Virus record (IMG/VR): IMGVR_UViG_3300030333_002512 | Span: 1-64,000 of that record | DNA from: a virus | Strand: one strand, 5' to 3' | Length of the DNA: 64,000 bases | Shown: piece after piece, positions 1-64,000 of the stretch | Layout of the letters: every line of letters starts with the position of its first letter | Numbering within the stretch: the stretch's first letter is position 1 | Position numbers and translations under genes: made by a program | The notes under the pieces: generated by a model | What the model was told of the DNA's origin: nothing | Database searches by the model: none | Seen by the model: only the letters and a program-made list of their open reading frames with translations

Positions 1-872
1 CTACCAACGTAATAGTTAGCATCGGCAATATCTGATTTCTCGTATGTCACTTCCAAAGCGAAGGAAGGCAGTGTGTCACCATTTGCCTCTTGAAAATTGT
101 ATGTCCAATATCCAGTATTGGATTCTGTTACCTGTTGCCTAGTATCATCCCATACGCTTGAACCATAAGTATCTGTTTTGTCTTGTGGTGGATATTCCTT
201 ACCACCTAGAATTCTAAGGATTTTATCATTAGTCAAATCCACGGCATAGCCATTTCCTGACGGCACTGCTCCAGCCGAGGCTAATGTGTGATTAGTATTT
301 GCTAGTGTGTAGTTGCCCAAGGCATAGTATAACCAAGACCCGTTGTTTACGGAGAAGTCTATTGAACCACCACTTACGGTTTCTGCTGCCTTGAATTGAT
401 ACTCTACATTCCTAGTTGCGGAACCTGCTAGATTCACTTGCTTGACTTCAACTTCCACGTTAGGAGGAGTAAGAGTAGTTACCAGTCCTAACCAGTTATC
501 TGCTAATAGAGTAGGCTTACCTGTGATTACAGGAGGTGCAGGACAAGGTGCGCCAAATCCGTAGATTGTGACATCTATTGCGTCTTCAGAGTTAGCCCCG
601 GCCACATCTTCTGCGAAGGTTATTGTGGTAGTGGTATTGCTCTTGATTAGATAGGTTCCTTTCTTAGTCGAGTTACCATCTATCTTAGCCATGCAACCAA
701 CATAGAGATTGGGAACTAAGTGTGTGACCGTGGAATCTGCTACGGTTACTGTCGTTAAATCAGAAGCGGCGATAGTGCAATTTTCCAAGTAAATGTCGCT
801 TTCCGGTATCATCGTTGCCGTTGATAATGCGCCTGTAAATACTTCATTTGCTAGAGTGTTTGTCGTTGCCAT
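1..872 (-). CDS. Major tail tube protein (3' end runs off the window)
   Basis: Hand-translated from ATG at 872 (MATTNTLANEVFTG...GGSIDFSVNNGSWLYYALG...YNFQEANGDTLPSFALEV). The G-x-x-x-F...WLYYALG...LPSFxLE pattern is typical of tail tube proteins. GGTGAG RBS upstream; lies just after the neck genes. Confidence 0.7.
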   Translation of the reverse strand, partial: MATTNTLANEVFTGALSTATMIPESDIYLENCTIAASDLTTVTVADSTVTHLVPNLYVGCMAKIDGNSTKKGTYLIKSNTTTTITFAEDVAGANSEDAIDVTIYGFGAPCPAPPVITGKPTLLADNWLGLVTTLTPPNVEVEVKQVNLAGSATRNVEYQFKAAETVSGGSIDFSVNNGSWLYYALGNYTLANTNHTLASAGAVPSGNGYAVDLTNDKILRILGGKEYPPQDKTDTYGSSVWDDTRQQVTESNTGYWTYNFQEANGDTLPSFALEVTYEKSDIADANYYVG

Positions 873-880
873 CTGCTCAC

Positions 881-1417
881 CTAAACGCTTCGTGCGAACC
901 GCTTCATCTCCACCGACAACTTGTAGCCCAATAAGCGTTTCTTTCGGTCATTGGCTTCGCTTCTACCAGTCAATTTGATTATATCTGCATCTTCCTCCAC
1001 TGTTCCGGAGGAGCCACCACCAACGTAAACCGTTGGCTTGAGAGAATTATTCTCCAATATGTATCGCACTATTCGATATAGGGATTGTAGCCTATCCCTA
1101 GCGGTTGTGTTGTTTGCGAAATCCCTACGAGCCAATACGCGGATATGAATTGTGAATGTGAAATCCTCATTCCTAACAGTATGGTCAATGGTCGGATAAT
1201 TGGTCGAACTGCTTTCCTCATAGATTATCACTATGGCACTATCTGAATCAGCATCAACTCTTCTTCCCTCATTTGGCTCTATTGAGCGAACATCAATTAT
1301 CTTAGGAAGACTGATGCTACTGTGTAGTTTACCTGCGCTATACAAGGTCGAAGCAGCAGAAGCCCAATTGTCACTCAAAAGGCGATTGATGAATGTCACT
1401 TCATCAAGTATTGCCAT
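881..1417 (-). CDS. Putative tail terminator / neck protein
   Basis: 178 aa directly upstream of the tail tube gene; position and size fit. Confidence 0.45.
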   Translation of the reverse strand: MAILDEVTFINRLLSDNWASAASTLYSAGKLHSSISLPKIIDVRSIEPNEGRRVDADSDSAIVIIYEESSSTNYPTIDHTVRNEDFTFTIHIRVLARRDFANNTTARDRLQSLYRIVRYILENNSLKPTVYVGGGSSGTVEEDADIIKLTGRSEANDRKKRLLGYKLSVEMKRFARSV

Positions 1418-1598
1418 CTCTAATCATCTCCACTACTTTTCCTAGAAACACCTTTTGGAATGTCAGTAATCCTTGGTTGAATGCCTCATCCTCTGATAAT
1501 GCGAATTCTGCATAGCCTGAATTCAAGAGTATTTCATTTCTCTCGATTTCTCTAGCAATCAATTCATCCTTCAATTTGTTTAGATTCTCAACTGTCAT
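1404..1598 (-). CDS. Hypothetical protein (neck region)
   Basis: 64-aa ORF tightly packed in the operon. Confidence 0.5.
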   Translation of the reverse strand: MTVENLNKLKDELIAREIERNEILLNSGYAEFALSEDEAFNQGLLTFQKVFLGKVVEMIRDGNT

Positions 1599-1602
1599 AC
1601 TA

Positions 1603-2709
1603 TCACGTTATGAAATGGACAATGTTCTTCTTGCCTTGAATTATCTTATTGGCCTCTTCAATGAGAATGTCATGCTTATCCTTTAGACTGATATTAGATT
1701 CTGTTTCTGCTATCAGGATAGAGTTATCATCATGCCTTATGATTTCAGCCGCTACCAATTTGGTTGCTGCTTCGTGAATGGGAGCAGGGACTCTTCCATC
1801 CCCTGCAACATAGGTGACTCTAATGGAGTTGTTCTGTAGGTATGGATACTCTTCATGGAAGAAAATCTTACCTTCATCACTAATCATCCAAAAATCATCT
1901 AATCTGCCTTGGTCTTCATGTGCGGTGAATCCGACAACAGAACCAACTGCGGCATTGCTATTATCAGTATCAACCGAAGTTATCGTGCAACTAGAGCCAT
2001 CGGTTCCTAGAAGCAATGAGGATATTACCACAGTCTTGCCATCTTCACTGTCTGTAGTAGCATAGAAGAAATCAGATATATTCACATTGGCATTGCCATT
2101 TGCAGTGACGGATTTAGCAGCAGTTTCCCCTGTAAACTTGGCAGTCTTAGTAGGGAACACTTCGTTTATTGCATCCACTAACTGGCTTGCTGTTGTCTTA
2201 GGCCCAAAGGTATCATAGAAATGTGTCCCTTCCACTAAGTCAAATGTGTATGTCCCTGCGGTTAATCTGATTCTCCAACTGACGCTACTACCAGTAGCCG
2301 AATCAGGTAGGGTAATCTTAGCAGTAGCAGAAGCCAAATCGGTGTAGGAATCTCCTTGCCACACTTCTAGTCTGACAACCTTCTGAACCTTTGGATATGA
2401 CAACTGGACAAACCCAACGTAGTCCTTCCAGACCTTAACAGGATAGAGACTCTTAGCCATGGCATCAAATGAGTGAAACTCATCCTTGTGAATAATAGGC
2501 CTGTAGGTTTGCTTAATGGAATCATCAATTTTCTCCTCAGCCCTCTTTATCAATTTTCCAACTTCTACTAGGTTAGGAGTAGTAGAAGCCGTGAAGTTTC
2601 CGATTTGCAATAGATTAGAGATGTCTTCTGCGCGAGTATAATGGCCATTACCTGATGCGTAATTCACATTTATCGTAGTGAAATCACTAGGGGAACTTAC
2701 CTTGCCCAT
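1603..2709 (-). CDS. Putative head-tail adaptor with beta-rich insertion
   Basis: N-terminal Y-T-x-x-E-D-I...LIKRAEEKID and C-terminal IRVTYVAG...VPAPIHEAATKLVA match the gp6/gp15-like adaptor pattern. Confidence 0.6.
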   Translation of the reverse strand: MGKVSSPSDFTTINVNYASGNGHYTRAEDISNLLQIGNFTASTTPNLVEVGKLIKRAEEKIDDSIKQTYRPIIHKDEFHSFDAMAKSLYPVKVWKDYVGFVQLSYPKVQKVVRLEVWQGDSYTDLASATAKITLPDSATGSSVSWRIRLTAGTYTFDLVEGTHFYDTFGPKTTASQLVDAINEVFPTKTAKFTGETAAKSVTANGNANVNISDFFYATTDSEDGKTVVISSLLLGTDGSSCTITSVDTDNSNAAVGSVVGFTAHEDQGRLDDFWMISDEGKIFFHEEYPYLQNNSIRVTYVAGDGRVPAPIHEAATKLVAAEIIRHDDNSILIAETESNISLKDKHDILIEEANKIIQGKKNIVHFIT

Positions 2710-5408
2710 CAGACCACACCCTCAACTATTTGTTTCAAATCCACATACTCCTCATAAACTGCAATTAAATCCATGGCATCTTGTCTTGCTTCATCTCTAT
2801 CTCGGTTGCCATATGCTTGCAACCTTCCATATTCATCTTTAACCTTCTTGTCTTCTTTACCGGGAATCTTTACAAGTTTCGTTTTGCCTGTGGGTATCCT
2901 TTCATCACCAAATCGAGTTCCTTCTCTATATGGATTTGACCCACCTTTTGCACTGCTCCTCCAAGGTTCAGAACGTATTGCTCTTGTGTCTATTTTCATC
3001 TTTTCTTTGATACCTGTAGAAGCAATCCAAATGAAAGGAATATCCAATGATTTACCCTTCTCTCCTAGTTCTGTTTCTGCTTCAGTGGCAATGTGTCTCC
3101 AACCGCCTTTTTCAGTAGTCATTAGCCAATCTTCAATCCACTCGGCTACTCCTTCTCTACCTTCATTTGTTTCTTCATACATTAAGTGATAATTAACCGA
3201 GCCTTTGTCAAGTGGTTTGATTTCCTTTACCTTCTTTTTTGTTGGCTTCTTCTTACCTTTTTCTTGGATTTCTATTTCCTTTGGTTTGGTGTCCTTACTT
3301 AGAGCATCCTCAAGTTTGTTTAGTCCACCAATAATCAAAGTTGAAATTCTTCTCAAATTCTTTCTGTATTTTTCAACTTCTGCTGGATTAGTTGGTAAAT
3401 CCCCTTTGATGTTCAAATATCTAGAGACACTTCGAACGGCTTCGAATTCATCACCTTCTTTGGTAGGTGCTAATTTTCTTCTAACATTCCCACCATAATC
3501 CATTTCTCCCCTATGCATGGCCTTTACACCTAATGACTTTCCATATTGTTTGGTGTTCTCATCATACTCAAACCAAATAGGTTCACCATTGGGGTCGGTG
3601 ACATATTTTGGGGCTGCGGAGTATCCTCCTTCTTGCACTTTGTTCAAGTCATCTTGTAGTTTGCTTCGTAGAACATCTATCTTCCCCAATGTGTCTCGTA
3701 TCTGCATTCTTGGTCTTCTCTCATCAGGTAATTTAGTGAATTCACCTGTATTAACAACGATGTCAAACTTACCAATTCCACTACCAAATAGAGAACCTAA
3801 CATTTTATCGAAGAAATCTTCTTCTTCTAATCCCTCAGTCAGTTCTTCTATGGTGATTTTAGCATTCTTAATGTCTTCAAATGCATCGAATACTCTTGTT
3901 GCATGTCTAATTAATTTATCTCTGTCTTTTTCAAAGTCTGTTTTTTTCTTTGGATTTTTCGAGGGTTCAAAGGGTTGTTCCCCCCAATTCTTATCTGACA
4001 TTAGAAACCTACTAAAATCCTCAAGACTCTCTAAATGCTTAGTATAGGCTCGTAGTTCAATTTCAACCATACCAACCTCAATTAGATTATTCTGTGGTTT
4101 CAATGCTCCTTTTACTTCTTCTTTCAATCTAGTCTTTTTATTGTCATCTAATTGATTCTCAACCATTCTAGACAGATATTTCTGACTGAAATTCTCCTCT
4201 AAGAAATCGTTCAATCCATCATAAAAGTCTTCTACACTTGAAAACATCTTCTTCTTGGAATTGTAGTCTTGAATATAGAAACGGTTATTTTGAGTTTTTC
4301 CTATAATCACTAATGCATCTTCAATCGCACTCTTGTTTTTCGAATCCTTGGGAATATTTGCTGCCTTTCTTAGCATCTTTTCTACATCTTCCTTGAACCA
4401 ATTAGGGTCTAGGTGATTTGCAAGCATTGTATATGTCACATTATCAGGTTTGATGTTTCTTCTCTTTCTTGCTACAGCATTTCTTTCATCATCCTCGTCA
4501 ACGTCTTCTTGGCTATAGAACCACTTTCTAGCCTCTTCTTCCATCTTTTGTTTTTTACCGCTTCTGAGTTCTGCTGCTACAGCATCTTCATGTTCTTTTG
4601 ATGAGTCTTTTGTCTCACCCGTATCATCTTCACTTGTATCTCGAACCCCAAAGTAAAATTCTTCAGGGTCATTGAAATCACCAAAACCATTCTTGATGAA
4701 TAGTTTTCTGAAATATTCTCTTGTGTCAATGCGAATGGTTCTACCTTTGTATGTAGATGTGTCATTAACGTCAATTGATATGTAGTCCTTTAGTAAATTC
4801 TCAACTATTATTGCATATCCTTTATCGAAGGCATCCATGAAGTCAGAACTTCTGGATGAGTATAGTTTTGCCTTCTCCGGCTCACTTTGTCTAGCCCTAC
4901 TACTTTCTCCTGTTGATGTAGCCTTCCCTGTTCCTTTTTCATATCTGTATCCAAGAAGATTGTGTCTGATATTTTGAGAAGCCAATTTTACAAAACTAAT
5001 CCTATCCTTTTGCATTTCTCTTCTCAGACTATTACTGAAGAACCTGTTTTTTCCCTTTCCACCTTTCTTGAGGAACCCCTGTTGCTCTAACGCGGGAAGT
5101 ATTTTCATGATAGGAGTCTTTTCTAGAGTCTTCAAATAATGTATTAAATGGTCTTCAAATTCATCCTCATTTCTAATTCCATCATCAGCATCCAATTGAA
5201 TGAAAGTATTCATTATGCGTTCTGCATTCTTCATTTTATTTGTTGGATTCTGAACTACACTATGAAATGGATATGCGCAAAAATACCTGAAGAAAACTTG
5301 GTTGGAAAATAAATTGTCAAAGTTTCTTCTCAAATCAGCGTCTTCTAGAGTTGGTGCATATTCTAGTTGTTCTAAGCCCTTGATATCTCTAGTAATCGTT
5401 ATGGGCAT
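2709..5408 (-). CDS. Large hypothetical charged protein (899 aa)
   Basis: Long ORF with RBS; K/E-rich; no motif recognised. Confidence 0.7.
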   Translation of the reverse strand: MPITITRDIKGLEQLEYAPTLEDADLRRNFDNLFSNQVFFRYFCAYPFHSVVQNPTNKMKNAERIMNTFIQLDADDGIRNEDEFEDHLIHYLKTLEKTPIMKILPALEQQGFLKKGGKGKNRFFSNSLRREMQKDRISFVKLASQNIRHNLLGYRYEKGTGKATSTGESSRARQSEPEKAKLYSSRSSDFMDAFDKGYAIIVENLLKDYISIDVNDTSTYKGRTIRIDTREYFRKLFIKNGFGDFNDPEEFYFGVRDTSEDDTGETKDSSKEHEDAVAAELRSGKKQKMEEEARKWFYSQEDVDEDDERNAVARKRRNIKPDNVTYTMLANHLDPNWFKEDVEKMLRKAANIPKDSKNKSAIEDALVIIGKTQNNRFYIQDYNSKKKMFSSVEDFYDGLNDFLEENFSQKYLSRMVENQLDDNKKTRLKEEVKGALKPQNNLIEVGMVEIELRAYTKHLESLEDFSRFLMSDKNWGEQPFEPSKNPKKKTDFEKDRDKLIRHATRVFDAFEDIKNAKITIEELTEGLEEEDFFDKMLGSLFGSGIGKFDIVVNTGEFTKLPDERRPRMQIRDTLGKIDVLRSKLQDDLNKVQEGGYSAAPKYVTDPNGEPIWFEYDENTKQYGKSLGVKAMHRGEMDYGGNVRRKLAPTKEGDEFEAVRSVSRYLNIKGDLPTNPAEVEKYRKNLRRISTLIIGGLNKLEDALSKDTKPKEIEIQEKGKKKPTKKKVKEIKPLDKGSVNYHLMYEETNEGREGVAEWIEDWLMTTEKGGWRHIATEAETELGEKGKSLDIPFIWIASTGIKEKMKIDTRAIRSEPWRSSAKGGSNPYREGTRFGDERIPTGKTKLVKIPGKEDKKVKDEYGRLQAYGNRDRDEARQDAMDLIAVYEEYVDLKQIVEGVV

Positions 5409-5423
5409 CCATCAACCCCCCTC

Positions 5424-6110
5424 CTAAGCAAGCCATTTAGCCCAAGCAACTCCCTTGGATATTGCTTGTCCTAATCCCAAACCACTTGATGGAGGTGTGT
5501 ATGTAGGCTGACCCGTCATTGGGTCAATCCAGTATGGATTATTCATATTATCATAACCTGAAGGGGGTATTGGATAACCCGACTGGTTGTTCATTGCCAT
5601 CATTTGTGTATTCATTTGGTTGTTCATACCTACTGCTGCATTGCTGCCTTGTATCTGTGATGGGTCTAGTCCACCCGCGTTAGCAACCTGTGGAGCCTGT
5701 GCAGCAGGTGCTTGGAACCCTTGTGCCTCAAGATACTGTTGTTTAGCCATTCTCCTTTGCATGATTACTTCACTGTTTATTGCAGAAGCAAGTAGATTCT
5801 GTAGGTCTAGTTGAATGTTCTCAGCAGTTATGGTAGCATATTCTGCCAAAGCATCAGAAGATACTTCCATATCCCCATTAGTATTGGTCACGAATTTCAT
5901 CTTAGGCAACATTTGTCCCAATACCTTTTGCGTGACATCTTCCATTAATTGTGCCAAAGCCGCTAGGAAAGTCTCACCATGATATTGAAAGAAGTCCTCT
6001 ACATGGTTTTCTTGTAGCGTCAGCAGGTTGTTTATTGCCTTAAACTGGCCTTGCTGATGCTGGTTCATCTGATTCATTAAAGTTGTATTGCTAGTTCCGA
6101 AAAGTCCCAT
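5424..6110 (-). CDS. Q/N/M-rich protein with C-terminal amphipathic helix
   Basis: Low-complexity QNMP tail ending GLGLGQAISKGVAWAKWLA; coupled to the upstream ORF. Confidence 0.65.
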   Translation of the reverse strand: MGLFGTSNTTLMNQMNQHQQGQFKAINNLLTLQENHVEDFFQYHGETFLAALAQLMEDVTQKVLGQMLPKMKFVTNTNGDMEVSSDALAEYATITAENIQLDLQNLLASAINSEVIMQRRMAKQQYLEAQGFQAPAAQAPQVANAGGLDPSQIQGSNAAVGMNNQMNTQMMAMNNQSGYPIPPSGYDNMNNPYWIDPMTGQPTYTPPSSGLGLGQAISKGVAWAKWLA

Positions 6111-6799
6111 TATGATTCCTCCGTTTCCGTAGTCGCATCTGCGTCTACATCTGTGACGACAACGCCTTCAGTCAATAATGCTTTCATTCTAGAACTATTT
6201 GCTTCGCTTTCAATTAGAAGTCTAAATAGTTCTTCTTCCTTACTTATCTCACTCATTTGTGGTGGTTTGATTGTCCATCCTAGAGCAGACAAAGATTGAA
6301 TGTCACCTTGTTTCAGAGTAGTCAATGGTGCAGAACTTACTAGGTTTACAGGATTCAAACTCTTAGCAGAAGGGATATACGCACTGAATGACAGACCATG
6401 TTCCTCTGCTAGTATCTGTTGCTCTAACATCTCATACTGTCTGTGTATAGCAGCATGTTTCTCACAGTAGGTTCCTCTCATTGGATATCCCTTGCGAACC
6501 TTGTGAAGTGGTAATGGTGGTCGCATAGCATCATTGCCATCCCAAATCTTGTGAGTTCCACAAACTACACATCTATCCTTGATGTTATACTTGAATTTGT
6601 ATGGGAACTTTAGGAAAGTTTTCATCTCCGGTTTGAGTATCTGTATTATCTCTTTCAATTGTTTCTTTGGCTTTATGTTTTTGAATTCATAAGCCATAAT
6701 TGCTCCGGCGGCTCTAGCCGAATCCATTCTATTGAGAAACGGGTTTGTGCCGTTAGCGTTCATTTCTATCAAGTTCGAAGGCTGATATTGCATTGACAT
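6110..6799 (-). CDS. Zn-binding hypothetical protein
   Basis: CVVC...YCEKH motif; directly downstream of the GTPase. Confidence 0.6.
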   Translation of the reverse strand: MSMQYQPSNLIEMNANGTNPFLNRMDSARAAGAIMAYEFKNIKPKKQLKEIIQILKPEMKTFLKFPYKFKYNIKDRCVVCGTHKIWDGNDAMRPPLPLHKVRKGYPMRGTYCEKHAAIHRQYEMLEQQILAEEHGLSFSAYIPSAKSLNPVNLVSSAPLTTLKQGDIQSLSALGWTIKPPQMSEISKEEELFRLLIESEANSSRMKALLTEGVVVTDVDADATTETEES

Positions 6800-6815
6800 C
6801 TAATTTACTCCTCGG

Positions 6816-7487
6816 TTAGTAGTCCTTTATCATTGTTAGGATTCCCCTATATACCATTTCCGAATCAGATTTGGCACTTACTATGTATTTGAAACACGGA
6901 ATTCCCTTATCATTCAATTTCTGCATTCCATTTCTAAATGATTCAAAAATAGGATGTTTTTCTATTGGCCCATCGTGTTCATATTTATCCTTCCATAAAT
7001 CATATTTGTTTGCCCAAATACCTACAGCAATGGGGAAATCATGGTCACGCTTCTTTTTCTTTTTGTTTCCTATATGCCAATGTGGGGCGCAAATTGAATC
7101 CACTAGAAAAGTCCAACACAATTGTTGTTCGATATCATAGTGCTTATCCATGTGTCTGTCGTCAATCATGAAAATAACATACTTCACATGACGGCTTCTC
7201 ATGTCCTCTAACCATTCTTGCCAATATATCGTTTCCCCACCAATATCAGCAGTCTTGACAGTATGTGCATCACCATCTAGTTTGACGTATTTCCTAGTGG
7301 CCCTATGTCTCCCTTCCGTTCTATTGAGAATAGTCGGGACTTCTCCTCTTGTTCGCAATTGGTGATGTAATGTCGTCTTACCAACCTTACTAGCACCATA
7401 TACACCGAAGTTAATTGCATGGAGCCTTTGGTATAGTTTGTTTAGGCCTTCGACAATTAGTATGGCGAACCCCGCCATAACTGACAT
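6816..7487 (-). CDS. Small Ras/Arf-superfamily GTPase
   Basis: All G boxes are visible: G1 GASKVGKTT, G2 T (RAT), G3 DIGG, G4 NKYD, G5 SAK; hydrophobic N-terminal helix. Confidence 0.85.
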   Translation of the reverse strand: MSVMAGFAILIVEGLNKLYQRLHAINFGVYGASKVGKTTLHHQLRTRGEVPTILNRTEGRHRATRKYVKLDGDAHTVKTADIGGETIYWQEWLEDMRSRHVKYVIFMIDDRHMDKHYDIEQQLCWTFLVDSICAPHWHIGNKKKKKRDHDFPIAVGIWANKYDLWKDKYEHDGPIEKHPIFESFRNGMQKLNDKGIPCFKYIVSAKSDSEMVYRGILTMIKDY

Positions 7488-7491
7488 TCAA

Positions 7492-7716
7492 TCACCACAA
7501 ATGATGCCAAAAGTCCACTAAGCCATTCCATGCCCATGCAAGGGTGTTTATTCCCATTATTGCCATTGCTTGTCCTACAATGAAACTACACAAACATGCG
7601 GCGGCTCCCCACAAGTAGAATCTAGTTCGTAGAAACCAAATATCAGCAGAATGCGCTCTTTGTAAGTCGTATGCGAGAGTGGATTCATCCATTCCAAATA
7701 GGATTTCTCCAACCAA
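7492..7716 (-). CDS. Small membrane protein
   Basis: Hydrophobic segment FYLWGAAACLCSFIVGQAMAIMGI followed by a Trp-rich amphipathic tail. Confidence 0.6.
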   Translation of the reverse strand: MVGEILFGMDESTLAYDLQRAHSADIWFLRTRFYLWGAAACLCSFIVGQAMAIMGINTLAWAWNGLVDFWHHLW

Positions 7717-7724
7717 TCTAACAC

Positions 7725-8162
7725 CTACTGATTATCTATAGGCGTTAAGAAAGTGGGACTCACTAGTTGTTGTTCCTCACCTACAACTGGTGGGGTAAAC
7801 GTTGGGAGGTTAGAGTCTCCGTAAACAGGTGGTGTTGGAATATTGAAATTCTGATTGAATTGTCTCATGGAATCCCTAACCCTCTTTCGGTTCTCTTCTT
7901 CTCTAGCCTTTCTACTCCAATAGGAATCTATTCTCCTTTGTAGTAGCCACTCCTCAATGTAGTCATTCATGAACAAGTCGAAGAATGCCTTGAGACACAT
8001 TATGCCCCCGACAGTTAGAATCCCAAAGAGAATGGCGTGTTCAATTGCACCATATGGGAAAGTAATTCCGTATTGTGAATACCAAAATATGTTAGAACCA
8101 CTTACTGCTCCAACGAAAAGGATAGTCATTACTAGCCTTGTATCTGTGTCAATGCTTGGCAT
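7725..8162 (-). CDS. Two-TM membrane protein
   Basis: Two hydrophobic helices then a charged tail; start re-set to ATG 8162 (TGATG overlap). Confidence 0.65.
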   Translation of the reverse strand: MPSIDTDTRLVMTILFVGAVSGSNIFWYSQYGITFPYGAIEHAILFGILTVGGIMCLKAFFDLFMNDYIEEWLLQRRIDSYWSRKAREEENRKRVRDSMRQFNQNFNIPTPPVYGDSNLPTFTPPVVGEEQQLVSPTFLTPIDNQ

Positions 8163-8443
8163 CACACCCACTCCAAGGAATAAGTTCCGGTTCCAGTGAC
8201 ATCAACATATAGACCCTCAGCACATATGCGACCATGCATATCATACTCTAGAGAGCCATTGGATGCTAGAACCATTCTAGCAATTTCCACTTTACCAGAA
8301 GTAGTTGCAGTTCCGGAATCCCATACTTGAACCGTAAAGGTGGAACCAGATGCATTTGTTGCGTGAATGCTTTTTAGGGCGCATCTTCCAACATATGCAA
8401 CTGCATCAGTTGATTTGACTCCACTCCCTACACAGTTTGCCAT
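8162..8443 (-). CDS. Small beta-rich virion-type protein
   Basis: 93 aa, G/S/T-rich, in the capsid operon. Confidence 0.5.
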   Translation of the reverse strand: MANCVGSGVKSTDAVAYVGRCALKSIHATNASGSTFTVQVWDSGTATTSGKVEIARMVLASNGSLEYDMHGRICAEGLYVDVTGTGTYSLEWV

Positions 8444-8926
8444 CTAAAGGCCACCCTTCCCTTCTGATAGCCTCTTGATGAGGTCTGCTTTTTTACCTTC
8501 CGTAGAACTTTTTCTTTCCTCTAGAAGTTTCTTGAGTTCCTTAACGGTCAAATCTTCTAGTTTAGGGGGGAGAGGCTCTAGTTCAGGCTCAACTACTTCT
8601 TCTTTAGGTTCAGGAGCCTTCACTTCCTTTGCTGCCTTTTTCTCCGCCTTTTTCTTTGCGGCTTTATCCTTATCTCGGAAAAGCCCACGGTCTAATGAAA
8701 GACCTTCGGGGAGCCTCAGAATCTTAGCATACTTATGCTGCTTGTCCGGACTCAAATCCTTCATGTCACGGCGGTCTTTATCAGTCCACTCGATTACGAC
8801 TCCCGAATCACCCACTAGTCTCCTAGCATATCTAAACGGGATTTCCGTGAAATGCGTTGTTATTTCGTATCTCCCATGCAAGATAACGGGTTCACTTTTC
8901 ATTCTTCTCAATCTTACCTTTGCCAT
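8444..8926 (-). CDS. SAP (HeH) domain protein
   Basis: C-terminal LEDLTVKELKKLLEERKSSTEGKKADLIKRL is a canonical SAP motif. Confidence 0.8.
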   Translation of the reverse strand: MAKVRLRRMKSEPVILHGRYEITTHFTEIPFRYARRLVGDSGVVIEWTDKDRRDMKDLSPDKQHKYAKILRLPEGLSLDRGLFRDKDKAAKKKAEKKAAKEVKAPEPKEEVVEPELEPLPPKLEDLTVKELKKLLEERKSSTEGKKADLIKRLSEGKGGL

Positions 8927-8954
8927 TCTTCATACCTCACGGTTTAGGGGGGTA

Positions 8955-8990
8955 ATACCCCCCTGCCCCAACAAATAGGGCAGGGAGGCA
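8955..8990 (-). terminator. Hairpin downstream of the capsid/decoration genes
   Basis: CCCTGCCC-caacaaata-GGGCAGGG inverted repeat in the 8927-9005 gap. Confidence 0.45.
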
Positions 8991-9005
8991 CTACTTTACG
9001 TTTGC

Positions 9006-9365
9006 TCAAAGGTTTCCGTATGCGCGTATTCTTACTGCGCCTGTGGTTCCGTCAGTTGCTCCAACGTTTCCACTAGCGGAAATAGTGCTAACCAGTTTGA
9101 AAGACGTATTGCTTTCGTATGCTCCGGTTTCGGCTGCTATCTTCACCACTACATCATTCAGGGTCTTATGGTTTGTATCAACTTCTCGCCCGGTAATCAA
9201 GACGCAGTTGATGAAACTAAGACCTAGTTCCGATGCAGTCACTACTTCTCCTTGTGCTGTGTATGCGCTGATGTCTATAGTAGCATCTACTACATACTCC
9301 TGTCCTTGCACCTTAGAGGCAGCAAGTCCCAAATGGTTCTTGTGAATGACGGTTGTGTGTGTCAT
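9006..9365 (-). CDS. Putative capsid decoration/minor head protein
   Basis: 119 aa, beta-rich, immediately after MCP. Confidence 0.5.
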   Translation of the reverse strand: MTHTTVIHKNHLGLAASKVQGQEYVVDATIDISAYTAQGEVVTASELGLSFINCVLITGREVDTNHKTLNDVVVKIAAETGAYESNTSFKLVSTISASGNVGATDGTTGAVRIRAYGNL

Positions 9366-9380
9366 TTAATCACCAACCAA

Positions 9381-10775
9381 TCAAGCACTCTTCAGGTTCG
9401 TTATCTTTCCTTGTCCCTTGAAGAAGGAGCAGCATGTCTCGCCCATTGTTCGATACATGCCTTGGTTCCCAAGAGTCCCGACACCGAATGGGTTTCCGCT
9501 AGTAATACCATCCTCAAAGTATTGGGTTGGCTTCATTACGGATAACCATAGGTGGTCAGTATCTAGCACCAAGATATCGCTTAGGGTATTTGTCGTGTTG
9601 CTGCTCGTTGTGGGCATATCCTTTGCAGGGATGATGGGTATGTCGTAGTAGGTCGCTACTCTGAAACCAACTTCTGCACCCTTCACACCACGGACTCCGT
9701 TATGGGTCGGCACGATTTCCTTCCTGTCCATGAACCTCTCTTGGCTCTGTAGCAGGTCAGATATGTGCTGAATGGTGTCGTATCCTGTTAGGATAACCTT
9801 CGGGTTTCCTCCATTCTGCCTGATTCTGCGAATCATGTCATTTAGGATGCTTAGGGTTAGAACCCTTGCATCTGCGGCAGTCTCGTAGGAGCCACCAAAG
9901 TCAACCTCAGCATCTAGGAAAGATGCAGTTCCGGTGTAGACGTATGCGCCGCTACTTCCGGTCTTGGTTACTGCCCTTGAAGAACCGAACAGGTTTGCAA
10001 CGTCAGCCGCAGGTGCGGTTGCGTCATCGTTCTGTCCAGCAGTTACTAGAAGGTCAGCCTCCATCATCTTCCCGATTTCCTGTGCAGATGAAACTATCTT
10101 CATGAGAGAAGTGTAGTTCCTGTCCATGTTGGTAATTCCAGTCTGGTCATACTGCTCAAGAGGCATTAGTAGCATCTTGCTCTGAACCTCAGCGTGGAGT
10201 TTACCCATGTCCTCACGGACAATTGAACGGATATCTCCAACACCGTCATCAATAGCAGCCATCTCCATACCAAGTTCCGAGAACTCAAATAGATGAGCAA
10301 TCGTCTTTGGGCTGACATGCAACTTCGTGTATTCGGGAGCCATTGCAGTAAAGGGAGCAGTCCCTAGTGCTGCATTTTCAGGCTGACCGCCAATTTGGTC
10401 AGGCTTTGGTGCTGCTGCCTGTGCCGAAGTCATTGTCTTGGTGACATCGTTAGAGCCTATTCCGAAAGCGGAACCGCTTCCACCCATAGGCCTTGCCTTC
10501 AAGACTCGCCAACCGCTAGATGTGTATGGCCTCTTCGCAATCATCGAGAGAGGGTTTACCTCTTGGTTTAGCATCGACCAAACTTTCTGCCCATAAAGCA
10601 GGTTGTATAGGTCACCAAGGTTAGCAGCCGCAGTGAAGGGGTTTGATGAAGCATCGTGAGGAGTTCCGAAACCCCCAACAACGCCACCAGCCTTCAGCAG
10701 TGCATTACCTGACTCTCCACGGAGGCCGTATGTAGCAGCCTCCAAATCTTTCATCGTTCGTATGTATCCACTCAT
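9381..10775 (-). CDS. Major capsid protein (HK97 fold)
   Basis: 464 aa directly after the prohead protease; sequence pattern (PKVILTGY...YYDIPIIP...ILVLDTDHL...GKITNL) fits HK97-type MCPs. Confidence 0.85.
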   Translation of the reverse strand: MSGYIRTMKDLEAATYGLRGESGNALLKAGGVVGGFGTPHDASSNPFTAAANLGDLYNLLYGQKVWSMLNQEVNPLSMIAKRPYTSSGWRVLKARPMGGSGSAFGIGSNDVTKTMTSAQAAAPKPDQIGGQPENAALGTAPFTAMAPEYTKLHVSPKTIAHLFEFSELGMEMAAIDDGVGDIRSIVREDMGKLHAEVQSKMLLMPLEQYDQTGITNMDRNYTSLMKIVSSAQEIGKMMEADLLVTAGQNDDATAPAADVANLFGSSRAVTKTGSSGAYVYTGTASFLDAEVDFGGSYETAADARVLTLSILNDMIRRIRQNGGNPKVILTGYDTIQHISDLLQSQERFMDRKEIVPTHNGVRGVKGAEVGFRVATYYDIPIIPAKDMPTTSSNTTNTLSDILVLDTDHLWLSVMKPTQYFEDGITSGNPFGVGTLGNQGMYRTMGETCCSFFKGQGKITNLKSA

Positions 10776-10777
10776 GT

Positions 10778-12025
10778 TTAATCACTCCTGTAGTTTCTTG
10801 CAAAGTTGTGTATGTCATCCCAACTTACCTCAGCCGCAGTTGCGGTATCTGTTGGGATTCCTTCTGGAAGTTCAAAAGCAACTTCCTTAGCCTTGCGAAT
10901 CTCATTGTCCTTCTCGGATAGGGACTTCCTTAGTTCTGCGAACTCCTTCTTGAGAGCAGAAACATCGTTGCGAGCATCATACTCTGCTCTTTCTGCTTCT
11001 GATTTCTTGAGGGCTAGTTCTTCCTCTAGGCGATTTGCGAAGGTCTTCTGAAGTTCATCAATAGCCCTCTTCTCCAACTGCTCTGCCTTGAACTGCTCAT
11101 ATGCCTTCTCGACATTCTCAGCAGACAGATTTAGTGTTGGGAAATCAGATGCCTCTAATCCCTTGTTCACATTTCCTAGAGCAGCAGGTGCAGAAGTTGG
11201 CTTACCGCCACTTACTACTTCCTCACCAGCCTCGAACTCTCTTGTTTCATCCTCATCAAGAGCCTTTGCTTCTGAATCCTCATCCACAGACTCGTCATCG
11301 TCAGATAGTTCAAGGTCTTCTGCCCCGCCCTCATCTTCCATGTCCAAGTCCATGTCTTCATCTTCAGAATCGGTGTCCATATACTCCGCTTCCTTTCTTA
11401 CGTCATCTTCCTTGCCGATGCCGTTGATTTGACTTACCAAATCATTCAACTCGCCAAGTGCTTTTTCCAGTTTTTCACTCATTTCTTTTTCCTCCATTTT
11501 TAAAATGTCGAATTTTGCTTCCGGGTTAATCCCTTTTTCACAGATGGTTACCTCATGTAGTTCTAACTTGTCTATTTCGTTATATTGTCCAAATTCAGAA
11601 TTGTTCTTTTGCTTCTTTGAAATTGCCTGTCCACCGATGCTGAAAGACCGAAGCGTTCCTTTTCTAATACCTCTTGAGATTTCCTTAGCCTTCTCGATGT
11701 CATCGCGCATCTTGATTACTACATAGAATCCAACGTCATCCACTTCTGTTTTGTGTAGATTTCCGTTTTTATCTCGGTATTTTTCTATTACCTCCCCGAC
11801 TTGAACATTTGAATGATTTGACATTACATTCCGGAACTTCTTTTCTTCCATGTATTTGACTACTGCTTCCTTAAGTGCTGCTAGTGTGATTAGGTCATTC
11901 TGCTTGTCCACGATTTCGATAGATGCATAACCACCAATGACTAGATTATCAGACTTTAGAATCTGAAAGTTACCGTTTTGTTCCTCCTGTATATGCTGTG
12001 TCTTTTGCAATAACACTTCTCTCAC
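10778..12025 (-). CDS. Prohead protease with C-terminal scaffold
   Basis: GYAS...DKQND, H in MSNHS, catalytic RSFSIGG, LHEVTIC...NPEA (HK97-type protease); acidic/coiled-coil C-terminal half. Confidence 0.9.
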   Translation of the reverse strand: MREVLLQKTQHIQEEQNGNFQILKSDNLVIGGYASIEIVDKQNDLITLAALKEAVVKYMEEKKFRNVMSNHSNVQVGEVIEKYRDKNGNLHKTEVDDVGFYVVIKMRDDIEKAKEISRGIRKGTLRSFSIGGQAISKKQKNNSEFGQYNEIDKLELHEVTICEKGINPEAKFDILKMEEKEMSEKLEKALGELNDLVSQINGIGKEDDVRKEAEYMDTDSEDEDMDLDMEDEGGAEDLELSDDDESVDEDSEAKALDEDETREFEAGEEVVSGGKPTSAPAALGNVNKGLEASDFPTLNLSAENVEKAYEQFKAEQLEKRAIDELQKTFANRLEEELALKKSEAERAEYDARNDVSALKKEFAELRKSLSEKDNEIRKAKEVAFELPEGIPTDTATAAEVSWDDIHNFARNYRSD

Positions 12026-12037
12026 CTTTTTTTCTTA

Positions 12038-14653
12038 CTATTTAGCGTCTTCGTCTTGAGTTGGAGGTAATTTAACATCTGCATATTTATCCTCAGTGAT
12101 GTTCCACACCCCTTCATCTGCCTTGCGGTCTAGCATTTCTTGTTTCTTTCCAGTCCATGCAACCCATCTCTTTTTCTCATTAAGTGGGACAATTCTTATG
12201 TGAAGCCTAGTTTGGAATTTATTCCCATCTAGTCGGTATTCGTGATAGCCATCTCTTTGAACACCTATCTCAACTTCACCACTATCAAGAGTCTTTTTCT
12301 CATCATTTATTTTATCCAATACTTGCGCAGGGAATTTACCGGACTTGCCAAATAAGTTGTATATGTCTTCCGTATCATCTATGTCAATTAACCAAGCCAT
12401 TCTCTTTTCACGATAATTAATTATGAAGTTTATGTTATTGTCTTTAGTGACCACAAGAGAAAACTCACCGAGATTGCTGGATTTGTCATCAAATTTTTCA
12501 GAAACTTCTGTTTTCTTTATTTCCACATCCTTTTCTAGAATATCCTTGACCGCATCGAATTTGTTAGGATGCAGATATTTCAAGTCCTCCTGTTGTTTCA
12601 ACCATGACATCAACCGACCATCATCAGAATCAAACAATTCATCATATGTCTTTGGATAGTGTTCAACTACGAATCTTTCTATCTTGTCCAAACTGAGAGG
12701 CTTCCCTCTCTCTATGATTTCATTTCTTATTCCTATTCTCAGGTCTGACCGCTTGGTCTTGAGAATCTTCTCCACTTGTCCTTTCCAACTCTCTAAGTCA
12801 ATTGCGGCATTCTTTTCCATGAGAGAATCCCCCTTCAATCCATAGACCGTGAATCCATCTAATTCTCCCTTTAGAATAACTTCCGCTACGCCGTGAACAT
12901 GGTCAGTAATGTGTAGGGTCTTCTCAAGTCCGGTTCCGGGTTTGAACAAATCTCCTATCTTATCACCAAATACATAGTGCAATCCCGAATCCAAGGATTT
13001 CTTTGTCTTCGTGGCTAATTCCTCAAGTGTCTCTATCGTATCTGTTGTGTCTACTTCTGGTAGTTCGATAACTTGTGCTGAAATTAACTTGAAGTCCTTC
13101 TTTCCTTTCTTGACTTCATCAACCTTAACCCTAACAATGTCTCCAACCTTGACTTTGACTTTGGTATTCAATGCCTTGCCTACAGGAAGATACGCCTTGC
13201 CATCTATTTCCTTGACTTTGTATTCCCTAGCATCTTTACCGCTAAGGGGGCCAATTCCCAATTCGTAGGAATGTAGATTGCTCTTGGTTTTCTTTACATT
13301 CAACACTGCTACATCCAAGTCAACGAACTTCTTCCATTTGACCCACTTAGGATTCTTCCTGTTTCCAATGTAATATGTGGATTCCATATCCTTGATTACA
13401 ACTCCTTCGGAAGTAGGCATCTCCATTATCTTCTTTGAGTATTCTTCGACTTCCTCAATTGAGTCTGCAAGCCTAGTATCTTTCTTTGAAGGAAATGCCA
13501 AGTCCTCAGAAGAGTGTTGACCATATTGATAGAATAGAACATTGATTCTTTCCTTCAATGGTTCATCCGTCACACTCTTTCCTTCATGGTTCATTATATC
13601 GAAAACGTGCGCTCTCAATCTATGCTTTGTTTCCTTCTTGAAAATGTGACTAACAGTTGCGGCTCGATGTAGTGCCTCATCACCATCGAACAACATCAAT
13701 TCGGCATCTAGTATACAATCACCAAATTGCTTCTTTTCCATATGAGAAACTTGCTTGGCACATTTGTCTGTAATGTCCTTTTCATTGTAGGAGTATATCT
13801 TCACATCCCCATCTTTCTTGTGTATCTGTATTCTCATACCATCATATTTCTCTTGAACAACCCATTCACCTGTAAAGCCCTTCAACTTCTTTAGGTCTGC
13901 AATCTCAAAGATTCTATACAGTGGTTTGTTTGGGACAATGAAATCTATCTCGGCCTTTTCGTCTTCGCTCTTCTCAGACTTCTGCAAATCCAATTCTACT
14001 AAGGCCTCCCAATCCTCTTCCTCGTATTGTCCCTGAAACACCTTTTCTAAAAGAGCATAGGCTTGCTTGAATTTAGTCTTGATTCTCCTACTATCTGTAT
14101 CGTCATCACCATAATGTTCTGTGATGTATAGTGGAATGTCGTCAACTTCTAAATCCAATCCCATGTATCCCTGAGTCAGTTTGTCTTCCGGCATCTTGTA
14201 TTTCTGCCAAGCCTTCTCCGGTAATGCATTGGAATGTGAACGCATTGCATAATGGATGAAACTAGCAAAGATGTGGTCTTTTTCCAATAGAGTAGGAATA
14301 ACGTCTTTTCCAAGTTGCTTGGCAAAGGGGTCACTAACCCCCTTGGATTCAAATCTCATTTCTTTAATGGAGTCATAGACTTCCTTTGCCTGTCTGGTAG
14401 TTGGGTCTTTAGCCTCATCAGAAAACAAAGTCTTCTCCTTTAGGTATTCTTTCAATTCCCTTGAGAAATCAGAGATGTCATCGAATTCTCCTTTGATGTC
14501 CTCAATCGCCTTCTCCCATTTCTTCCTGTATTCTTCAGGGTCTTCCTTTGCAGAAAGATAGGCGAAACGGACTCTTTCGAAAAAATCTAGAACACGCTTT
14601 GTCATTGCGTCTTCTTCTTTTTCAAATTCTATACCCGATTGAGGCATGGTCAC
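12038..14653 (-). CDS. ATP-dependent DNA ligase, extended (structural-module copy)
   Basis: Motifs EKYDG, ILDAEL, VFDIM, EGVVIK, WVKWK; long N- and C-terminal extensions, the latter resembling the LigD phosphoesterase fold. Confidence 0.85.
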   Translation of the reverse strand: MTMPQSGIEFEKEEDAMTKRVLDFFERVRFAYLSAKEDPEEYRKKWEKAIEDIKGEFDDISDFSRELKEYLKEKTLFSDEAKDPTTRQAKEVYDSIKEMRFESKGVSDPFAKQLGKDVIPTLLEKDHIFASFIHYAMRSHSNALPEKAWQKYKMPEDKLTQGYMGLDLEVDDIPLYITEHYGDDDTDSRRIKTKFKQAYALLEKVFQGQYEEEDWEALVELDLQKSEKSEDEKAEIDFIVPNKPLYRIFEIADLKKLKGFTGEWVVQEKYDGMRIQIHKKDGDVKIYSYNEKDITDKCAKQVSHMEKKQFGDCILDAELMLFDGDEALHRAATVSHIFKKETKHRLRAHVFDIMNHEGKSVTDEPLKERINVLFYQYGQHSSEDLAFPSKKDTRLADSIEEVEEYSKKIMEMPTSEGVVIKDMESTYYIGNRKNPKWVKWKKFVDLDVAVLNVKKTKSNLHSYELGIGPLSGKDAREYKVKEIDGKAYLPVGKALNTKVKVKVGDIVRVKVDEVKKGKKDFKLISAQVIELPEVDTTDTIETLEELATKTKKSLDSGLHYVFGDKIGDLFKPGTGLEKTLHITDHVHGVAEVILKGELDGFTVYGLKGDSLMEKNAAIDLESWKGQVEKILKTKRSDLRIGIRNEIIERGKPLSLDKIERFVVEHYPKTYDELFDSDDGRLMSWLKQQEDLKYLHPNKFDAVKDILEKDVEIKKTEVSEKFDDKSSNLGEFSLVVTKDNNINFIINYREKRMAWLIDIDDTEDIYNLFGKSGKFPAQVLDKINDEKKTLDSGEVEIGVQRDGYHEYRLDGNKFQTRLHIRIVPLNEKKRWVAWTGKKQEMLDRKADEGVWNITEDKYADVKLPPTQDEDAK

Positions 14654-14654
14654 C

Positions 14655-15236
14655 TCACGGTTGCTGTGCAGGTGTCGCTGCTGCTCCTTTTGTCCCTACT
14701 TTCAAATCTTGTAGAATATCTGCCATTTGCGCATGAAGGGCATTTACTGCTTCAATAGTTCCGGGTTCCATCGCATCACCTTCTTGTAATCTGTTTACTT
14801 CGGCAGTAATCTCATCTAGTGCTGAATTCATTTCTTCAATTGCGTCTTGAACCGCCCTTGGGGAATTTAAGTCAGGTCTGCTCTCTTGTTCCCAAACAGG
14901 ATTCGCATCATCTGATTGGGGGTCATATGGGGGCATGTCAGTTCCATACTCTTTGATGATTGAATCAGTAAGAATGTGTATAGCCTTCTGAAGCATCGAG
15001 ATTGACTTCTTCATCTTGCCATCATTCTCTTTCTTCTCCTTGCCTTCTATGTTGCTAGTCTTTGGAATTGGAACCTCAGAAGGATTCTTCTTTGGGCGTT
15101 TCACCTTGAAGTCTTCTCCTAGTGCTGGCTCATCCAACTCTATGATTCCTAGATGCTTGGCTTCTTGAATAACTTCCTTGGCCTTTAGTATGGCCATCTC
15201 TAATTGCTTTTCTTCTCTTGTTACTTTCTCCGGCAT
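14655..15236 (-). CDS. Hypothetical protein, probable head-internal
   Basis: 193 aa with several hydrophobic-x-K-[AS] sites. Confidence 0.6.
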   Translation of the reverse strand: MPEKVTREEKQLEMAILKAKEVIQEAKHLGIIELDEPALGEDFKVKRPKKNPSEVPIPKTSNIEGKEKKENDGKMKKSISMLQKAIHILTDSIIKEYGTDMPPYDPQSDDANPVWEQESRPDLNSPRAVQDAIEEMNSALDEITAEVNRLQEGDAMEPGTIEAVNALHAQMADILQDLKVGTKGAAATPAQQP

Positions 15237-15244
15237 AATATCAC

Positions 15245-15517
15245 CTATTGTTGTGGTTGTTGTGGTTGTTGATTAAGGCCACCTGTGCTAGTGCCTTGTT
15301 CTTGATGCATTTGTATTGCCTGTTGCTCTTCTGCAATTGCTTGTTCCAATGTTGAACCACCCTTTATGAAATCAGCAAGTCCTTGATACAGATTTTCGGG
15401 GGCTAAACCTTGTGCTTGAGTAAATTGTTGCTCTAGAGCATCTAATCCATATCTTGCAACAATGGCCTCCAATAGCACTTGTCTTCCTTGATTTTTTAGA
15501 ACGTTTTCCCATGTCAT
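15245..15517 (-). CDS. W-motif small protein (MTWENVLK)
   Basis: Shared N-terminal peptide; Q-rich. Confidence 0.65.
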   Translation of the reverse strand: MTWENVLKNQGRQVLLEAIVARYGLDALEQQFTQAQGLAPENLYQGLADFIKGGSTLEQAIAEEQQAIQMHQEQGTSTGGLNQQPQQPQQ

Positions 15518-15521
15518 AATA

Positions 15522-15719
15522 TCACGCTAGTATTCTCTTCAACTTCTCGATTGCAGATGACGCTTCTTGGAATAACCTGTCTGCTTCTCCACTCTTATCA
15601 GAAGGAACCTCATGTTCCAATTCCTGTAGTTGCATGACCATTGTTTCTAGAGCAGAAGCAACATCGCTCTCGCCCCTTCTGTGTATTCCGTAAATCTTTA
15701 CTGTATCTTCCCAACTCAT
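15522..15719 (-). CDS. W-motif small protein (MSWEDTVK)
   Basis: Shared N-terminal peptide. Confidence 0.65.
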   Translation of the reverse strand: MSWEDTVKIYGIHRRGESDVASALETMVMQLQELEHEVPSDKSGEADRLFQEASSAIEKLKRILA

Positions 15720-15940
15720 TGCATATCCCCCACAATCTTGTGAATGTCATCCCACTTCATATCTCCAACCATTGCACTTGCATCCATGCTTTTGTTGATG
15801 CTAGGTGTTGGAGTTTCTACTACGACATATCCCGATTTCATCAGCAAGTTATCTTGGTGATACACGGTTTGCTCTAATGCCTTCACCTTATCCACTAGGG
15901 TCTTTAGAAGAGAAACCATCTCGTCTTTTTCTTCGCTCAT
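15716..15940 (-). CDS. Small coiled-coil protein with C-terminal MKWDDIHK
   Basis: C-terminus nearly matches the scaffold C-terminus VSWDDIHN. Confidence 0.65.
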   Translation of the reverse strand: MSEEKDEMVSLLKTLVDKVKALEQTVYHQDNLLMKSGYVVVETPTPSINKSMDASAMVGDMKWDDIHKIVGDMQ

Positions 15941-16038
15941 GGTGTCGCCTCATCCTTTCCGTCTTTGTCATGCTTTATGATAATTTTGAAATCTTTCTTT
16001 AGTGCTTCCTTCAAACTCTCTTTCCAATTCAATGTCAT
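15937..16038 (-). CDS. 33-aa W-motif microprotein (MTLNWKESLK)
   Basis: Not in the ORF track; ATGA overlaps at both ends fill the gap exactly. Confidence 0.55.
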   Translation of the reverse strand: MTLNWKESLKEALKKDFKIIIKHDKDGKDEATP

Positions 16039-16379
16039 TCTTTTTCCACTCCTGTTTCTAAATCGCCCTTTTTCTTTGGATAAACCATTCCTCTTAATTG
16101 GCGATAAAGTGTTTCATAGTCCTTGCGAAGTTCAGCCGCAGCAGTTACCAATGATAGGTTTCTCTCATCAAACCCATCAAACTTCTTCTGTAGGTTTTTA
16201 TCTGATTTAACCAAATCTAGTTTTTTCATCTCCTTTATGAGATTGGTCAATTTAGTCATATCTTGTCCCATGTATTCTGTAGGTTGAGATGATTGGAGTA
16301 GTTTCTTGATTCGCTTCTTCTGCTTTGGTTTCACTTTAGAGAGTAAATCAGTTTCTTTGAGAATGTCTTGCCAACCCAT
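16035..16379 (-). CDS. W-motif protein (MGWQDILK)
   Basis: Shared N-terminal peptide; GAGGGAG RBS. Confidence 0.7.
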   Translation of the reverse strand: MGWQDILKETDLLSKVKPKQKKRIKKLLQSSQPTEYMGQDMTKLTNLIKEMKKLDLVKSDKNLQKKFDGFDERNLSLVTAAAELRKDYETLYRQLRGMVYPKKKGDLETGVEKE

Positions 16380-16388
16380 CTTACTCCC

Positions 16389-18284
16389 TCATGTGTCGTG
16401 TATCATTTCGTTCACAAGCCTAGTGGTTAATTTAAGTTGGTGCTTGAGTGCGTAAATCTTCTCTTCTGTTTCTCTCTTTCTGTATTTGTATTCATCCGGA
16501 TTATTTCTCTTCAACCTTTCAAGCATCTCTTCGTTGTTCTTTATGGTCTGTTTGATGTTAGGCATCTGAGTATTTAGCAATCTACTTAGATATCGCAACA
16601 ACTTGTCTTTCTGTGCTTGAGAGGTAGGCTCTTTGATTTCATTCATCTCAGACACTTTAGGTTTCAATGAATCAATTGTTCGATAGATGGCTGCAATTTC
16701 TTTTTCTCTAGCCTCGATTGTTTTCTTATTCTTACTTCGACTTAGCCTAGACTTAAGTTTCTCGATGTCATCTACTAGGCTATCCATGATTTCTTGCTTA
16801 TCAGTTCCCTTGGGGAATTTCTTCCCGCCAATTGTTATCTTCTTGGGTTCTTGCTCTTCGGGTTTGTAGTTATCCCAAGCAGCAATTAGTCTTGGGAATT
16901 TACTTGTTCCTTCTGTCACATCAATGGCATTGATGTCGAAGGTATCGAATTCTTCAGAACGAACGGTCTTGTCTCTCTTTCTATTGAAACTCCTAGTTCC
17001 GACCTTTCTTAGTTTTGTGACAACTTCTAGATTCTTCTTCTTGAGTTTATCAGAATTACCTGTGAGTTTGTTTACCGTCAGAAGAAACTCAAGAACTCTA
17101 AGAAGGCGATTTATTTCTCCTGTGTCCTGAGTTCTGTCTTTTTGTGTGAACCTTTGTTCTTCGTATCCTTCCATTGAATACTCTTCTTTCAAACGGTTAT
17201 AGAATTGATTTAATTTGGCAGAAATGCGATACACTCCGAATAACACATTATCCGCATAGTCCTCAGTGAATAGGAAGTGGAAGTCCTTTCCTTCCCCATC
17301 GAACATTATTTTTTCCATCTTCTCTACTGTGGAATCTACGTCTAAGGAGAAATACCCTTTCATTTTTTGTCGAATGGGCTTTCTTTCTGAAACATCAGTT
17401 CTACCAAGCCCCTCTCTCTCAAAGACTTCAAGCATCAAACTCTTACTTGTTTGGTCAGAATAATATCTGTATGCAGACCAATCCTTTTCATCTTCATCCC
17501 ATTTCGCTTGGGGTTCTACGAATAAAGCCTTGAATGATTTTGGTATTGATTTTCCATTATAGAGGAAATCTTGTATTTTCGACACGTTCTTTCTATTGAA
17601 AAATCCTGCCTGTCTTAGAGATTTAATGTGCTTCTGCGCAGATGGGTCGCCACCACCTGTCTTCCCAACAGTCGTCAATAGTTTCTTCAAGTCGGAAACA
17701 AGCCCTGTTGTTTTTGTTGCAGCAATTCTATTAGCAGAAAGTAATTTTTCTAATACGCCATAGTTTTTCTTGTCGGGCAAGTCTTCAGCAATAATTTCTA
17801 TCACTGTTTCAGCGCGTTGGTCTAATTCCACTCGTTGCTTCATCTTAATTTCAACATTGAAGAGTCTAGCCATAACTTCCTTGAACTCTTTCATACCTCG
17901 TATTTTCTCACCATAGTCTTCACTGGCATCTTCTTGTTCCTCTTGCTCACCCATCGCTGTTAGAGTTGAATACAAGTCCTCAACTTTCTTTGCATACTTC
18001 TCTACGTCAATCTGAAATTGTTCAACTGCTGCTTGTCCCTCTAACTGCTTACCCGAAAATATTGGTTCTCGGAAAACATTTGGTAATGAGACACCTTGCA
18101 CTATTTCCATAAAGGCTTGTAAGGCCTCATCTGCTTTCACAAGGCCTTCTTCCGTTACACCCTTCTCCTTTCTAGAATACCTGTCTAATAATTCGTAGAC
18201 ATCTGCATGTATATCTCCACCAATAGGAGGGGCTTCAGGTTCTTCCGCCTCCTCCTCCTTCCGAAGAATATCCACGAACGTCAT
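16389..18284 (-). CDS. Large hypothetical protein (MTFVDILRK)
   Basis: 631 aa with a variant of the N-terminal peptide. Confidence 0.7.
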   Translation of the reverse strand: MTFVDILRKEEEAEEPEAPPIGGDIHADVYELLDRYSRKEKGVTEEGLVKADEALQAFMEIVQGVSLPNVFREPIFSGKQLEGQAAVEQFQIDVEKYAKKVEDLYSTLTAMGEQEEQEDASEDYGEKIRGMKEFKEVMARLFNVEIKMKQRVELDQRAETVIEIIAEDLPDKKNYGVLEKLLSANRIAATKTTGLVSDLKKLLTTVGKTGGGDPSAQKHIKSLRQAGFFNRKNVSKIQDFLYNGKSIPKSFKALFVEPQAKWDEDEKDWSAYRYYSDQTSKSLMLEVFEREGLGRTDVSERKPIRQKMKGYFSLDVDSTVEKMEKIMFDGEGKDFHFLFTEDYADNVLFGVYRISAKLNQFYNRLKEEYSMEGYEEQRFTQKDRTQDTGEINRLLRVLEFLLTVNKLTGNSDKLKKKNLEVVTKLRKVGTRSFNRKRDKTVRSEEFDTFDINAIDVTEGTSKFPRLIAAWDNYKPEEQEPKKITIGGKKFPKGTDKQEIMDSLVDDIEKLKSRLSRSKNKKTIEAREKEIAAIYRTIDSLKPKVSEMNEIKEPTSQAQKDKLLRYLSRLLNTQMPNIKQTIKNNEEMLERLKRNNPDEYKYRKRETEEKIYALKHQLKLTTRLVNEMIHDT

Positions 18285-18293
18285 CTAATCATC

Positions 18294-18521
18294 TCAATAT
18301 GGTATATTTTCTGACTGGTTCTTGCGCTTCTTAGGCAAGAGAATTACATCAGGAATATCACTAGCACCGGGGGTTTTCTTCTCCACGGTAGTAGCCTTGT
18401 CAATACCACCAACTGAGTAATCTCTACTCTTGGTAGCATTCTTCCTCGCTTCCTGCCCTTCTCTTATTCTTGCAGCCTTCAACTCTCTTTCCAGTTGTCT
18501 TACACTTTTTTCTTCACTCAT
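18294..18521 (-). CDS. Hypothetical protein
   Basis: 75 aa, coupled in the operon. Confidence 0.6.
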   Translation of the reverse strand: MSEEKSVRQLERELKAARIREGQEARKNATKSRDYSVGGIDKATTVEKKTPGASDIPDVILLPKKRKNQSENIPY

Positions 18522-18625
18522 CTTTTCATCTCCTCCAAACTTTTTCTAATTCTTTCATCGGTTTCAGCATTTAATTTGTCAATCTCTTCTTTCCATTTTT
18601 TTACTATCTCAAGCAAATCTGTCAT
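18518..18625 (-). CDS. 35-aa microprotein (MTDLLEIVKK)
   Basis: Not in the ORF track; ATGA overlaps with the portal stop and the next start. Confidence 0.5.
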   Translation of the reverse strand: MTDLLEIVKKWKEEIDKLNAETDERIRKSLEEMKR

Positions 18626-20295
18626 GGAACTCTCCTTTCCGTTCTCTTATCTACGTTTTTATTTCCAACACCTTTGGGCATACCGCTAAATCTCTTGTCA
18701 GGGCCGACATTCATACTAGGCTTGTTTCTCTTTTTCCCACTGGGAGGTTCACCTTTCACTTCTTCCGGTTTTCCAGCAGCAGCCATGGATGGTTTAGTTC
18801 CGCTTTCCATCATTTGCCCTATGTGTTGTTGGTCAATGTTAGTTCCAGCGTATGGGTCTAATTCCACTTGTTCATCTTCGCCGCCTTGTTGTTCGGAACC
18901 ACCCGGAGGGGGGTCAGGTTTCTTGTATGAGAATCTGCCATCGTCATCCATGTCAACATCGAATCCTAGATTCTTTATTGCTGCTGCCACGTTTACCTCT
19001 ATCTCCCTCTTCCTGAGTTTCGCTATCTCATCTTCTTCTTCTGATGGTGGTAGTTTCAAAGTCCAATCAGTGATGCCGAACTCTTGAGTCATGAACGGGA
19101 AGACGTAATCATTCCAAATGGTCTGTGCCATTTCCACTGCTCTATTAGTGACAAGAACCTGCATACCCTCATTGTTCAACCCACCACTTGCAGAGTTATC
19201 TGCCATGAATATCTTGCTCACACCATAGAAGGCTGAGATTCTATCTCGCAGGTCATCTTTCACAGAGATGTAATCCATTTCCTTCAGGCTATCCATGAAC
19301 TTGACCCATTCAATGGAACCCTTTCCGTTATCGGATTCTATTCCCATTACAGGAATGAAGTGTGGGTCTTGTTCCATCTTCTCCTTGACACCACGCCAAA
19401 ATGACTTCATGGAATCCATGTTTCTAGTTTGAACTGCCAATAGTCCTCTTGGCATTCTTGCCTTTGTATATGATGAGTTCACATAATTCTCCATCGCTAT
19501 TAGTGTCGTGACATTGTTCCAAAGCGTGATGATGGGCGACAGACCATACAATCTAGATGGTGAGTATTTGCTGAAATGCAAAACTTCGCCCTTGATGAAA
19601 TACTGTTCTACTCCATTTACTCTATTGACATAATGAACTGGATGTAATTCCGATTTACATTCCTCACACAAATCCGTTGCAGTTTGAGATACCTTATCCC
19701 TGTGTTTCAAACAAGTGTATCCCTTGCTTCCTCTCTCTCCAATTTCATTCGAGTAGATGTGCATGGTAACAGGGTCACCCCTGTATATCTCCTTGATTCT
19801 ATGCATCTTGATGCTTGCATTGTTATCCATGAAGTATTCCTTGACGATAACGAGATATGCATCATCCATGATGTTCAAATCGTCTTCAAGTTCCTTGAGA
19901 ACATCAATGAAAAGTTGTTCGGACTTGTTTACATATCCCTCAAGGAATTTATGTGCATAGTCTAATTGCTTGGGGTCGGGTTTAATCAAATCAACAGAAC
20001 CACATTGCTTGCATTGCTTAACTGGTGAACTGTGTTCCTCCCCACAGGCTTTACACTTCGATACGAATTTCTCTTCCCAAGTATATCCGCGCCTAAATAT
20101 CTCTTGTTTCAATTGAGTTACGCACGTTCTCACAATTGTAGATTGTTGGGCAATGTGGTAGATAATCGGGGAAGTTAGTAGGTATGAGGTATCCTTCTCT
20201 TGAATCCCCGGATTGAATATTGTCCTATCTGCTGGTTTAGGAGTTGTTCTTCTGAACAAATTACCCACACTGAATCTGCGCTTTTCTTCTACCAT
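18622..20295 (-). CDS. Portal protein
   Basis: EVLHF...YGLSPI...PRGLL...ISAFYGVS is the HK97-family portal pattern; lies between terminase and protease. Confidence 0.88.
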   Translation of the reverse strand: MVEEKRRFSVGNLFRRTTPKPADRTIFNPGIQEKDTSYLLTSPIIYHIAQQSTIVRTCVTQLKQEIFRRGYTWEEKFVSKCKACGEEHSSPVKQCKQCGSVDLIKPDPKQLDYAHKFLEGYVNKSEQLFIDVLKELEDDLNIMDDAYLVIVKEYFMDNNASIKMHRIKEIYRGDPVTMHIYSNEIGERGSKGYTCLKHRDKVSQTATDLCEECKSELHPVHYVNRVNGVEQYFIKGEVLHFSKYSPSRLYGLSPIITLWNNVTTLIAMENYVNSSYTKARMPRGLLAVQTRNMDSMKSFWRGVKEKMEQDPHFIPVMGIESDNGKGSIEWVKFMDSLKEMDYISVKDDLRDRISAFYGVSKIFMADNSASGGLNNEGMQVLVTNRAVEMAQTIWNDYVFPFMTQEFGITDWTLKLPPSEEEDEIAKLRKREIEVNVAAAIKNLGFDVDMDDDGRFSYKKPDPPPGGSEQQGGEDEQVELDPYAGTNIDQQHIGQMMESGTKPSMAAAGKPEEVKGEPPSGKKRNKPSMNVGPDKRFSGMPKGVGNKNVDKRTERRVP

Positions 20296-20297
20296 AC

Positions 20298-20453
20298 CTA
20301 TTTCTCCTTCACCTTATGCTCGAATAAATAGTCAGAGGCATCATCAACAGAACTCCAATCATCTTCAGACAAATCGTGTTCTTCGACAATTTCCTCTAGG
20401 TCATCTATTGCCTTGTCCACAGGCTTCTTCTTCAAAACATCTTGCCACTTCAT
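20298..20453 (-). CDS. 51-aa W-motif microprotein (MKWQDVLKK)
   Basis: Hand-translated; ATGA overlap with the upstream stop; not in the ORF track. Confidence 0.6.
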   Translation of the reverse strand: MKWQDVLKKKPVDKAIDDLEEIVEEHDLSEDDWSSVDDASDYLFEHKVKEK

Positions 20454-21790
20454 GCTATCAATCCCTCTATCTTATCCATTTCAATCATCTTAGAATTACC
20501 GTATAGTTTGGTGATGTTATCCACATCAATCCCATCTTTGGTAAAATCATAACCCACATGGTCTTTGTGATTCTCCCATTTCATCAATTTGAATAGTTCA
20601 TCCCTTCTTTGTTTGAACCAAGATGCTTTCTTATGGGATTTCTTCATCCTCACTAATTCCAAAAGGATGTCAGCGTTGTTTCCTTTCATCTTGAAATGTG
20701 GGCGACACTTCGATAGAATCTCCCCAACGTCTTTCGCTGAATAGAAATTCAACCGATTTACAGGTCTAGTGCCTTGAGGAGACTTTTGGTCTAAGTGCAA
20801 TCTACCACAACCCAATGCCTTGTGCATCTCCATCATGAATGCCTTGCCCCTATCACCCGTAGCAACTAATCCCACTCTTGGGTTGAAGTTTCTATCCATG
20901 GTAATGTAGCCATCCGAATCAATGAATGCGGCAGTGTATGCATAGATGTCTTTCTTGATGTCATCTGAGAATTTGTAGAAAGCACCATTGACACTAGTTA
21001 CATTATTTCTAATTGCCATCTTGGAAATTATACTAGGAGTCGTTCTCTTGAATAGATGCTTAGGCAATCTCTCATGTATTTGTCTTGATGAAATTCCCGG
21101 TTCTTCACAGATTGATTTTAGAATGTGCTGGTTGATTATCTCCTTTGGTTTCACATTCACCATATGGCTCTTGATTAATTTCTTGAAATCCCTTTTGCTA
21201 CTTGACATCTCTTTGCTTAGGGAAGAATATTCTGCATTATATGGCATATCCTGTCTCTCTAACTTTGCTTCCCAATACTTGCATAAGGTGTCAACCATCT
21301 CCCTTCTAGTATTGACATCATTCACATATGACAATTTGATAAGGTCATCTTCAGAACAGGTCATGTCCTTCAGAACAGGCTTGTATTTCTTGAGCCAATA
21401 TATCTCATTGATGCTCTTGTCCAAATGGTCAGCGTAGGACACTATCAGATTATCAATGGCCTTGGTGACATTCTCCTTCTCAGCCCCCTTCAAAGTCCTA
21501 CGATATTCCTTTAGGTTCTTCACTAACGCCGGAACGTCTGTTCCTTCGACTTCATATTTCTTCAAATTGACATGAAGCATTTTCTTAGCCTCACTCAGAC
21601 TAAGATTGAAATTTTCAGCAAATTGTTTCTCTATGCTAAATTGGTCTTCAAGGGGAGAATCATTCAACCAAGCATGTTTCATCTCTTCTGTGAGTTGCTC
21701 CATTCTTTCTTCTACTGCTTCCTTTTCTCTTGCGACATTAGCGAGGCGGTCATACTTCTCACTATCTTTTTCTTCAACCATTACTCCCAC
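20450..21790 (-). CDS. LAGLIDADG endonuclease-domain protein with N-terminal helical/HTH region
   Basis: YAYTAAFIDSDGYI LAGLIDADG motif; wHTH-like EEPGISSRQIHERL upstream. Confidence 0.75.
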   Translation of the reverse strand: MGVMVEEKDSEKYDRLANVAREKEAVEERMEQLTEEMKHAWLNDSPLEDQFSIEKQFAENFNLSLSEAKKMLHVNLKKYEVEGTDVPALVKNLKEYRRTLKGAEKENVTKAIDNLIVSYADHLDKSINEIYWLKKYKPVLKDMTCSEDDLIKLSYVNDVNTRREMVDTLCKYWEAKLERQDMPYNAEYSSLSKEMSSSKRDFKKLIKSHMVNVKPKEIINQHILKSICEEPGISSRQIHERLPKHLFKRTTPSIISKMAIRNNVTSVNGAFYKFSDDIKKDIYAYTAAFIDSDGYITMDRNFNPRVGLVATGDRGKAFMMEMHKALGCGRLHLDQKSPQGTRPVNRLNFYSAKDVGEILSKCRPHFKMKGNNADILLELVRMKKSHKKASWFKQRRDELFKLMKWENHKDHVGYDFTKDGIDVDNITKLYGNSKMIEMDKIEGLIA

Positions 21791-21791
21791 C

Positions 21792-23225
21792 TCAGAAATT
21801 TAGCCCTAACATACCGCCTATAGAATTATTCACAGGTTTTGGGTCTTCAAATATGCCCATATCATCCAACATCAAGAACACATCATTTGGATTTTGAGAA
21901 GCAGCATTGGCAAGAGCAAGGCTCATCACAAGGTCATCGTGTGCGCCAACACCCTCAAACTTTCCGCTACTTGTGATGGCAAACATGGATAGTTCCTCAA
22001 TCAAAGAACCAGTCAATCTCCTACTAGCGTTATCCCCATAGGGAAATCTGATTTTCTGATTCTCGATGTTCATCTGTAGATTCAGAATTATCTCTTGCTT
22101 CTTCTTTCTAGTTGTATGGAAGTCTCTTACATTCAAATCGGATATATTGCGCAATTCTTGTGTGAATGCCTTAGCGAAGGTGTTTGTCTCATAGAGAATT
22201 TCTTCAGGTTGGAATATCTTTCCAATCAATCTAATCTTCTCTATGTTCTCCCTGAACTCTACGTTCTTTGCTCGGTCAACGTGAACGATTGTCTTATTCA
22301 TCTCATCATCGACTTCCAAGACGGTAATGACATTGTAGTCACCATCGGTTGAGATAGCAGGGTCAACACCAACATAGTATTTGTATCCCTTATCCTTCCT
22401 ATTGCCTAATTTGAGAACGTGGTCTTTGCTCTTGCATTTTTCGATATACTCAGGATTGAACAAAGCCGTTCCCGTAGAGATTGGGACACAAAGATACTCT
22501 CGCGTGAATTTCAATGAGCCTATCTCCGCCTTCCTTTGCATGAGAGCATCATAGTTCCATCGGTCTGCCCATAATGGTTCATTCATAGCATCCAAACACG
22601 GATACTTCGTGACAGTATACGCATCATTATCTTCTAACTGTGCGAAGATATCTGTGTAAGTGAAAGGGGTTCCAATCATTCTAAGATTAGATGAGTGGTG
22701 AAGCGTAGGTATCATGTCACCGAAGAACCAATCAGTCACTCTTTGAATAGCAGATAGGCTGAACTCCTTCAAAGGGTCGTCAATGATAATCTCCTGTGGG
22801 TGAAGTCCTCTAATCTGAGAACCAACTGAACGTTCTAGAATTGCATTTCCATTAGTGAGTTGAATGTTTCCAATTGCCCAACCCCTAGAAGGTTTGAACT
22901 TCTTTAGTGCTGGATGATTGAACATCCTATCTATCTCGCGCATGTGAACGAGAGTCTGCTTTTGGTTAGACGAGATGTATAGCATTTGAAATGGAGGCTC
23001 TTGGAAGATTAGGTTCCATACAACCCAACTGTGCATGAATACGGATTTTCCATGGTCACGCGCACAGATAATAACAGTCCTATCTGTTTTCTGCATTGTC
23101 TCTAGCCATTCTTGCATGTATTCGGGATACATCATACCGAGGACATTCTGGAAGAAGTAAGGAAAGGATGCCTTAGACAATTCCATATCCATAGAAGACA
23201 TGAAGTCCATGTTTTCTAATTCCAT
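21792..23225 (-). CDS. terL: Terminase large subunit
   Basis: Walker A ARDHGKS, Walker B IIIDD, coupling motif GTP, nuclease VGVDPA...DY...HDDLVMS. Confidence 0.92.
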   Translation of the reverse strand: MELENMDFMSSMDMELSKASFPYFFQNVLGMMYPEYMQEWLETMQKTDRTVIICARDHGKSVFMHSWVVWNLIFQEPPFQMLYISSNQKQTLVHMREIDRMFNHPALKKFKPSRGWAIGNIQLTNGNAILERSVGSQIRGLHPQEIIIDDPLKEFSLSAIQRVTDWFFGDMIPTLHHSSNLRMIGTPFTYTDIFAQLEDNDAYTVTKYPCLDAMNEPLWADRWNYDALMQRKAEIGSLKFTREYLCVPISTGTALFNPEYIEKCKSKDHVLKLGNRKDKGYKYYVGVDPAISTDGDYNVITVLEVDDEMNKTIVHVDRAKNVEFRENIEKIRLIGKIFQPEEILYETNTFAKAFTQELRNISDLNVRDFHTTRKKKQEIILNLQMNIENQKIRFPYGDNASRRLTGSLIEELSMFAITSSGKFEGVGAHDDLVMSLALANAASQNPNDVFLMLDDMGIFEDPKPVNNSIGGMLGLNF

Positions 23226-23227
23226 GT

Positions 23228-23776
23228 TTACTCACTCATACCCTTTTTCAACGTGTCAACCCATTGAGGCACATTATACATCATTGTCTTCTGCAATTGC
23301 TCAACGAGTTTTGGATGCTGACTTGCTTGAATCAATTCCCTCTTCATCTGTTCTGGTAAATCTTCAGGGAGATTCTCTAAATCTACATCATTAAATCCCA
23401 CACTTCGATAATAGTCTGCGGCTTTCCTACTAGCAAAATTAATGAATAATTTCGCATTACCCTTTTCTTGTAGTAATTTCTCCACAAGTATTGGCATTAA
23501 ACCAACGCCCCTACCTTCAGGCCTTCTTGTATGTATTCCAGCACCCATTGCGAATTTACCTAATGGGGCAAATCCAATTACACCAATAGGTTTGTTTTCA
23601 GGATTGAAGGCCATGAACATTCTAGCGGGTTCTGTATACCAAAGAGAATCATAAGGTAGAAATGTTCCTCGGTCTGAACGCTTCTCAAATTGAGTATAAC
23701 CGTCTTCCCTGAAAGTTTCTACAACTTGATGTTCGGGCATTTCTTGAAAACGAATGTCAGCACTTGTATATGTCAT
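23228..23776 (-). CDS. GNAT-family acetyltransferase
   Basis: PIGVIGF...EGRGVGL...AADYYRSVGF acetyl-CoA-binding motifs; C-terminal WVDTLKK. Confidence 0.7.
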   Translation of the reverse strand: MTYTSADIRFQEMPEHQVVETFREDGYTQFEKRSDRGTFLPYDSLWYTEPARMFMAFNPENKPIGVIGFAPLGKFAMGAGIHTRRPEGRGVGLMPILVEKLLQEKGNAKLFINFASRKAADYYRSVGFNDVDLENLPEDLPEQMKRELIQASQHPKLVEQLQKTMMYNVPQWVDTLKKGMSE

Positions 23777-23780
23777 CTAC

Positions 23781-26750
23781 TCACCTGAAGTTGGCCTTGA
23801 CGAAATACACACCCTCCGTTGGAATCCCATGTTTCTTTCCTATATCTGCCATGGAACCCATCTCTTCGACAATGCTTTCAATCTCAAAAGCCGAGACATT
23901 CACATTGTATTTCTCTTCTAGTTTCTTTATGGCAGCAGACACATGGTCGTAGTTATCCACCTTAGCGGTATTGTAGTAAACGGGTTTGTTCATCATCTTT
24001 CTAATTTCATCATGTGCTTGCAGAACAGTCAGTTGTTCCATGCTTCTAGTTAGTTTCATATCATCAATTGCATTGAAGAATCTTTGAACTAGAGTGTCTG
24101 CACCCCTTGCTTTCTTATCTTGGCCCTTGGCTTGAGTTCTTGGGTTTTGACTGTATGATTCTCTCTTTGTCTTTAGGTGATTCGAAATGAATACCACTGG
24201 CCAAACTGCATCCCCTGTTCTCACATAATCCTCATGCCATTCTTCCGGGGTCTTGCCCCAAGATGTTCCACTTGGGAAAACTTCATCATCAGGCCAACTC
24301 ATATCGTTGTCTTCCAAGATGGCATGTAGATGTGCGCCTAATTCAGTATAGACTTCTTTGCCTAACGGAGTTTTGCGAGGATTCAACTTGAGAATCCAAT
24401 TGACTGTCTTCCCCATCTCTTTGAATGCCTGTGTCAAACTGGGTAGGTCTTTCTGTTCTCCCGGTTTAGTGATGAATTCTAGGTTTGTCACCAATTCCTC
24501 AAGTTGTTTCTTGTTTATCAACAAAGCCCCCTTTCTTTGTTCCCTCATCAGTGCATGGAAGAAAACGGTATCTGGTGTCTTACCACCTGCAAGCATTTTG
24601 AAGTATCTAGGTGCGTTGCTATCCTTGAATTCAAATGGTATTGGGTCATCGAATGGTGCTTTATCCCCACTGAGAGGAATGATGAAGAAACTGATAACTT
24701 CGTCTAGTAATTCGTCAAATTCCTTTCTTGCGTCATTTATCTCCTCAAGTAGATTCTTCTCATTCAGCCTACCCAAGAATTGACTAGAAGTCCACGCGCC
24801 CCTTCCTAATTCGGGTTTATCCACTTTGGGTTGATTCTGTTGTGGGCCGGAAGAGGTGTCTTTTGTTTCTGATATACTAGGGGAAGCACTTCTGCTCAAA
24901 TCCTTGCCGGAATCTAGAATTTTGGATAATGTGTCTATAAATTCCCCAATTTTCTTCAATCTTTCATCAAGATGCTTTCCTTCTCCCCTATCGGAGTCAA
25001 TTACGTCTTCTATGGAGAAGTCCTTCTGCAAATCTACTATGAATTTCTTAGTAGTCTTCTGCAAAGGCAAGTGGAAGCCTCCTTTACGAGATTGTATTGC
25101 TGCATACTTCCTCAGTTCCTCAATGTAGTCTAGAATATCATCATCTAAATCCACGCCGTCAATTAATTCTCTCGCTGCCCCTGCACCTTCCATTGCTGCG
25201 CGAATATGTTCTAGTTCCCTAGCAAAAACAACAGTGTCCTTGAAAATAGCACCTTCTTGCTTGAATGCGTGATAGTATAATGGGTCTACTTCGACATTAT
25301 CCAAACCATCTATCATTATTCCCAAATCGGACAATTGTTGCAATTCATCGCTCATTCCACCACTGACTTTCTCTTTTCCCTTGGTTCCAATGCCAGTATC
25401 CATCGTGTCTGCCATATATTCTGTGGTTTTGCCTTCTTCTTCTTGTAAAGCGTCATCCCCACCAAAAACAGTAGCGGTTTGTTTCTCACGTTGGGTATTT
25501 TGTGATGAAATCTCTTCTGCTAACTGCTTGGCATCGAAATCATCGAAGAAACCAATCTCCTTTCCGAGTTTTTCGAAAAGTATCCAACCTTTATCTTCTG
25601 AAAAGTAAGTTTCTAGGCTTAAGGGTTTGAATTTCACAATATAATTAAGATTTCCAGCATCTATTTCTTTCTTGAAATCTAACAGTTTAAAGATAACTTC
25701 CCTAAACTCTTTTCCACCTTCATTATCTGGTTTCATCTCCAAATCGCCTATTGCCTCATGAAATTCTGCGAATGCATCTTTAAATCGCTTGTATTGTCTA
25801 GATTTATCTGCCCAATAATCGTAAAGTGCCTCTCTACGCTGTAATTTCTTCAGGTCATAACTTCCAATGAAGGCATCAGCCTCAAATTCAACAATCATCC
25901 CTTCATTTCGCAGATAAAACTGTAATAAATCCACAAGTGGGTCTAAAGTGTTCTGAATTCGCATATCATAGAGTTGAATTTCTCCAATTAACTCATTTAT
26001 CTTAGATTCTGTTGGAATTCTATACATTGCAGCAGTTTTTAGGTTGACTTCCTTTGGATTCCAGTCATTATCAAACACAGTAGCGAAAGTTAGCCTCTTT
26101 CCGTTAGAGCGAAGGTAAAAATTCCTCAAAATCGAAGACATTCTACCTTTGTCCATGCTTGCGCCTTTTTCTCTTTGCTGTTTTCTACCTAAAGTTCCCA
26201 AATGCTCCCTTGTTTCCCTAACAGTGCGCTTTTTTCCCTTAACATCTGTAGAAATTGCCTTCGAAAAGAGATATCTTACTTGTCTTTCCAAAACAGACTT
26301 AGGCAAACCTGCCAAAGCACGATATTTCTTCTGAATTCTGTTAATTATTTTCTTCTGGACAACATCTTGAGCCGTTGCGCCAGTAATTAAGTCGGGTAGG
26401 ACTCTTGCATAGTCATCACCTGCTGAAGAATCTGTATACAAAACAGAATCTTTACCCCTCTTGACCAAATCTTGAGTGCTTTCACCCTCATTTCTTTCAA
26501 TTGTCATATTATCATAGACGATATTGTAGAGTTCATCATCATCTAAACTGTTAAGCACATTTTTCAAACGGTCTTCTGCCATTTGTTCTAACTTTTCATC
26601 AATGTCATAATCTTGGCTATCGTCTTGTTCCTTTGCCTCGTATTCAGCCTTCAACTCATTGTAGATTTTCTCTTCCAGAGCGTCTTCGCCTTGTTCTAAA
26701 TAGACGGCAAGTGGACTGTATTCCTCATTTGTCTCTGATTCCATTGCCAT
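23781..26750 (-). CDS. Large hypothetical protein (989 aa)
   Basis: Long ORF; no motif recognised. Confidence 0.7.
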   Translation of the reverse strand: MAMESETNEEYSPLAVYLEQGEDALEEKIYNELKAEYEAKEQDDSQDYDIDEKLEQMAEDRLKNVLNSLDDDELYNIVYDNMTIERNEGESTQDLVKRGKDSVLYTDSSAGDDYARVLPDLITGATAQDVVQKKIINRIQKKYRALAGLPKSVLERQVRYLFSKAISTDVKGKKRTVRETREHLGTLGRKQQREKGASMDKGRMSSILRNFYLRSNGKRLTFATVFDNDWNPKEVNLKTAAMYRIPTESKINELIGEIQLYDMRIQNTLDPLVDLLQFYLRNEGMIVEFEADAFIGSYDLKKLQRREALYDYWADKSRQYKRFKDAFAEFHEAIGDLEMKPDNEGGKEFREVIFKLLDFKKEIDAGNLNYIVKFKPLSLETYFSEDKGWILFEKLGKEIGFFDDFDAKQLAEEISSQNTQREKQTATVFGGDDALQEEEGKTTEYMADTMDTGIGTKGKEKVSGGMSDELQQLSDLGIMIDGLDNVEVDPLYYHAFKQEGAIFKDTVVFARELEHIRAAMEGAGAARELIDGVDLDDDILDYIEELRKYAAIQSRKGGFHLPLQKTTKKFIVDLQKDFSIEDVIDSDRGEGKHLDERLKKIGEFIDTLSKILDSGKDLSRSASPSISETKDTSSGPQQNQPKVDKPELGRGAWTSSQFLGRLNEKNLLEEINDARKEFDELLDEVISFFIIPLSGDKAPFDDPIPFEFKDSNAPRYFKMLAGGKTPDTVFFHALMREQRKGALLINKKQLEELVTNLEFITKPGEQKDLPSLTQAFKEMGKTVNWILKLNPRKTPLGKEVYTELGAHLHAILEDNDMSWPDDEVFPSGTSWGKTPEEWHEDYVRTGDAVWPVVFISNHLKTKRESYSQNPRTQAKGQDKKARGADTLVQRFFNAIDDMKLTRSMEQLTVLQAHDEIRKMMNKPVYYNTAKVDNYDHVSAAIKKLEEKYNVNVSAFEIESIVEEMGSMADIGKKHGIPTEGVYFVKANFR

Positions 26751-28826
26751 TCAACCAACTCCCGTCAATTCTCTCAACCAATCTCTCGGTTGCGCGACAC
26801 CTTCCTTGTCAATAATGATTGGCTCCGATACTACCTCTGCCATCTTCTTCTTAGTGGCTTCAACTAACCCGTTTCTAATCTGTGGATAAACATCATTGAC
26901 AGCATCTTCGAATGCTTTCTCCAATTTACTCATTTCTTCAGGGGTTGGTGGAGTCCCTTCTTCCCATTGTCCGGTTTCATCGTTATAGACACGCTTGACT
27001 CTAGTAATTTTTCTAACTGCTTTGTTAATTTTATTACTTCCTAACATTTGTGCTTCAAGTCTATCCAAAACTCCAACTAGATAGTAAAAACTCAATTTGT
27101 TTGTGTCTTGACCTGCCTTCAATCTAACTCTAAAAGTGCCGCCCTGCTTCTGGTCAGCAGCAAATTGCTGTTTAAAATTCTCAATGGGATTATGGTCAAT
27201 GGCACTAAAGAGAAAAGATAGGAGTCTCTCTTCTGATTTGGATGAAGGAACTAGAATGGAATTATCTTGTTTGGAGGGTTTCATCTTCGATAATGCATCT
27301 TTAATCTGCTTAACTCTTTTCTCATCGTCTGGTTGTCCGGAGTCACCATACCTATGTTCACCGAATTTCATATTTCTAATACTACTTCTAGATGGAAGAG
27401 ATTCTTCGATAGATGGATATTGAATCTTCAGTTGTGGAACTTTACCCCATCCACCTACAGGGGGCTTTAGTAAGAAATCCCTCATTTCCACAGATATACC
27501 ACTAGGAATCAACGGGGTTTCTTTCTGCATTCTCTCATAAGCATCTTTAGTTTCTTGACTCTCCCCGCGCATAGCCAATTCAAATTTAGCAAAACCTCTA
27601 GCATCATCAGCCTTCACATATTTATTGAAAAGCCTCAATACAGATTCCTCACCCTCTCCCTTACTCAATTTACGATACACTGCATCTCTAGTGAGACTAC
27701 TTTTCGTTCTATTAGCCACAAAACCCGCACTAATATCGAGTTCTTTATGTTCAAATAAATATTCTAAAGCGGGTAATACTTTCCCCGTTCCTTTTTCTGA
27801 ACCAGTTTGAACACCAAATAGTATCTTGGCCGTTTCCTTTGCAGCACCCACACCTGAATCTCCTGTAGGTGAAAGAACAGGAATAAACGCACCTCGGTCA
27901 GCCCCACTAACTTTAGTTAGAACATGCTGCAAGTATCTCAAAGCGACATTATCATCTTGGAAAGACTCAGCCTTGATGTTCTTCATGCCACCTGCTATCT
28001 TCGTCTTAGAATACTTTGGCTGATTGAAAACCTTGGCAAAGAAATTCCTCACAATTGGTTTGTCGGGGTCACCACCTGAGAGTTTCTTTCCTTGTAGAAT
28101 TGTAATCCAATCAGGAAGGGAAACCAAAACTCCGTCTGCTTGTTCCTCTTGAGTCCATGCTTTAGGTATAATTCCAAAATTGAAATCATCAGGAAGAAGG
28201 AGTTTGACATCCTTCGTGTCGTATCCCATCAACTTAGACTTGTTAGCCTTCGCTGATTTCAAGGCCTTCACGAATCGGCTGTTGTTCTTCTCCCAAAGTC
28301 GTAGTTGCTTTATCTTAGTTTTCTTTGCCTCTTGACTGCCTTCGTTCAAGTAATCCACAAGTGGTTGAAAATTTCCTCCTAAGAATTCCTCATACAACTT
28401 CAGAACTTTCTTTGGAATTTTATCCTTGTAATTAGGATTCCTTTTTCCACCTGACATTTTTGCCGGAGCGTAGTCATCCAACTTCTCCTTCAATTTCTCA
28501 GCGTTCTCCATCATTCTCTTTGGGATTGGAACGTCTGTTGCAGTAGCAGCAAATGTAACATCCTCATATTGCTCCTTCATCTTCAGCCATTTATTTTCAG
28601 GAATGGTCTTGTCGTTTGCTTGCTCGTTTATTTGATTGAATAATCTGATTATCTTATTCAAAGAACTACGAACCCCACCTAGATTCAACTCTTCATTCTT
28701 AATGCTCTCAATAATCGAATTAACGTTACCACCATCAAGGGCCATTATGATTTTGAAGCCTACTCCACCACCTTTGATTTTCTGAGTATCAAAGGATGCC
28801 TTGTGAAGTGTGGCTTGCCATGACAT
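26751..28826 (-). CDS. Large W-motif protein (MSWQATLHK)
   Basis: 691 aa, K-rich, shared N-terminal peptide. Confidence 0.7.
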   Translation of the reverse strand: MSWQATLHKASFDTQKIKGGGVGFKIIMALDGGNVNSIIESIKNEELNLGGVRSSLNKIIRLFNQINEQANDKTIPENKWLKMKEQYEDVTFAATATDVPIPKRMMENAEKLKEKLDDYAPAKMSGGKRNPNYKDKIPKKVLKLYEEFLGGNFQPLVDYLNEGSQEAKKTKIKQLRLWEKNNSRFVKALKSAKANKSKLMGYDTKDVKLLLPDDFNFGIIPKAWTQEEQADGVLVSLPDWITILQGKKLSGGDPDKPIVRNFFAKVFNQPKYSKTKIAGGMKNIKAESFQDDNVALRYLQHVLTKVSGADRGAFIPVLSPTGDSGVGAAKETAKILFGVQTGSEKGTGKVLPALEYLFEHKELDISAGFVANRTKSSLTRDAVYRKLSKGEGEESVLRLFNKYVKADDARGFAKFELAMRGESQETKDAYERMQKETPLIPSGISVEMRDFLLKPPVGGWGKVPQLKIQYPSIEESLPSRSSIRNMKFGEHRYGDSGQPDDEKRVKQIKDALSKMKPSKQDNSILVPSSKSEERLLSFLFSAIDHNPIENFKQQFAADQKQGGTFRVRLKAGQDTNKLSFYYLVGVLDRLEAQMLGSNKINKAVRKITRVKRVYNDETGQWEEGTPPTPEEMSKLEKAFEDAVNDVYPQIRNGLVEATKKKMAEVVSEPIIIDKEGVAQPRDWLRELTGVG

Positions 28827-29374
28827 TACTCTCTATTCCCCTTTTGATTTTGCTTGGCTTTCCATTCTCCGTAAGTTCCTGATTCAGTTCCACTAAGCCA
28901 AATTGGTGCATTATCGGGAATATTGATGTTATTGTCTAAACAATATTGAACAGTTATCTTCCAAGGTATCATTGAGCCTCTTGGTCTTTCATAGGTTCGG
29001 GTCTTGCCACCATACTTTGACTTGTATCTATTCTGCTTGTAATGTGTCAACTTGCCTGTGAGGAATACGCCTAATCCATACTTGGTTAATTCCGGCTTGA
29101 CTATCTTCCCATTAATCCTCACTCTTCCCAAGGAACTCATCTCATCATTCTCATCATAATCAAAGGTCTTGTGGTCTTTCTGCCCATATCCTTTACCTGC
29201 GTAGTATCTCATATATTGATTGTCGAATTCTTCACCGGGTAATGGAGAAGCATCGTCAATGAAAACCATTGGGTTTTCCCTAGTTCCCCTTGCCTTTACT
29301 GAATCCGCATATGGTTCTTGCAAATCTTGCCATTGAATATACGGCATCTTCAAAATTTCTTGCCATGTTGTCAT
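28826..29374 (-). CDS. W-motif protein (MTTWQEILK)
   Basis: Shared N-terminal peptide. Confidence 0.7.
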   Translation of the reverse strand: MTTWQEILKMPYIQWQDLQEPYADSVKARGTRENPMVFIDDASPLPGEEFDNQYMRYYAGKGYGQKDHKTFDYDENDEMSSLGRVRINGKIVKPELTKYGLGVFLTGKLTHYKQNRYKSKYGGKTRTYERPRGSMIPWKITVQYCLDNNINIPDNAPIWLSGTESGTYGEWKAKQNQKGNRE

Positions 29375-29700
29375 TGTTTCACTTCCTTCTGTTCATCTCT
29401 CGTTTGTTTCATAGCCATGCTAGTTTTCCCATTCAAGGTTCTTAGCATGGTGTAAATGTTTTTTCTCATCTCACCCAATTCAGAAATGAAGGTTCTCTTA
29501 TCTGATTCCATCCTATCCCACCACTTCTCATACTGTTCCTCAGAAAGAAGTGACTTGACATTCTCAGAATTATTCTGATGTAGCATCTCCAAACTTTCTC
29601 CGGCAGCATCTAATGCCTGTATAGTAGCATACAGACCATCCAATTGCAAAGGCTCCTTCAAGTCTTGTTTGACTTTCTTGACAACATCTTCCCAACTCAT
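29371..29700 (-). CDS. W-motif protein (MSWEDVVKK)
   Basis: Shared N-terminal peptide. Confidence 0.7.
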   Translation of the reverse strand: MSWEDVVKKVKQDLKEPLQLDGLYATIQALDAAGESLEMLHQNNSENVKSLLSEEQYEKWWDRMESDKRTFISELGEMRKNIYTMLRTLNGKTSMAMKQTRDEQKEVKQ

Positions 29701-29951
29701 TCATTTGCCTCCTTTTGTTCTCGTAGAGTCCTAGTTGCCCTATCTATAAATGACTGTTGACCGCGAGTCCTTCCTTCCGGCAAATTATGCCAAGGCATGG
29801 ATTCTCCTTTTTCATACTGTGCGCAACCACCTTTTGGATTAATCGAGACATACTCCAAGGTGCATTTTCTATCTTCATTATGAGCGCAATCCGTTGCCTC
29901 ACATAGACCAACTTTGCATTCTGCAATTTTCAAAACCCTATTCCAAGTCAT
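29697..29951 (-). CDS. W-motif protein with Cys cluster (DUF1540-like)
   Basis: MTWNRVLK; C-x4-C-x-H-N-x4-C...C-x2-Y pattern. Confidence 0.6.
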   Translation of the reverse strand: MTWNRVLKIAECKVGLCEATDCAHNEDRKCTLEYVSINPKGGCAQYEKGESMPWHNLPEGRTRGQQSFIDRATRTLREQKEANE

Positions 29952-30193
29952 ATTTCTTCCCCCGCCGCATTGTAAAATTGATAATCATCAGGAGGCTTTT
30001 CTCTCTTCCCCAAACTATCTGAACACCATTGACATAAATCAGATGGCTTAGTAGATTTACCCGGCATCCTTGCGAAGATAGTATCCTCCGATACTGGTCG
30101 AATACAATTATTCACACACAGTAGTTCTCCTTCCTTGTTATATCTGTCAGGAGTCCACCTGATTAAATCCTTGATTATGTCTTTCCAACTCAT
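29948..30193 (-). CDS. W-motif Zn-finger protein (MSWKDIIK)
   Basis: CVNNC...CQWC. Confidence 0.65.
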   Translation of the reverse strand: MSWKDIIKDLIRWTPDRYNKEGELLCVNNCIRPVSEDTIFARMPGKSTKPSDLCQWCSDSLGKREKPPDDYQFYNAAGEEI

Positions 30194-30585
30194 CTATACT
30201 TCCTCCTAAATCTTCTTTGTCCTTCTTCATGTGGGTCGCGTCTGCCGAAGTCATCTGAGCGCATTGGCCTTCCTCCTTCCGGTGTGAAGAATTGCCTGTT
30301 CTGGTCACAACGCTTCTTGTAGTTCCTTATGCTCAAAACAATGTGATACCAAACCTTGTCTCTATTTGACTCTTGAAGTAGGTCTAATAGATAACTGTGA
30401 AACTGTTCGCAATCCATTGCCTTAACTTCATCGAGTGGTGCAAGCCCATCTCGATTCATGAATTGGGGTTCATATTCACAATACATCTTCATGGCCACCT
30501 TGCAACAATCATCCCTGCCTTCCTCACGCTCATCATAGTCTTTGATTTTAGCATATTGAACTTTTAGAACATCTTCCCAACTCAT
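30190..30585 (-). CDS. W-motif protein (MSWEDVLK)
   Basis: Shared N-terminal peptide; CC...C...C. Confidence 0.7.
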   Translation of the reverse strand: MSWEDVLKVQYAKIKDYDEREEGRDDCCKVAMKMYCEYEPQFMNRDGLAPLDEVKAMDCEQFHSYLLDLLQESNRDKVWYHIVLSIRNYKKRCDQNRQFFTPEGGRPMRSDDFGRRDPHEEGQRRFRRKYR

Positions 30586-30589
30586 TGCA

Positions 30590-31156
30590 TCATCTCCAAT
30601 CTATCTCTGTGTCAAAACCAAAACTATTTTTTAGATTCATGCCTTCTAATTTCTTTGCCGCATTATCTAACACTTCATTTATTTTCTTTGCCTTTGAAGT
30701 AGTTCTGAGGAATATCGTAGAAGGCCAAGGTGGGTTTTCTTTTGTTGGTGGATTCCCGTCTTTATCAGGGCCATCATGTGTTAATATTTCCATTTTAACA
30801 TACAAAGGGTTAGCGTTAGGTCTTGGCAATATATCCAAATTTCTATACCAAAGATTTGTTCTTTGATTCCACTTTGGGGAAACCATTGTCACTTTATCTC
30901 CATAAGCCGCTTTCAACTCATCAACAATTTCATCCCACACTTCTTCTGTTTCTTCTTTATGAGGAGGTTCTGTTCCGTATCTACTTTTAGGGTCTAACAT
31001 ACCTTCGGGGTTAAAGTGGTCACGATGACGAAACACATCCTTTCTTTTCCCGTATTCATCAAAACGAACATTACCTGCTTCATCATGAGAACTAAATATA
31101 GGGTCTGAAGTATCACCCCAACGCTCATCTTTTTTCAGTATGGCTTTCCAACTCAT
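30590..31156 (-). CDS. W-motif protein (MSWKAILKK)
   Basis: Start re-set to ATG 31156 (ATGA overlap, GGAGG RBS). Confidence 0.7.
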   Translation of the reverse strand: MSWKAILKKDERWGDTSDPIFSSHDEAGNVRFDEYGKRKDVFRHRDHFNPEGMLDPKSRYGTEPPHKEETEEVWDEIVDELKAAYGDKVTMVSPKWNQRTNLWYRNLDILPRPNANPLYVKMEILTHDGPDKDGNPPTKENPPWPSTIFLRTTSKAKKINEVLDNAAKKLEGMNLKNSFGFDTEIDWR

Positions 31157-31812
31157 TGCATCTTCTCCTCCATCTTCTTCCTGACATCCAACCATACATC
31201 AGGATGATTCTGCGCTAGAACCTCCTTGACGATTTGCATTTGGTGAACTATAATCGTGTCCTGTCTCTTGTGAACTAACTTGCCCTTGAACTCCATGACA
31301 TACTTCAGACTCTCCCTAATCTCCTTGGCCATCTTAGTTAGCGAGTCGATATACTTGGGATTACCAACTTCCTCCATGTCGAACAACTCGTCTATCTTCC
31401 CCTCAAGCCTTCTGATGTTCCTAGTTAGAGTCTCGACCTCATCCAATTCCCTAGCGGCAATCATCTGTGCGGCAGACTTCTGCACTAGAGGCTGAACGTG
31501 ATTTCGCATATGACGAACGACTTGCTCGACAGAACAATCTTCCATCTTCGCTGCCATCTCCGGAGTCATATCCCCATTGTATATGTTTACTTCAATATCC
31601 CCGCGCATCTCAGATGTGCATATGTTGCAGCGTGGATTCGATGAGTCCTCATAGTGACCCATGTGATTTCGCTGATGCTTTGATGCAGTGCCACTAGGCC
31701 AGTCCATATTCTTGTCAAGTTGGTCAGCAGTCATTTTGAGTCCTTCCAAATCTGCTTCCATATCTTCCCTATCAGGGTGATTGCAAAATGCACATCTCTT
31801 TCTAATAATCAT
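31153..31812 (-). CDS. Zn/HTH protein, candidate terminase small subunit
   Basis: Two CxxC...HTH...H-x3-H repeats followed by a coiled coil. Confidence 0.45.
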   Translation of the reverse strand: MIIRKRCAFCNHPDREDMEADLEGLKMTADQLDKNMDWPSGTASKHQRNHMGHYEDSSNPRCNICTSEMRGDIEVNIYNGDMTPEMAAKMEDCSVEQVVRHMRNHVQPLVQKSAAQMIAARELDEVETLTRNIRRLEGKIDELFDMEEVGNPKYIDSLTKMAKEIRESLKYVMEFKGKLVHKRQDTIIVHQMQIVKEVLAQNHPDVWLDVRKKMEEKMQ

Positions 31813-33092
31813 TCTACTCTACCTGTTTTTGGATTATATGCGATTCTGCTACGTTCAGCCTCATCTAGTCGGTCACTTCTTATTTTATCTCGCCAATTTT
31901 GCGGTGTCCCTTCTCTTTCCTTCTTCTTTCTAGCCAACCTTTCTCTTGCTTCCGCCGTTCTTTTTCTGTTCTCAATTGCAGACTGCGCTTCTTCGGGTTT
32001 GTAGTTGTCTCCCCATAGGAATCTTCCCACCTTTCCTCTCATTCCCTTTTCAGAACCAACTTTGCTTTGTAGAGTATCAGACCATTTTCCTTCTACTTCT
32101 TTGTATTTATCAGCAGCAGATTTACCCCTTATTTTCTTATTTGCTAACCACTTGTCGGCCCCCATAGCACCAGAAACAGCCTTCGAAGGAAGTTTCTTCG
32201 CTCCTCGATACATATCTCTAAGTGACACTTCTTCCGGAATCCCACGCTTTCCGCCTACTAATGGCACTTTGCGTTTTTTCTGCCACACTTCGGGGGCTTC
32301 AGCATCTTTCATCCTTTGTTTCTTTGCCTCTTTCGCTTTCTTTCGCGCAAGATATCCTTCCGGTAGATTCTCCTTCCAATTTGTGGAAGCCCTATCATCC
32401 TCATCAATGTCATCGGGCATTGGATTTACGAAAGCCTGTGACCCCGGTTCCGGCATGTCGTATTCTGATATGTTGCCAGCCGCTAGTTGCGCTTGCCAAT
32501 ATGCTGCTTGTTCATCTGCTGTATTATCAGCATGGGATGATTGTTCATATTTGGGTTGACCTTTTGAATTTAGAACTATTTGTCCAGTATCCACATTTCG
32601 AACTAAACCTTGGGCATCTCTTTCTTCATTGTTCAGGAGTCTTACTTTTTTTGGGTTCCCCTTGTCATCTTTTTCACCAGCAAGAAAACCATAGTTGGTG
32701 GAACTAGGAGATTGAAACACCGAACCTGTTCCAGCATGTAGTTTGTTTTCCCATTGGTCTTGTGTATAACGCTCTGGTTGCAAACCTTGTTGTCCACCAG
32801 TGAAAGCCGTCTGTAATTGTTGAGTCCAACCTGTAAAGCCTTCTTCCTCCTCACTATCAGACTTGCCAACTTCCTCCTCATCCTTCTCTTCTTCCTTTTC
32901 GGGGTCTACTGCAACAGTGTCCTGTTGCTCTCCCGGCTTGTCTTGAACGATTTTACCGGGAGGGTCAGGTGCATCCATTCCCATTCCCGGTAGGGGTGGC
33001 ATTCCTCCCATTGGTGGTGGAGCCATTGGTGGAGGAGGAGGTGGTGGTGGAGTAGGTTGCTTCAGCATATCCTCCCAAAGAACGTCACTCAT
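31809..33092 (-). CDS. W-motif protein with polyproline tract (MSDVLWEDMLK)
   Basis: Start re-set to 33092 behind the GGAGGTGA RBS. Confidence 0.65.
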   Translation of the reverse strand: MSDVLWEDMLKQPTPPPPPPPPMAPPPMGGMPPLPGMGMDAPDPPGKIVQDKPGEQQDTVAVDPEKEEEKDEEEVGKSDSEEEEGFTGWTQQLQTAFTGGQQGLQPERYTQDQWENKLHAGTGSVFQSPSSTNYGFLAGEKDDKGNPKKVRLLNNEERDAQGLVRNVDTGQIVLNSKGQPKYEQSSHADNTADEQAAYWQAQLAAGNISEYDMPEPGSQAFVNPMPDDIDEDDRASTNWKENLPEGYLARKKAKEAKKQRMKDAEAPEVWQKKRKVPLVGGKRGIPEEVSLRDMYRGAKKLPSKAVSGAMGADKWLANKKIRGKSAADKYKEVEGKWSDTLQSKVGSEKGMRGKVGRFLWGDNYKPEEAQSAIENRKRTAEARERLARKKKEREGTPQNWRDKIRSDRLDEAERSRIAYNPKTGRVE

Positions 33093-33174
33093 CTGTCTCA
33101 CCTCCATAGCAATACGGACAAAATGTCACACCTGCATTCATGACGGAGATTTTCATGTTGCAACACTTCAGCAT
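33085..33174 (-). CDS. 29-aa Cys-rich microprotein (MLKCC...CPYC)
   Basis: Hand-translated; fills the gap between neighbours. Confidence 0.35.
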   Translation of the reverse strand: MLKCCNMKISVMNAGVTFCPYCYGGETDE

Positions 33175-34331
33175 TTCACAATCATCCTCCAATCTGTTTC
33201 CACATCTAGGGATTTCTTCTCGGTATCGTCATTCTTAGGCTGCTCGGTTTCTTCGGGTTTGGGTTTCGCTTCAGGCTTCGGCTTCTTTCCTACTCGTAGG
33301 GCATCCTTACCTGCCGTAGTCCAATGCGCATTGTCACCAAGTAGTATCTTGGCCATGTTGTTGCACTGCCTCCAACTAATCTTTACCCATATCTCCTCAA
33401 TGTCTTGCTTCATTCCCCTAATACCTAGAATGGCCTTGACTGCATCGGCATCCCTGTTGCTCAAATCCATGGGGTTAGCCATCAAAGCGGTTCGACAAGA
33501 CTTCGCAGGGAAGGTCTTCTGTGGTTTTGACTTGGCCTGATTTACGAATGTCTGAACTATTGCCCTCACAGGTTTGATTGTCAACATCAACTTCGCAACT
33601 TGTGGGGTTCCCAATTGTCTTCTCGTTAAATCCAGTGGATTCTCCTTCGTGATTTCCAAAACCATCTCGTCAAAGTTCTTGAGTGCCTGTTTGACAACTT
33701 GATGTAGGCTCAAACCAGTAAATTTGTCATTCTCAGTCTTGTTCCCATACAGTGCTTGCCACATAGGAGGTTTTGCCTGTCCCATATTCTCGTTATACCA
33801 AGAATCCGGAACCGCAGGTCTGTCTCTACCTTTCACTTTCTGAGCATCCTCATACTCATCTGTTCGATAATGACCATAGATTTCTTTGGCTTCTGTTGTT
33901 CTTCCTTTCTCATCAAAATAAAGAGGGTTATCAAACCTAATATTAGCCGGATTCAACCTATGCTCGCTACCAGAATAGGTATCCATCATCTTATCCAACT
34001 GTTGTAGGAAGGATTCTTGCTCCGGGGAGAATTCCTTAGCGTTGAATATCTTCTCTAGTTCCTTGAAAATTTCAACTCCGCCTTTATTGGGCATCTTTGG
34101 GCCGCTTCCTCTAAGCCTTCCAGAGATTCCTTGATTTTTTATCAGTTGAAAGAGGGAAATGCCAGTTACGGAGCCAATAGTTTCGCCTTCCAAACCACTC
34201 GCTTCCTTCTCCCACGCATTATACATCTCGCGCAAGGACTTCTTGTCTAATGTGCCTGTGAATTCCTGTCCACCTGCTTTGAAAGGAACTCTATCTTCGT
34301 CTTTATCTATGTCCTTTCTTTTTCTTGGCAC
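33168..34331 (-). CDS. Hypothetical protein with C-terminal DWRMIVK
   Basis: 387 aa. Confidence 0.7.
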   Translation of the reverse strand: MPRKRKDIDKDEDRVPFKAGGQEFTGTLDKKSLREMYNAWEKEASGLEGETIGSVTGISLFQLIKNQGISGRLRGSGPKMPNKGGVEIFKELEKIFNAKEFSPEQESFLQQLDKMMDTYSGSEHRLNPANIRFDNPLYFDEKGRTTEAKEIYGHYRTDEYEDAQKVKGRDRPAVPDSWYNENMGQAKPPMWQALYGNKTENDKFTGLSLHQVVKQALKNFDEMVLEITKENPLDLTRRQLGTPQVAKLMLTIKPVRAIVQTFVNQAKSKPQKTFPAKSCRTALMANPMDLSNRDADAVKAILGIRGMKQDIEEIWVKISWRQCNNMAKILLGDNAHWTTAGKDALRVGKKPKPEAKPKPEETEQPKNDDTEKKSLDVETDWRMIVKC

Positions 34332-34614
34332 GTTTTCTCCCCCTTATCGCTTCGTTGTTAAACAGGGCCGATGTTCCCCCGCTTGCAGTAGTGACTGCGC
34401 CTCCCATCTTTAGTTGTTCTTGCCATTTTGGGCTATCTGCCTTTTGTTCTTGATTGCCCCATTTGTTATTTGCATGTTCTATACCCTTATCTGCTGCATA
34501 TTGGGCCGCACTTCCAATTACCTTCTTTCCAGTTGGGGTTTTGGCGGCGGCTAATGCTCCCCTACCGACTGCGGCGACTACAGGGGCTACTTTTTCCACT
34601 GATTCATCTGTCAT
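34303..34614 (-). CDS. Small basic protein, first gene of the late operon
   Basis: GGTGTGA RBS; internal KWQEQLK. Confidence 0.6.
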   Translation of the reverse strand: MTDESVEKVAPVVAAVGRGALAAAKTPTGKKVIGSAAQYAADKGIEHANNKWGNQEQKADSPKWQEQLKMGGAVTTASGGTSALFNNEAIRGRKRAKKKKGHR

Positions 34615-34723
34615 AACTTTTCACACCTTTTATTTTTCAAAAAATGGGCCGCGATTTGTTTGGCACTAGCGAAAAATTTTCACCCTCTATTAGCCTATAA
34701 CCAGAATAAGGAGCAATAGCCAT

Positions 34724-34987
34724 TTAATTCCCACCCCAATCATCTAGTGATGTCTGCTTGAATACCTTATTGCGGATATCAGATACGAGTTGTTTTGTAT
34801 CGCGTTTAATCTTGTTAAGTTGTTTGTTCAGGCGTGAATCTAACTTGCCCATAGCCTGAATATTGTTTATTTCCTCGTTAATGGAAGCAACGATTCTGTT
34901 TGCTTCTTTTAGTATGGCAAGTGTCGTTTCCTCATTAGCCATATGCGCGGCGAGTGGGCATAAGGCCATTAACTTGTCCGTGGGCAT
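34724..34987 (-). CDS. Hypothetical coiled-coil protein
   Basis: 87 aa. Confidence 0.45.
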   Translation of the reverse strand: MPTDKLMALCPLAAHMANEETTLAILKEANRIVASINEEINNIQAMGKLDSRLNKQLNKIKRDTKQLVSDIRNKVFKQTSLDDWGGN

Positions 34988-35012
34988 ATAGATTTGGAAA
35001 AAAATTTTGGAA

Positions 35013-35041
35013 GCAAAGCCATATGGTTGTAATTACTTTGT
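35013..35041. repeat. Nested palindrome copy 1 (left arm degenerate)
   Basis: GCAAAG-CCATATGG-TTGTAATT-ACTTTGT. Confidence 0.8.
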
Positions 35042-35087
35042 GCTATTGAAACCCCGATGGCCCCGAAGGGCGCAAAGGGGGAGGTGA

Positions 35088-35900
35088 TTAATCCCTAGCC
35101 GCTATTTTGGCTTCGCGCAACCGCCCGATGATGTCGGGAGCGCATTCGCTCCGGCTTTCTGTCTTCGCATCGAAGTGGCAGTCAATAACTGGCGCACTTG
35201 TATCGAAGCCCACTTCTTCCAGACACTCCTCGATTCTAGCCTGTATCCAAGCCATTGAATCAAGTGGGGTCGAAACAAGCCACTCCTCAATGTCTGACTT
35301 CTTCTGCGTCTTGTCGGCGGTTCGCCAAATAGTGAAGGCTAATCTTGCGTCACCATCTGAGCGGGATGGGTCTAACTTGACTCTCATCTTGGTGGAGTCA
35401 AGGGGGTCTTCTGCATCAAAGAAGTTGACGTAGTGTCCTTCAACATAACTCATTATCCAGTTGAGGTAACCACCACTTGGCCCCTCAATCATGTCGTTGG
35501 CTATTACGTTGTTACCTTTCCACTTGGGGAAACTTTTGCTTGTGGTAACTACCTTGGCTTCATCAAGGGTAACATCTCCCATGGTGTCCCAAAATTGGTC
35601 ACGAAGATGCCTGAGCATTGCTCTCATGCCCCTTCTCTCAGCACTATAATCGACCACGCCAAAGTCATGAATGAGTTCTTCATTCTCATCGCGCAACTTG
35701 AAAGTTCTCTCAGTCGTTGAGGACTCTTTCTCGTTGTAGTTCTCGAACTCCGGCTTGTCCGAATAGTTGCCCACCATGTATATGCCCATTAGGGCCAAGG
35801 CTCGTTGAAGTTTCTTCATCAACTTGGTGGATAACCTACCGTCTGCTCTTGGGTAGGTCACGTTCATCGTTCTTTCATATGTGACGGATGTGTCTGTCAT
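35088..35900 (-). CDS. Cassette gene, hypothetical (270 aa)
   Basis: Single ORF between palindromes 1 and 2; apparently leaderless. Confidence 0.7.
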   Translation of the reverse strand: MTDTSVTYERTMNVTYPRADGRLSTKLMKKLQRALALMGIYMVGNYSDKPEFENYNEKESSTTERTFKLRDENEELIHDFGVVDYSAERRGMRAMLRHLRDQFWDTMGDVTLDEAKVVTTSKSFPKWKGNNVIANDMIEGPSGGYLNWIMSYVEGHYVNFFDAEDPLDSTKMRVKLDPSRSDGDARLAFTIWRTADKTQKKSDIEEWLVSTPLDSMAWIQARIEECLEEVGFDTSAPVIDCHFDAKTESRSECAPDIIGRLREAKIAARD

Positions 35901-35939
35901 GCTAATGCTCCGAAACTGGGGTATGTGAGGTTACGAAGA

Positions 35940-35978
35940 CACAAAGTATCGAACCATATGGTTCATACTTACTTTGTG
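35940..35978. repeat. Nested palindrome copy 2
   Basis: CACAAAGT-ATC-GAACCATATGGTTC-ATACTT-ACTTTGTG. Confidence 0.9.
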
Positions 35979-36098
35979 AGAAGATGAACCCCGTTGATGG
36001 TGGGAGGAGAGAAGTGGCCAGTTTCTCTCCCCCCTAGCCCGAATGCTGCTCAGTGCGCCCCTCCCTATAGGGGGGCGGCGATGCACCCAACATCGGGG

Positions 36099-36482
36099 TC
36101 AGTAATTGCTAGGCATATCATACCAAAGCGCGTCTTGGATGGAATCAGATAGTCCATCCGCCCAATTCTCCCAATCAGTTGCAAGGTTTGCCCACTTGTC
36201 AACCTCCTCTGCAAGATTCATGAACATGATTTGCTGATGGGGAGTAAATTCTTCGAAATCCTCAATCTTCATACTCGATGATTCAATGCTCTCCATCAAC
36301 ACCGAGTAAACTTGGTCGAACCGATAATCCAAGTTCCTTCGGATTATGTCTAACTCAAGGTCGATGTGAACTTGAAGTTCATCATCTATTTCATCATATC
36401 CTGAAGAGTAGATGTTGGTCACTCTTTCAGTCTCTTTCTTCATTTGGGCTTCAATGTAGGTTGCTCTTAGGCTCTCTGACAT
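36099..36482 (-). CDS. Cassette gene, acidic hypothetical protein
   Basis: 127 aa, D/E-rich. Confidence 0.65.
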   Translation of the reverse strand: MSESLRATYIEAQMKKETERVTNIYSSGYDEIDDELQVHIDLELDIIRRNLDYRFDQVYSVLMESIESSSMKIEDFEEFTPHQQIMFMNLAEEVDKWANLATDWENWADGLSDSIQDALWYDMPSNY

Positions 36483-36521
36483 GTTAATACCCCGAAATAG
36501 GGGTATGTGAGGTAGCCGTTC

Positions 36522-36555
36522 ACAAAGTAGCCTACCATATGGTAATACACTTTGT
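36522..36555. repeat. Nested palindrome copy 3
   Basis: ACAAAGT-AGCC-TACCATATGGTA-ATAC-ACTTTGT. Confidence 0.9.
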
Positions 36556-36607
36556 CGTTAAACCCGATAGGACTTAAGTGATAGTTTCACTGCCTATTGA
36601 ATTATGA

Positions 36608-36820
36608 CTAACAGTCACAGTCCTCGCCATGCTCACAAGTCATTTTATTGAATGCTCGTAATGCTGCTTGAACTTCCTGTATCGCATTAGCCAAATCATC
36701 ACTTCGAACCTTTAGGCTCTTGATGATGATGACATGATTTGAACCACTCTTTGAGTGACCAACATCAATTTCATACTGATATACTTTCATTGCTTCATTT
36801 ACTATTTTTTCACTTTCCAT
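36608..36820 (-). CDS. Cassette gene, hypothetical
   Basis: 70 aa; AGGTGA RBS. Confidence 0.6.
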   Translation of the reverse strand: MESEKIVNEAMKVYQYEIDVGHSKSGSNHVIIIKSLKVRSDDLANAIQEVQAALRAFNKMTCEHGEDCDC

Positions 36821-36829
36821 TTTTTCACC

Positions 36830-37012
36830 TTATCTCATTACTACCTTTCCACGATATTGATTCATATAATTTTGAAATCTCGCACTATCAAAATTATAGT
36901 TAGTCCGAGAACATCGGTTAATCAATAACTCAGTCTGTCTTCTGTCTAATTCCGCATCAACTGCAAACTCTGCAAGCCATACGAAATGCCTTCTTTGTAG
37001 GTTTATTGCCAT
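36830..37012 (-). CDS. Cassette gene, small phage-type protein
   Basis: RRHF...N.NFD..RF pattern seen in small early phage proteins. Confidence 0.6.
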   Translation of the reverse strand: MAINLQRRHFVWLAEFAVDAELDRRQTELLINRCSRTNYNFDSARFQNYMNQYRGKVVMR

Positions 37013-37048
37013 ACCTACGTTTCGGAATTAGGCTACTTGTGGTCTGTC

Positions 37049-37088
37049 TGACAAAGTAGCATACCATATGGTTGTCATTACTTTGTCA
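37049..37088. repeat. Nested palindrome copy 4
   Basis: TGACAAAGT-AGCAT-ACCATATGGT-TGTCATT-ACTTTGTCA. Confidence 0.9.
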
Positions 37089-37133
37089 TAAGATAACCCC
37101 GAAGGGTTCGGTTGTCCGTGGAGAGACTACCGA

Positions 37134-37736
37134 TTATTGCTCCTCCTTTGCGGAGGCCTTCTTTGCTGCTGCTGCGGCTTTCAGCGCGGGGATGTTGTTA
37201 ATTAGAGGGGTAGCCGTTCCCTTCCAATGATAATCGGCTTTCGGACTGTCGGGATTATTCTGATAGTCGTTGTAGTAAGTGCCGAGGTTCTGCCTGAGTG
37301 AAGTGTCAATGCGATAATCTGCAAACTCTTCGGCGGAAGTGAATACTCCTCCTCCACCTCTCTTCGATTTAACTTCGAAATTCTGTGCTTGCTTGCATCC
37401 TTTCCAGTAGGCAATCAGTGCTTTCCTCATTTCCTTCAATTCTGAAGTCCTCGTTTCTTCTACCTTGTCGGGTAGGCTTGAAGTTGCACCTGCTGCGAAT
37501 GGATTGTCCGGAACTTCATCAGTCACGAAGCACGTTCGAATAGCCGTAGCGATTCGGGTGCGCTTTTCGGGTTTCTTCTTCCCTCTCTTGATTAGAGAAG
37601 GAATACTCATCAAACCCTCAAACTCTTCTGTCCAGTTCGGATTGTCCTTAACCCAGTTCTTCCACTTGGTTTCGTAAGACTTCCACTTTTCGTCACTCAT
37701 TGGTTCTGCCTTTTGTCTCGTATTCTTTTCTGTCAT
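37134..37736 (-). CDS. Cassette gene, basic protein (paralog of 37921-38388)
   Basis: Shares I.RG....K..R..TAIR...D.P, SLPD and W.G with the next gene. Confidence 0.7.
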   Translation of the reverse strand: MTEKNTRQKAEPMSDEKWKSYETKWKNWVKDNPNWTEEFEGLMSIPSLIKRGKKKPEKRTRIATAIRTCFVTDEVPDNPFAAGATSSLPDKVEETRTSELKEMRKALIAYWKGCKQAQNFEVKSKRGGGGVFTSAEEFADYRIDTSLRQNLGTYYNDYQNNPDSPKADYHWKGTATPLINNIPALKAAAAAKKASAKEEQ

Positions 37737-37816
37737 TGTATTATCTCCTTACCTTGTTCGGTAATGCCCTCCACGGACAGTTAATGTTCTAGGTATGTGG
37801 TATGTGGGGTGCGCAA

Positions 37817-37852
37817 GACAAAGTAACTTACCATATGGTAATGCACTTTGTC
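37817..37852. repeat. Nested palindrome copy 5
   Basis: GACAAAGT-AAC-TTACCATATGGTAA-TGC-ACTTTGTC. Confidence 0.9.
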
Positions 37853-37920
37853 GCTAAATTCCCCATAAGGGCCGAAGCCCAAAATGGAGGTGCTAGGGAG
37901 GGAAGGCAAAATCAACTACT

Positions 37921-38388
37921 TCAGTTGCCCTCCGTTACGATGGTGGCAACTAGGCTCTTCTCAGAGCCATCCCATGTCTTGTCCTCAAATAGAGAACGTG
38001 CCGTGTCGTTCATGTGGCCAACAAGGACACTTGCCCATGCTGCGCCATCTTCGTAGTGAGAAGCCTTGCTCCTTCCATGAGGAAGAAGTAGAGCCTGAAT
38101 AACTGGGTCACTGTCAAAAGTGGCAGCCATAGACTCAACAGCCTCAATTGCTCCCTTAATGACAGCCGAAGCCGCATCAGGAAGTGAGAAACCCCTTTGG
38201 TTAGTGGGGCTATCGCTGTAGTCACCAAGTATCAGCCTAATGGCCGTGGTGCAGCGAGCCTGTTTCTTCTCGTTTGCATTCCCTCTCTCAATCATCCTTA
38301 GAACAGTGGTCTTGTCATCTGTGTCTATCTCAGATTTCTTGTCGTTCGCATATGTGGTTACTAATCCGCTAAATTCATTCCAATCCAT
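37921..38388 (-). CDS. Cassette gene (paralog of 37134-37736)
   Basis: 155 aa; AGGAG RBS. Confidence 0.7.
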   Translation of the reverse strand: MDWNEFSGLVTTYANDKKSEIDTDDKTTVLRMIERGNANEKKQARCTTAIRLILGDYSDSPTNQRGFSLPDAASAVIKGAIEAVESMAATFDSDPVIQALLLPHGRSKASHYEDGAAWASVLVGHMNDTARSLFEDKTWDGSEKSLVATIVTEGN

Positions 38389-38468
38389 ATTATCAATCTC
38401 CTGTAAGGTTGTCTACCAACCCTCCTTAGCAATAGAATCTTGGAAAAATAGGTATTTGGGGGCTGACC

Positions 38469-38505
38469 GACAAAGTGTTCCTACCATATGGTTGCTATTT
38501 TTGGT
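38469..38505. repeat. Nested palindrome copy 6 (right arm degenerate)
   Basis: GACAAAGT-GTTCCT-ACCATATGGT-TGCT-ATTTTTGGT. Confidence 0.8.
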
Positions 38506-38795
38506 AGCAGGTAAATGATTCAGGGTAGGGGTAAGTGTCGCCCCGCCCCCATATACCCCCTGCCGAGGATATTTACTGAGGAAATCCATTCCCTTTGAGT
38601 GCATGTCGAATCAATCATACATATCAACATGCACTACGACATGGAGTGAAATTTCACCACCGATATATCCCATGTGGCGAGGCAGTCTAAACTACCTCCC
38701 ATATACTATACTATATTGGTAATAATATTCGTATGAGTATGAGTATCTAGTAAATGGTATGTATAAGATAATCCTTCATGATTGGTTCTCTCACG

Positions 38796-39047
38796 ATATT
38801 CTCATGGATATGAGAGAACTACCCTGCCTGAAAGGGCAGTAGAAGCGATTTAGAGTAATATTATCAATATTCTCATTATTAACATACATTACACACAACA
38901 ACATACTCTTGACCATTCATTATATCTCTCACACAGGCGATGTGTGTGAGAATATTGAGAATATTGAGAATATTCAAGAAAACCGAGGTTAGCCCCACTC
39001 AAACGGCATTTCGGTTCTCTCATCCTCATGTTAGAAACATGAGAATA
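38796..39047. repeat. Iteron-like TGAGAATAT repeats, candidate replication origin
   Basis: Three tandem TGAGAATAT at 38947-38973, inverted ATATTCTCA at 38796 and 38867, a partial copy at 39040; located at the strand switch. Confidence 0.5.
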
Positions 39048-39069
39048 ACAACTCGACACATTGTGGTGA

Positions 39070-39660
39070 CCATTGAATCTTAGCGGAGGAAATGCACAGT
39101 CGGGGCTTAGGGTTTGAGTGTTAAAGAAAGAAGAAGATACAAGGGTTGTCCATCATCCCTGAGAGAGAAGGAAACTTGTTTCCCGATTTTTCTTTGGTGA
39201 GCGGAGTTACTTAGGTTAAGCGAGCATGTTTAACCTACTGTCCGGTATAAGAAGCGTAAGCAGCAGTAGTCGGTATTACAGTAAACAAAATCATTGCACC
39301 TAGTCACGGTGTAATATGCACCCCTGCGCTCAATGGCATAGCACAGTCTTTCTCCCCTAAGCATCCCATTCGATATGTCCGGAACCCCCATATTATTCCG
39401 GATAACTGTAAGGTAGTAATACCAACCTATCGGACTAGGTTTGAGACATCAGTAATTGTTGGTTTTTGTCTTTGGTTTCCAACACCCTAGTTCGTAACAA
39501 CTCACAATGGCCCAGTCAGAACCGCAGTAATGCGGGGTTCATTGTGTGGAATAAAAGGTTCTAGATTGAATTGCACTGTAGGCTCGCATTCGCCTGTTTG
39601 GGGTTCGTCTAGGTAATTAGAAGTAAATAGTGCTGATACTTCTTTCCATTATTTCACATG
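39070..39660 (+). ncRNA. Putative large structured non-coding RNA
   Basis: ORF-free; many hairpins including GUAA tetraloops (GGTA-GTAA-TACC, CCGCA-GTAA-TGCGG) and G-U pairs favouring the plus strand. Boundaries approximate. Confidence 0.4.
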
Positions 39661-39728
39661 ATTAACGACTTGGTTATGCCACTATAAATACCCTCATAAG
39701 CAATGTAATAGTAAAGGAGAATGAAAAT

Positions 39729-40637
39729 ATGTCATTTGGATTGAATAGAAAATGCAACCATGTAATGGAAGATGGCTTCCGTTGCAACAGACCTTTCAGA
39801 GTGAACACAGGTTTGTCTAATGCTGGAATTACTAAGTGTGAAGAACACAGAGTAAAGGTCAACAAAAGCGGTCTTGTAAGAGACAGTCGTGGTTCAGGTA
39901 ACAGACATGTCAAGGCCATTAATCAGAAGGCCATGCATGACTTCGTAGTTGAACAGATGGAAAAGCAAGCCGAAACTCAAAGGCTCTTTGATAGAGTCAA
40001 GCAACTAGAGAGGATGTTCTTCCATAGTGAGGAGAATGAGTCTGAACCTAGACTAAAGAGTCGCGGTGTTTCAGAAGAATCACTTGAGAATCTTCAACAG
40101 GGCAGACCAGAACTTGCGGTGGAGAAGGAGTTCACTTACATGACATTGAACAGTTCTAGATTCAACAAGAAGATGGAGGAGGCTCTGAAGTTCAAGATAA
40201 CTAGTATGTTTGATGCTCATGAACATCCCTTCATGAAGAACCTAGCAACAGTCAACAGTCGTGTGAATTCCGGTATGGAAAACATCGAGACTTTTCGAAA
40301 GTCTACCAAGCCTCTCATCAATAAGATGGCTGAGAAGGCTGACAAACTAGAGGCCAAGTTAGAAAACATGGAAAAGAGGTATGAGATTCTAATGAATTTC
40401 CTGTATGAGTTACTACAACTGAACCCCGAAGTGGAAGGAATAACCTTCGCTCAATTTCTTGCAGCAAGTGGCATTTCCCCTGCTGTCAAAGTAGACGAAG
40501 ACGGTAGGAATGCAGTGGCCCTTACAATAGCGAAGCCTCTTAGGGGTATGCAGCAGATAATAGAGGCTCAAAAAGAAAACGAAAAATTAGTGCGTGAAAA
40601 GTCACGCAAAAATGAACGAAACGAGGAGGAGGAATAA
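39729..40637 (+). CDS. Zn-finger/coiled-coil protein
   Basis: N-terminal C-x8-C...C-x2-H; AAGGAG RBS. Confidence 0.7.
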   Translation: MSFGLNRKCNHVMEDGFRCNRPFRVNTGLSNAGITKCEEHRVKVNKSGLVRDSRGSGNRHVKAINQKAMHDFVVEQMEKQAETQRLFDRVKQLERMFFHSEENESEPRLKSRGVSEESLENLQQGRPELAVEKEFTYMTLNSSRFNKKMEEALKFKITSMFDAHEHPFMKNLATVNSRVNSGMENIETFRKSTKPLINKMAEKADKLEAKLENMEKRYEILMNFLYELLQLNPEVEGITFAQFLAASGISPAVKVDEDGRNAVALTIAKPLRGMQQIIEAQKENEKLVREKSRKNERNEEEE

Positions 40638-40639
40638 TT

Positions 40640-40701
40640 TGTCTTGTTTGCTACGTTAAATATTGGATGTTAGCGTAGCAAATAAGACACCAAATTTTTT
40701 T
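40640..40701 (+). terminator. Long hairpin plus T-run
   Basis: TGTCTTGTTTGCTACGTTAA / TTAGCGTAGCAAATAAGACA followed by a poly-T run. Confidence 0.6.
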
Positions 40702-40871
40702 ACGATTTTAACAGTAGATATTTTATTTCAAAATAAATATAAAATTGTAATTCAAGATATAGATAGTCGAGAAGAAGACGAGAATCTTTGTCCAGAGTTT
40801 TTGCACAAAACGTGTGAAACTTTGAGGGAGGTTTGTCGTTTTCTTTTTTGAAATTAAAAGGAGAAAAAATA

Positions 40872-42314
40872 ATGATAGTAGGAACAGAACAACAAGAAGC
40901 AATATGGAACGAGATGGAGAATGGCAACAGTCACATCATCGTGGATGCCAAGGCCGGAACAGGTAAGACATTCACGATTGTTGAGGGTGCGAATCGCATA
41001 CCTAATCAGACGAAGTTATTCTTGGCTTTCAATAAGTCAATAGCAACTGAGATTGGTGGCAAACTACCATTGGACTGTGAGGCCAAGACCTTTCATGCCC
41101 TTGGTATGGGTGCGCTAAAGAGGGAATTCCCAAATGCCAAGATGGAATTCAAGAAGGATGACAACATAGTGAAGGCAGTAATGGGTAAGGACTACAAGTC
41201 TAAGCCACAATTGAAGAAACTCATATCACTGATGAAGTCAACAATGGGTGATTGGAGTGACCAAGAATTCATCAAACTACTCATAGACCATTACGGGATA
41301 GAGTTTGATGGTGTTCGTGAGAAGAACAATGCAATACTCAAGATGCCCAAGATGTTTGACATGAGTGTTGATGTGAACATCTTCAACTTTGATGATATGA
41401 TATGGCTACCACTTGTATTGGATTTGTCTCTAAAGCACTACGATGTGGTGTTTGTAGATGAGGCTCAAGATTTCAATGAGGCTCAAAGGAGACTAATACT
41501 CAAAACTTGCAATGGTGGTAGGATGATAATTGTCGGTGACCCAAAACAAGCAATCTATGGATTTAGAGGAGCAGACTCAAGAAGCATGTCTTTGTTTGAG
41601 GATGCAATTTCAACCCATCAAAGGGGAACCAAGACTTTCCCGCTTACTGTATCTTGGAGATGCCCAATCGCAGTAGTTGAAGAGGCTAACAGATTCGTTG
41701 AGGATTTCCAAGCAGCACCTAATGCCATTGAAGGAGAGGTGAATGTCGATGTGAGACTTACCCCGAAGGTTGGAGATTTGGTTCTTTGTAGAGTCAATGC
41801 TCCATTAGTCAGCCATTGCTTTAGACTGATAACTCAAGGTGTTGCAGCATATGTTCTAGGTAGGGACATAGGGCAATCACTACAGGCATTAATCAAGAAG
41901 GCAACCAAGGACTTCTCAATGGACATTGCTTCTTTCAAGGTAGCACTGACTAAGTATGTTGATGCTCAAGTTGACCTACTAATGTCACAAGACAAAGAGG
42001 CTATGGTTTATGCCATCCAAGACAGGAGAGATTGTCTCTTTGCTCTAATGTCTAACGATGTTAGAACCGTGAAGGGTTTGTCTGATAATGTCAAGGCTAT
42101 CTTTGATGATGGTAAGAAAGCAGGTGTTGTCTTCTCTACTATTCACAAGGCCAAGGGACTTGAAGCAGATAACGTGTGGATTCTATCTCCGGATAAGATG
42201 CCACATCCAATGGCCAAGACTGAAGAAGGTGTAGAGCAAGAATACAATCTATGCTACGTTGCCGTAACTAGAGCGAAAAAGGTTCTGAATTACTGTGGGA
42301 GGCGAGTAGGTTGA
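40872..42314 (+). CDS. UvrD/Rep-like SF1 helicase
   Basis: AKAGTGKT, LAFNK, VDEAQD, VGDPKQAIYGFRGA, STIHKAKGLE, YVAVTRAK; start re-set behind the AAGGAG RBS. Confidence 0.92.
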   Translation: MIVGTEQQEAIWNEMENGNSHIIVDAKAGTGKTFTIVEGANRIPNQTKLFLAFNKSIATEIGGKLPLDCEAKTFHALGMGALKREFPNAKMEFKKDDNIVKAVMGKDYKSKPQLKKLISLMKSTMGDWSDQEFIKLLIDHYGIEFDGVREKNNAILKMPKMFDMSVDVNIFNFDDMIWLPLVLDLSLKHYDVVFVDEAQDFNEAQRRLILKTCNGGRMIIVGDPKQAIYGFRGADSRSMSLFEDAISTHQRGTKTFPLTVSWRCPIAVVEEANRFVEDFQAAPNAIEGEVNVDVRLTPKVGDLVLCRVNAPLVSHCFRLITQGVAAYVLGRDIGQSLQALIKKATKDFSMDIASFKVALTKYVDAQVDLLMSQDKEAMVYAIQDRRDCLFALMSNDVRTVKGLSDNVKAIFDDGKKAGVVFSTIHKAKGLEADNVWILSPDKMPHPMAKTEEGVEQEYNLCYVAVTRAKKVLNYCGRRVG

Positions 42315-42694
42315 GTCCGAAGACTGGTGATGACAACAATCCTGAAACTTGGTTTCCAAATAAGAAAGAGGGAATCAAGACCTACATGCTGGCACAATCG
42401 CTGGACAAGTCTCAGTTTATGTTCTTCAACTTGAGAAACATAGCAACAATCACATTCAGCATTTGTTGGGATGAGTCTTCCATTTGGAAGAACTACCTGC
42501 AAAGGTGTCAGGTGTTTGGTTGGGAACCTGCAACTAAAGGTATCCTGATGAGAATATCACATCCGAATGGTAAGGAGGATAGGCTGCTGATAAGCAGAAA
42601 GAAACAACGAGAGATTATCAAGAAGTTGAAGGAATTGATGACTCTTGATTTTAATGAGAATGAAACGGAATTACAATGGGGAGAAGAGGAATGA
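42311..42694 (+). CDS. Hypothetical protein
   Basis: Coupled ORF. Confidence 0.5.
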   Translation: MSPKTGDDNNPETWFPNKKEGIKTYMLAQSLDKSQFMFFNLRNIATITFSICWDESSIWKNYLQRCQVFGWEPATKGILMRISHPNGKEDRLLISRKKQREIIKKLKELMTLDFNENETELQWGEEE

Positions 42695-42888
42695 ATATAG
42701 AAATGAAGGAATGTGATATCTGTGGTGGCCCCATTGATATTCACTACAAAGAAGATGGAACACCTTATTGGACAGAAGGACATAACGCCCAACCTGTTGT
42801 AGATGGAAGGTGTTGTGATAAGTGTCAGAATGAGGTTGTCTTACCTACTAGATTGGCTGCAATTTTTAGGAGATATGAAGATGAGTGA
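42691..42888 (+). CDS. Small Zn-finger protein
   Basis: CDIC...GHNAQP...GRCCDKC. Confidence 0.6.
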   Translation: MNIEMKECDICGGPIDIHYKEDGTPYWTEGHNAQPVVDGRCCDKCQNEVVLPTRLAAIFRRYEDE

Positions 42889-43039
42889 GTGTAAGATGTG
42901 TAATGGTAGTGGAACCATTTTAGTTAGATGTCATTATCATGGTGATATCAGTCATGCAGAACCATGTATCTGTCACTATGAAAACTACTTCATGCAAATA
43001 CATGCGATTAATGATGACACAGTAATGGAGGAAGAATAA
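42881..43039 (+). CDS. Small Zn-finger protein (DnaJ-type CxxCxGxG)
   Basis: CKMCNGSG...PCIC. Confidence 0.5.
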   Translation: MSECKMCNGSGTILVRCHYHGDISHAEPCICHYENYFMQIHAINDDTVMEEE

Positions 43040-43383
43040 TGAGAATGTGGATGATAGACCCAAAGATGATGTGTAACCAACACTTGTTAGGAGAACATGG
43101 AGAACTGCATAAGTTCATTCCTAGTTTCCATAAGAAGTATAGTGTTACCAAGAGAATAGAACCTGTGGTTCAAATAGAACTCTCCTCTTATCAGGAGAGA
43201 CATGATGAACTAGCAGAAGAGATGTTGCGTAGAGGTATGAACCATAAGTCACCTTTACCAACATTACCAGATTTTTCGTATCTGCCTGATGAGCATTACA
43301 ATGCCAAGGTGGATATTGAGAACAGTATTGAGGATTTGAAAAATAGATGTCCTCAATGCAAAATTAAATTGGAGGCAGAATAA
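43039..43383 (+). CDS. Pyrimidine dimer DNA glycosylase / endonuclease V-like
   Basis: MRMWMIDP...QHLLGEHGELH...RHDELAEEMLRRG.NH.SP family signature. Confidence 0.8.
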   Translation: MRMWMIDPKMMCNQHLLGEHGELHKFIPSFHKKYSVTKRIEPVVQIELSSYQERHDELAEEMLRRGMNHKSPLPTLPDFSYLPDEHYNAKVDIENSIEDLKNRCPQCKIKLEAE

Positions 43384-43607
43384 TGGAGAAAGCACCGGGA
43401 ACAGGAAACAGTCAGATAGAATTGGACTTTGATAACAAGTATGACAACGAGCCTCCTATTAGGGAATGGCTAGTTGTTAAGATAGTTGAATCAACTAAGG
43501 TAATTGAAGCAGTAACAGAAGAAGAAGCAAAGGAGATAGCAAGTATGACAGACGATGAAGAGTTTGAAGTTGAGGGACATCGCTTTGAAGTGATGGAGGA
43601 ATACTGA
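43383..43607 (+). CDS. Acidic hypothetical protein
   Basis: IEAVTEEEAKEIA, a common small phage protein pattern. Confidence 0.55.
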   Translation: MEKAPGTGNSQIELDFDNKYDNEPPIREWLVVKIVESTKVIEAVTEEEAKEIASMTDDEEFEVEGHRFEVMEEY

Positions 43608-43877
43608 TGTTAGACAGGATATTTATTTGGTGTATAGTCATAGTTTTCTGCCCACTTCTGATACCGATACTACTGCTTGTTGATGACGATGCTAGAACAG
43701 GGTCAACAGGAGGATACAACTGGATGAAGGGAGATGGTAGCGAATGAGTGATGAGATAGAAAAATGGAGCGAGAAGCATTTTGGTGAACTCGCTTTTTGG
43801 AGGACAATCGCGGCAGGTGTGAATATCATCCTGTCAACGATAGTAATAGCCAAGTTATTTGGCTGGATATAGGAGAG

Positions 43878-44123
43878 ATGAAAATGGAAGAACAAGAAAC
43901 AAATGTAGAATTTAGGTTAGTTCAAGATGAAGAACTACCGCCAATAGTAATAACGCAGAACGATAATGATGAAGTGAAGGTCGTGGTGAATACACACCAC
44001 AAGATATGGCTTTCACTACATAGGAAAACGATAGGAGGAATATCGAAGCCACTATTCGAAAAGTTGGATATAGTGCTAACTTCCATCCTTCGTGAGCAAA
44101 GGAGGGATGAACTCTTTGAATGA
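43878..44123 (+). CDS. Hypothetical protein
   Basis: Start placed behind the AGGAG RBS. Confidence 0.5.
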   Translation: MKMEEQETNVEFRLVQDEELPPIVITQNDNDEVKVVVNTHHKIWLSLHRKTIGGISKPLFEKLDIVLTSILREQRRDELFE

Positions 44124-44727
44124 TGAATTTGATGATTTCAGCGACCATGATGATGAGAACCCTGAATGGAATTCTGATATGCTCATGCTTCCCAAGGAAG
44201 ACGTTGAGAGGATGACAGACTTCATCTCAAAGTTGGGAGGTTCTAAGAAGATACTCACTCAGATGAGAGAAACGAATGTAGAGATGGCACAAGTCTTCCT
44301 TGACGAGATTAAGAAGAAGGAATTGACGATTGCACAACTACAATTCGCGTTTGAGCATGTGTTGAGATTGTTGATTCTGTCTAAGAGACAAGGCTCTCAG
44401 ATAAACATCAAGAAAAAAGAAATCGTCAAAATGATTGACAATGATATGCATTTGGGCGATTTCAGAGTGGGTGGTGAATTTATCTTCATCCCTTCGGCTT
44501 TATCTGATAGTAGTGATTTAACATATAAACAACACACAGGTAAAGACATTAAATGGGATATTGATAATTCAGCAGAAGATGAAATAGTGACAACGGAAAT
44601 TGTAAAGTTTCTGTTGAACATCACTACTCAAGTGATAAGTCAAAACGATGAGGATAGAAGCACATTCAAAGATAGGATGATTGCGAAATTAGATAAAATA
44701 GCAAAAGGTGAAAAGAATGGAAATTGA
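44092..44727 (+). CDS. Hypothetical protein
   Basis: About 200 aa; start uncertain. Confidence 0.55.
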   Translation: MSKGGMNSLNDEFDDFSDHDDENPEWNSDMLMLPKEDVERMTDFISKLGGSKKILTQMRETNVEMAQVFLDEIKKKELTIAQLQFAFEHVLRLLILSKRQGSQINIKKKEIVKMIDNDMHLGDFRVGGEFIFIPSALSDSSDLTYKQHTGKDIKWDIDNSAEDEIVTTEIVKFLLNITTQVISQNDEDRSTFKDRMIAKLDKIAKGEKNGN

Positions 44728-45826
44728 AGAAGGAAATAATTACCCTAGATTAACGTCTAGGTTATTGGAGTTGTCTCATGCAGATGACTATGAAGAAGCA
44801 AAATTGGAATGGAGAATAACAGGAAGGGTTTGGAGAGACACTGCTTATGGGGCAACTCATGAGTTAGTAGTTAATCACCCATCGGGACATGCAGGTGCTT
44901 GTCTTTGTGGACACCCGATTGTATATCATTTTGAGATAGAGAATACTGTGACAGATGTTAGAGAGATTGTAGGTTCAACCTGCATTAACAACTGGATGGT
45001 TCTTCGGCATATGAATGAGGTATTGAAGATACCAAAGGATGCTATCACAGAAGAGAAGATAGAGGAGTGGAAGAAGATGACAGTTGAGGGTCTTATTCGA
45101 AATGCCTTTTGGGATTCTGATGAAGGACAAGACTTCAAGGAAACCTTTGAGGAATTGAAGGAGTATGACCTACGACTAAATGTTAGGGTGACAGATAAGA
45201 CCTACTTCGATGAGAAGGTTGCAGAAGTTAGACCACTAACTGTTCTTCGTAAGTCAGGTTCCGGTAAGTTTGGTTCTCCTGATTATCAGATGGCTTCTAT
45301 CGTATGGAGATGGAATCATCCTGAGAATCCTAGAAACCAACAGACGACAAGAGGCTATCCTAATGATAGGCTTTGTAATGACTTGATGTTATTCGATGCT
45401 CTAATTGATGAGCATCTTCCTAAACTAGAAGCGGAGGATGAATACATCGAGAGTCGAACAGAATTCCTTGCGGGACTAACACAAGATAATCTCACAAGAC
45501 TTCGTGAGGAATTTGCTGAGTCTGCTGAGAATGTGAAATTCATGGAGGCCTGTAATTACTATGGGTTCCCAATATGGAAAGCAACAGATGGGAATAACAT
45601 GTGGGAGAAGTCTTTCCTCAGTGATATGAGAAAGAGATTCATCAATGGGAAGGAGCCTACCGAAAGGCAGTGCAACAGGTTGATAACCATCCTCTTTCCT
45701 CAAGAGATTGCGGCAACTGAGAGGCAAGTGACTTATCTGAAAGACCTTGGATACGAAGGTGACCCATCCACATTGAGTAAGAAAGACGCTTCCAAACAAA
45801 TTGATGAATTGTTGAAAAGGAGATGA
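44717..45826 (+). CDS. Zn-binding hypothetical protein
   Basis: CLCGHPI...GSTCI; C-terminal ATERQ..YL..LG...ASKQID helical motif. Confidence 0.7.
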   Translation: MEIEEGNNYPRLTSRLLELSHADDYEEAKLEWRITGRVWRDTAYGATHELVVNHPSGHAGACLCGHPIVYHFEIENTVTDVREIVGSTCINNWMVLRHMNEVLKIPKDAITEEKIEEWKKMTVEGLIRNAFWDSDEGQDFKETFEELKEYDLRLNVRVTDKTYFDEKVAEVRPLTVLRKSGSGKFGSPDYQMASIVWRWNHPENPRNQQTTRGYPNDRLCNDLMLFDALIDEHLPKLEAEDEYIESRTEFLAGLTQDNLTRLREEFAESAENVKFMEACNYYGFPIWKATDGNNMWEKSFLSDMRKRFINGKEPTERQCNRLITILFPQEIAATERQVTYLKDLGYEGDPSTLSKKDASKQIDELLKRR

Positions 45827-46089
45827 AAAGAATGGCAAAGAAGAAAGAAGAAGCAAAAACGAATGACGAGGGTAATGATGCCTTGTTGCAGAACATAGAC
45901 GTTCTGACTGCAAATAACAATCAGTTGCAGCAGACTGCTCAAAGTGCAATAACGCAACTGCAAAGTTACATGGGACTTTGTTCTCAATACGAGAAGACTA
46001 TTCAGTTAATGGGGGGTCGAATCGAGGAGATGAAGTTGCAGGTAGCGCAGTTGCAGCAACAGATGCAGCAAATGCAGTCGCAAGGCTAA
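45823..46089 (+). CDS. Q-rich coiled-coil protein
   Basis: 88 aa with heptad pattern. Confidence 0.6.
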   Translation: MKRMAKKKEEAKTNDEGNDALLQNIDVLTANNNQLQQTAQSAITQLQSYMGLCSQYEKTIQLMGGRIEEMKLQVAQLQQQMQQMQSQG

Positions 46090-46113
46090 TCATTCAAAAT
46101 AAAAATAGGAGGT

Positions 46114-46329
46114 ATGTGTTTGAGATTGAGAATAATGAACGACACTGGCCACACCACGTTGGAAGAGGTATCTGCAACCGAAATGGTTGAGCAGATAACA
46201 GACCACCCTACCCATTGGGTATATGTTGATGGAGAAATGGTAACGAGAGAAGCCATTCAGAACAACGAGATAGATTGGGCAACGGTCAACGATGTCAACT
46301 TGGTTCAGGCTATAGTCGGTGGATGCTAG
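46114..46329 (+). CDS. Ubiquitin-like (beta-grasp, ThiS/SAMP-like) protein ending GG-C
   Basis: 71 aa; WVYVDGE...VNLVQAIVGGC matches the ThiS/MoaD/SAMP C-terminal pattern with one residue after GG; AGGAGG RBS. Confidence 0.75.
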   Translation: MCLRLRIMNDTGHTTLEEVSATEMVEQITDHPTHWVYVDGEMVTREAIQNNEIDWATVNDVNLVQAIVGGC

Positions 46330-46490
46330 AACATTCCCCGATGCCGGAATAAACGTAACCCGCTAATGGGGTATATCTTTGTTAGCGGTAACTTCTAAGT
46401 AGTATCTATTCTACGCTTAGAGTCCTAAACATGGGTTAAATGTCAATTGGGTGAAAGGCCCAAAACTAAATCAAAAAAGGAGAGAAAAAT

Positions 46491-48377
46491 ATGTTATTAG
46501 AACAAGAAATATTGTCAGAATGTGTTGTAAACAATAAGTATGCAAAACACAATTCTGAAAAGAAAAGAAGAGAAACATGGAACGAAATATGTAACCGAAA
46601 TATGCAGATGCATTTAGACAAATTCGAACACCTTGGGCCTAAATTCGCTAAGAAGATTAAGAAGGTCTATAGGGAATTTGTGAAGACTAGGCTTATTGTT
46701 CCTTCAATGCGGTCATTCCAATTTGCAGGTAAGCCAATTTTACTATCACCAAATAGAATTTACAACTGTGCATATATGCCGATTGATGATACGGCTGCAT
46801 TCTCAGAAGCGATGTTCCTACTACTAGGAGGAACGGGTGTAGGTTATTCTGTTCAGAAGCATCACATCAATCAACTTCCGGAGATAAGGCAACCATCTGA
46901 GAGAACATACAGATATCTAATTGAGGATTCAATTAAGGGATGGGCAGAAGCAATCAGGATTCTATTCGATTCTTACACAGGAAAGAGAAAGACCACACCT
47001 AAGTTTGACTTCACTGAGATTAGACCATTAGGTGCGCCATTGAAGACTACAGGTGGAACGGCCCCCGGCCCTGACCCATTGGATAAGTGCCTCCATACTA
47101 TTCACAGTATGTTGAGGGGTATGCATGACGGTCACAAGATTAAGCCAATAGAAGCACACGATATGCTATGTCACATTGCTGATTCTGTATTAGCAGGTGG
47201 AATAAGGAGGGCTGCTATGATTAGCCTATTCAGTGCTGATGATGATGAGATGCTAATGGCAAAGAGTGGCACTTGGTATGAGTTGAACCCACAGAGAGGT
47301 AGGGCAAACAACTCTGTTGTCTTACTACGTCACAAGATAAAGCGAGACTTCTTCATGGATATATGGAAGAAGATTGAGATGAACAAGACCGGAGAACCGG
47401 GATTCTTCTTTACTAACGATAAGGATTGGGGAACCAACCCCTGTGCAGAAATAGCACTTAGGCCATTTCAGATGTGTAACTTGTGTTCCGTGAATGCTTC
47501 GACTGTTAAAGACCAACAGGACTTGAACGATAGAGTATCTGCTGCTTCGTTCTTAGGAACATTACAAGCAGCCTATACTGACTTCCATTATCTTAGAGAG
47601 ATATGGCAAGAGAATTGTGAAAGGGATGCTTTGCTAGGTGTTTCTCTAACAGGCATTGCAAGTAACAGGCTCAAGGATTTAGATATGAAGCAAGCAGCAG
47701 ATGTTGTTATTCAAACTAATATTGATACTGTCAACGAGATGAACGAGCAAGGATTTGAAATCAACTATTCTGCTAGGTTGACTTGTATCAAACCCGAAGG
47801 AACAACGAGTTGTGTATTGGGAACATCTAGTGGCATACACGCTTGGCATAATGATTACTACATTAGGAGAATTGAAGTTGGTCATAATGAGAAGATTCAT
47901 GATTATCTAGCCAAGAAGTTTCCTGACTTGATGGAGGAATCTAAGAGCGTAGCCAATTCGTCTTGTTTCTGCGTTCCTCAAAAAGCACCTTCAGGAGCAA
48001 TACTGAGAAACCAAGAAACCGCTTTGGATTTGCTTGAGAGAATCAAGCACTATCATGAGACTTGGGTTGTTCCCGGTCACATTGATGGGAACAATATGCA
48101 TAACATATCAGCAACGGTTAGTGTTAGAGATGATGAGTGGAAGGTAGTAGGAGATTGGCTATGGAAGAACAGGAGTTCTTACACAGGGATAACAATCATT
48201 CCTTACTTCGGTGGGACTCATCCTCAACTACCGTTTGAGGACATTAGTAAATACAAGTATGATAAGATGGTGAAGTCTCTATCTAAGATTGACTTGTCAA
48301 GAGTAAGAGAAGAGACAGACACAACAGACTTGCAGGGTGAAGTAGCATGTGGGGGTGGAAGTTGCGACATCATTTAG
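46491..48377 (+). CDS. nrdJ: Class II (B12-dependent) ribonucleotide reductase
   Basis: YNC, GGTGVG, GGIRRAA, TNPCAEI, CNL, IKPEGT, C-terminal CGGGSC; no class I beta subunit nearby. Confidence 0.88.
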   Translation: MLLEQEILSECVVNNKYAKHNSEKKRRETWNEICNRNMQMHLDKFEHLGPKFAKKIKKVYREFVKTRLIVPSMRSFQFAGKPILLSPNRIYNCAYMPIDDTAAFSEAMFLLLGGTGVGYSVQKHHINQLPEIRQPSERTYRYLIEDSIKGWAEAIRILFDSYTGKRKTTPKFDFTEIRPLGAPLKTTGGTAPGPDPLDKCLHTIHSMLRGMHDGHKIKPIEAHDMLCHIADSVLAGGIRRAAMISLFSADDDEMLMAKSGTWYELNPQRGRANNSVVLLRHKIKRDFFMDIWKKIEMNKTGEPGFFFTNDKDWGTNPCAEIALRPFQMCNLCSVNASTVKDQQDLNDRVSAASFLGTLQAAYTDFHYLREIWQENCERDALLGVSLTGIASNRLKDLDMKQAADVVIQTNIDTVNEMNEQGFEINYSARLTCIKPEGTTSCVLGTSSGIHAWHNDYYIRRIEVGHNEKIHDYLAKKFPDLMEESKSVANSSCFCVPQKAPSGAILRNQETALDLLERIKHYHETWVVPGHIDGNNMHNISATVSVRDDEWKVVGDWLWKNRSSYTGITIIPYFGGTHPQLPFEDISKYKYDKMVKSLSKIDLSRVREETDTTDLQGEVACGGGSCDII

Positions 48378-48416
48378 TGCCAAGACCATTGGTGCAACAC
48401 AACGGAGGAATTGGGG

Positions 48417-48775
48417 TGAGTAAAAGAAAACCTACCGAATCCTCCAAAGAAGACTTCATGTTCATAGAGAAAGAATTGTTGCTCTCAACTCATCCGGGTT
48501 GGAGAGATGACCTTTCCTTTCACTTTGAACTACTAAGAGAAGGGGATTGCAGTTATCCCTATCTCTATAGATTTGTCCACTTCCTAGTATTGAGTGGTTA
48601 TTCGACATTCAATACTATGGAAGATTTGTATGATGAAGTGGAAAAGAAGAGATACTACACAGAACATCCCTTCGAATCTACTGGATACAAATATAATTTT
48701 ACTGCATTCGAATTTACAAATAAATGGAATAGTGATGAAAATGAAAATAAAATATTACATACCGCAAACAAATGA
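48417..48775 (+). CDS. Hypothetical protein
   Basis: ORF between RNR and the next gene; start uncertain. Confidence 0.45.
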
Positions 48776-50051
48776 CACAAAAAGGAACGTATCAACTAGT
48801 TTTTTGTTTCAGTCTTCAAGGAAGAATATCTTCCATAGGCTTTACACCGCAAGAACTTCAACAGGACAGGTTGAATGGATATCGAAGAACGTAAACCAAT
48901 TTGGTGAGACACCAATAACAGTTGAAAGGGCTAATATCAGAACAGTCAGACAAGTGAAAGATGACCCTATGTTGGGTCTTGTTACTGAGTCCGTTAAATC
49001 TGTTCTATTTCCCGATAGAAGTAATACCGACAGGTATCTGAATCAGATTACTTTCAAGTATCCTGATGGCGAAGCCGAACTTTGGTATGGAAAAGCAGGG
49101 AATGATTCTAAGGTTTCTCTGTATGGTGGTGACCATTGGGAACCCATTAAATTCAACAAGGGAGATGCACAGAAAACTATAGCCAAGATTATTCTACGGA
49201 GTGTTTTGACTAGAAGTGCAGAAGTGATGAACGAGTATATCACTCGTTGTCTGCAAATACCGCCTAATGTTTGGTATGCTCTTGAGAACAGAAGTCCATT
49301 TCACTTCTTTCACATGGGCAACAAGCAAGACGTTCTGATTAACACTAGATTGATTGGTCAGAACATGGCTGCGTTGGAAATCTCAGAAGGAATTTGGGGG
49401 CCAATTAGTATAACTGATTTGAACACGTTCTTGAATTACCATAAGAATAACCAAGCCAAGACTAAGTTATGGAAGGTCACAGTTTCCCAACTGTGGGAGA
49501 GGTTGTTTGGTGAACCGCCAAGTGAGGGTGAAGAGAAGTTATCCATTGCATGGCTGATGCAGAACAGGACTCAAGATATGGTTGAGAACCAAGCAACTAG
49601 GTTGTTGTTCCAACTTGATAGGGAGTATGAAAGAATTGAGTTTGTTCAATTCAAGAACCCAAGCAACAGAGCCTTGTTCGTTAGAGGAAAGGTATTCGAT
49701 TGGGTAATTGCCGATGAAGGTGGTGGAATGAAGAGAGGTCACCAAGCAGTGAACACCTACAGGATTTCAGGTAAAGGTGATACATGGAAGGATTGTAGTC
49801 TGACAGGGCCAATCTGCATTGATAACCTACATGACAATGCCAGTATTGGTGACCAACTCAGTGCTAGGGCGTTGATTCTGATGAATGATGATATGGCAGG
49901 GCCATTAATCTATACAATCAGGCAGACTATTGAGGCTCAAAAGAAGACTGGTGCAGAAGGACATCGCCTAGATGTTAGGAAGTTGAACAAGTGGTCTGAG
50001 AAGGCTGCTATTAAGTGGGCGCAGAAACAAGCGGCGGCGGTGGCCAAGTAA
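48741..50051 (+). CDS. Hypothetical protein with possible C-terminal E2/UBC-like domain
   Basis: GHQAVN...GPICIDNL...DQLSARALILMND resembles the UBC HPN...GxICLDxL...helix; confidence reflects the E2 call. Confidence 0.45.
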   Translation: MKIKYYIPQTNDTKRNVSTSFLFQSSRKNIFHRLYTARTSTGQVEWISKNVNQFGETPITVERANIRTVRQVKDDPMLGLVTESVKSVLFPDRSNTDRYLNQITFKYPDGEAELWYGKAGNDSKVSLYGGDHWEPIKFNKGDAQKTIAKIILRSVLTRSAEVMNEYITRCLQIPPNVWYALENRSPFHFFHMGNKQDVLINTRLIGQNMAALEISEGIWGPISITDLNTFLNYHKNNQAKTKLWKVTVSQLWERLFGEPPSEGEEKLSIAWLMQNRTQDMVENQATRLLFQLDREYERIEFVQFKNPSNRALFVRGKVFDWVIADEGGGMKRGHQAVNTYRISGKGDTWKDCSLTGPICIDNLHDNASIGDQLSARALILMNDDMAGPLIYTIRQTIEAQKKTGAEGHRLDVRKLNKWSEKAAIKWAQKQAAAVAK

Positions 50052-50983
50052 TGAAGTGTAGAGAATGTGGTTGTCATGAAACCACTATTCATTTTGACAG
50101 ACACGAAGTTGTCTGCAATGGATGTGGGCATGTCAAATCAGTATTAATGGATAAGTGGACAAAGAACGAGGATGACGGTAAGAACACGACACCCGATACT
50201 TGGAACGCCTATTCCGATGCGTTAGGTTCACATATCTTTTCAATGGAAGCAAGAAGAACCAAGAGTGCTACAGGGCAGATGAATAGGATGAGAAACATAC
50301 ACAGAAGAAAACGTAGAACCCGCAGGTCAATGGACAAGTTTCAGACTGAGATTGCTATGGTTCTTTCTAGATATTCAACATATCAATCAAAAGACACGAA
50401 GTTATTGCAGGTATCCTTGGATAATTACAAGAGATTGCAAGAGCATCACAAGTTAGATGGTATATCCCTAGAGCAAAGAGCCGCAGCATTGTCTTACTAT
50501 GTCCTAAAGGAATTAGGATATGATGTGAATCTTAGACATCATTCTAAGATAACCCTTGTAGAAGCAGGGACAATATCTAGGATATCAAAAAGGATTGCTA
50601 AGTTTTTTCGCAACCCACAGGTATTCGCACAAAATGATGCGGTGAATAACGCAAAGACGATTCTGGAAAAACTGCTTGGTGTAGAGCCATCTGAATTTAG
50701 AGAATCGTGTATCTCATTTGTTGCTTATGTAGAGAGACTACTTGATGCAGTTGATGAGAGAATGACTAACAATCTTCTAGTTGCTACGGTGTGGATAGCA
50801 AGTAGATTAGAGAAACAAAAATTCACACAAGAAGAAATTTGCTCCCTTTGGCCATCCTCTATATATGGCATGAGAAAAGGAGCGACCTATCTATGTGAGA
50901 AACTAGGAATAGATAGAAAGGAACTTGCAACCATAGGGCATGGTTACGAGATGAACAAAATAATAGGAGGAATAAGAATATGA
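50051..50983 (+). CDS. tfb: TFIIB/TFB-like transcription factor
   Basis: N-terminal Zn ribbon CRECG...VVCNGCG followed by two cyclin-like repeats (AAALSYY..., LVATVWIAS...FTQEEI). Confidence 0.8.
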   Translation: MKCRECGCHETTIHFDRHEVVCNGCGHVKSVLMDKWTKNEDDGKNTTPDTWNAYSDALGSHIFSMEARRTKSATGQMNRMRNIHRRKRRTRRSMDKFQTEIAMVLSRYSTYQSKDTKLLQVSLDNYKRLQEHHKLDGISLEQRAAALSYYVLKELGYDVNLRHHSKITLVEAGTISRISKRIAKFFRNPQVFAQNDAVNNAKTILEKLLGVEPSEFRESCISFVAYVERLLDAVDERMTNNLLVATVWIASRLEKQKFTQEEICSLWPSSIYGMRKGATYLCEKLGIDRKELATIGHGYEMNKIIGGIRI

Positions 50984-51192
50984 AAAGAATGAGTGTAAGA
51001 ACAACAAGTGGACAAACAATGATGGATTTGGATAAGGTTAGTGCCTTTACCATAAATAAGAAAGAGAAGCCAATGTTAGGTAATCCTGTATGGGAAATAG
51101 ATATCCATATGGATAACGGGACTATCTTTACTGCAACTCTTACTGAGACTGAGAAGATAATCTTCGAAAGCAAGTGGAGTGGTGAAGAATGA
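50980..51192 (+). CDS. Small beta-rich hypothetical protein
   Basis: 70 aa, coupled. Confidence 0.6.
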   Translation: MKRMSVRTTSGQTMMDLDKVSAFTINKKEKPMLGNPVWEIDIHMDNGTIFTATLTETEKIIFESKWSGEE

Positions 51193-51779
51193 GAAAGGTG
51201 ATGCTAATTGGAGCAGGTGGTATTGGGAGTTACTTAGCAGACTTCTTGTCAAGAATAAACCATGCCAAGACAGGTAAGTTGTATTCCTTGACAGTGTTTG
51301 ATGATGATAAGATAGAAACAAAGAATCTATCCTATCAGAACTTTCACCCCGATGAAGTGGGTAAACATAAGGTGATGTCATTATATGACAAGTTCGAATG
51401 TGATGCTGAACCCTATCCTGTATTGGTCAAGGAGCAACTAAAGGGATATGACTTGGTTGTTTGTTGTGCTGATAACCTAGCAGTGAGGAGACTACTGTAT
51501 CGTCAAGGATATGGGGAAGAAGCCGAGATTAAGTGGTTAGACCTTAGAGCGCAAGCAAGAAACGCTGCATTAATATCATACAAGACAGATGCAAATTTAG
51601 TTGATACATTCCTAAGTGGCCCCGAAGGTTCCTTCTCTTGTCAAGGAGGAGATTGGGATGGCTCAGGAAAAGACATCAATACAATGCACATGGCCATAGC
51701 AGGTATTGCTACACAGTGGATACAAAGATGGTTCGTGGATAATGATGATGTAGCCGATAAGATGGTGATAAACGTATGA
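51189..51779 (+). CDS. E1/ThiF-family adenylyltransferase
   Basis: IGAGGIGS, FDDDKIETKNLSYQ, GKHK, CADN..VR, putative catalytic Cys in GSFSCQ. Confidence 0.9.
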   Translation: MRKVMLIGAGGIGSYLADFLSRINHAKTGKLYSLTVFDDDKIETKNLSYQNFHPDEVGKHKVMSLYDKFECDAEPYPVLVKEQLKGYDLVVCCADNLAVRRLLYRQGYGEEAEIKWLDLRAQARNAALISYKTDANLVDTFLSGPEGSFSCQGGDWDGSGKDINTMHMAIAGIATQWIQRWFVDNDDVADKMVINV

Positions 51780-52018
51780 GTAAGGAAGACGCAGATATAG
51801 ATGACCTAACAGAAGAAGACTTGGAGAAAGTGATGAACATTATCTCCACTGATGGATATTATATCCAAGCCGAGATAGTGCAAGTGACCTGTCCGGTTTG
51901 TGGAGAGGAGTTCTTAGGAACGAAAAGACATGCAGGTGGTTTCATTGCGGGACACGAAGCATATCATGAATTTATCAACAAGCAGGATTTGATAATGGTA
52001 AATTTAGGAGGACAATAA
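51776..52018 (+). CDS. C2H2 Zn-finger protein
   Basis: CPVC...HEAYH; acidic N-terminus. Confidence 0.65.
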   Translation: MSKEDADIDDLTEEDLEKVMNIISTDGYYIQAEIVQVTCPVCGEEFLGTKRHAGGFIAGHEAYHEFINKQDLIMVNLGGQ

Positions 52019-52019
52019 A

Positions 52020-52652
52020 ATGGGAAGAATGAGTGACAAATATATTGAGGAGATGGAAAAGATGAACGGAAGAGAAGAAGATGGATATGAAGAATGGAGA
52101 GTAGATGAGGCCTATGAGAAATCAGCAGGTGCTAAGATACCGGAGTGGAAGGCCAACATTAGAGAGGCTTTCCATACAGTAGGATACAAGCCACCACATA
52201 TCGTAAAGGATGTATTGGTGAATAGCAGATTCATGGAGTATTTGTATCCCGATAACGCGGGTGAATACTTCTTTACCACTATTTGGGACATGTCAATGAA
52301 TGCCTTTAACACACCTAGAGAGGTTCAAGTTGTAGTGGATGATGAATACAATCTATTCATCAGTGCGGGAACAACGAGTTTCGTATCATTTGACGATGAT
52401 GAGGAACAGTTGGCTGGAATGAAGTTGCCTATTCGATGTTGGATACACACGCATCCAATGGGTAAGGCCTTCTTCAGTGGCACTGATTGGAGGACAATTA
52501 ATACATGGAGGCCGATTATGAAATCGGCTGTAGTCTTAGGAGACAATCAATACCTAGCATATGATTGCAAAACAGAAATTTGCAAGCATGTGTTTTATGG
52601 TATTTATGAACAACCGAATGCAAAGAAAATAGGAGGAAATGAAGATGAATGA
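52020..52652 (+). CDS. JAB/MPN+ metallo-isopeptidase
   Basis: E (REVQVVV)...WIHTHP...FSGTD gives E-xn-HxH-x7-S-x2-D. Confidence 0.88.
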   Translation: MGRMSDKYIEEMEKMNGREEDGYEEWRVDEAYEKSAGAKIPEWKANIREAFHTVGYKPPHIVKDVLVNSRFMEYLYPDNAGEYFFTTIWDMSMNAFNTPREVQVVVDDEYNLFISAGTTSFVSFDDDEEQLAGMKLPIRCWIHTHPMGKAFFSGTDWRTINTWRPIMKSAVVLGDNQYLAYDCKTEICKHVFYGIYEQPNAKKIGGNEDE

Positions 52653-52935
52653 AAATGGAAAAATGAACGCGAAAGAAGCAGAAACTTCGGCTAAGGATTT
52701 AGCCAAGTGGGTGAAGGAAGAGGCCAAGAAGAGTAAGGAATATCTCGATTTGGTTTGTTATCTTAGGGCATTGCTAGACAAATGCACCTATGGTAATGGT
52801 GACCAAATTGACTTCGACCACAAGAAACTCATTAGGTCTAACGACATAATGATGGAAGTCCAACATGAGAAGGACATGGCTAAGGAGAAGAGGATGCAAG
52901 AGAAAGAACAGACAACCCTAGAAGGTGGATGGTAG
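52645..52935 (+). CDS. Hypothetical protein
   Basis: AGGAGG RBS. Confidence 0.55.
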   Translation: MNENGKMNAKEAETSAKDLAKWVKEEAKKSKEYLDLVCYLRALLDKCTYGNGDQIDFDHKKLIRSNDIMMEVQHEKDMAKEKRMQEKEQTTLEGGW

Positions 52936-53214
52936 ATGGATAAGGTGAATCAATATAGGACAACTATCCGTTGCCAATGTCCGGGTCGCCCTAGTGGGGT
53001 TCCGGATACCAACGAGAGGATAAAGTGCGAGAGAGTTGTAGATGTTGAAGTGAAGGAGTATCATCCTAAGAAGCAACAACTAGAACTACAAGCAGCACTT
53101 CAAAAGGAAAGTTGGAAGAGGCTTCGAACTTTGGGTGTCTATCAACGTCTATGTCCATCATGCTCTAACTTTGTGTTAGACCAAAGGGCAGCAGCAAAAC
53201 TGAAGTGGGGTTGA
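52936..53214 (+). CDS. Zn-finger protein
   Basis: CQC...C...CPSC. Confidence 0.55.
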   Translation: MDKVNQYRTTIRCQCPGRPSGVPDTNERIKCERVVDVEVKEYHPKKQQLELQAALQKESWKRLRTLGVYQRLCPSCSNFVLDQRAAAKLKWG

Positions 53215-53451
53215 ATAATGAGACAAACACTGTTAGAGGAGTTTGGATTTACTTTCAAGTATCCGCCAACGGAGGAAGTTTAGATGGATTGGAGTGTTAG
53301 AAATCATCCTAGTTCCAAAACCTACAATGCATACGAGGCGAAGGTAGTTAGGAAACTGGATAAGATTCAGAGAGAAATGGAAACCATAAACCGAATCCTT
53401 GCAAAATATGATAAAATGATTATGCAGGGATTAGACATGGAGGAAGAGTAA

Positions 53452-53769
53452 ATGAGTAGATGGCTAGTAGGAATGAGTGGAGACAAAGATGCTATGATAA
53501 GACATCTTGAGAAGTGCGAGAAGCGGAAGTTAGAGCAGTTCGCAGAGATAAAGGAGATAGCAGGTAGTGCAATACAACCAACTCCTCCATCGTTTACGGT
53601 TATGCAAGATGCAATGCACAGGATAATAGAACTATGCGATGTATTTGTTGACAAGCGTAGTGACAAGCAGAAGTTAGAAGACCAACTATATGAGATGCGT
53701 ATGGAAACGTCTATCTTACAAGAGAGGATTGAGAAAATGGAAGGTGATTCAGAATGCGGTTGTTGCTAG
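53452..53769 (+). CDS. Hypothetical coiled-coil protein
   Basis: 105 aa. Confidence 0.55.
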   Translation: MSRWLVGMSGDKDAMIRHLEKCEKRKLEQFAEIKEIAGSAIQPTPPSFTVMQDAMHRIIELCDVFVDKRSDKQKLEDQLYEMRMETSILQERIEKMEGDSECGCC

Positions 53770-54137
53770 TGTTACTACTAATCAGCCCTGCATTAGCAGG
53801 TTGTGCCGAGATGATACCCGACCCACCAATTGAGGGCAATGACCCCATTTGGATTACGGAGTATCACAACTTCACATATGAGGATACCAACAATAGCACA
53901 TTGCCTGTAATTACATTCGGTGACAACACTACTCTTGTAGAGATATACTCAGCAAGTGTAATCATGTATAATGAGACTGTTAATCTAACAGTTGATATGC
54001 AACCCCACTTCATGGTGCATGACACATTGTTCAAGCAACAATATGCGCCTTCAATGGGTGAAGTCACTTTACAACTGATAGGAATAAAGGGATATGATTA
54101 CAATTGCACAGTCGTTTATCGAGTGTGGAATCTATGA
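53754..54137 (+). CDS. Secreted lipoprotein
   Basis: Signal peptide with lipobox LAGC; several N-x-T/S sequons. Confidence 0.65.
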   Translation: MRLLLVLLLISPALAGCAEMIPDPPIEGNDPIWITEYHNFTYEDTNNSTLPVITFGDNTTLVEIYSASVIMYNETVNLTVDMQPHFMVHDTLFKQQYAPSMGEVTLQLIGIKGYDYNCTVVYRVWNL

Positions 54138-54529
54138 AGAAGATAGTAACTGTTAGGTTTCCGGCCCCATTACCTGCCGCACTTACTTGTCCCATTTGTG
54201 AGGGAAACAAGTGCCATGTATGTGATATGACGGGTAAGATAAATGTTGAAGTGGATGCTAAAGTTCCTATTCAACGTGACTTAATAGTTCAGTATGTTGC
54301 TGAGAACCTTGAGGAGATTGCCAAGGATTTGACCAAGGCATATGGTTTGGTTCCTGATGTGGACACTGTGGATATGGTGGACATAGAAGGTAAGCAATAT
54401 GAGATTGTGAAAGTTAGTAGCATAGGAGGAGTATTGTGGATAGCCAACAGGCTTGATGCATTTGAATCACCACGATACTTCAAATCATGGAAGTCCTATG
54501 TGCAATTCAAAGGTGGGTTAGATGATTAA
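54134..54529 (+). CDS. Zn-finger protein
   Basis: CPIC...CHVC. Confidence 0.6.
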   Translation: MKKIVTVRFPAPLPAALTCPICEGNKCHVCDMTGKINVEVDAKVPIQRDLIVQYVAENLEEIAKDLTKAYGLVPDVDTVDMVDIEGKQYEIVKVSSIGGVLWIANRLDAFESPRYFKSWKSYVQFKGGLDD

Positions 54530-54618
54530 CTCAGATTTGTATTGGTCAATGCACACTAGACTGAACAGTGTGGTCAACACTAAACAGTTACAAAAACAAT
54601 TAGAGGAGGAAGAGTAGA

Positions 54619-54849
54619 ATGGAAGATGATTGGAAAACGATAGCAAGAATAACTCGAAACGCAACTTCGGATTGTGTCATCTCAGCAGGGACATATTGGA
54701 AGATACCTGTTGTTGATATTAGATGGCACTCCGATGGGAAGCCAACGAGGAAGGGTGTTAGAGTGAACATGGAAGAGTTGCCTGTATTGATTAAGGCACT
54801 TCAAAAGATTGAGAATAAGAATAAGGTGAATGAGGATGACACTAGTTAG
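54619..54849 (+). CDS. PC4/Sub1-like ssDNA-binding protein
   Basis: VVDIRW...KPTRKGVRV...EL is the PC4 signature. Confidence 0.8.
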   Translation: MEDDWKTIARITRNATSDCVISAGTYWKIPVVDIRWHSDGKPTRKGVRVNMEELPVLIKALQKIENKNKVNEDDTS

Positions 54850-56365
54850 ATTTGCAAGGATGTGTGAAGCACTAGAACAAGCCAACGGTTCAAACAGAAA
54901 GATAGAGATACTCCGTGAATCTCTTCGGGCGTTTTCTAACCCGGAGTTAGTATTGAGGATTCTCTCGGATGAGTTGGAGCCTAACAATATTGGAAAGGAT
55001 AGGGTATTAACTTGGCTTGCTCAAATGTTTGAGGTATTTGAAGATGAAATACAATCTCAAATAGATACTTGGGGAGACATAGGAGAAGGAATGTTAGAAT
55101 TTCTTTGTGGAAGGAAGGAAATGGATGGACAACTTTCGATTTTCTCCCTATTTAGACTGTTAAATATTGATTGTAGTTCGATTCAGAATAATTCTTTTAC
55201 TCTCATTAAAGATGAACTCACAAATTGTTCTGCTTTAGAAGTTAAATGGTTCATTCGTTATTGGATTAGGACTCCAAGGAATGGAGTTTCACATTCAACT
55301 GTCATTAAGATGTTGAATAAGGAGTATCCCGATAAAGAAGTTAATCGGTATGCTAATTATGCAACAATAGAAGAGTTGTATAATTGGTGTGAGAATGATG
55401 TGCCTATAAGCATGACAAATATGATTGGTCGTTTCATTAAGCCAATGCTGGCTAAGACATTTAAGGATAATTTGCCTGATGAATATGTGATTGACCTGAA
55501 ATATGATGGTAACAGGTATCAGATACACCACTCTCCAGATACTACTATGATATTCAACAGAGCAGGTAAGTTAGTTACTGAACAGTATCCAGATGTAGTT
55601 AGTATATTGGAAGACTGTGAAGATACCTTCATTGTTGACGCGGAGATTTATCCAGTCAACCATGATGGCTCTCCCGCAGAACACAAGAAACTAGGAACGA
55701 GAGTGCATTCTAAAGATAAGGCTCAAGCCGTAGCAGATTGCCCAGTAAAACTGGCCGTCTTTGACATGATGTATGATGGGTTTGAGTCTCTTCTTGATAT
55801 GCCATATAGAACACGACTAGAGCAACTAGAGAAATTTGTTGTTCTAAGGCCACACAATGCAATGCTCCTATCGCCGGACATTGTTACTTCCTACAACTAC
55901 GCAATCAATGAAGGATACGAAGGTATCATGATTAAGGATTTGAATGCGCCATACGAATCTAAGAGAAGTAAGGCTTTATTGAAACACAAACCACCGTTGA
56001 TAGAATTAGATGTGGTAATTACATCAGCCAAGTATGGAGATGGTAAGCGAAGCAATGTATTCGGAACCTTTGGTATTTCTGTTAGAGATGATAATGGTGA
56101 CTATGTTAGAATCGGTTCTATTGGAACAGGGTTTAGTGACGATGACTTGTCCCTGCTGACAACAAGGTTGAAGCAACTCACTGAGAAATATGAGAAGGAT
56201 GAATGGTTCTTCTTACCCCGTATTGTATTGGAAGTGAATGCAGATTTAGTCTCACAGGATTCTGATGGAAACTATGGTCTTAGATTCCCTAGAGTCAAGA
56301 GGATTCGTGATGACAAATATGCAGCAGATGTCAATACGATTGATGATGTAATTGCACTGTCATAA
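54830..56365 (+). CDS. lig: ATP-dependent DNA ligase (replicative, archaeal type)
   Basis: KPMLA, KYDG, IVDAE, VFD, EGIMIK, LLKHK, LRFPR...RDDK. Confidence 0.93.
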   Translation: MRMTLVRFARMCEALEQANGSNRKIEILRESLRAFSNPELVLRILSDELEPNNIGKDRVLTWLAQMFEVFEDEIQSQIDTWGDIGEGMLEFLCGRKEMDGQLSIFSLFRLLNIDCSSIQNNSFTLIKDELTNCSALEVKWFIRYWIRTPRNGVSHSTVIKMLNKEYPDKEVNRYANYATIEELYNWCENDVPISMTNMIGRFIKPMLAKTFKDNLPDEYVIDLKYDGNRYQIHHSPDTTMIFNRAGKLVTEQYPDVVSILEDCEDTFIVDAEIYPVNHDGSPAEHKKLGTRVHSKDKAQAVADCPVKLAVFDMMYDGFESLLDMPYRTRLEQLEKFVVLRPHNAMLLSPDIVTSYNYAINEGYEGIMIKDLNAPYESKRSKALLKHKPPLIELDVVITSAKYGDGKRSNVFGTFGISVRDDNGDYVRIGSIGTGFSDDDLSLLTTRLKQLTEKYEKDEWFFLPRIVLEVNADLVSQDSDGNYGLRFPRVKRIRDDKYAADVNTIDDVIALS

Positions 56366-56396
56366 CATTTATTGACTGTAAATACTAGCCAAAATT

Positions 56397-56825
56397 ATGT
56401 ATGAAGACTTGGATGAATCCATGCGAATCTATGCAAATAGCATAGTGAATGATTCGTATTTGCGTGGTGCAATGTCATTTGGTGCTAAACCGACAATCAG
56501 CATCACGAAGGATAGTAGTCTGAATGTTGGGTATCGTGTGAGGCTTGAGATAAAGTTGAGACATAACATAGAGGATGTCTTGAAAGTAATACAAAGAAAG
56601 TTGCTTCAACTTGAGATTGAATCAACTGTCAAGGAAAGGGAGAGTAGTCATAGGCCAAGGCCTATATTGATAATTAGAGGAATAGACAATTTGGATAAGA
56701 CGATAACTTTCTTGGATGCCACTTGGATACACCAATTCAGTTATTGTCTTGAGGTAGTAAAGTCAGGTGAACATTTGACCCAATCGGGTCTAGACGAAAT
56801 CCTAAGAGAAAAGGAGATGTTGTAA
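56397..56825 (+). CDS. Degenerate LAGLIDADG-like protein
   Basis: GYRVRLEI...GIDNL...GEHLTQSGLDEI resembles single-domain LAGLIDADG proteins. Confidence 0.55.
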   Translation: MYEDLDESMRIYANSIVNDSYLRGAMSFGAKPTISITKDSSLNVGYRVRLEIKLRHNIEDVLKVIQRKLLQLEIESTVKERESSHRPRPILIIRGIDNLDKTITFLDATWIHQFSYCLEVVKSGEHLTQSGLDEILREKEML

Positions 56826-57154
56826 TGCTATGTTCAAGATGCAATAGAAGAGAAGTGCCTCTTACCCTACAAGGTGCTTCTTTGTGTCAAGTATGCAATG
56901 TTGAGGTTGCTCTCTTGAAGAAAGGAGAGACACTAACAGATGAAGAAATTTTAGAATATCATTTGACTGAGGTTTTAGTCAAGGGTTGTAGGGAATGTGG
57001 GGATATGGAATTCGGTTATGAGGCCGGAGTTCAAGAAGAGAATGGATTGAAGTGGTTCGTGATGAAAGTGCATTGCGGAGCATGTAATGAATATTATGAG
57101 GAAATATTGGAAGTGAAAATAGATGAGTCTTTCAAAGGCAGCGAAGAAGAATAG
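56825..57154 (+). CDS. Double Zn-finger protein
   Basis: CSRC, CQVC, CREC, CGAC. Confidence 0.65.
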   Translation: MLCSRCNRREVPLTLQGASLCQVCNVEVALLKKGETLTDEEILEYHLTEVLVKGCRECGDMEFGYEAGVQEENGLKWFVMKVHCGACNEYYEEILEVKIDESFKGSEEE

Positions 57155-57965
57155 AGCAATAATAGTAGTAGGAAAATCAGACAAGGACAAGATGGTCAAG
57201 GCATTGACATTTGTATCCGATGACCCAATTGTTCGTTATGCGAATGAGTATGACATCGAAGACAATTACAGTATCCCTGTCGATAGAGGAATAGTGATTC
57301 AAGAATGCCACTACAAAGCGAAGACAGATAGAATAAAGCAAACCATACTACAGTATGGAGGCCAAGTCGTATTGACATCCGACAATCAGAAGGATGTTCC
57401 AAAGACGTTGTTCTCTTTGTGCGATTTGAAGAGGGCGACCCAAGGCTTGGGTTCTGTTGTTGAAGCACCGAACGCATCACAGATAGAGACATATGAGCAA
57501 GATGTGTTTTCCTTAGTTAAAACATACTTGAAAGAAACACAAAGAGATGAAGTCAGAAAGGTGTTGTGTGTGTCAAAACCACCAGACACACAATTACTTT
57601 CTTGGTTGGTCATGAATATCCATCCTAACAAGTTAGCATTTATTGACGCTAGTGTAAAACGTAGATGGTCTAGTGATTACTTCTATGAATTACTAGCATA
57701 TGTTCATGATGGTAGATTAGCCGGAAGAATCCAAATGCCTAAGCGTGGAAACTATAGTCCGATAACAGGCATATGTAGAAAATTAGGTTTGAGAGAAGAT
57801 AGTTGTCATCTTCTCAAAGACCTTCTTCAAGATGAGAAGTTTAAAGAAGCGGCTAAGAAGAAACTTAACAATGCGGAATGTAGGTTTCTCAAGATTGGAG
57901 AAAAGAGAAGAAGAAAGAAAACAACGCCAATGGAGCCACAGGTTCCCCTAAGTAGGTGGCTCTAA
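57123..57965 (+). CDS. Degenerate clamp-loader (RFC large subunit-like)
   Basis: AAA+-like layout with a decayed P-loop (IVVGKSDKDK); near the RFC small subunit. Confidence 0.45.
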   Translation: MSLSKAAKKNRAIIVVGKSDKDKMVKALTFVSDDPIVRYANEYDIEDNYSIPVDRGIVIQECHYKAKTDRIKQTILQYGGQVVLTSDNQKDVPKTLFSLCDLKRATQGLGSVVEAPNASQIETYEQDVFSLVKTYLKETQRDEVRKVLCVSKPPDTQLLSWLVMNIHPNKLAFIDASVKRRWSSDYFYELLAYVHDGRLAGRIQMPKRGNYSPITGICRKLGLREDSCHLLKDLLQDEKFKEAAKKKLNNAECRFLKIGEKRRRKKTTPMEPQVPLSRWL

Positions 57966-58231
57966 TGGCGGGAAAAAAGAAGAATTATTTTCGAAAGAAA
58001 GTAATGGAAGAGTGGGGAAGAGAAAGGAAGAATCAACCATTCGTAATGAGAGAGTTGAAAAGACACATGAATACCTATCTCAATACTAGTGGTAGAAGAC
58101 ATAGGTTCACTCAAGTTGCAAGCCATACCTTGACGAACCTACTTGCTGCACATCCAAGATTTATGATGGTTGGTTATGAGGCAGATAATGATAGCAGTTT
58201 ATGGCAATATATAGGAGATGAAGAAGAATGA
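57965..58231 (+). CDS. Small basic wHTH-like protein
   Basis: About 88 aa. Confidence 0.5.
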   Translation: MAGKKKNYFRKKVMEEWGRERKNQPFVMRELKRHMNTYLNTSGRRHRFTQVASHTLTNLLAAHPRFMMVGYEADNDSSLWQYIGDEEE

Positions 58232-58443
58232 GTAAGATAGAAGATGAAGTATGTAAGAAAATACAAGATAGAGCAATAATTGGGAAAGCGAAATATGGAG
58301 TAACTATGGAAAGAGAAGACCTAACCTTAGTTGAGTGGTTAAAACATCTACAAGAAGAATTGATGGATGCGGTTGTATATGTTGAGAGAGTGCTAGACAT
58401 CATTGATGTAGATGTAGATGCTCCTGAACCGGAGGATGATTGA
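58228..58443 (+). CDS. MazG-like nucleotide pyrophosphatase-type small protein
   Basis: G..KYG.TM.R.D....WL.H.QEE..D..VY all-alpha motif. Confidence 0.55.
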   Translation: MSKIEDEVCKKIQDRAIIGKAKYGVTMEREDLTLVEWLKHLQEELMDAVVYVERVLDIIDVDVDAPEPEDD

Positions 58444-58740
58444 ATGAAAATTTGGACAAGAAATAATTGTGTTCCATGTGTTAGATTGAAGCAATGGTTG
58501 GCAGAAGCGAAGAGGGATAACAAATACAAATCTGATATCCACACGTTTCTCCATTCAGTTGAGTTCATCAATATAGACGAGGTTCCGGAGGAGATAGGGA
58601 AAGACTACTTGGTTGGGTTAGGCATCAAATCCGTTCCTTGTTTGATTATAGAGTATATGGGTGATACTTACCCACATATTGGATATGAGCCAATAATAGA
58701 AGTCTTAGAAAGAAGCATCTCTCAAAGAGGAGGAATATAA
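58444..58740 (+). CDS. Glutaredoxin/NrdH-like redoxin
   Basis: CVPC, SVP (cis-Pro), IGY. Confidence 0.75.
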   Translation: MKIWTRNNCVPCVRLKQWLAEAKRDNKYKSDIHTFLHSVEFINIDEVPEEIGKDYLVGLGIKSVPCLIIEYMGDTYPHIGYEPIIEVLERSISQRGGI

Positions 58741-58742
58741 AT

Positions 58743-59651
58743 ATGCTATGGACAGAAAAATATAGACCAAATAAATTGAACGATATAGTAGGACAACCAA
58801 GTTTTACGACAGATGCTATTACTTGGGTCAAGAAAGGAAATATGCCCAATGTTATGTTAGGTGGTGTTGCAGGTGTAGGTAAGACCGCTAGTGCTATTGC
58901 TCTAGCAAATGATATGCTTGCAGATGATAAGGAGAATAACTTCTTTGAAATCAATGCATCAGATGATAGGAAACTAGAAACTGTTAGGACAAGAATCAAG
59001 GAGATTGCTTCTACTAGTAAGATAGGCGATGTTCCATTCAAGATTATTTTATTGGATGAAATGGATGGTATGACTAAAGATGCACAGAATGCACTCAAGA
59101 GGATAATGGAAAGGTATGCAGATAATTGTCGATTCATCATTACTGCTAACGATACTTGGAAAATTATCTCTCCTTTGTTGTCAAGGTGTGCAGTTTATTA
59201 CTTCAACAAGATTGATGATGAAACGATGAAGATTGTATTGTCAACTATCCTTGAAAATGAGGGTGTAGTGGTTCCCGAAACCTCCTTAGAAACCTTCATA
59301 TCCTACCTTCAGGGTGATTTGAGGCGAGGCATCACCGAATTACAGGCATCGGTAGCAAGCGGGAGAAATCTAGAAACTGTCATAGACAATCACCTTGAGC
59401 CTTACACCCGAATATTACAATTGATTGCCGATAATGACTATACTAATGCGCTTAATGGGGTTCATAATTTGATTCACAAGTCTACTGATATGAGAACTGT
59501 ATGCAATAATTTGCATGATGTTATTCTCAAAACAGATATGGCGGGAAGCAATAAATTCAAACTGCTTCGTATTGTCGGAGAAGCCGAGTGGAGGAGCAGT
59601 AATATGACTCCAAAGGTATTGGCTTCTTGGATGATAGGACAGATGGTGTAG
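58743..59651 (+). CDS. rfcS: Replication factor C small subunit
   Basis: WTEKYRP, GVAGVGKT, INASDDR, LLDEMD, SRC, GDLR. Confidence 0.93.
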   Translation: MLWTEKYRPNKLNDIVGQPSFTTDAITWVKKGNMPNVMLGGVAGVGKTASAIALANDMLADDKENNFFEINASDDRKLETVRTRIKEIASTSKIGDVPFKIILLDEMDGMTKDAQNALKRIMERYADNCRFIITANDTWKIISPLLSRCAVYYFNKIDDETMKIVLSTILENEGVVVPETSLETFISYLQGDLRRGITELQASVASGRNLETVIDNHLEPYTRILQLIADNDYTNALNGVHNLIHKSTDMRTVCNNLHDVILKTDMAGSNKFKLLRIVGEAEWRSSNMTPKVLASWMIGQMV

Positions 59652-59733
59652 ATGGGTGGAGCAGAAATATTGGTGATTTTTGTGATATGGAGATTAGTGT
59701 ATAAGATGATGGATAATACAAGGAGATTTTGAA

Positions 59734-59934
59734 ATGGTAGAGAAATTTATTGATATTTGCATATTCTGTGAGTCAGAAGCGGATTCTGACCCTGCAATGT
59801 GCTACAACTGTAAAGACTATGATGGAATAATTAAAGTCAAAGAAGAAGATTGGAATAACGAAGAATTAACACTTCAACAAATAATAGATAGAAATGGTGA
59901 TATGAATGGTGAGGAAAATATTAGACTACAATGA
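59734..59934 (+). CDS. Small Zn-finger protein
   Basis: CIFC...CYNC. Confidence 0.5.
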   Translation: MVEKFIDICIFCESEADSDPAMCYNCKDYDGIIKVKEEDWNNEELTLQQIIDRNGDMNGEENIRLQ

Positions 59935-60169
59935 TGATGGACAGATAGACGCTAAGGATTTTAGAGATATAATTCTACGCTATCAGTATAATATCATACT
60001 ATTCGGGGGCTTGCTCCTGATAATACTTCCAGTGTTGAATATGCTGGAATACATAAAATTAGACTCCGACCTATTCTGGATTTTGGCAGGTGTTGTCATA
60101 TGTGCAGAAGTGGTTTTGGAGCAACAAAAAGAAAAAGGAAGGAATGAAAATGAAGAAAGAAATGAATGA
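59906..60169 (+). CDS. Membrane protein with EF-hand-like Ca-binding loop
   Basis: DYNDDGQIDAKD plus two TM helices. Confidence 0.6.
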   Translation: MVRKILDYNDDGQIDAKDFRDIILRYQYNIILFGGLLLIILPVLNMLEYIKLDSDLFWILAGVVICAEVVLEQQKEKGRNENEERNE

Positions 60170-61391
60170 TGAGATTGTGAAAGCAGCAGAAAAACTTGGT
60201 ATGTCTGAAGAAGACGCACTTGCTAAGTATCAGGAAATATGTGATAAGAATGGATTAAGCCCCGATTCTGATGACGATTACCTGTTAGCAAGGGGTCTTT
60301 GGAGAACATACTTCTCTAACACGATGAATGTTAGGAAGAGAAACAACCCCACACCGGAAGATGGGGATAACGGTGGAGGCTCGTTCTTTAAGCAAGCCTC
60401 CGGCTTTTTCTGTTCGTTAGAGGAGGCTAGAGATATGATGGCCCTTCAGCGAGACAGAATAGTTGCTGAGTATAATAGGGATAGTGACAACACTTTCGCC
60501 TATGGAAAGGTAGCACTGTTCTCTTCGATAGATGACGGCAAGTTTGAAGGAAGGCTGATGAAGAATGGTGAGGAGGTTCTACATGTATTTGAGAAACTTC
60601 CTGATAATCATGTTGAGATGGATGACGGTCAGTATCTAGTGCCATTAGACACTAACGATGCTGATTGGAATAAGGCTCGATATGGTAAGCCACTTCCGAA
60701 GTCAGAATGGAGAAGGAGTGGTGTCTTTATTGGAACCGTTAATGGTAACATGGGCAAATACTTCTTCGACTACAAAGGGGTAGCAGCAAAGGACTTCCAA
60801 CCGGAAACCTTTGAGTTTGTTCACTTCACTTGTATCCTGAACAGTAATGATGGGTCAAGGATTCACGGTGCGAAGATGCGAACCCTAGAGAGTCTGTTGA
60901 TTAATTCAGAACTAGAGGATGACCATGCTTCAAAGATTGATACATCTGAGATTAACATGATGGATGCAATGGCTGAGTATTCCGAGGCTAACATGTGTCC
61001 ACTTATCGAGTTGGAAAGATACCACAACGAGGTTGAGGGTCGCGGCTATAACGATAAGTTCGTGTTTACAGATGGTGTTGTCACAACCTTGAACATGAAT
61101 AAGACAAAGAACGGAAACAGGATTCTAGTATTAGATGACCTAGAGACAGACTTCGCATATGGAGATGGCCCTAGCGGAATCACATGCTGGATACCTGAGA
61201 GAGTGAACATTGAGTTTGGCATTGGGTCAAGCGTTGTTGTAGTAGGAAGAACCGCACAGTCCACAGATGATGAGGGCGAACTTCAACCTATCACTATCAA
61301 CGTGAGTGGTCTTCTAACCCTAAAGGCTAGAGGCGGCGCACCTGATGACATTGACCACAATGAGGAAGAATCCGAGTGGTTCTTTGATTGA
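60150..61391 (+). CDS. RPA-like OB-fold ssDNA-binding protein
   Basis: C-terminal OB-fold (GVV...ILVLDD...ITCW...GSSVVVVG) and acidic-aromatic tail EESEWFFD. Confidence 0.6.
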   Translation: MKKEMNDEIVKAAEKLGMSEEDALAKYQEICDKNGLSPDSDDDYLLARGLWRTYFSNTMNVRKRNNPTPEDGDNGGGSFFKQASGFFCSLEEARDMMALQRDRIVAEYNRDSDNTFAYGKVALFSSIDDGKFEGRLMKNGEEVLHVFEKLPDNHVEMDDGQYLVPLDTNDADWNKARYGKPLPKSEWRRSGVFIGTVNGNMGKYFFDYKGVAAKDFQPETFEFVHFTCILNSNDGSRIHGAKMRTLESLLINSELEDDHASKIDTSEINMMDAMAEYSEANMCPLIELERYHNEVEGRGYNDKFVFTDGVVTTLNMNKTKNGNRILVLDDLETDFAYGDGPSGITCWIPERVNIEFGIGSSVVVVGRTAQSTDDEGELQPITINVSGLLTLKARGGAPDDIDHNEEESEWFFD

Positions 61392-61400
61392 GGGGATACT

Positions 61401-61673
61401 GTGTCTAAAGGATACTACAATTCCTTTAGGGTAAGTCAGGATGTCATTCATGGTGGCAGTTATGCCATAAGATTCTCCAATGTGGATTTTATCACTTGGA
61501 AAAAGAATTTTGAAACTGGTGAATATTGGGTCAAACTCCATACCATGTCCGGTAAGGAGATTAGACTCAAGGTGAATCATCAGGGCTTGAATGACATCTT
61601 GACAACATGGGGCAACCCTTCGGTTGAATATTATGAAGATATGAGGAATGAAAATGAGTTGGAATACGAATAA
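61401..61673 (+). CDS. Hypothetical protein
   Basis: GTG start with GAGGGG RBS. Confidence 0.55.
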   Translation: MSKGYYNSFRVSQDVIHGGSYAIRFSNVDFITWKKNFETGEYWVKLHTMSGKEIRLKVNHQGLNDILTTWGNPSVEYYEDMRNENELEYE

Positions 61674-62556
61674 GAAAGAAGAAAAAAAGCGAATGTCTTT
61701 TGAGGAAAGAAAGAAGTTGATGCTGAAATTAGCAGAAGAACGCTACAAGCGAGACATTTCTTACATCCTATGTGGGATTTATGCCCACCCAAAAGAATGT
61801 AAATCGGGGTCGGCAATTGATTGTCGCACCGATGAGGAGATAGAAAAAGGAATGGAAGTCCACATACTAGATTTGGATGATGGTTGCACACCAACCGTCA
61901 AGGCAAATTGGCCGGATGACCCTAATATCCATATTCATATGCCTAACGTATGGAGGGCAAATGGAACTCCTGATTGGGAGGAGACTTTTGAAAACTGTCT
62001 TGCTGCAATCAGCATCATCCAAGATGCAGTTGCTACAGGTAATGTAAAGGCAGTAATCTTTGATGGTGTAGATAAACTGCTTGAGGGTTCAAGCACTATA
62101 CTGAGGGAGTCACTTGTCAACATGAATCAGGATAGGATAAAGGTGCAACAGGCTACTGCTAATCTGAAGGTTAAGGGTCTGCAATGGAAGATTAGGAATG
62201 ACATCTATGATATGGTTTTGAATCCTATCATAGCATTGGATTGTCATAGGTTCATTATTACCCACCTAAAGGCTGACTATGACGGTATAGGAGTTCCTAT
62301 TGCAGTAGGCTATTCTCCGGATTGGTATAAGACAACGCCACATAAGTTATTGCAAATGGTTGGTCTGAGAAAAGAGAAGAGAGGTAGGGATATCTATTAC
62401 ATCGCTACACTAGAATCTTGTAAGGAAAATCCGAAAGCAGTTGGTAAGGAGTGGGTTGTCTTTATTGATAAGCATGAAGGCGAGAATGAATGGTTTGGAA
62501 TCCAAGATTTCAAAGACGGAAGATTCTCTTCCCCTGATGAAGAGGGAGGGAATTGA
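61654..62556 (+). CDS. RecA/AAA_24-like (Sak4/RadA-type) ATPase
   Basis: Variant Walker A (AHPKECKS), ILDLDDG, VIFDG, IITH. Confidence 0.6.
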   Translation: MSWNTNKKEEKKRMSFEERKKLMLKLAEERYKRDISYILCGIYAHPKECKSGSAIDCRTDEEIEKGMEVHILDLDDGCTPTVKANWPDDPNIHIHMPNVWRANGTPDWEETFENCLAAISIIQDAVATGNVKAVIFDGVDKLLEGSSTILRESLVNMNQDRIKVQQATANLKVKGLQWKIRNDIYDMVLNPIIALDCHRFIITHLKADYDGIGVPIAVGYSPDWYKTTPHKLLQMVGLRKEKRGRDIYYIATLESCKENPKAVGKEWVVFIDKHEGENEWFGIQDFKDGRFSSPDEEGGN

Positions 62557-62831
62557 TAGTGGTATCAAGGGGGCCAAATTCTGACCCCTTGATACCCTAC
62601 ATCAAAAGGGATTTCAAGGGTCAATTCCGTTCTCCTAAATGTCCTAGATGTGGGGAGAGAATGCAATTCATTAGGGATGGAGGTTCTATTCCTATGTGGA
62701 AATGTGATGAGGACAAACTAGTATTGAGTTGCTCGCATCATTTGAACAACGCATTAACAGGTGCTTGGAAGAAACTACACATTTCTAATGAAGGTGAAAC
62801 CTCAGTAGTTGATGGGGCAGGTTGGTTGTAA
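62553..62831 (+). CDS. Zn-ribbon protein
   Basis: CPRCG...WKC. Confidence 0.5.
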   Translation: MIVVSRGPNSDPLIPYIKRDFKGQFRSPKCPRCGERMQFIRDGGSIPMWKCDEDKLVLSCSHHLNNALTGAWKKLHISNEGETSVVDGAGWL

Positions 62832-63265
62832 TGGTTGAACGTGATATCAATGAAGCAATAGATAGGCAATATCTGAGTGCAGCAGATAGAAGGTATGCAC
62901 AAAAGATGCTAAGGGAATCTATGCGACATAGAAGGGGTAAGCAAGAAGAACCTGATATCATGGCAGAATTCGAAAAAGGAATCGAGGATGGAACAATACT
63001 CCCTGATGTTAAATTCAGGGATTTCGTAAAAAGAAGGAAAGAAGAAATCAAGGCTGGCATTAATGTCGATAGTGTGACATGTGCCGCTTGTGAGACAAAA
63101 GATGCTAAGTTCATAGTTGAAGACTTAGCAGTAGGAACAAGGGGTTTTTGTTCGGAAGAACACTACGCCCTATTTGTTGGATTACCTAGAAAGCCGGAAG
63201 GCTATTATGGGTTCATAAAAATTGGTGAAGAAAATGAGAATAACAATAGAGAAGAAGCAAATTAG
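62831..63265 (+). CDS. Hypothetical protein with C-terminal Zn finger
   Basis: CAAC...FCSEEH. Confidence 0.55.
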   Translation: MVERDINEAIDRQYLSAADRRYAQKMLRESMRHRRGKQEEPDIMAEFEKGIEDGTILPDVKFRDFVKRRKEEIKAGINVDSVTCAACETKDAKFIVEDLAVGTRGFCSEEHYALFVGLPRKPEGYYGFIKIGEENENNNREEAN

Positions 63266-64000
63266 TGAAATGTTGGAAGCAGTTGCTCTTAAGGGCAAAT
63301 ACTACGATGGCGATTCTGCAAAGAATAGTAGCCTATCGAACTATGCGTATATTACATACAACGAACCGTATCTGTTAGTCTATAACGCAGATGCCTCAAC
63401 AGTATGTGCCTATAGGCATAGGTTAGATGCTGAGGCTACAGACGTTGATGGTGTAGTCCTTGAGATTGATAGAACCGTGAAATACCTCAAGGGGTTTAGT
63501 GGTGAAGTAGACATAGAGTTTGGTGACTACATTAGCATCAAGAGCGATACGTCTAATGCTAATCTACCAAAGATAGTGTCTCATCCAAGTCAGGCGATGA
63601 TAGACAAGTTTAGGCAATTCCTAGCAGACAATGCTGAGAATTTCCAAAACAATGTGATACCGAAGTTTGGGGATAAGTCCTTTGAGACTAAGGTGACAGT
63701 TTTGGCAGATGACTTGTTGAAGGCTACCAAAGGCTGCGATGCCTTGAATCTAGCAAGATACAAGTTCAACATCTTCATTGCAGGTAACCCCATAGATGAT
63801 AGGGATGGGCCTCTTACAGAAGAGAACGCCTTTACTATGAGTAGCGACAATGGATTGGCAAATCAGTTCCATACCTTTGTTGAGTGCATAGACATAGAGG
63901 GGGAAGAAAGCACTGTAGAATTCACAGGGCAGTTTGCTCAATTTTTGAGTGGCCCTGTGGAAATCTATCTTAGAGATGATTTCCCTATCTTTTGGAAGAC
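63234..64000 (+). CDS. PCNA-like sliding clamp (truncated by the window end)
   Basis: Hand-translated MRITIEKKQISEMLEAV...EIYLRDDFPIFWK; over 255 aa, two alpha/beta repeats, C-terminal Y-x3-D-x-P clamp pattern; GGTGA RBS; RFC nearby. Confidence 0.65.
   Translation, partial: MRITIEKKQISEMLEAVALKGKYYDGDSAKNSSLSNYAYITYNEPYLLVYNADASTVCAYRHRLDAEATDVDGVVLEIDRTVKYLKGFSGEVDIEFGDYISIKSDTSNANLPKIVSHPSQAMIDKFRQFLADNAENFQNNVIPKFGDKSFETKVTVLADDLLKATKGCDALNLARYKFNIFIAGNPIDDRDGPLTEENAFTMSSDNGLANQFHTFVECIDIEGEESTVEFTGQFAQFLSGPVEIYLRDDFPIFWK

Follow-up and report, generated by a model that had tools for sequence, protein, structure and literature searches.

A magrovirus of Marine Group II archaea probably encodes its own ubiquitin-like protein-tagging pathway

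The replication arm of a magrovirus, IMG/VR virus record IMGVR_UViG_3300030333_002512, encodes a ubiquitin-like protein (Ubl) precursor, an E2-like protein, a minimal E1-like enzyme, a zinc-finger protein and a JAB/JAMM metalloprotease, all on the plus strand of the window, the stretch of 64,000 nucleotides (positions 1 to 64,000 of the record) that was analysed. The five open reading frames were confirmed at the positions given by a first-pass annotation, and the features it had named, which were the Ubl, the E1, the JAB, the zinc finger and a protein with a GPICIDNL motif, are all real (Table 1). The genes for the Ubl, E2-like protein, E1 and JAB, referred to below as the kit, are scattered over 6.5 kb and interrupted by a ribonucleotide reductase (RNR), a 142-aa ORF, a TFB-like protein and a 70-aa ORF, within an arm (about 43.8 to 56.4 kb) that is syntenic in all relatives.

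Table 1. Genes and sequence features of the locus, in window coordinates.
Feature	Position	Strand	Remarks
Ubl precursor	46114..46329	+	beta-grasp; 71 aa with ATG 46114 as start, 69 aa with the more probable TTG 46120
Ubl Gly-Gly	46318-46323	+	one-residue Cys cap at 46324-46326
Ribonucleotide reductase, class II (B12-dependent, RTPR-like)	46491..48377	+	NCBIfam TIGR02505, 8.4e-67
E2-like protein	48741..50051	+	about 436 aa; ORF open from 48594
E2-like C-terminal UBC/UEV/RWD-fold domain	49548-49985 (about residues 270-415)	+	predicted fold
E2-like Cys359 in GPIC(I/V)D	49815-49817	+	invariant residue
Divergent TFB-like protein	50015..50983	+	weak TFIIB matches
Minimal E1-like adenylating enzyme	51189..51779	+	196 aa; Pfam ThiF 6.1e-14
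E1 GAGGIGS	51210-51230	+	motif
E1 Asp95 in CCADN	51462-51476	+	invariant residue
E1 candidate catalytic Cys151 in GSFSCQ	51627-51644	+	invariant residue
Zinc-finger protein	51776..52018	+	80 aa, acidic, C2H2-type, ends LGG-Q
Zinc-finger CPVC	51890-51901	+	conserved CPxC
Zinc-finger HEAYH	51953-51967	+	conserved HxxxH
JAB/JAMM metalloprotease	52020..52652	+	210 aa; motif matches AMSH/STAMBP in PDB
JAB Glu101 in REVQ	52317-52328	+	conserved motif
JAB HTHP	52446-52457	+	conserved motif
JAB SGTD	52476-52487	+	conserved motif

The Ubl ends in AIVGG-C, and its AF2 model (38 homologues as input, pLDDT 84.6) has the element order b-b-a-b-b-(a)-b. The best 50 Foldseek matches listed from PDB were all of ubiquitin/ISG15/NEDD8 type (prob 0.90-0.99, E about 5e-3), and an exhaustive VIA search returned mostly Ubl, MoaD, ThiS, SAMP1, and Bil and Bub Ubl chains (Z 4.0-5.7), in keeping with the beta-grasp fold on which the first-pass annotation had staked its reading. 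The Gly-Gly is invariant among 49 distinct homologues, in which the residues after it form 18 different tails, each 0-3 residues long; because the glycine codons differ among these homologues and no gene starts downstream, the constraint acts at the protein level. A Shine-Dalgarno-like GGAGG found 7 nt upstream of TTG 46120 suggests that this codon is the true start.

The E1 scored 52.2 bits against Pfam ThiF (cut-off 28.1), matching over residues 3-108 only, and its PDB profile matches, Cap2, MoeB, Uba4 and UBA5, covered residues 3-105 only; the best NCBIfam match was PRTRC_ThiF (6.4e-16, below cut-off). Homologues (187-224 aa long) number more than 637, and GxGGxG, Asp residues, Lys61, Asp95 and Cys151 are invariant. 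The adenylation motifs and the SCQ cysteine are common to virus, host and other-virus forms, the cysteine being retained in all ten host and other-virus relatives checked. Thus a real ThiF/E1 with a candidate catalytic Cys is present, but the description of it as complete did not hold: the protein lacks the N-terminal helix, the CxxC zinc pairs and the C-terminal subdomain, and it has a Tyr where the NLQRQ motif of MoeB has its Arg. Activity is not assured, given the lack of the helix, of this Arg and of the C-terminal subdomain, which binds the Ubl in MoeB.

The JAB protein scored only 19.5 against Pfam Prok-JAB, under the cut-off of 25; its motif is intact as first described, with Glu101 and H143-T-H145-x7-S153-x2-D156 (E...HxHx7SxxD) kept in 66 homologous sequences. 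At all loci its gene directly follows either the E1 or the zinc-finger gene, and at two (L223 and L227) E1 and JAB are fused. The C2H2 finger noted between E1 and JAB was likewise borne out by a conserved CPxC-x16-HxxxH; its gene starts across the E1 stop codon and ends 1 nt ahead of the JAB start. This gene is present at 38 of 50 spanning loci and missing from a divergent clade in which E1 abuts JAB. Of 42 distinct ends of this gene, 41 encode GG plus one residue. The glycine codons, however, are mostly GGA GGA and so spell GGAGG about 7 nt upstream of the ATG of the next gene, and this overlap with a ribosome-binding site makes the meaning of the GG ambiguous. We regard the zinc-finger protein as an accessory part whose role is uncertain.

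The ORF of the E2-like protein spans 48594-50051, and homologues and gene overlaps place its start near 48735/48741 (436-438 aa). The N-terminal part consists of alpha/beta domains, and in the AF2 model (pLDDT 87.1) the invariant Cys sits after the fourth strand of a UBC-type fold. A wide VIA search matched residues 270-415 to E2, UEV, RWD and FANCL chains, which made up about half of the best 50 matches listed (<=122 residues aligned). The Cys of GPICIDNL is invariant in 40 sequences and is followed by an invariant GDQ...R...ND helix. The earlier label of a UBC-like motif agrees with the predicted UBC/RWD-type fold and the invariant Cys. At the level of sequence, no match was found in Pfam or among PDB sequences, no link to any E2 family was found, and the HPN motif is not recognisable; the family is small, with 163 representatives in a set of 1.84 billion proteins. 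From its predicted fold, at modest Z scores (3.9-5.5), the protein is a probable E2-like carrier, and the invariant Cys argues for catalysis.

The co-occurrence survey that had been proposed found the Ubl, E2-like protein, E1 and JAB together at all 50 spanning magrovirus loci. Because the arm is collinear in all relatives, local linkage in the window is weak as proof; the decisive evidence, independent of magrovirus collinearity, comes from operons and fusions on other contigs. Among these were an operon E2like-E2like-Ubl-E1-JAB (L224), a Ubl-Ubl-E1 fusion followed by JAB (L222), a Ubl gene followed by an E1-JAB fusion (L223 and L227), and the order E2like-Ubl...E1-JAB (L226 and L228). One kit-bearing contig belongs to a different virus with a T7-like RNA polymerase.

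Homologues of the kit also occur on Poseidoniales host chromosomes, in the form of an E1-JAB pair, polyubiquitin-like (poly-Ubl) genes and, in one genome, the E2-like protein. The Ubl family was found in 110 of 201 Poseidoniales genomes; for the viral-type E1 the count was 55 of 101. When the two genome lists were compared, 53 genomes had both, 44 lacked both and 4 were discordant, counts that are confounded by phylogeny. Long E1 homologues (391-411 aa), distinct from the short viral type, are present in the host as well. Since the viral kit is homologous to this dispersed Poseidoniales system, viral and host parts may cross-react.

The best-supported and, we think, likely reading is the one first proposed, that the gene set is a virus-encoded pathway of Ubl conjugation and deconjugation, with bacterial Bil/Bub systems as its closest counterparts; it is upheld by the operons and fusions elsewhere and by the homologues in the host order. 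A Ubl with a removable cap, a minimal E1, a JAB and a probable carrier, all related to host proteins, make it probable that this virus of ocean archaea tags proteins by its own machinery. A literature search found no paper describing such a magrovirus kit of Ubl, E1, E2-like protein and JAB. The Bil system offers a precedent: its Ubl is pre-processed by the DUB BilC and attached to lysines by the E1 and E2 (PMC10557695). By this precedent and the sequence pattern, the viral JAB would cut the single Cys from the Gly-Gly of the Ubl precursor, and may also reverse conjugates. Homology suggests that the E1, probably a homodimer, would adenylate the exposed C-terminal Gly and might then carry the Ubl as a thioester on Cys151. 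Fold and conservation point to Cys359 of the UBC-fold domain as the next acceptor, and the N-terminal domains of the 436-aa protein could pick targets, which would make it an E2/E3-like hybrid. In infected cells, the Ubl would then be joined to proteins of the host or of the virus.

Shared with Bil (BilABCD, class 6d of the Iyer-Burroughs-Aravind scheme; PMC10557695, PMC1779556) are a C-terminally extended Ubl, a Gly-exposing JAB DUB, an E1 and an E2 with a catalytic Cys; relatives of the viral kit also form compact operons as Bil does, and the structural search with the viral Ubl matched a Bil-type Ubl (8tyz_B). The viral E1, however, is a single 196-aa adenylation domain with neither the inactive adenylation domain nor the helical CYS insertion. 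The E2-like domain makes up the C-terminal part of a multidomain protein whose narrow family stands apart from Bil E2, to which no sequence link was found, and the setting is a virus of archaea with dispersed genes rather than a bacterial defence island. Resemblances to Bub (class 6e; PMC11601596) include poly-Ubl genes (here in the host), a small homodimer-type E1, peptidase-E1 fusions (here E1-JAB, in reversed order), an accompanying zinc-binding protein, and BubA among the matches of the viral Ubl; Bub, however, uses oxyester intermediates and an E1 without a catalytic Cys, whereas the viral E1 and E2-like protein keep an invariant one.

The Cap2 E1 domain of CBASS was the best PDB sequence match of the viral E1 (6.1e-11, profile), PADLOC 'E1-E2' models matched it at 1.5e-9, and a JAB partner is present in both; but only the Rossmann half of the viral E1 matches, E2 and E1 are unfused, the virus has a beta-grasp Ubl, and it has no CD-NTase substrate. 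The SAMP/UbaA/JAMM1 system shares the archaeal setting, a GG-ended beta-grasp Ubl (SAMP1 was a structural match), an E1 and a JAMM protease. Sampylation, however, is not known to require an E2, and its E1, UbaA, is of the full MoeB type; against the UbaA model the viral E1 reached only 33 bits (cut-off 450). The best-scoring named family for the viral E1 is the PRTRC-system ThiF (TIGR03736), but its 58.4 bits lie far under the cut-off of 144.75, and no other PRTRC protein was matched in any of ten ORFs scanned.

It is also possible, though unlikely, that the genes interfere with the host Ubl system and form no autonomous pathway: for example, the JAB would strip or over-process the conjugates and poly-Ubl of the host, the viral Ubl would be a decoy, or E1 and E2 would redirect host Ubl, with the 436-aa protein a non-catalytic RWD-like adaptor. 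The host homologues, present in roughly half the Poseidoniales genomes sampled, would suit such a role, and the fold is matched no less well by RWD and UEV (inactive E2-like) chains than by active E2s; yet relatives retain all four parts, including their own GG-bearing Ubl, the E2-like domain keeps its Cys, and the complete operon recurs in other viruses.

Little probability attaches to a sulfur-carrier role, in which the E1 makes only a Ubl thiocarboxylate (in the style of ThiS/MoaD/CysO/QbsE) for a host-supplied sulfur-insertion enzyme, and the JAB only trims the cap (QbsD) or releases product (Mec+). The QbsE/QbsD and CysO/Mec+ systems do pair a JAB enzyme with a capped sulfur carrier, MoeB and Uba4 are among the nearest named E1 relatives after PRTRC_ThiF and ThiF, and MoaD, ThiS and CysO are among the Ubl structural matches. 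Operons of ThiS/MoaD, JAB and E1 with sulfur-metabolism genes constitute class 4e (Iyer et al., 2006; PMC1779556). Against this, rhodanese, PP-loop ATPase (ATP_bind_3), MoaE and ThiS gave zero Pfam matches across the entire 77-kb viral record, the compact operons hold the E2-like Cys protein instead of sulfur enzymes, and the classes in which poly-Ubl genes and fusions of Ubl to E1 or of E1 to JAB typically occur, 6d and 6e, are of the conjugation type. That the Ubl-like protein, the 436-aa protein and the E1-JAB pair are mere neighbours with separate roles, joined by the collinear arm, would fit the interrupted kit in the window but is very improbable, as these families lie side by side or are fused on independent contigs, among them that of the virus with the T7-like RNA polymerase.

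While the core of the tagging pathway first proposed stands, its extension to the RNR and TFB as cluster members and targets finds no support, as both owe their place in the cluster solely to the collinearity of the entire replication arm. The roles first suggested in sending host proteins to the proteasome or in countering host defence likewise find no support in these results. The TFB-like gene, found between the E2-like gene and E1 at 50 of 50 spanning magrovirus loci, is a conserved neighbour with no evidence for membership in the system; it is absent from the compact operons (L222-L228), which have no RNR either. The RNR lies inside the interval and outside the system, and is missing in 16 of 50 spanning relatives that retain all four kit genes.

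The source record, 77,125 bp long and 82% complete by CheckV estimate, has the genes considered here in its rightward replication arm. Also encoded on it are a portal of the phage type, a UvrD-like helicase, a ribonucleotide reductase of class II and an ATP-dependent ligase. Four of the genes considered, encoding a ubiquitin-like protein (Ubl), an E2-like protein, a minimal E1 and a JAB metalloprotease, form a kit for a putative Ubl-tagging pathway. Their coordinates are collected in the table, together with those of related loci in host genomes and on other contigs (L-numbers).

Genes of the viral interval and related loci outside the magroviruses
Feature	Position	Strand	Remarks
Ubl, 71-aa ORF	46114-46329	+	
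RNR	46491-48377	+	
142-aa ORF		+	between RNR and ORF 48594-50051
E2-like ORF	48594-50051	+	start near 48741 gives 436 aa (homology and gene overlaps)
TFB-like protein	50015-50983	+	
70-aa ORF	50980-51192	+	between TFB-like gene and E1
E1, 196-aa ThiF-family protein	51189-51779	+	
Zn80, 80-aa zinc-finger protein	51776-52018	+	
JAB, 210 aa	52020-52652	+	
Host polyubiquitin-like ORFs	L215:1492-2139, L214:1483-1920	-	2-3 tandem Ubl units
Compact kit	L224:1-8221		T7-like single-subunit RNA polymerase, then E2like-E2like-Ubl-E1-JAB, then AAA ATPase; contig binned in Poseidoniales MAG
Ubl-Ubl-E1 fusion	L222:4789-6063		one 424-aa protein; JAB next
E1-JAB fusions	L223:465-1733, L227:978-2207		Ubl, then E1-JAB fusion (422 and 409 aa)
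E2like-Ubl...E1-JAB	L226, L228		

The first-pass annotation had read the 71-aa ORF as a beta-grasp protein ending GG-C, and structure prediction agrees. An AF2 model built on a 38-sequence alignment (pLDDT 84.6) has the beta-grasp order b-b-a-b-b-(a)-b, and its best 50 Foldseek matches in the PDB are all ubiquitin, ISG15, NEDD8, SUMO or UBL/Ras-binding-type domains (E about 5e-3, probability 0.90-0.99). An exhaustive structure search (VIA) returned mostly beta-grasp proteins at Z 4.0-5.7, including the Ddi1 UBL, Fubi, MoaD, ThiS, CysO, SAMP1, a Bil-type Ubl and BubA. At the sequence level there was no match to Pfam (ThiS, ubiquitin), NCBIfam, PHROGs or PADLOC families, and a PDB profile search with the same alignment returned no Ubl. 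The Gly-Gly is invariant in 49 distinct homologues (57 loci), followed by nothing in 3 sequences and otherwise by 1-3 residues of 17 different kinds. Because its codons are freely variable and no gene start lies nearby, the Gly-Gly is constrained as protein, which is the pattern expected of a modifier whose precursor is capped. The last 25 residues of the Ubl contain neither Lys nor Arg. A TTG at 46120 has a GGAGG 7 nt upstream of it, and a start there would match the length of the homologues, so that the Ubl is probably translated from this TTG as a 69-aa protein.

The ThiF-family protein encoded downstream had been described as a complete E1 with a candidate catalytic Cys. Pfam ThiF matches it with 52.2 bits against a cut-off of 28.1, covering residues 3-108 only; its best named family, PRTRC ThiF (TIGR03736; 58.4 bits), and the model for the SAMP E1 UbaA (NF047750; 33.4 bits) fall well short of their cut-offs of 144.75 and 450, respectively. 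Positions 3-105 of a 17-sequence E1 profile align with Cap2, MoeB, Uba4, UBA5 and Uba1, and the family is invariant at G8, G10, G11 and G13 (GxGxxG), D38, D40, K61 and D95, the Mg-binding Asp of the xDN motif. The protein begins at the first strand and so has no Arg-finger-bearing helix at its N-terminus; the Arg position of the MoeB NLQRQ motif is occupied by Tyr49 in the viral E1 and by His in host and other-virus relatives; and the C-terminal 90 residues are family-specific and without CxxC pairs. Since the helix, the NLxRQ Arg and a CxxC-bearing C-terminus are all missing, "complete" is too strong a word for this single 196-aa domain. What stands are the adenylation motifs and the candidate Cys151 (GSFSCQ), which is invariant and was kept in 10 of 10 distant relatives checked, host and fused forms included. 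More than 637 homologues of 187-224 aa were found in marine metagenomes.

The intact E..HxH..S..D motif ascribed to the JAB protein holds up: Glu101 and H143-x-H145-x7-S153-xx-D156 align to the zinc site of AMSH and are conserved in 66 homologues, with a Pfam Prok-JAB score (19.5) that falls below the cut-off of 25. The zinc-finger protein Zn80, encoded between E1 and JAB, has an acidic N-terminus followed by CPxC-x16-HxxxH, the C2H2-type finger seen there earlier, and is represented in the ESM Atlas by virus-only unnamed clusters only. The idea that Zn80 is the zinc-binding C-terminus of E1, split off as a separate gene, was rejected, E1 being of unchanged length in the clade that lacks Zn80.

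The end of Zn80 has two possible explanations. Gly-Gly plus exactly one residue ends 41 of 42 distinct Zn80 genes, which resembles a second capped substrate for E1 and JAB. The Gly pair is written GGA GGA in 27 of the ends and GGA GGG in 2 more, both of which spell GGAGG (window 52004-52022); the ATG of the next gene lies 0-4 nt past the Zn80 stop in every locus, and in nearly all relatives (gene ends L001-L082) the GGAGG precedes that ATG by ~7 nt, the position of a Shine-Dalgarno site. This spacing would account for the fixed one-residue tail, and the conserved ending may simply be the translation of a Shine-Dalgarno site. The most divergent member (L082) has no Gly-Gly, yet keeps GGAGG in another frame. 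Four ends retain Gly-Gly as GGT GGT or GGC GGT without GGAGG, which counts against a pure ribosome-site explanation; a real modifier-like tail on Zn80 nonetheless seems rather doubtful to us.

The E2-like protein was noticed for a UBC-like GPICIDNL motif. The AF2 model of the 436-aa protein (40 sequences, pLDDT 87.1) has its elements at H277-295, E299-343, Cys359 and H369-435, and the last 170 residues run through a long helix, four strands, a Cys359 loop and three to four helices, which is the order of a UBC domain. About 25 of the top 50 VIA matches to residues 270-415 are E2, UEV, RWD or FANCL chains, with Z 3.9-5.5 and up to 122 residues aligned (e.g., 4ccg_A, Z 5.2, 116 residues; 3fn1_B, Z 5.0, 122 residues); the UBC-type domain was revealed by this search only, whereas the Foldseek matches of the whole model were largely noise, the one E2 among them standing at rank 45. 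Given these modest Z scores and a model of more than 400 residues, the assignment is a fold-level indication, not proof. The candidate catalytic Cys359 is invariant within GPIC(I/V)D, which we take to resemble the Cys-loop motif of UBC domains; no HPN motif is evident in the domain. None of 40 family members matches the Pfam E2 families (UQ_con, prokaryotic E2), a family profile found no E2 in the PDB, the ESM Atlas gave nothing usable for the domain, and single-sequence and profile searches gave no family in NCBIfam, PHROGs or PADLOC. HMMER, run exhaustively against 1.84 billion representatives, returned only the protein's own family of 163 members, the full-length ones with the same architecture. 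The N-terminal 260 residues (window 48741-49520) have a confident fold of two or three alpha/beta units, and one RWD domain and one tandem-RWD chain align to the protein from residue 179 on, so the protein may hold a UBC/RWD-like repeat, an inactive one, ahead of the domain with the Cys.

Among magroviruses, 81 IMG/VR relatives are collinear along the whole arm, beginning about 2 kb ahead of the Ubl gene and reaching to the ligase, which makes proximity within the window a weak argument for a functional unit. The co-occurrence survey proposed in the first-pass annotation found the Ubl, E2-like, E1 and JAB genes, and TFB as well, in all 50 loci that span the region, with E1 and JAB always adjacent or parted by Zn80 (present in 38 of the 50) and/or variable inserts. 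The further suggestion that RNR or TFB might be targets is unsupported, as is a role for them as partners, and we rejected both as parts of the system: RNR occurs in only 34 of the 50 loci, and both genes are missing from the compact operons on contigs L222-L228. Many relatives (L003-L008, L022-L054) have 0.2-1.6 kb of extra DNA between E1 and Zn80 or between Zn80 and JAB, and the 70-aa ORF (window 50980-51192) is placed before E1 or after JAB, depending on the relative; the E1/Zn80/JAB stretch tolerates variable cargo. An alignment-based search of GTDB genomes found only three magrovirus-like contigs, in bacterial MAGs, and no host copies. These contigs, L084, L085 (Maricaulis MAG) and L086 (Altibacter MAG), have the magrovirus-type synteny RNR, E2-like, TFB, E1, JAB, ligase, and their place in bacterial MAGs most likely reflects mis-binning.

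What decides whether the kit genes belong together lies outside the magroviruses, in host gene pairs, compact operons and fusions. Genomes of the host order, the Poseidoniales (Marine Group II), were located with the Eury806 16S probe. Three Poseidoniales/Poseidoniaceae genomes, a 2.06-Mb MG-II chromosome among them, encode an E1 of 217-247 aa that aligns to positions 3-176 of the 192-position viral profile (E about 1e-24 to 5e-19), with a homologous JAB directly 3' of it. The same three genomes carry polyubiquitin-like ORFs in which two or three units of the viral Ubl family stand in tandem, each ending PG(I/L)VGG and the last bearing a short tail, and in one genome a protein of 247 aa shows the ICIN...IGDRL...LRND signature that marks the E2-like domain (E 3e-7). 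Among genomes sampled from the order, 110 of 201 had the Ubl family and 55 of 101 a viral-type E1; comparing both lists gave 53 genomes with both, 4 discordant and 44 with neither, a co-occurrence that is confounded by phylogeny. In the genomes of L214 and L215, the polyubiquitin-like gene is followed at once, and on the same strand, by a gene for an RFC-like AAA+ clamp loader; this neighbor, and the position of the viral kit in a replication arm, are at most a hint of a link to replication.

Contigs L222-L228 were binned with Poseidoniales genomes. The T7-like RNA polymerase on L224 suggests that this contig is viral, and it probably represents another virus lineage with a compact kit. In the L222 fusion, the Gly-Gly of the second Ubl lies about ten residues ahead of the nucleotide-binding loop of E1.

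Eukaryotes have systems of Ubl, E1, E2 and JAB, and since 2023-24 such systems are also known from the antiphage islands of bacteria (Bil, Bub and CBASS Cap2/Cap3). The part list of the viral kit places it in Iyer-Burroughs-Aravind class 6d/6e, i.e., with Bil and Bub (PMC1779556). The Bil E1 joins an inactive and an active adenylation domain to a mobile CYS domain (PMC10557695), whereas the viral E1 is one domain, without the two-domain layout and the CYS insertion. Ubl, E2, JAB and E1 make up one operon in Bil; the viral genes are spread over 6.5 kb in the window, and those of relatives L224, L226 and L228 are contiguous. Bub uses oxyester chemistry, with no catalytic Cys in E1 or E2 (PMC11601596), and the viral kit instead keeps invariant Cys151 and Cys359; unlike CBASS, it has neither an E2-E1 fusion nor a CD-NTase. 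The kit differs from all three in defining features. It is encoded by a virus of archaea and combines a miniature E1 with a UBC-fold family that has not been filed. Besides a passing remark on a MoeB/ThiF gene (PMC8276007), we found no account of such genes in archaeal viruses in the papers searched; the words ThiF, JAB and ubiquitin are absent from the main texts of the magrovirus papers examined, none of the papers searched joins "magroviruses" and "ubiquitin", and, judged by title and abstract, no paper retrieved for Poseidoniales with ubiquitin concerns such a system.

By analogy, the pieces fit the trim, adenylate and transfer scheme seen experimentally for Bil (PMC10557695): JAB would trim the Ubl precursor to expose its Gly, E1 would adenylate this Gly and might form a thioester on Cys151, and the Ubl would then be transferred to the Cys of the UBC-like domain and on to targets. 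We see an even chance that a true E1-E2 Ubl cascade operates in magroviruses and in their Poseidoniales hosts, made up of a miniature E1 of one domain and a UBC-fold family that is new, in which the host tag comes from polyubiquitin-like genes and a full viral copy tags host or viral proteins, possibly replication proteins, in the course of infection. A live variant is that the viral kit interferes with the homologous host Ubl system. A pure sulfur-carrier role is less likely, since no rhodanese, PP-loop ATPase, MoaE or ThiS-family gene was matched in the whole viral record, in line with the earlier remark that thiamine, Moco and tRNA-thiolation enzymes are absent from the window, and since the compact operons carry the E2-like Cys protein in place of sulfur enzymes.

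The logic of Ubl, E1, E2 and JAB occurs here in abundant ocean viruses of archaea, kept in every spanning relative, and about half of the host genomes sampled have homologues, polyubiquitin-like genes included. If active, the kit would show protein tagging to be an infection tool of archaeal viruses, would include a new E2-like family and the smallest E1 so far put forward for a cascade of this kind, and would offer a route into protein tagging in uncultured Marine Group II archaea. Were the cascade reading true, the archaeal world would have a system of the ubiquitination type that is encoded by a virus, and an E2-dependent pathway would exist in archaea other than Asgard archaea and Caldiarchaeum.

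A ThiF-family protein of 383 aa is also encoded in the replication module of crAss-like phages (L021: Bacteroides phage crAss001, MH675552.1 81394-83792). It shares ~30% identity with the viral E1 over the first 100 residues, and its gene is directly preceded by one annotated as encoding a metalloprotease-domain protein.
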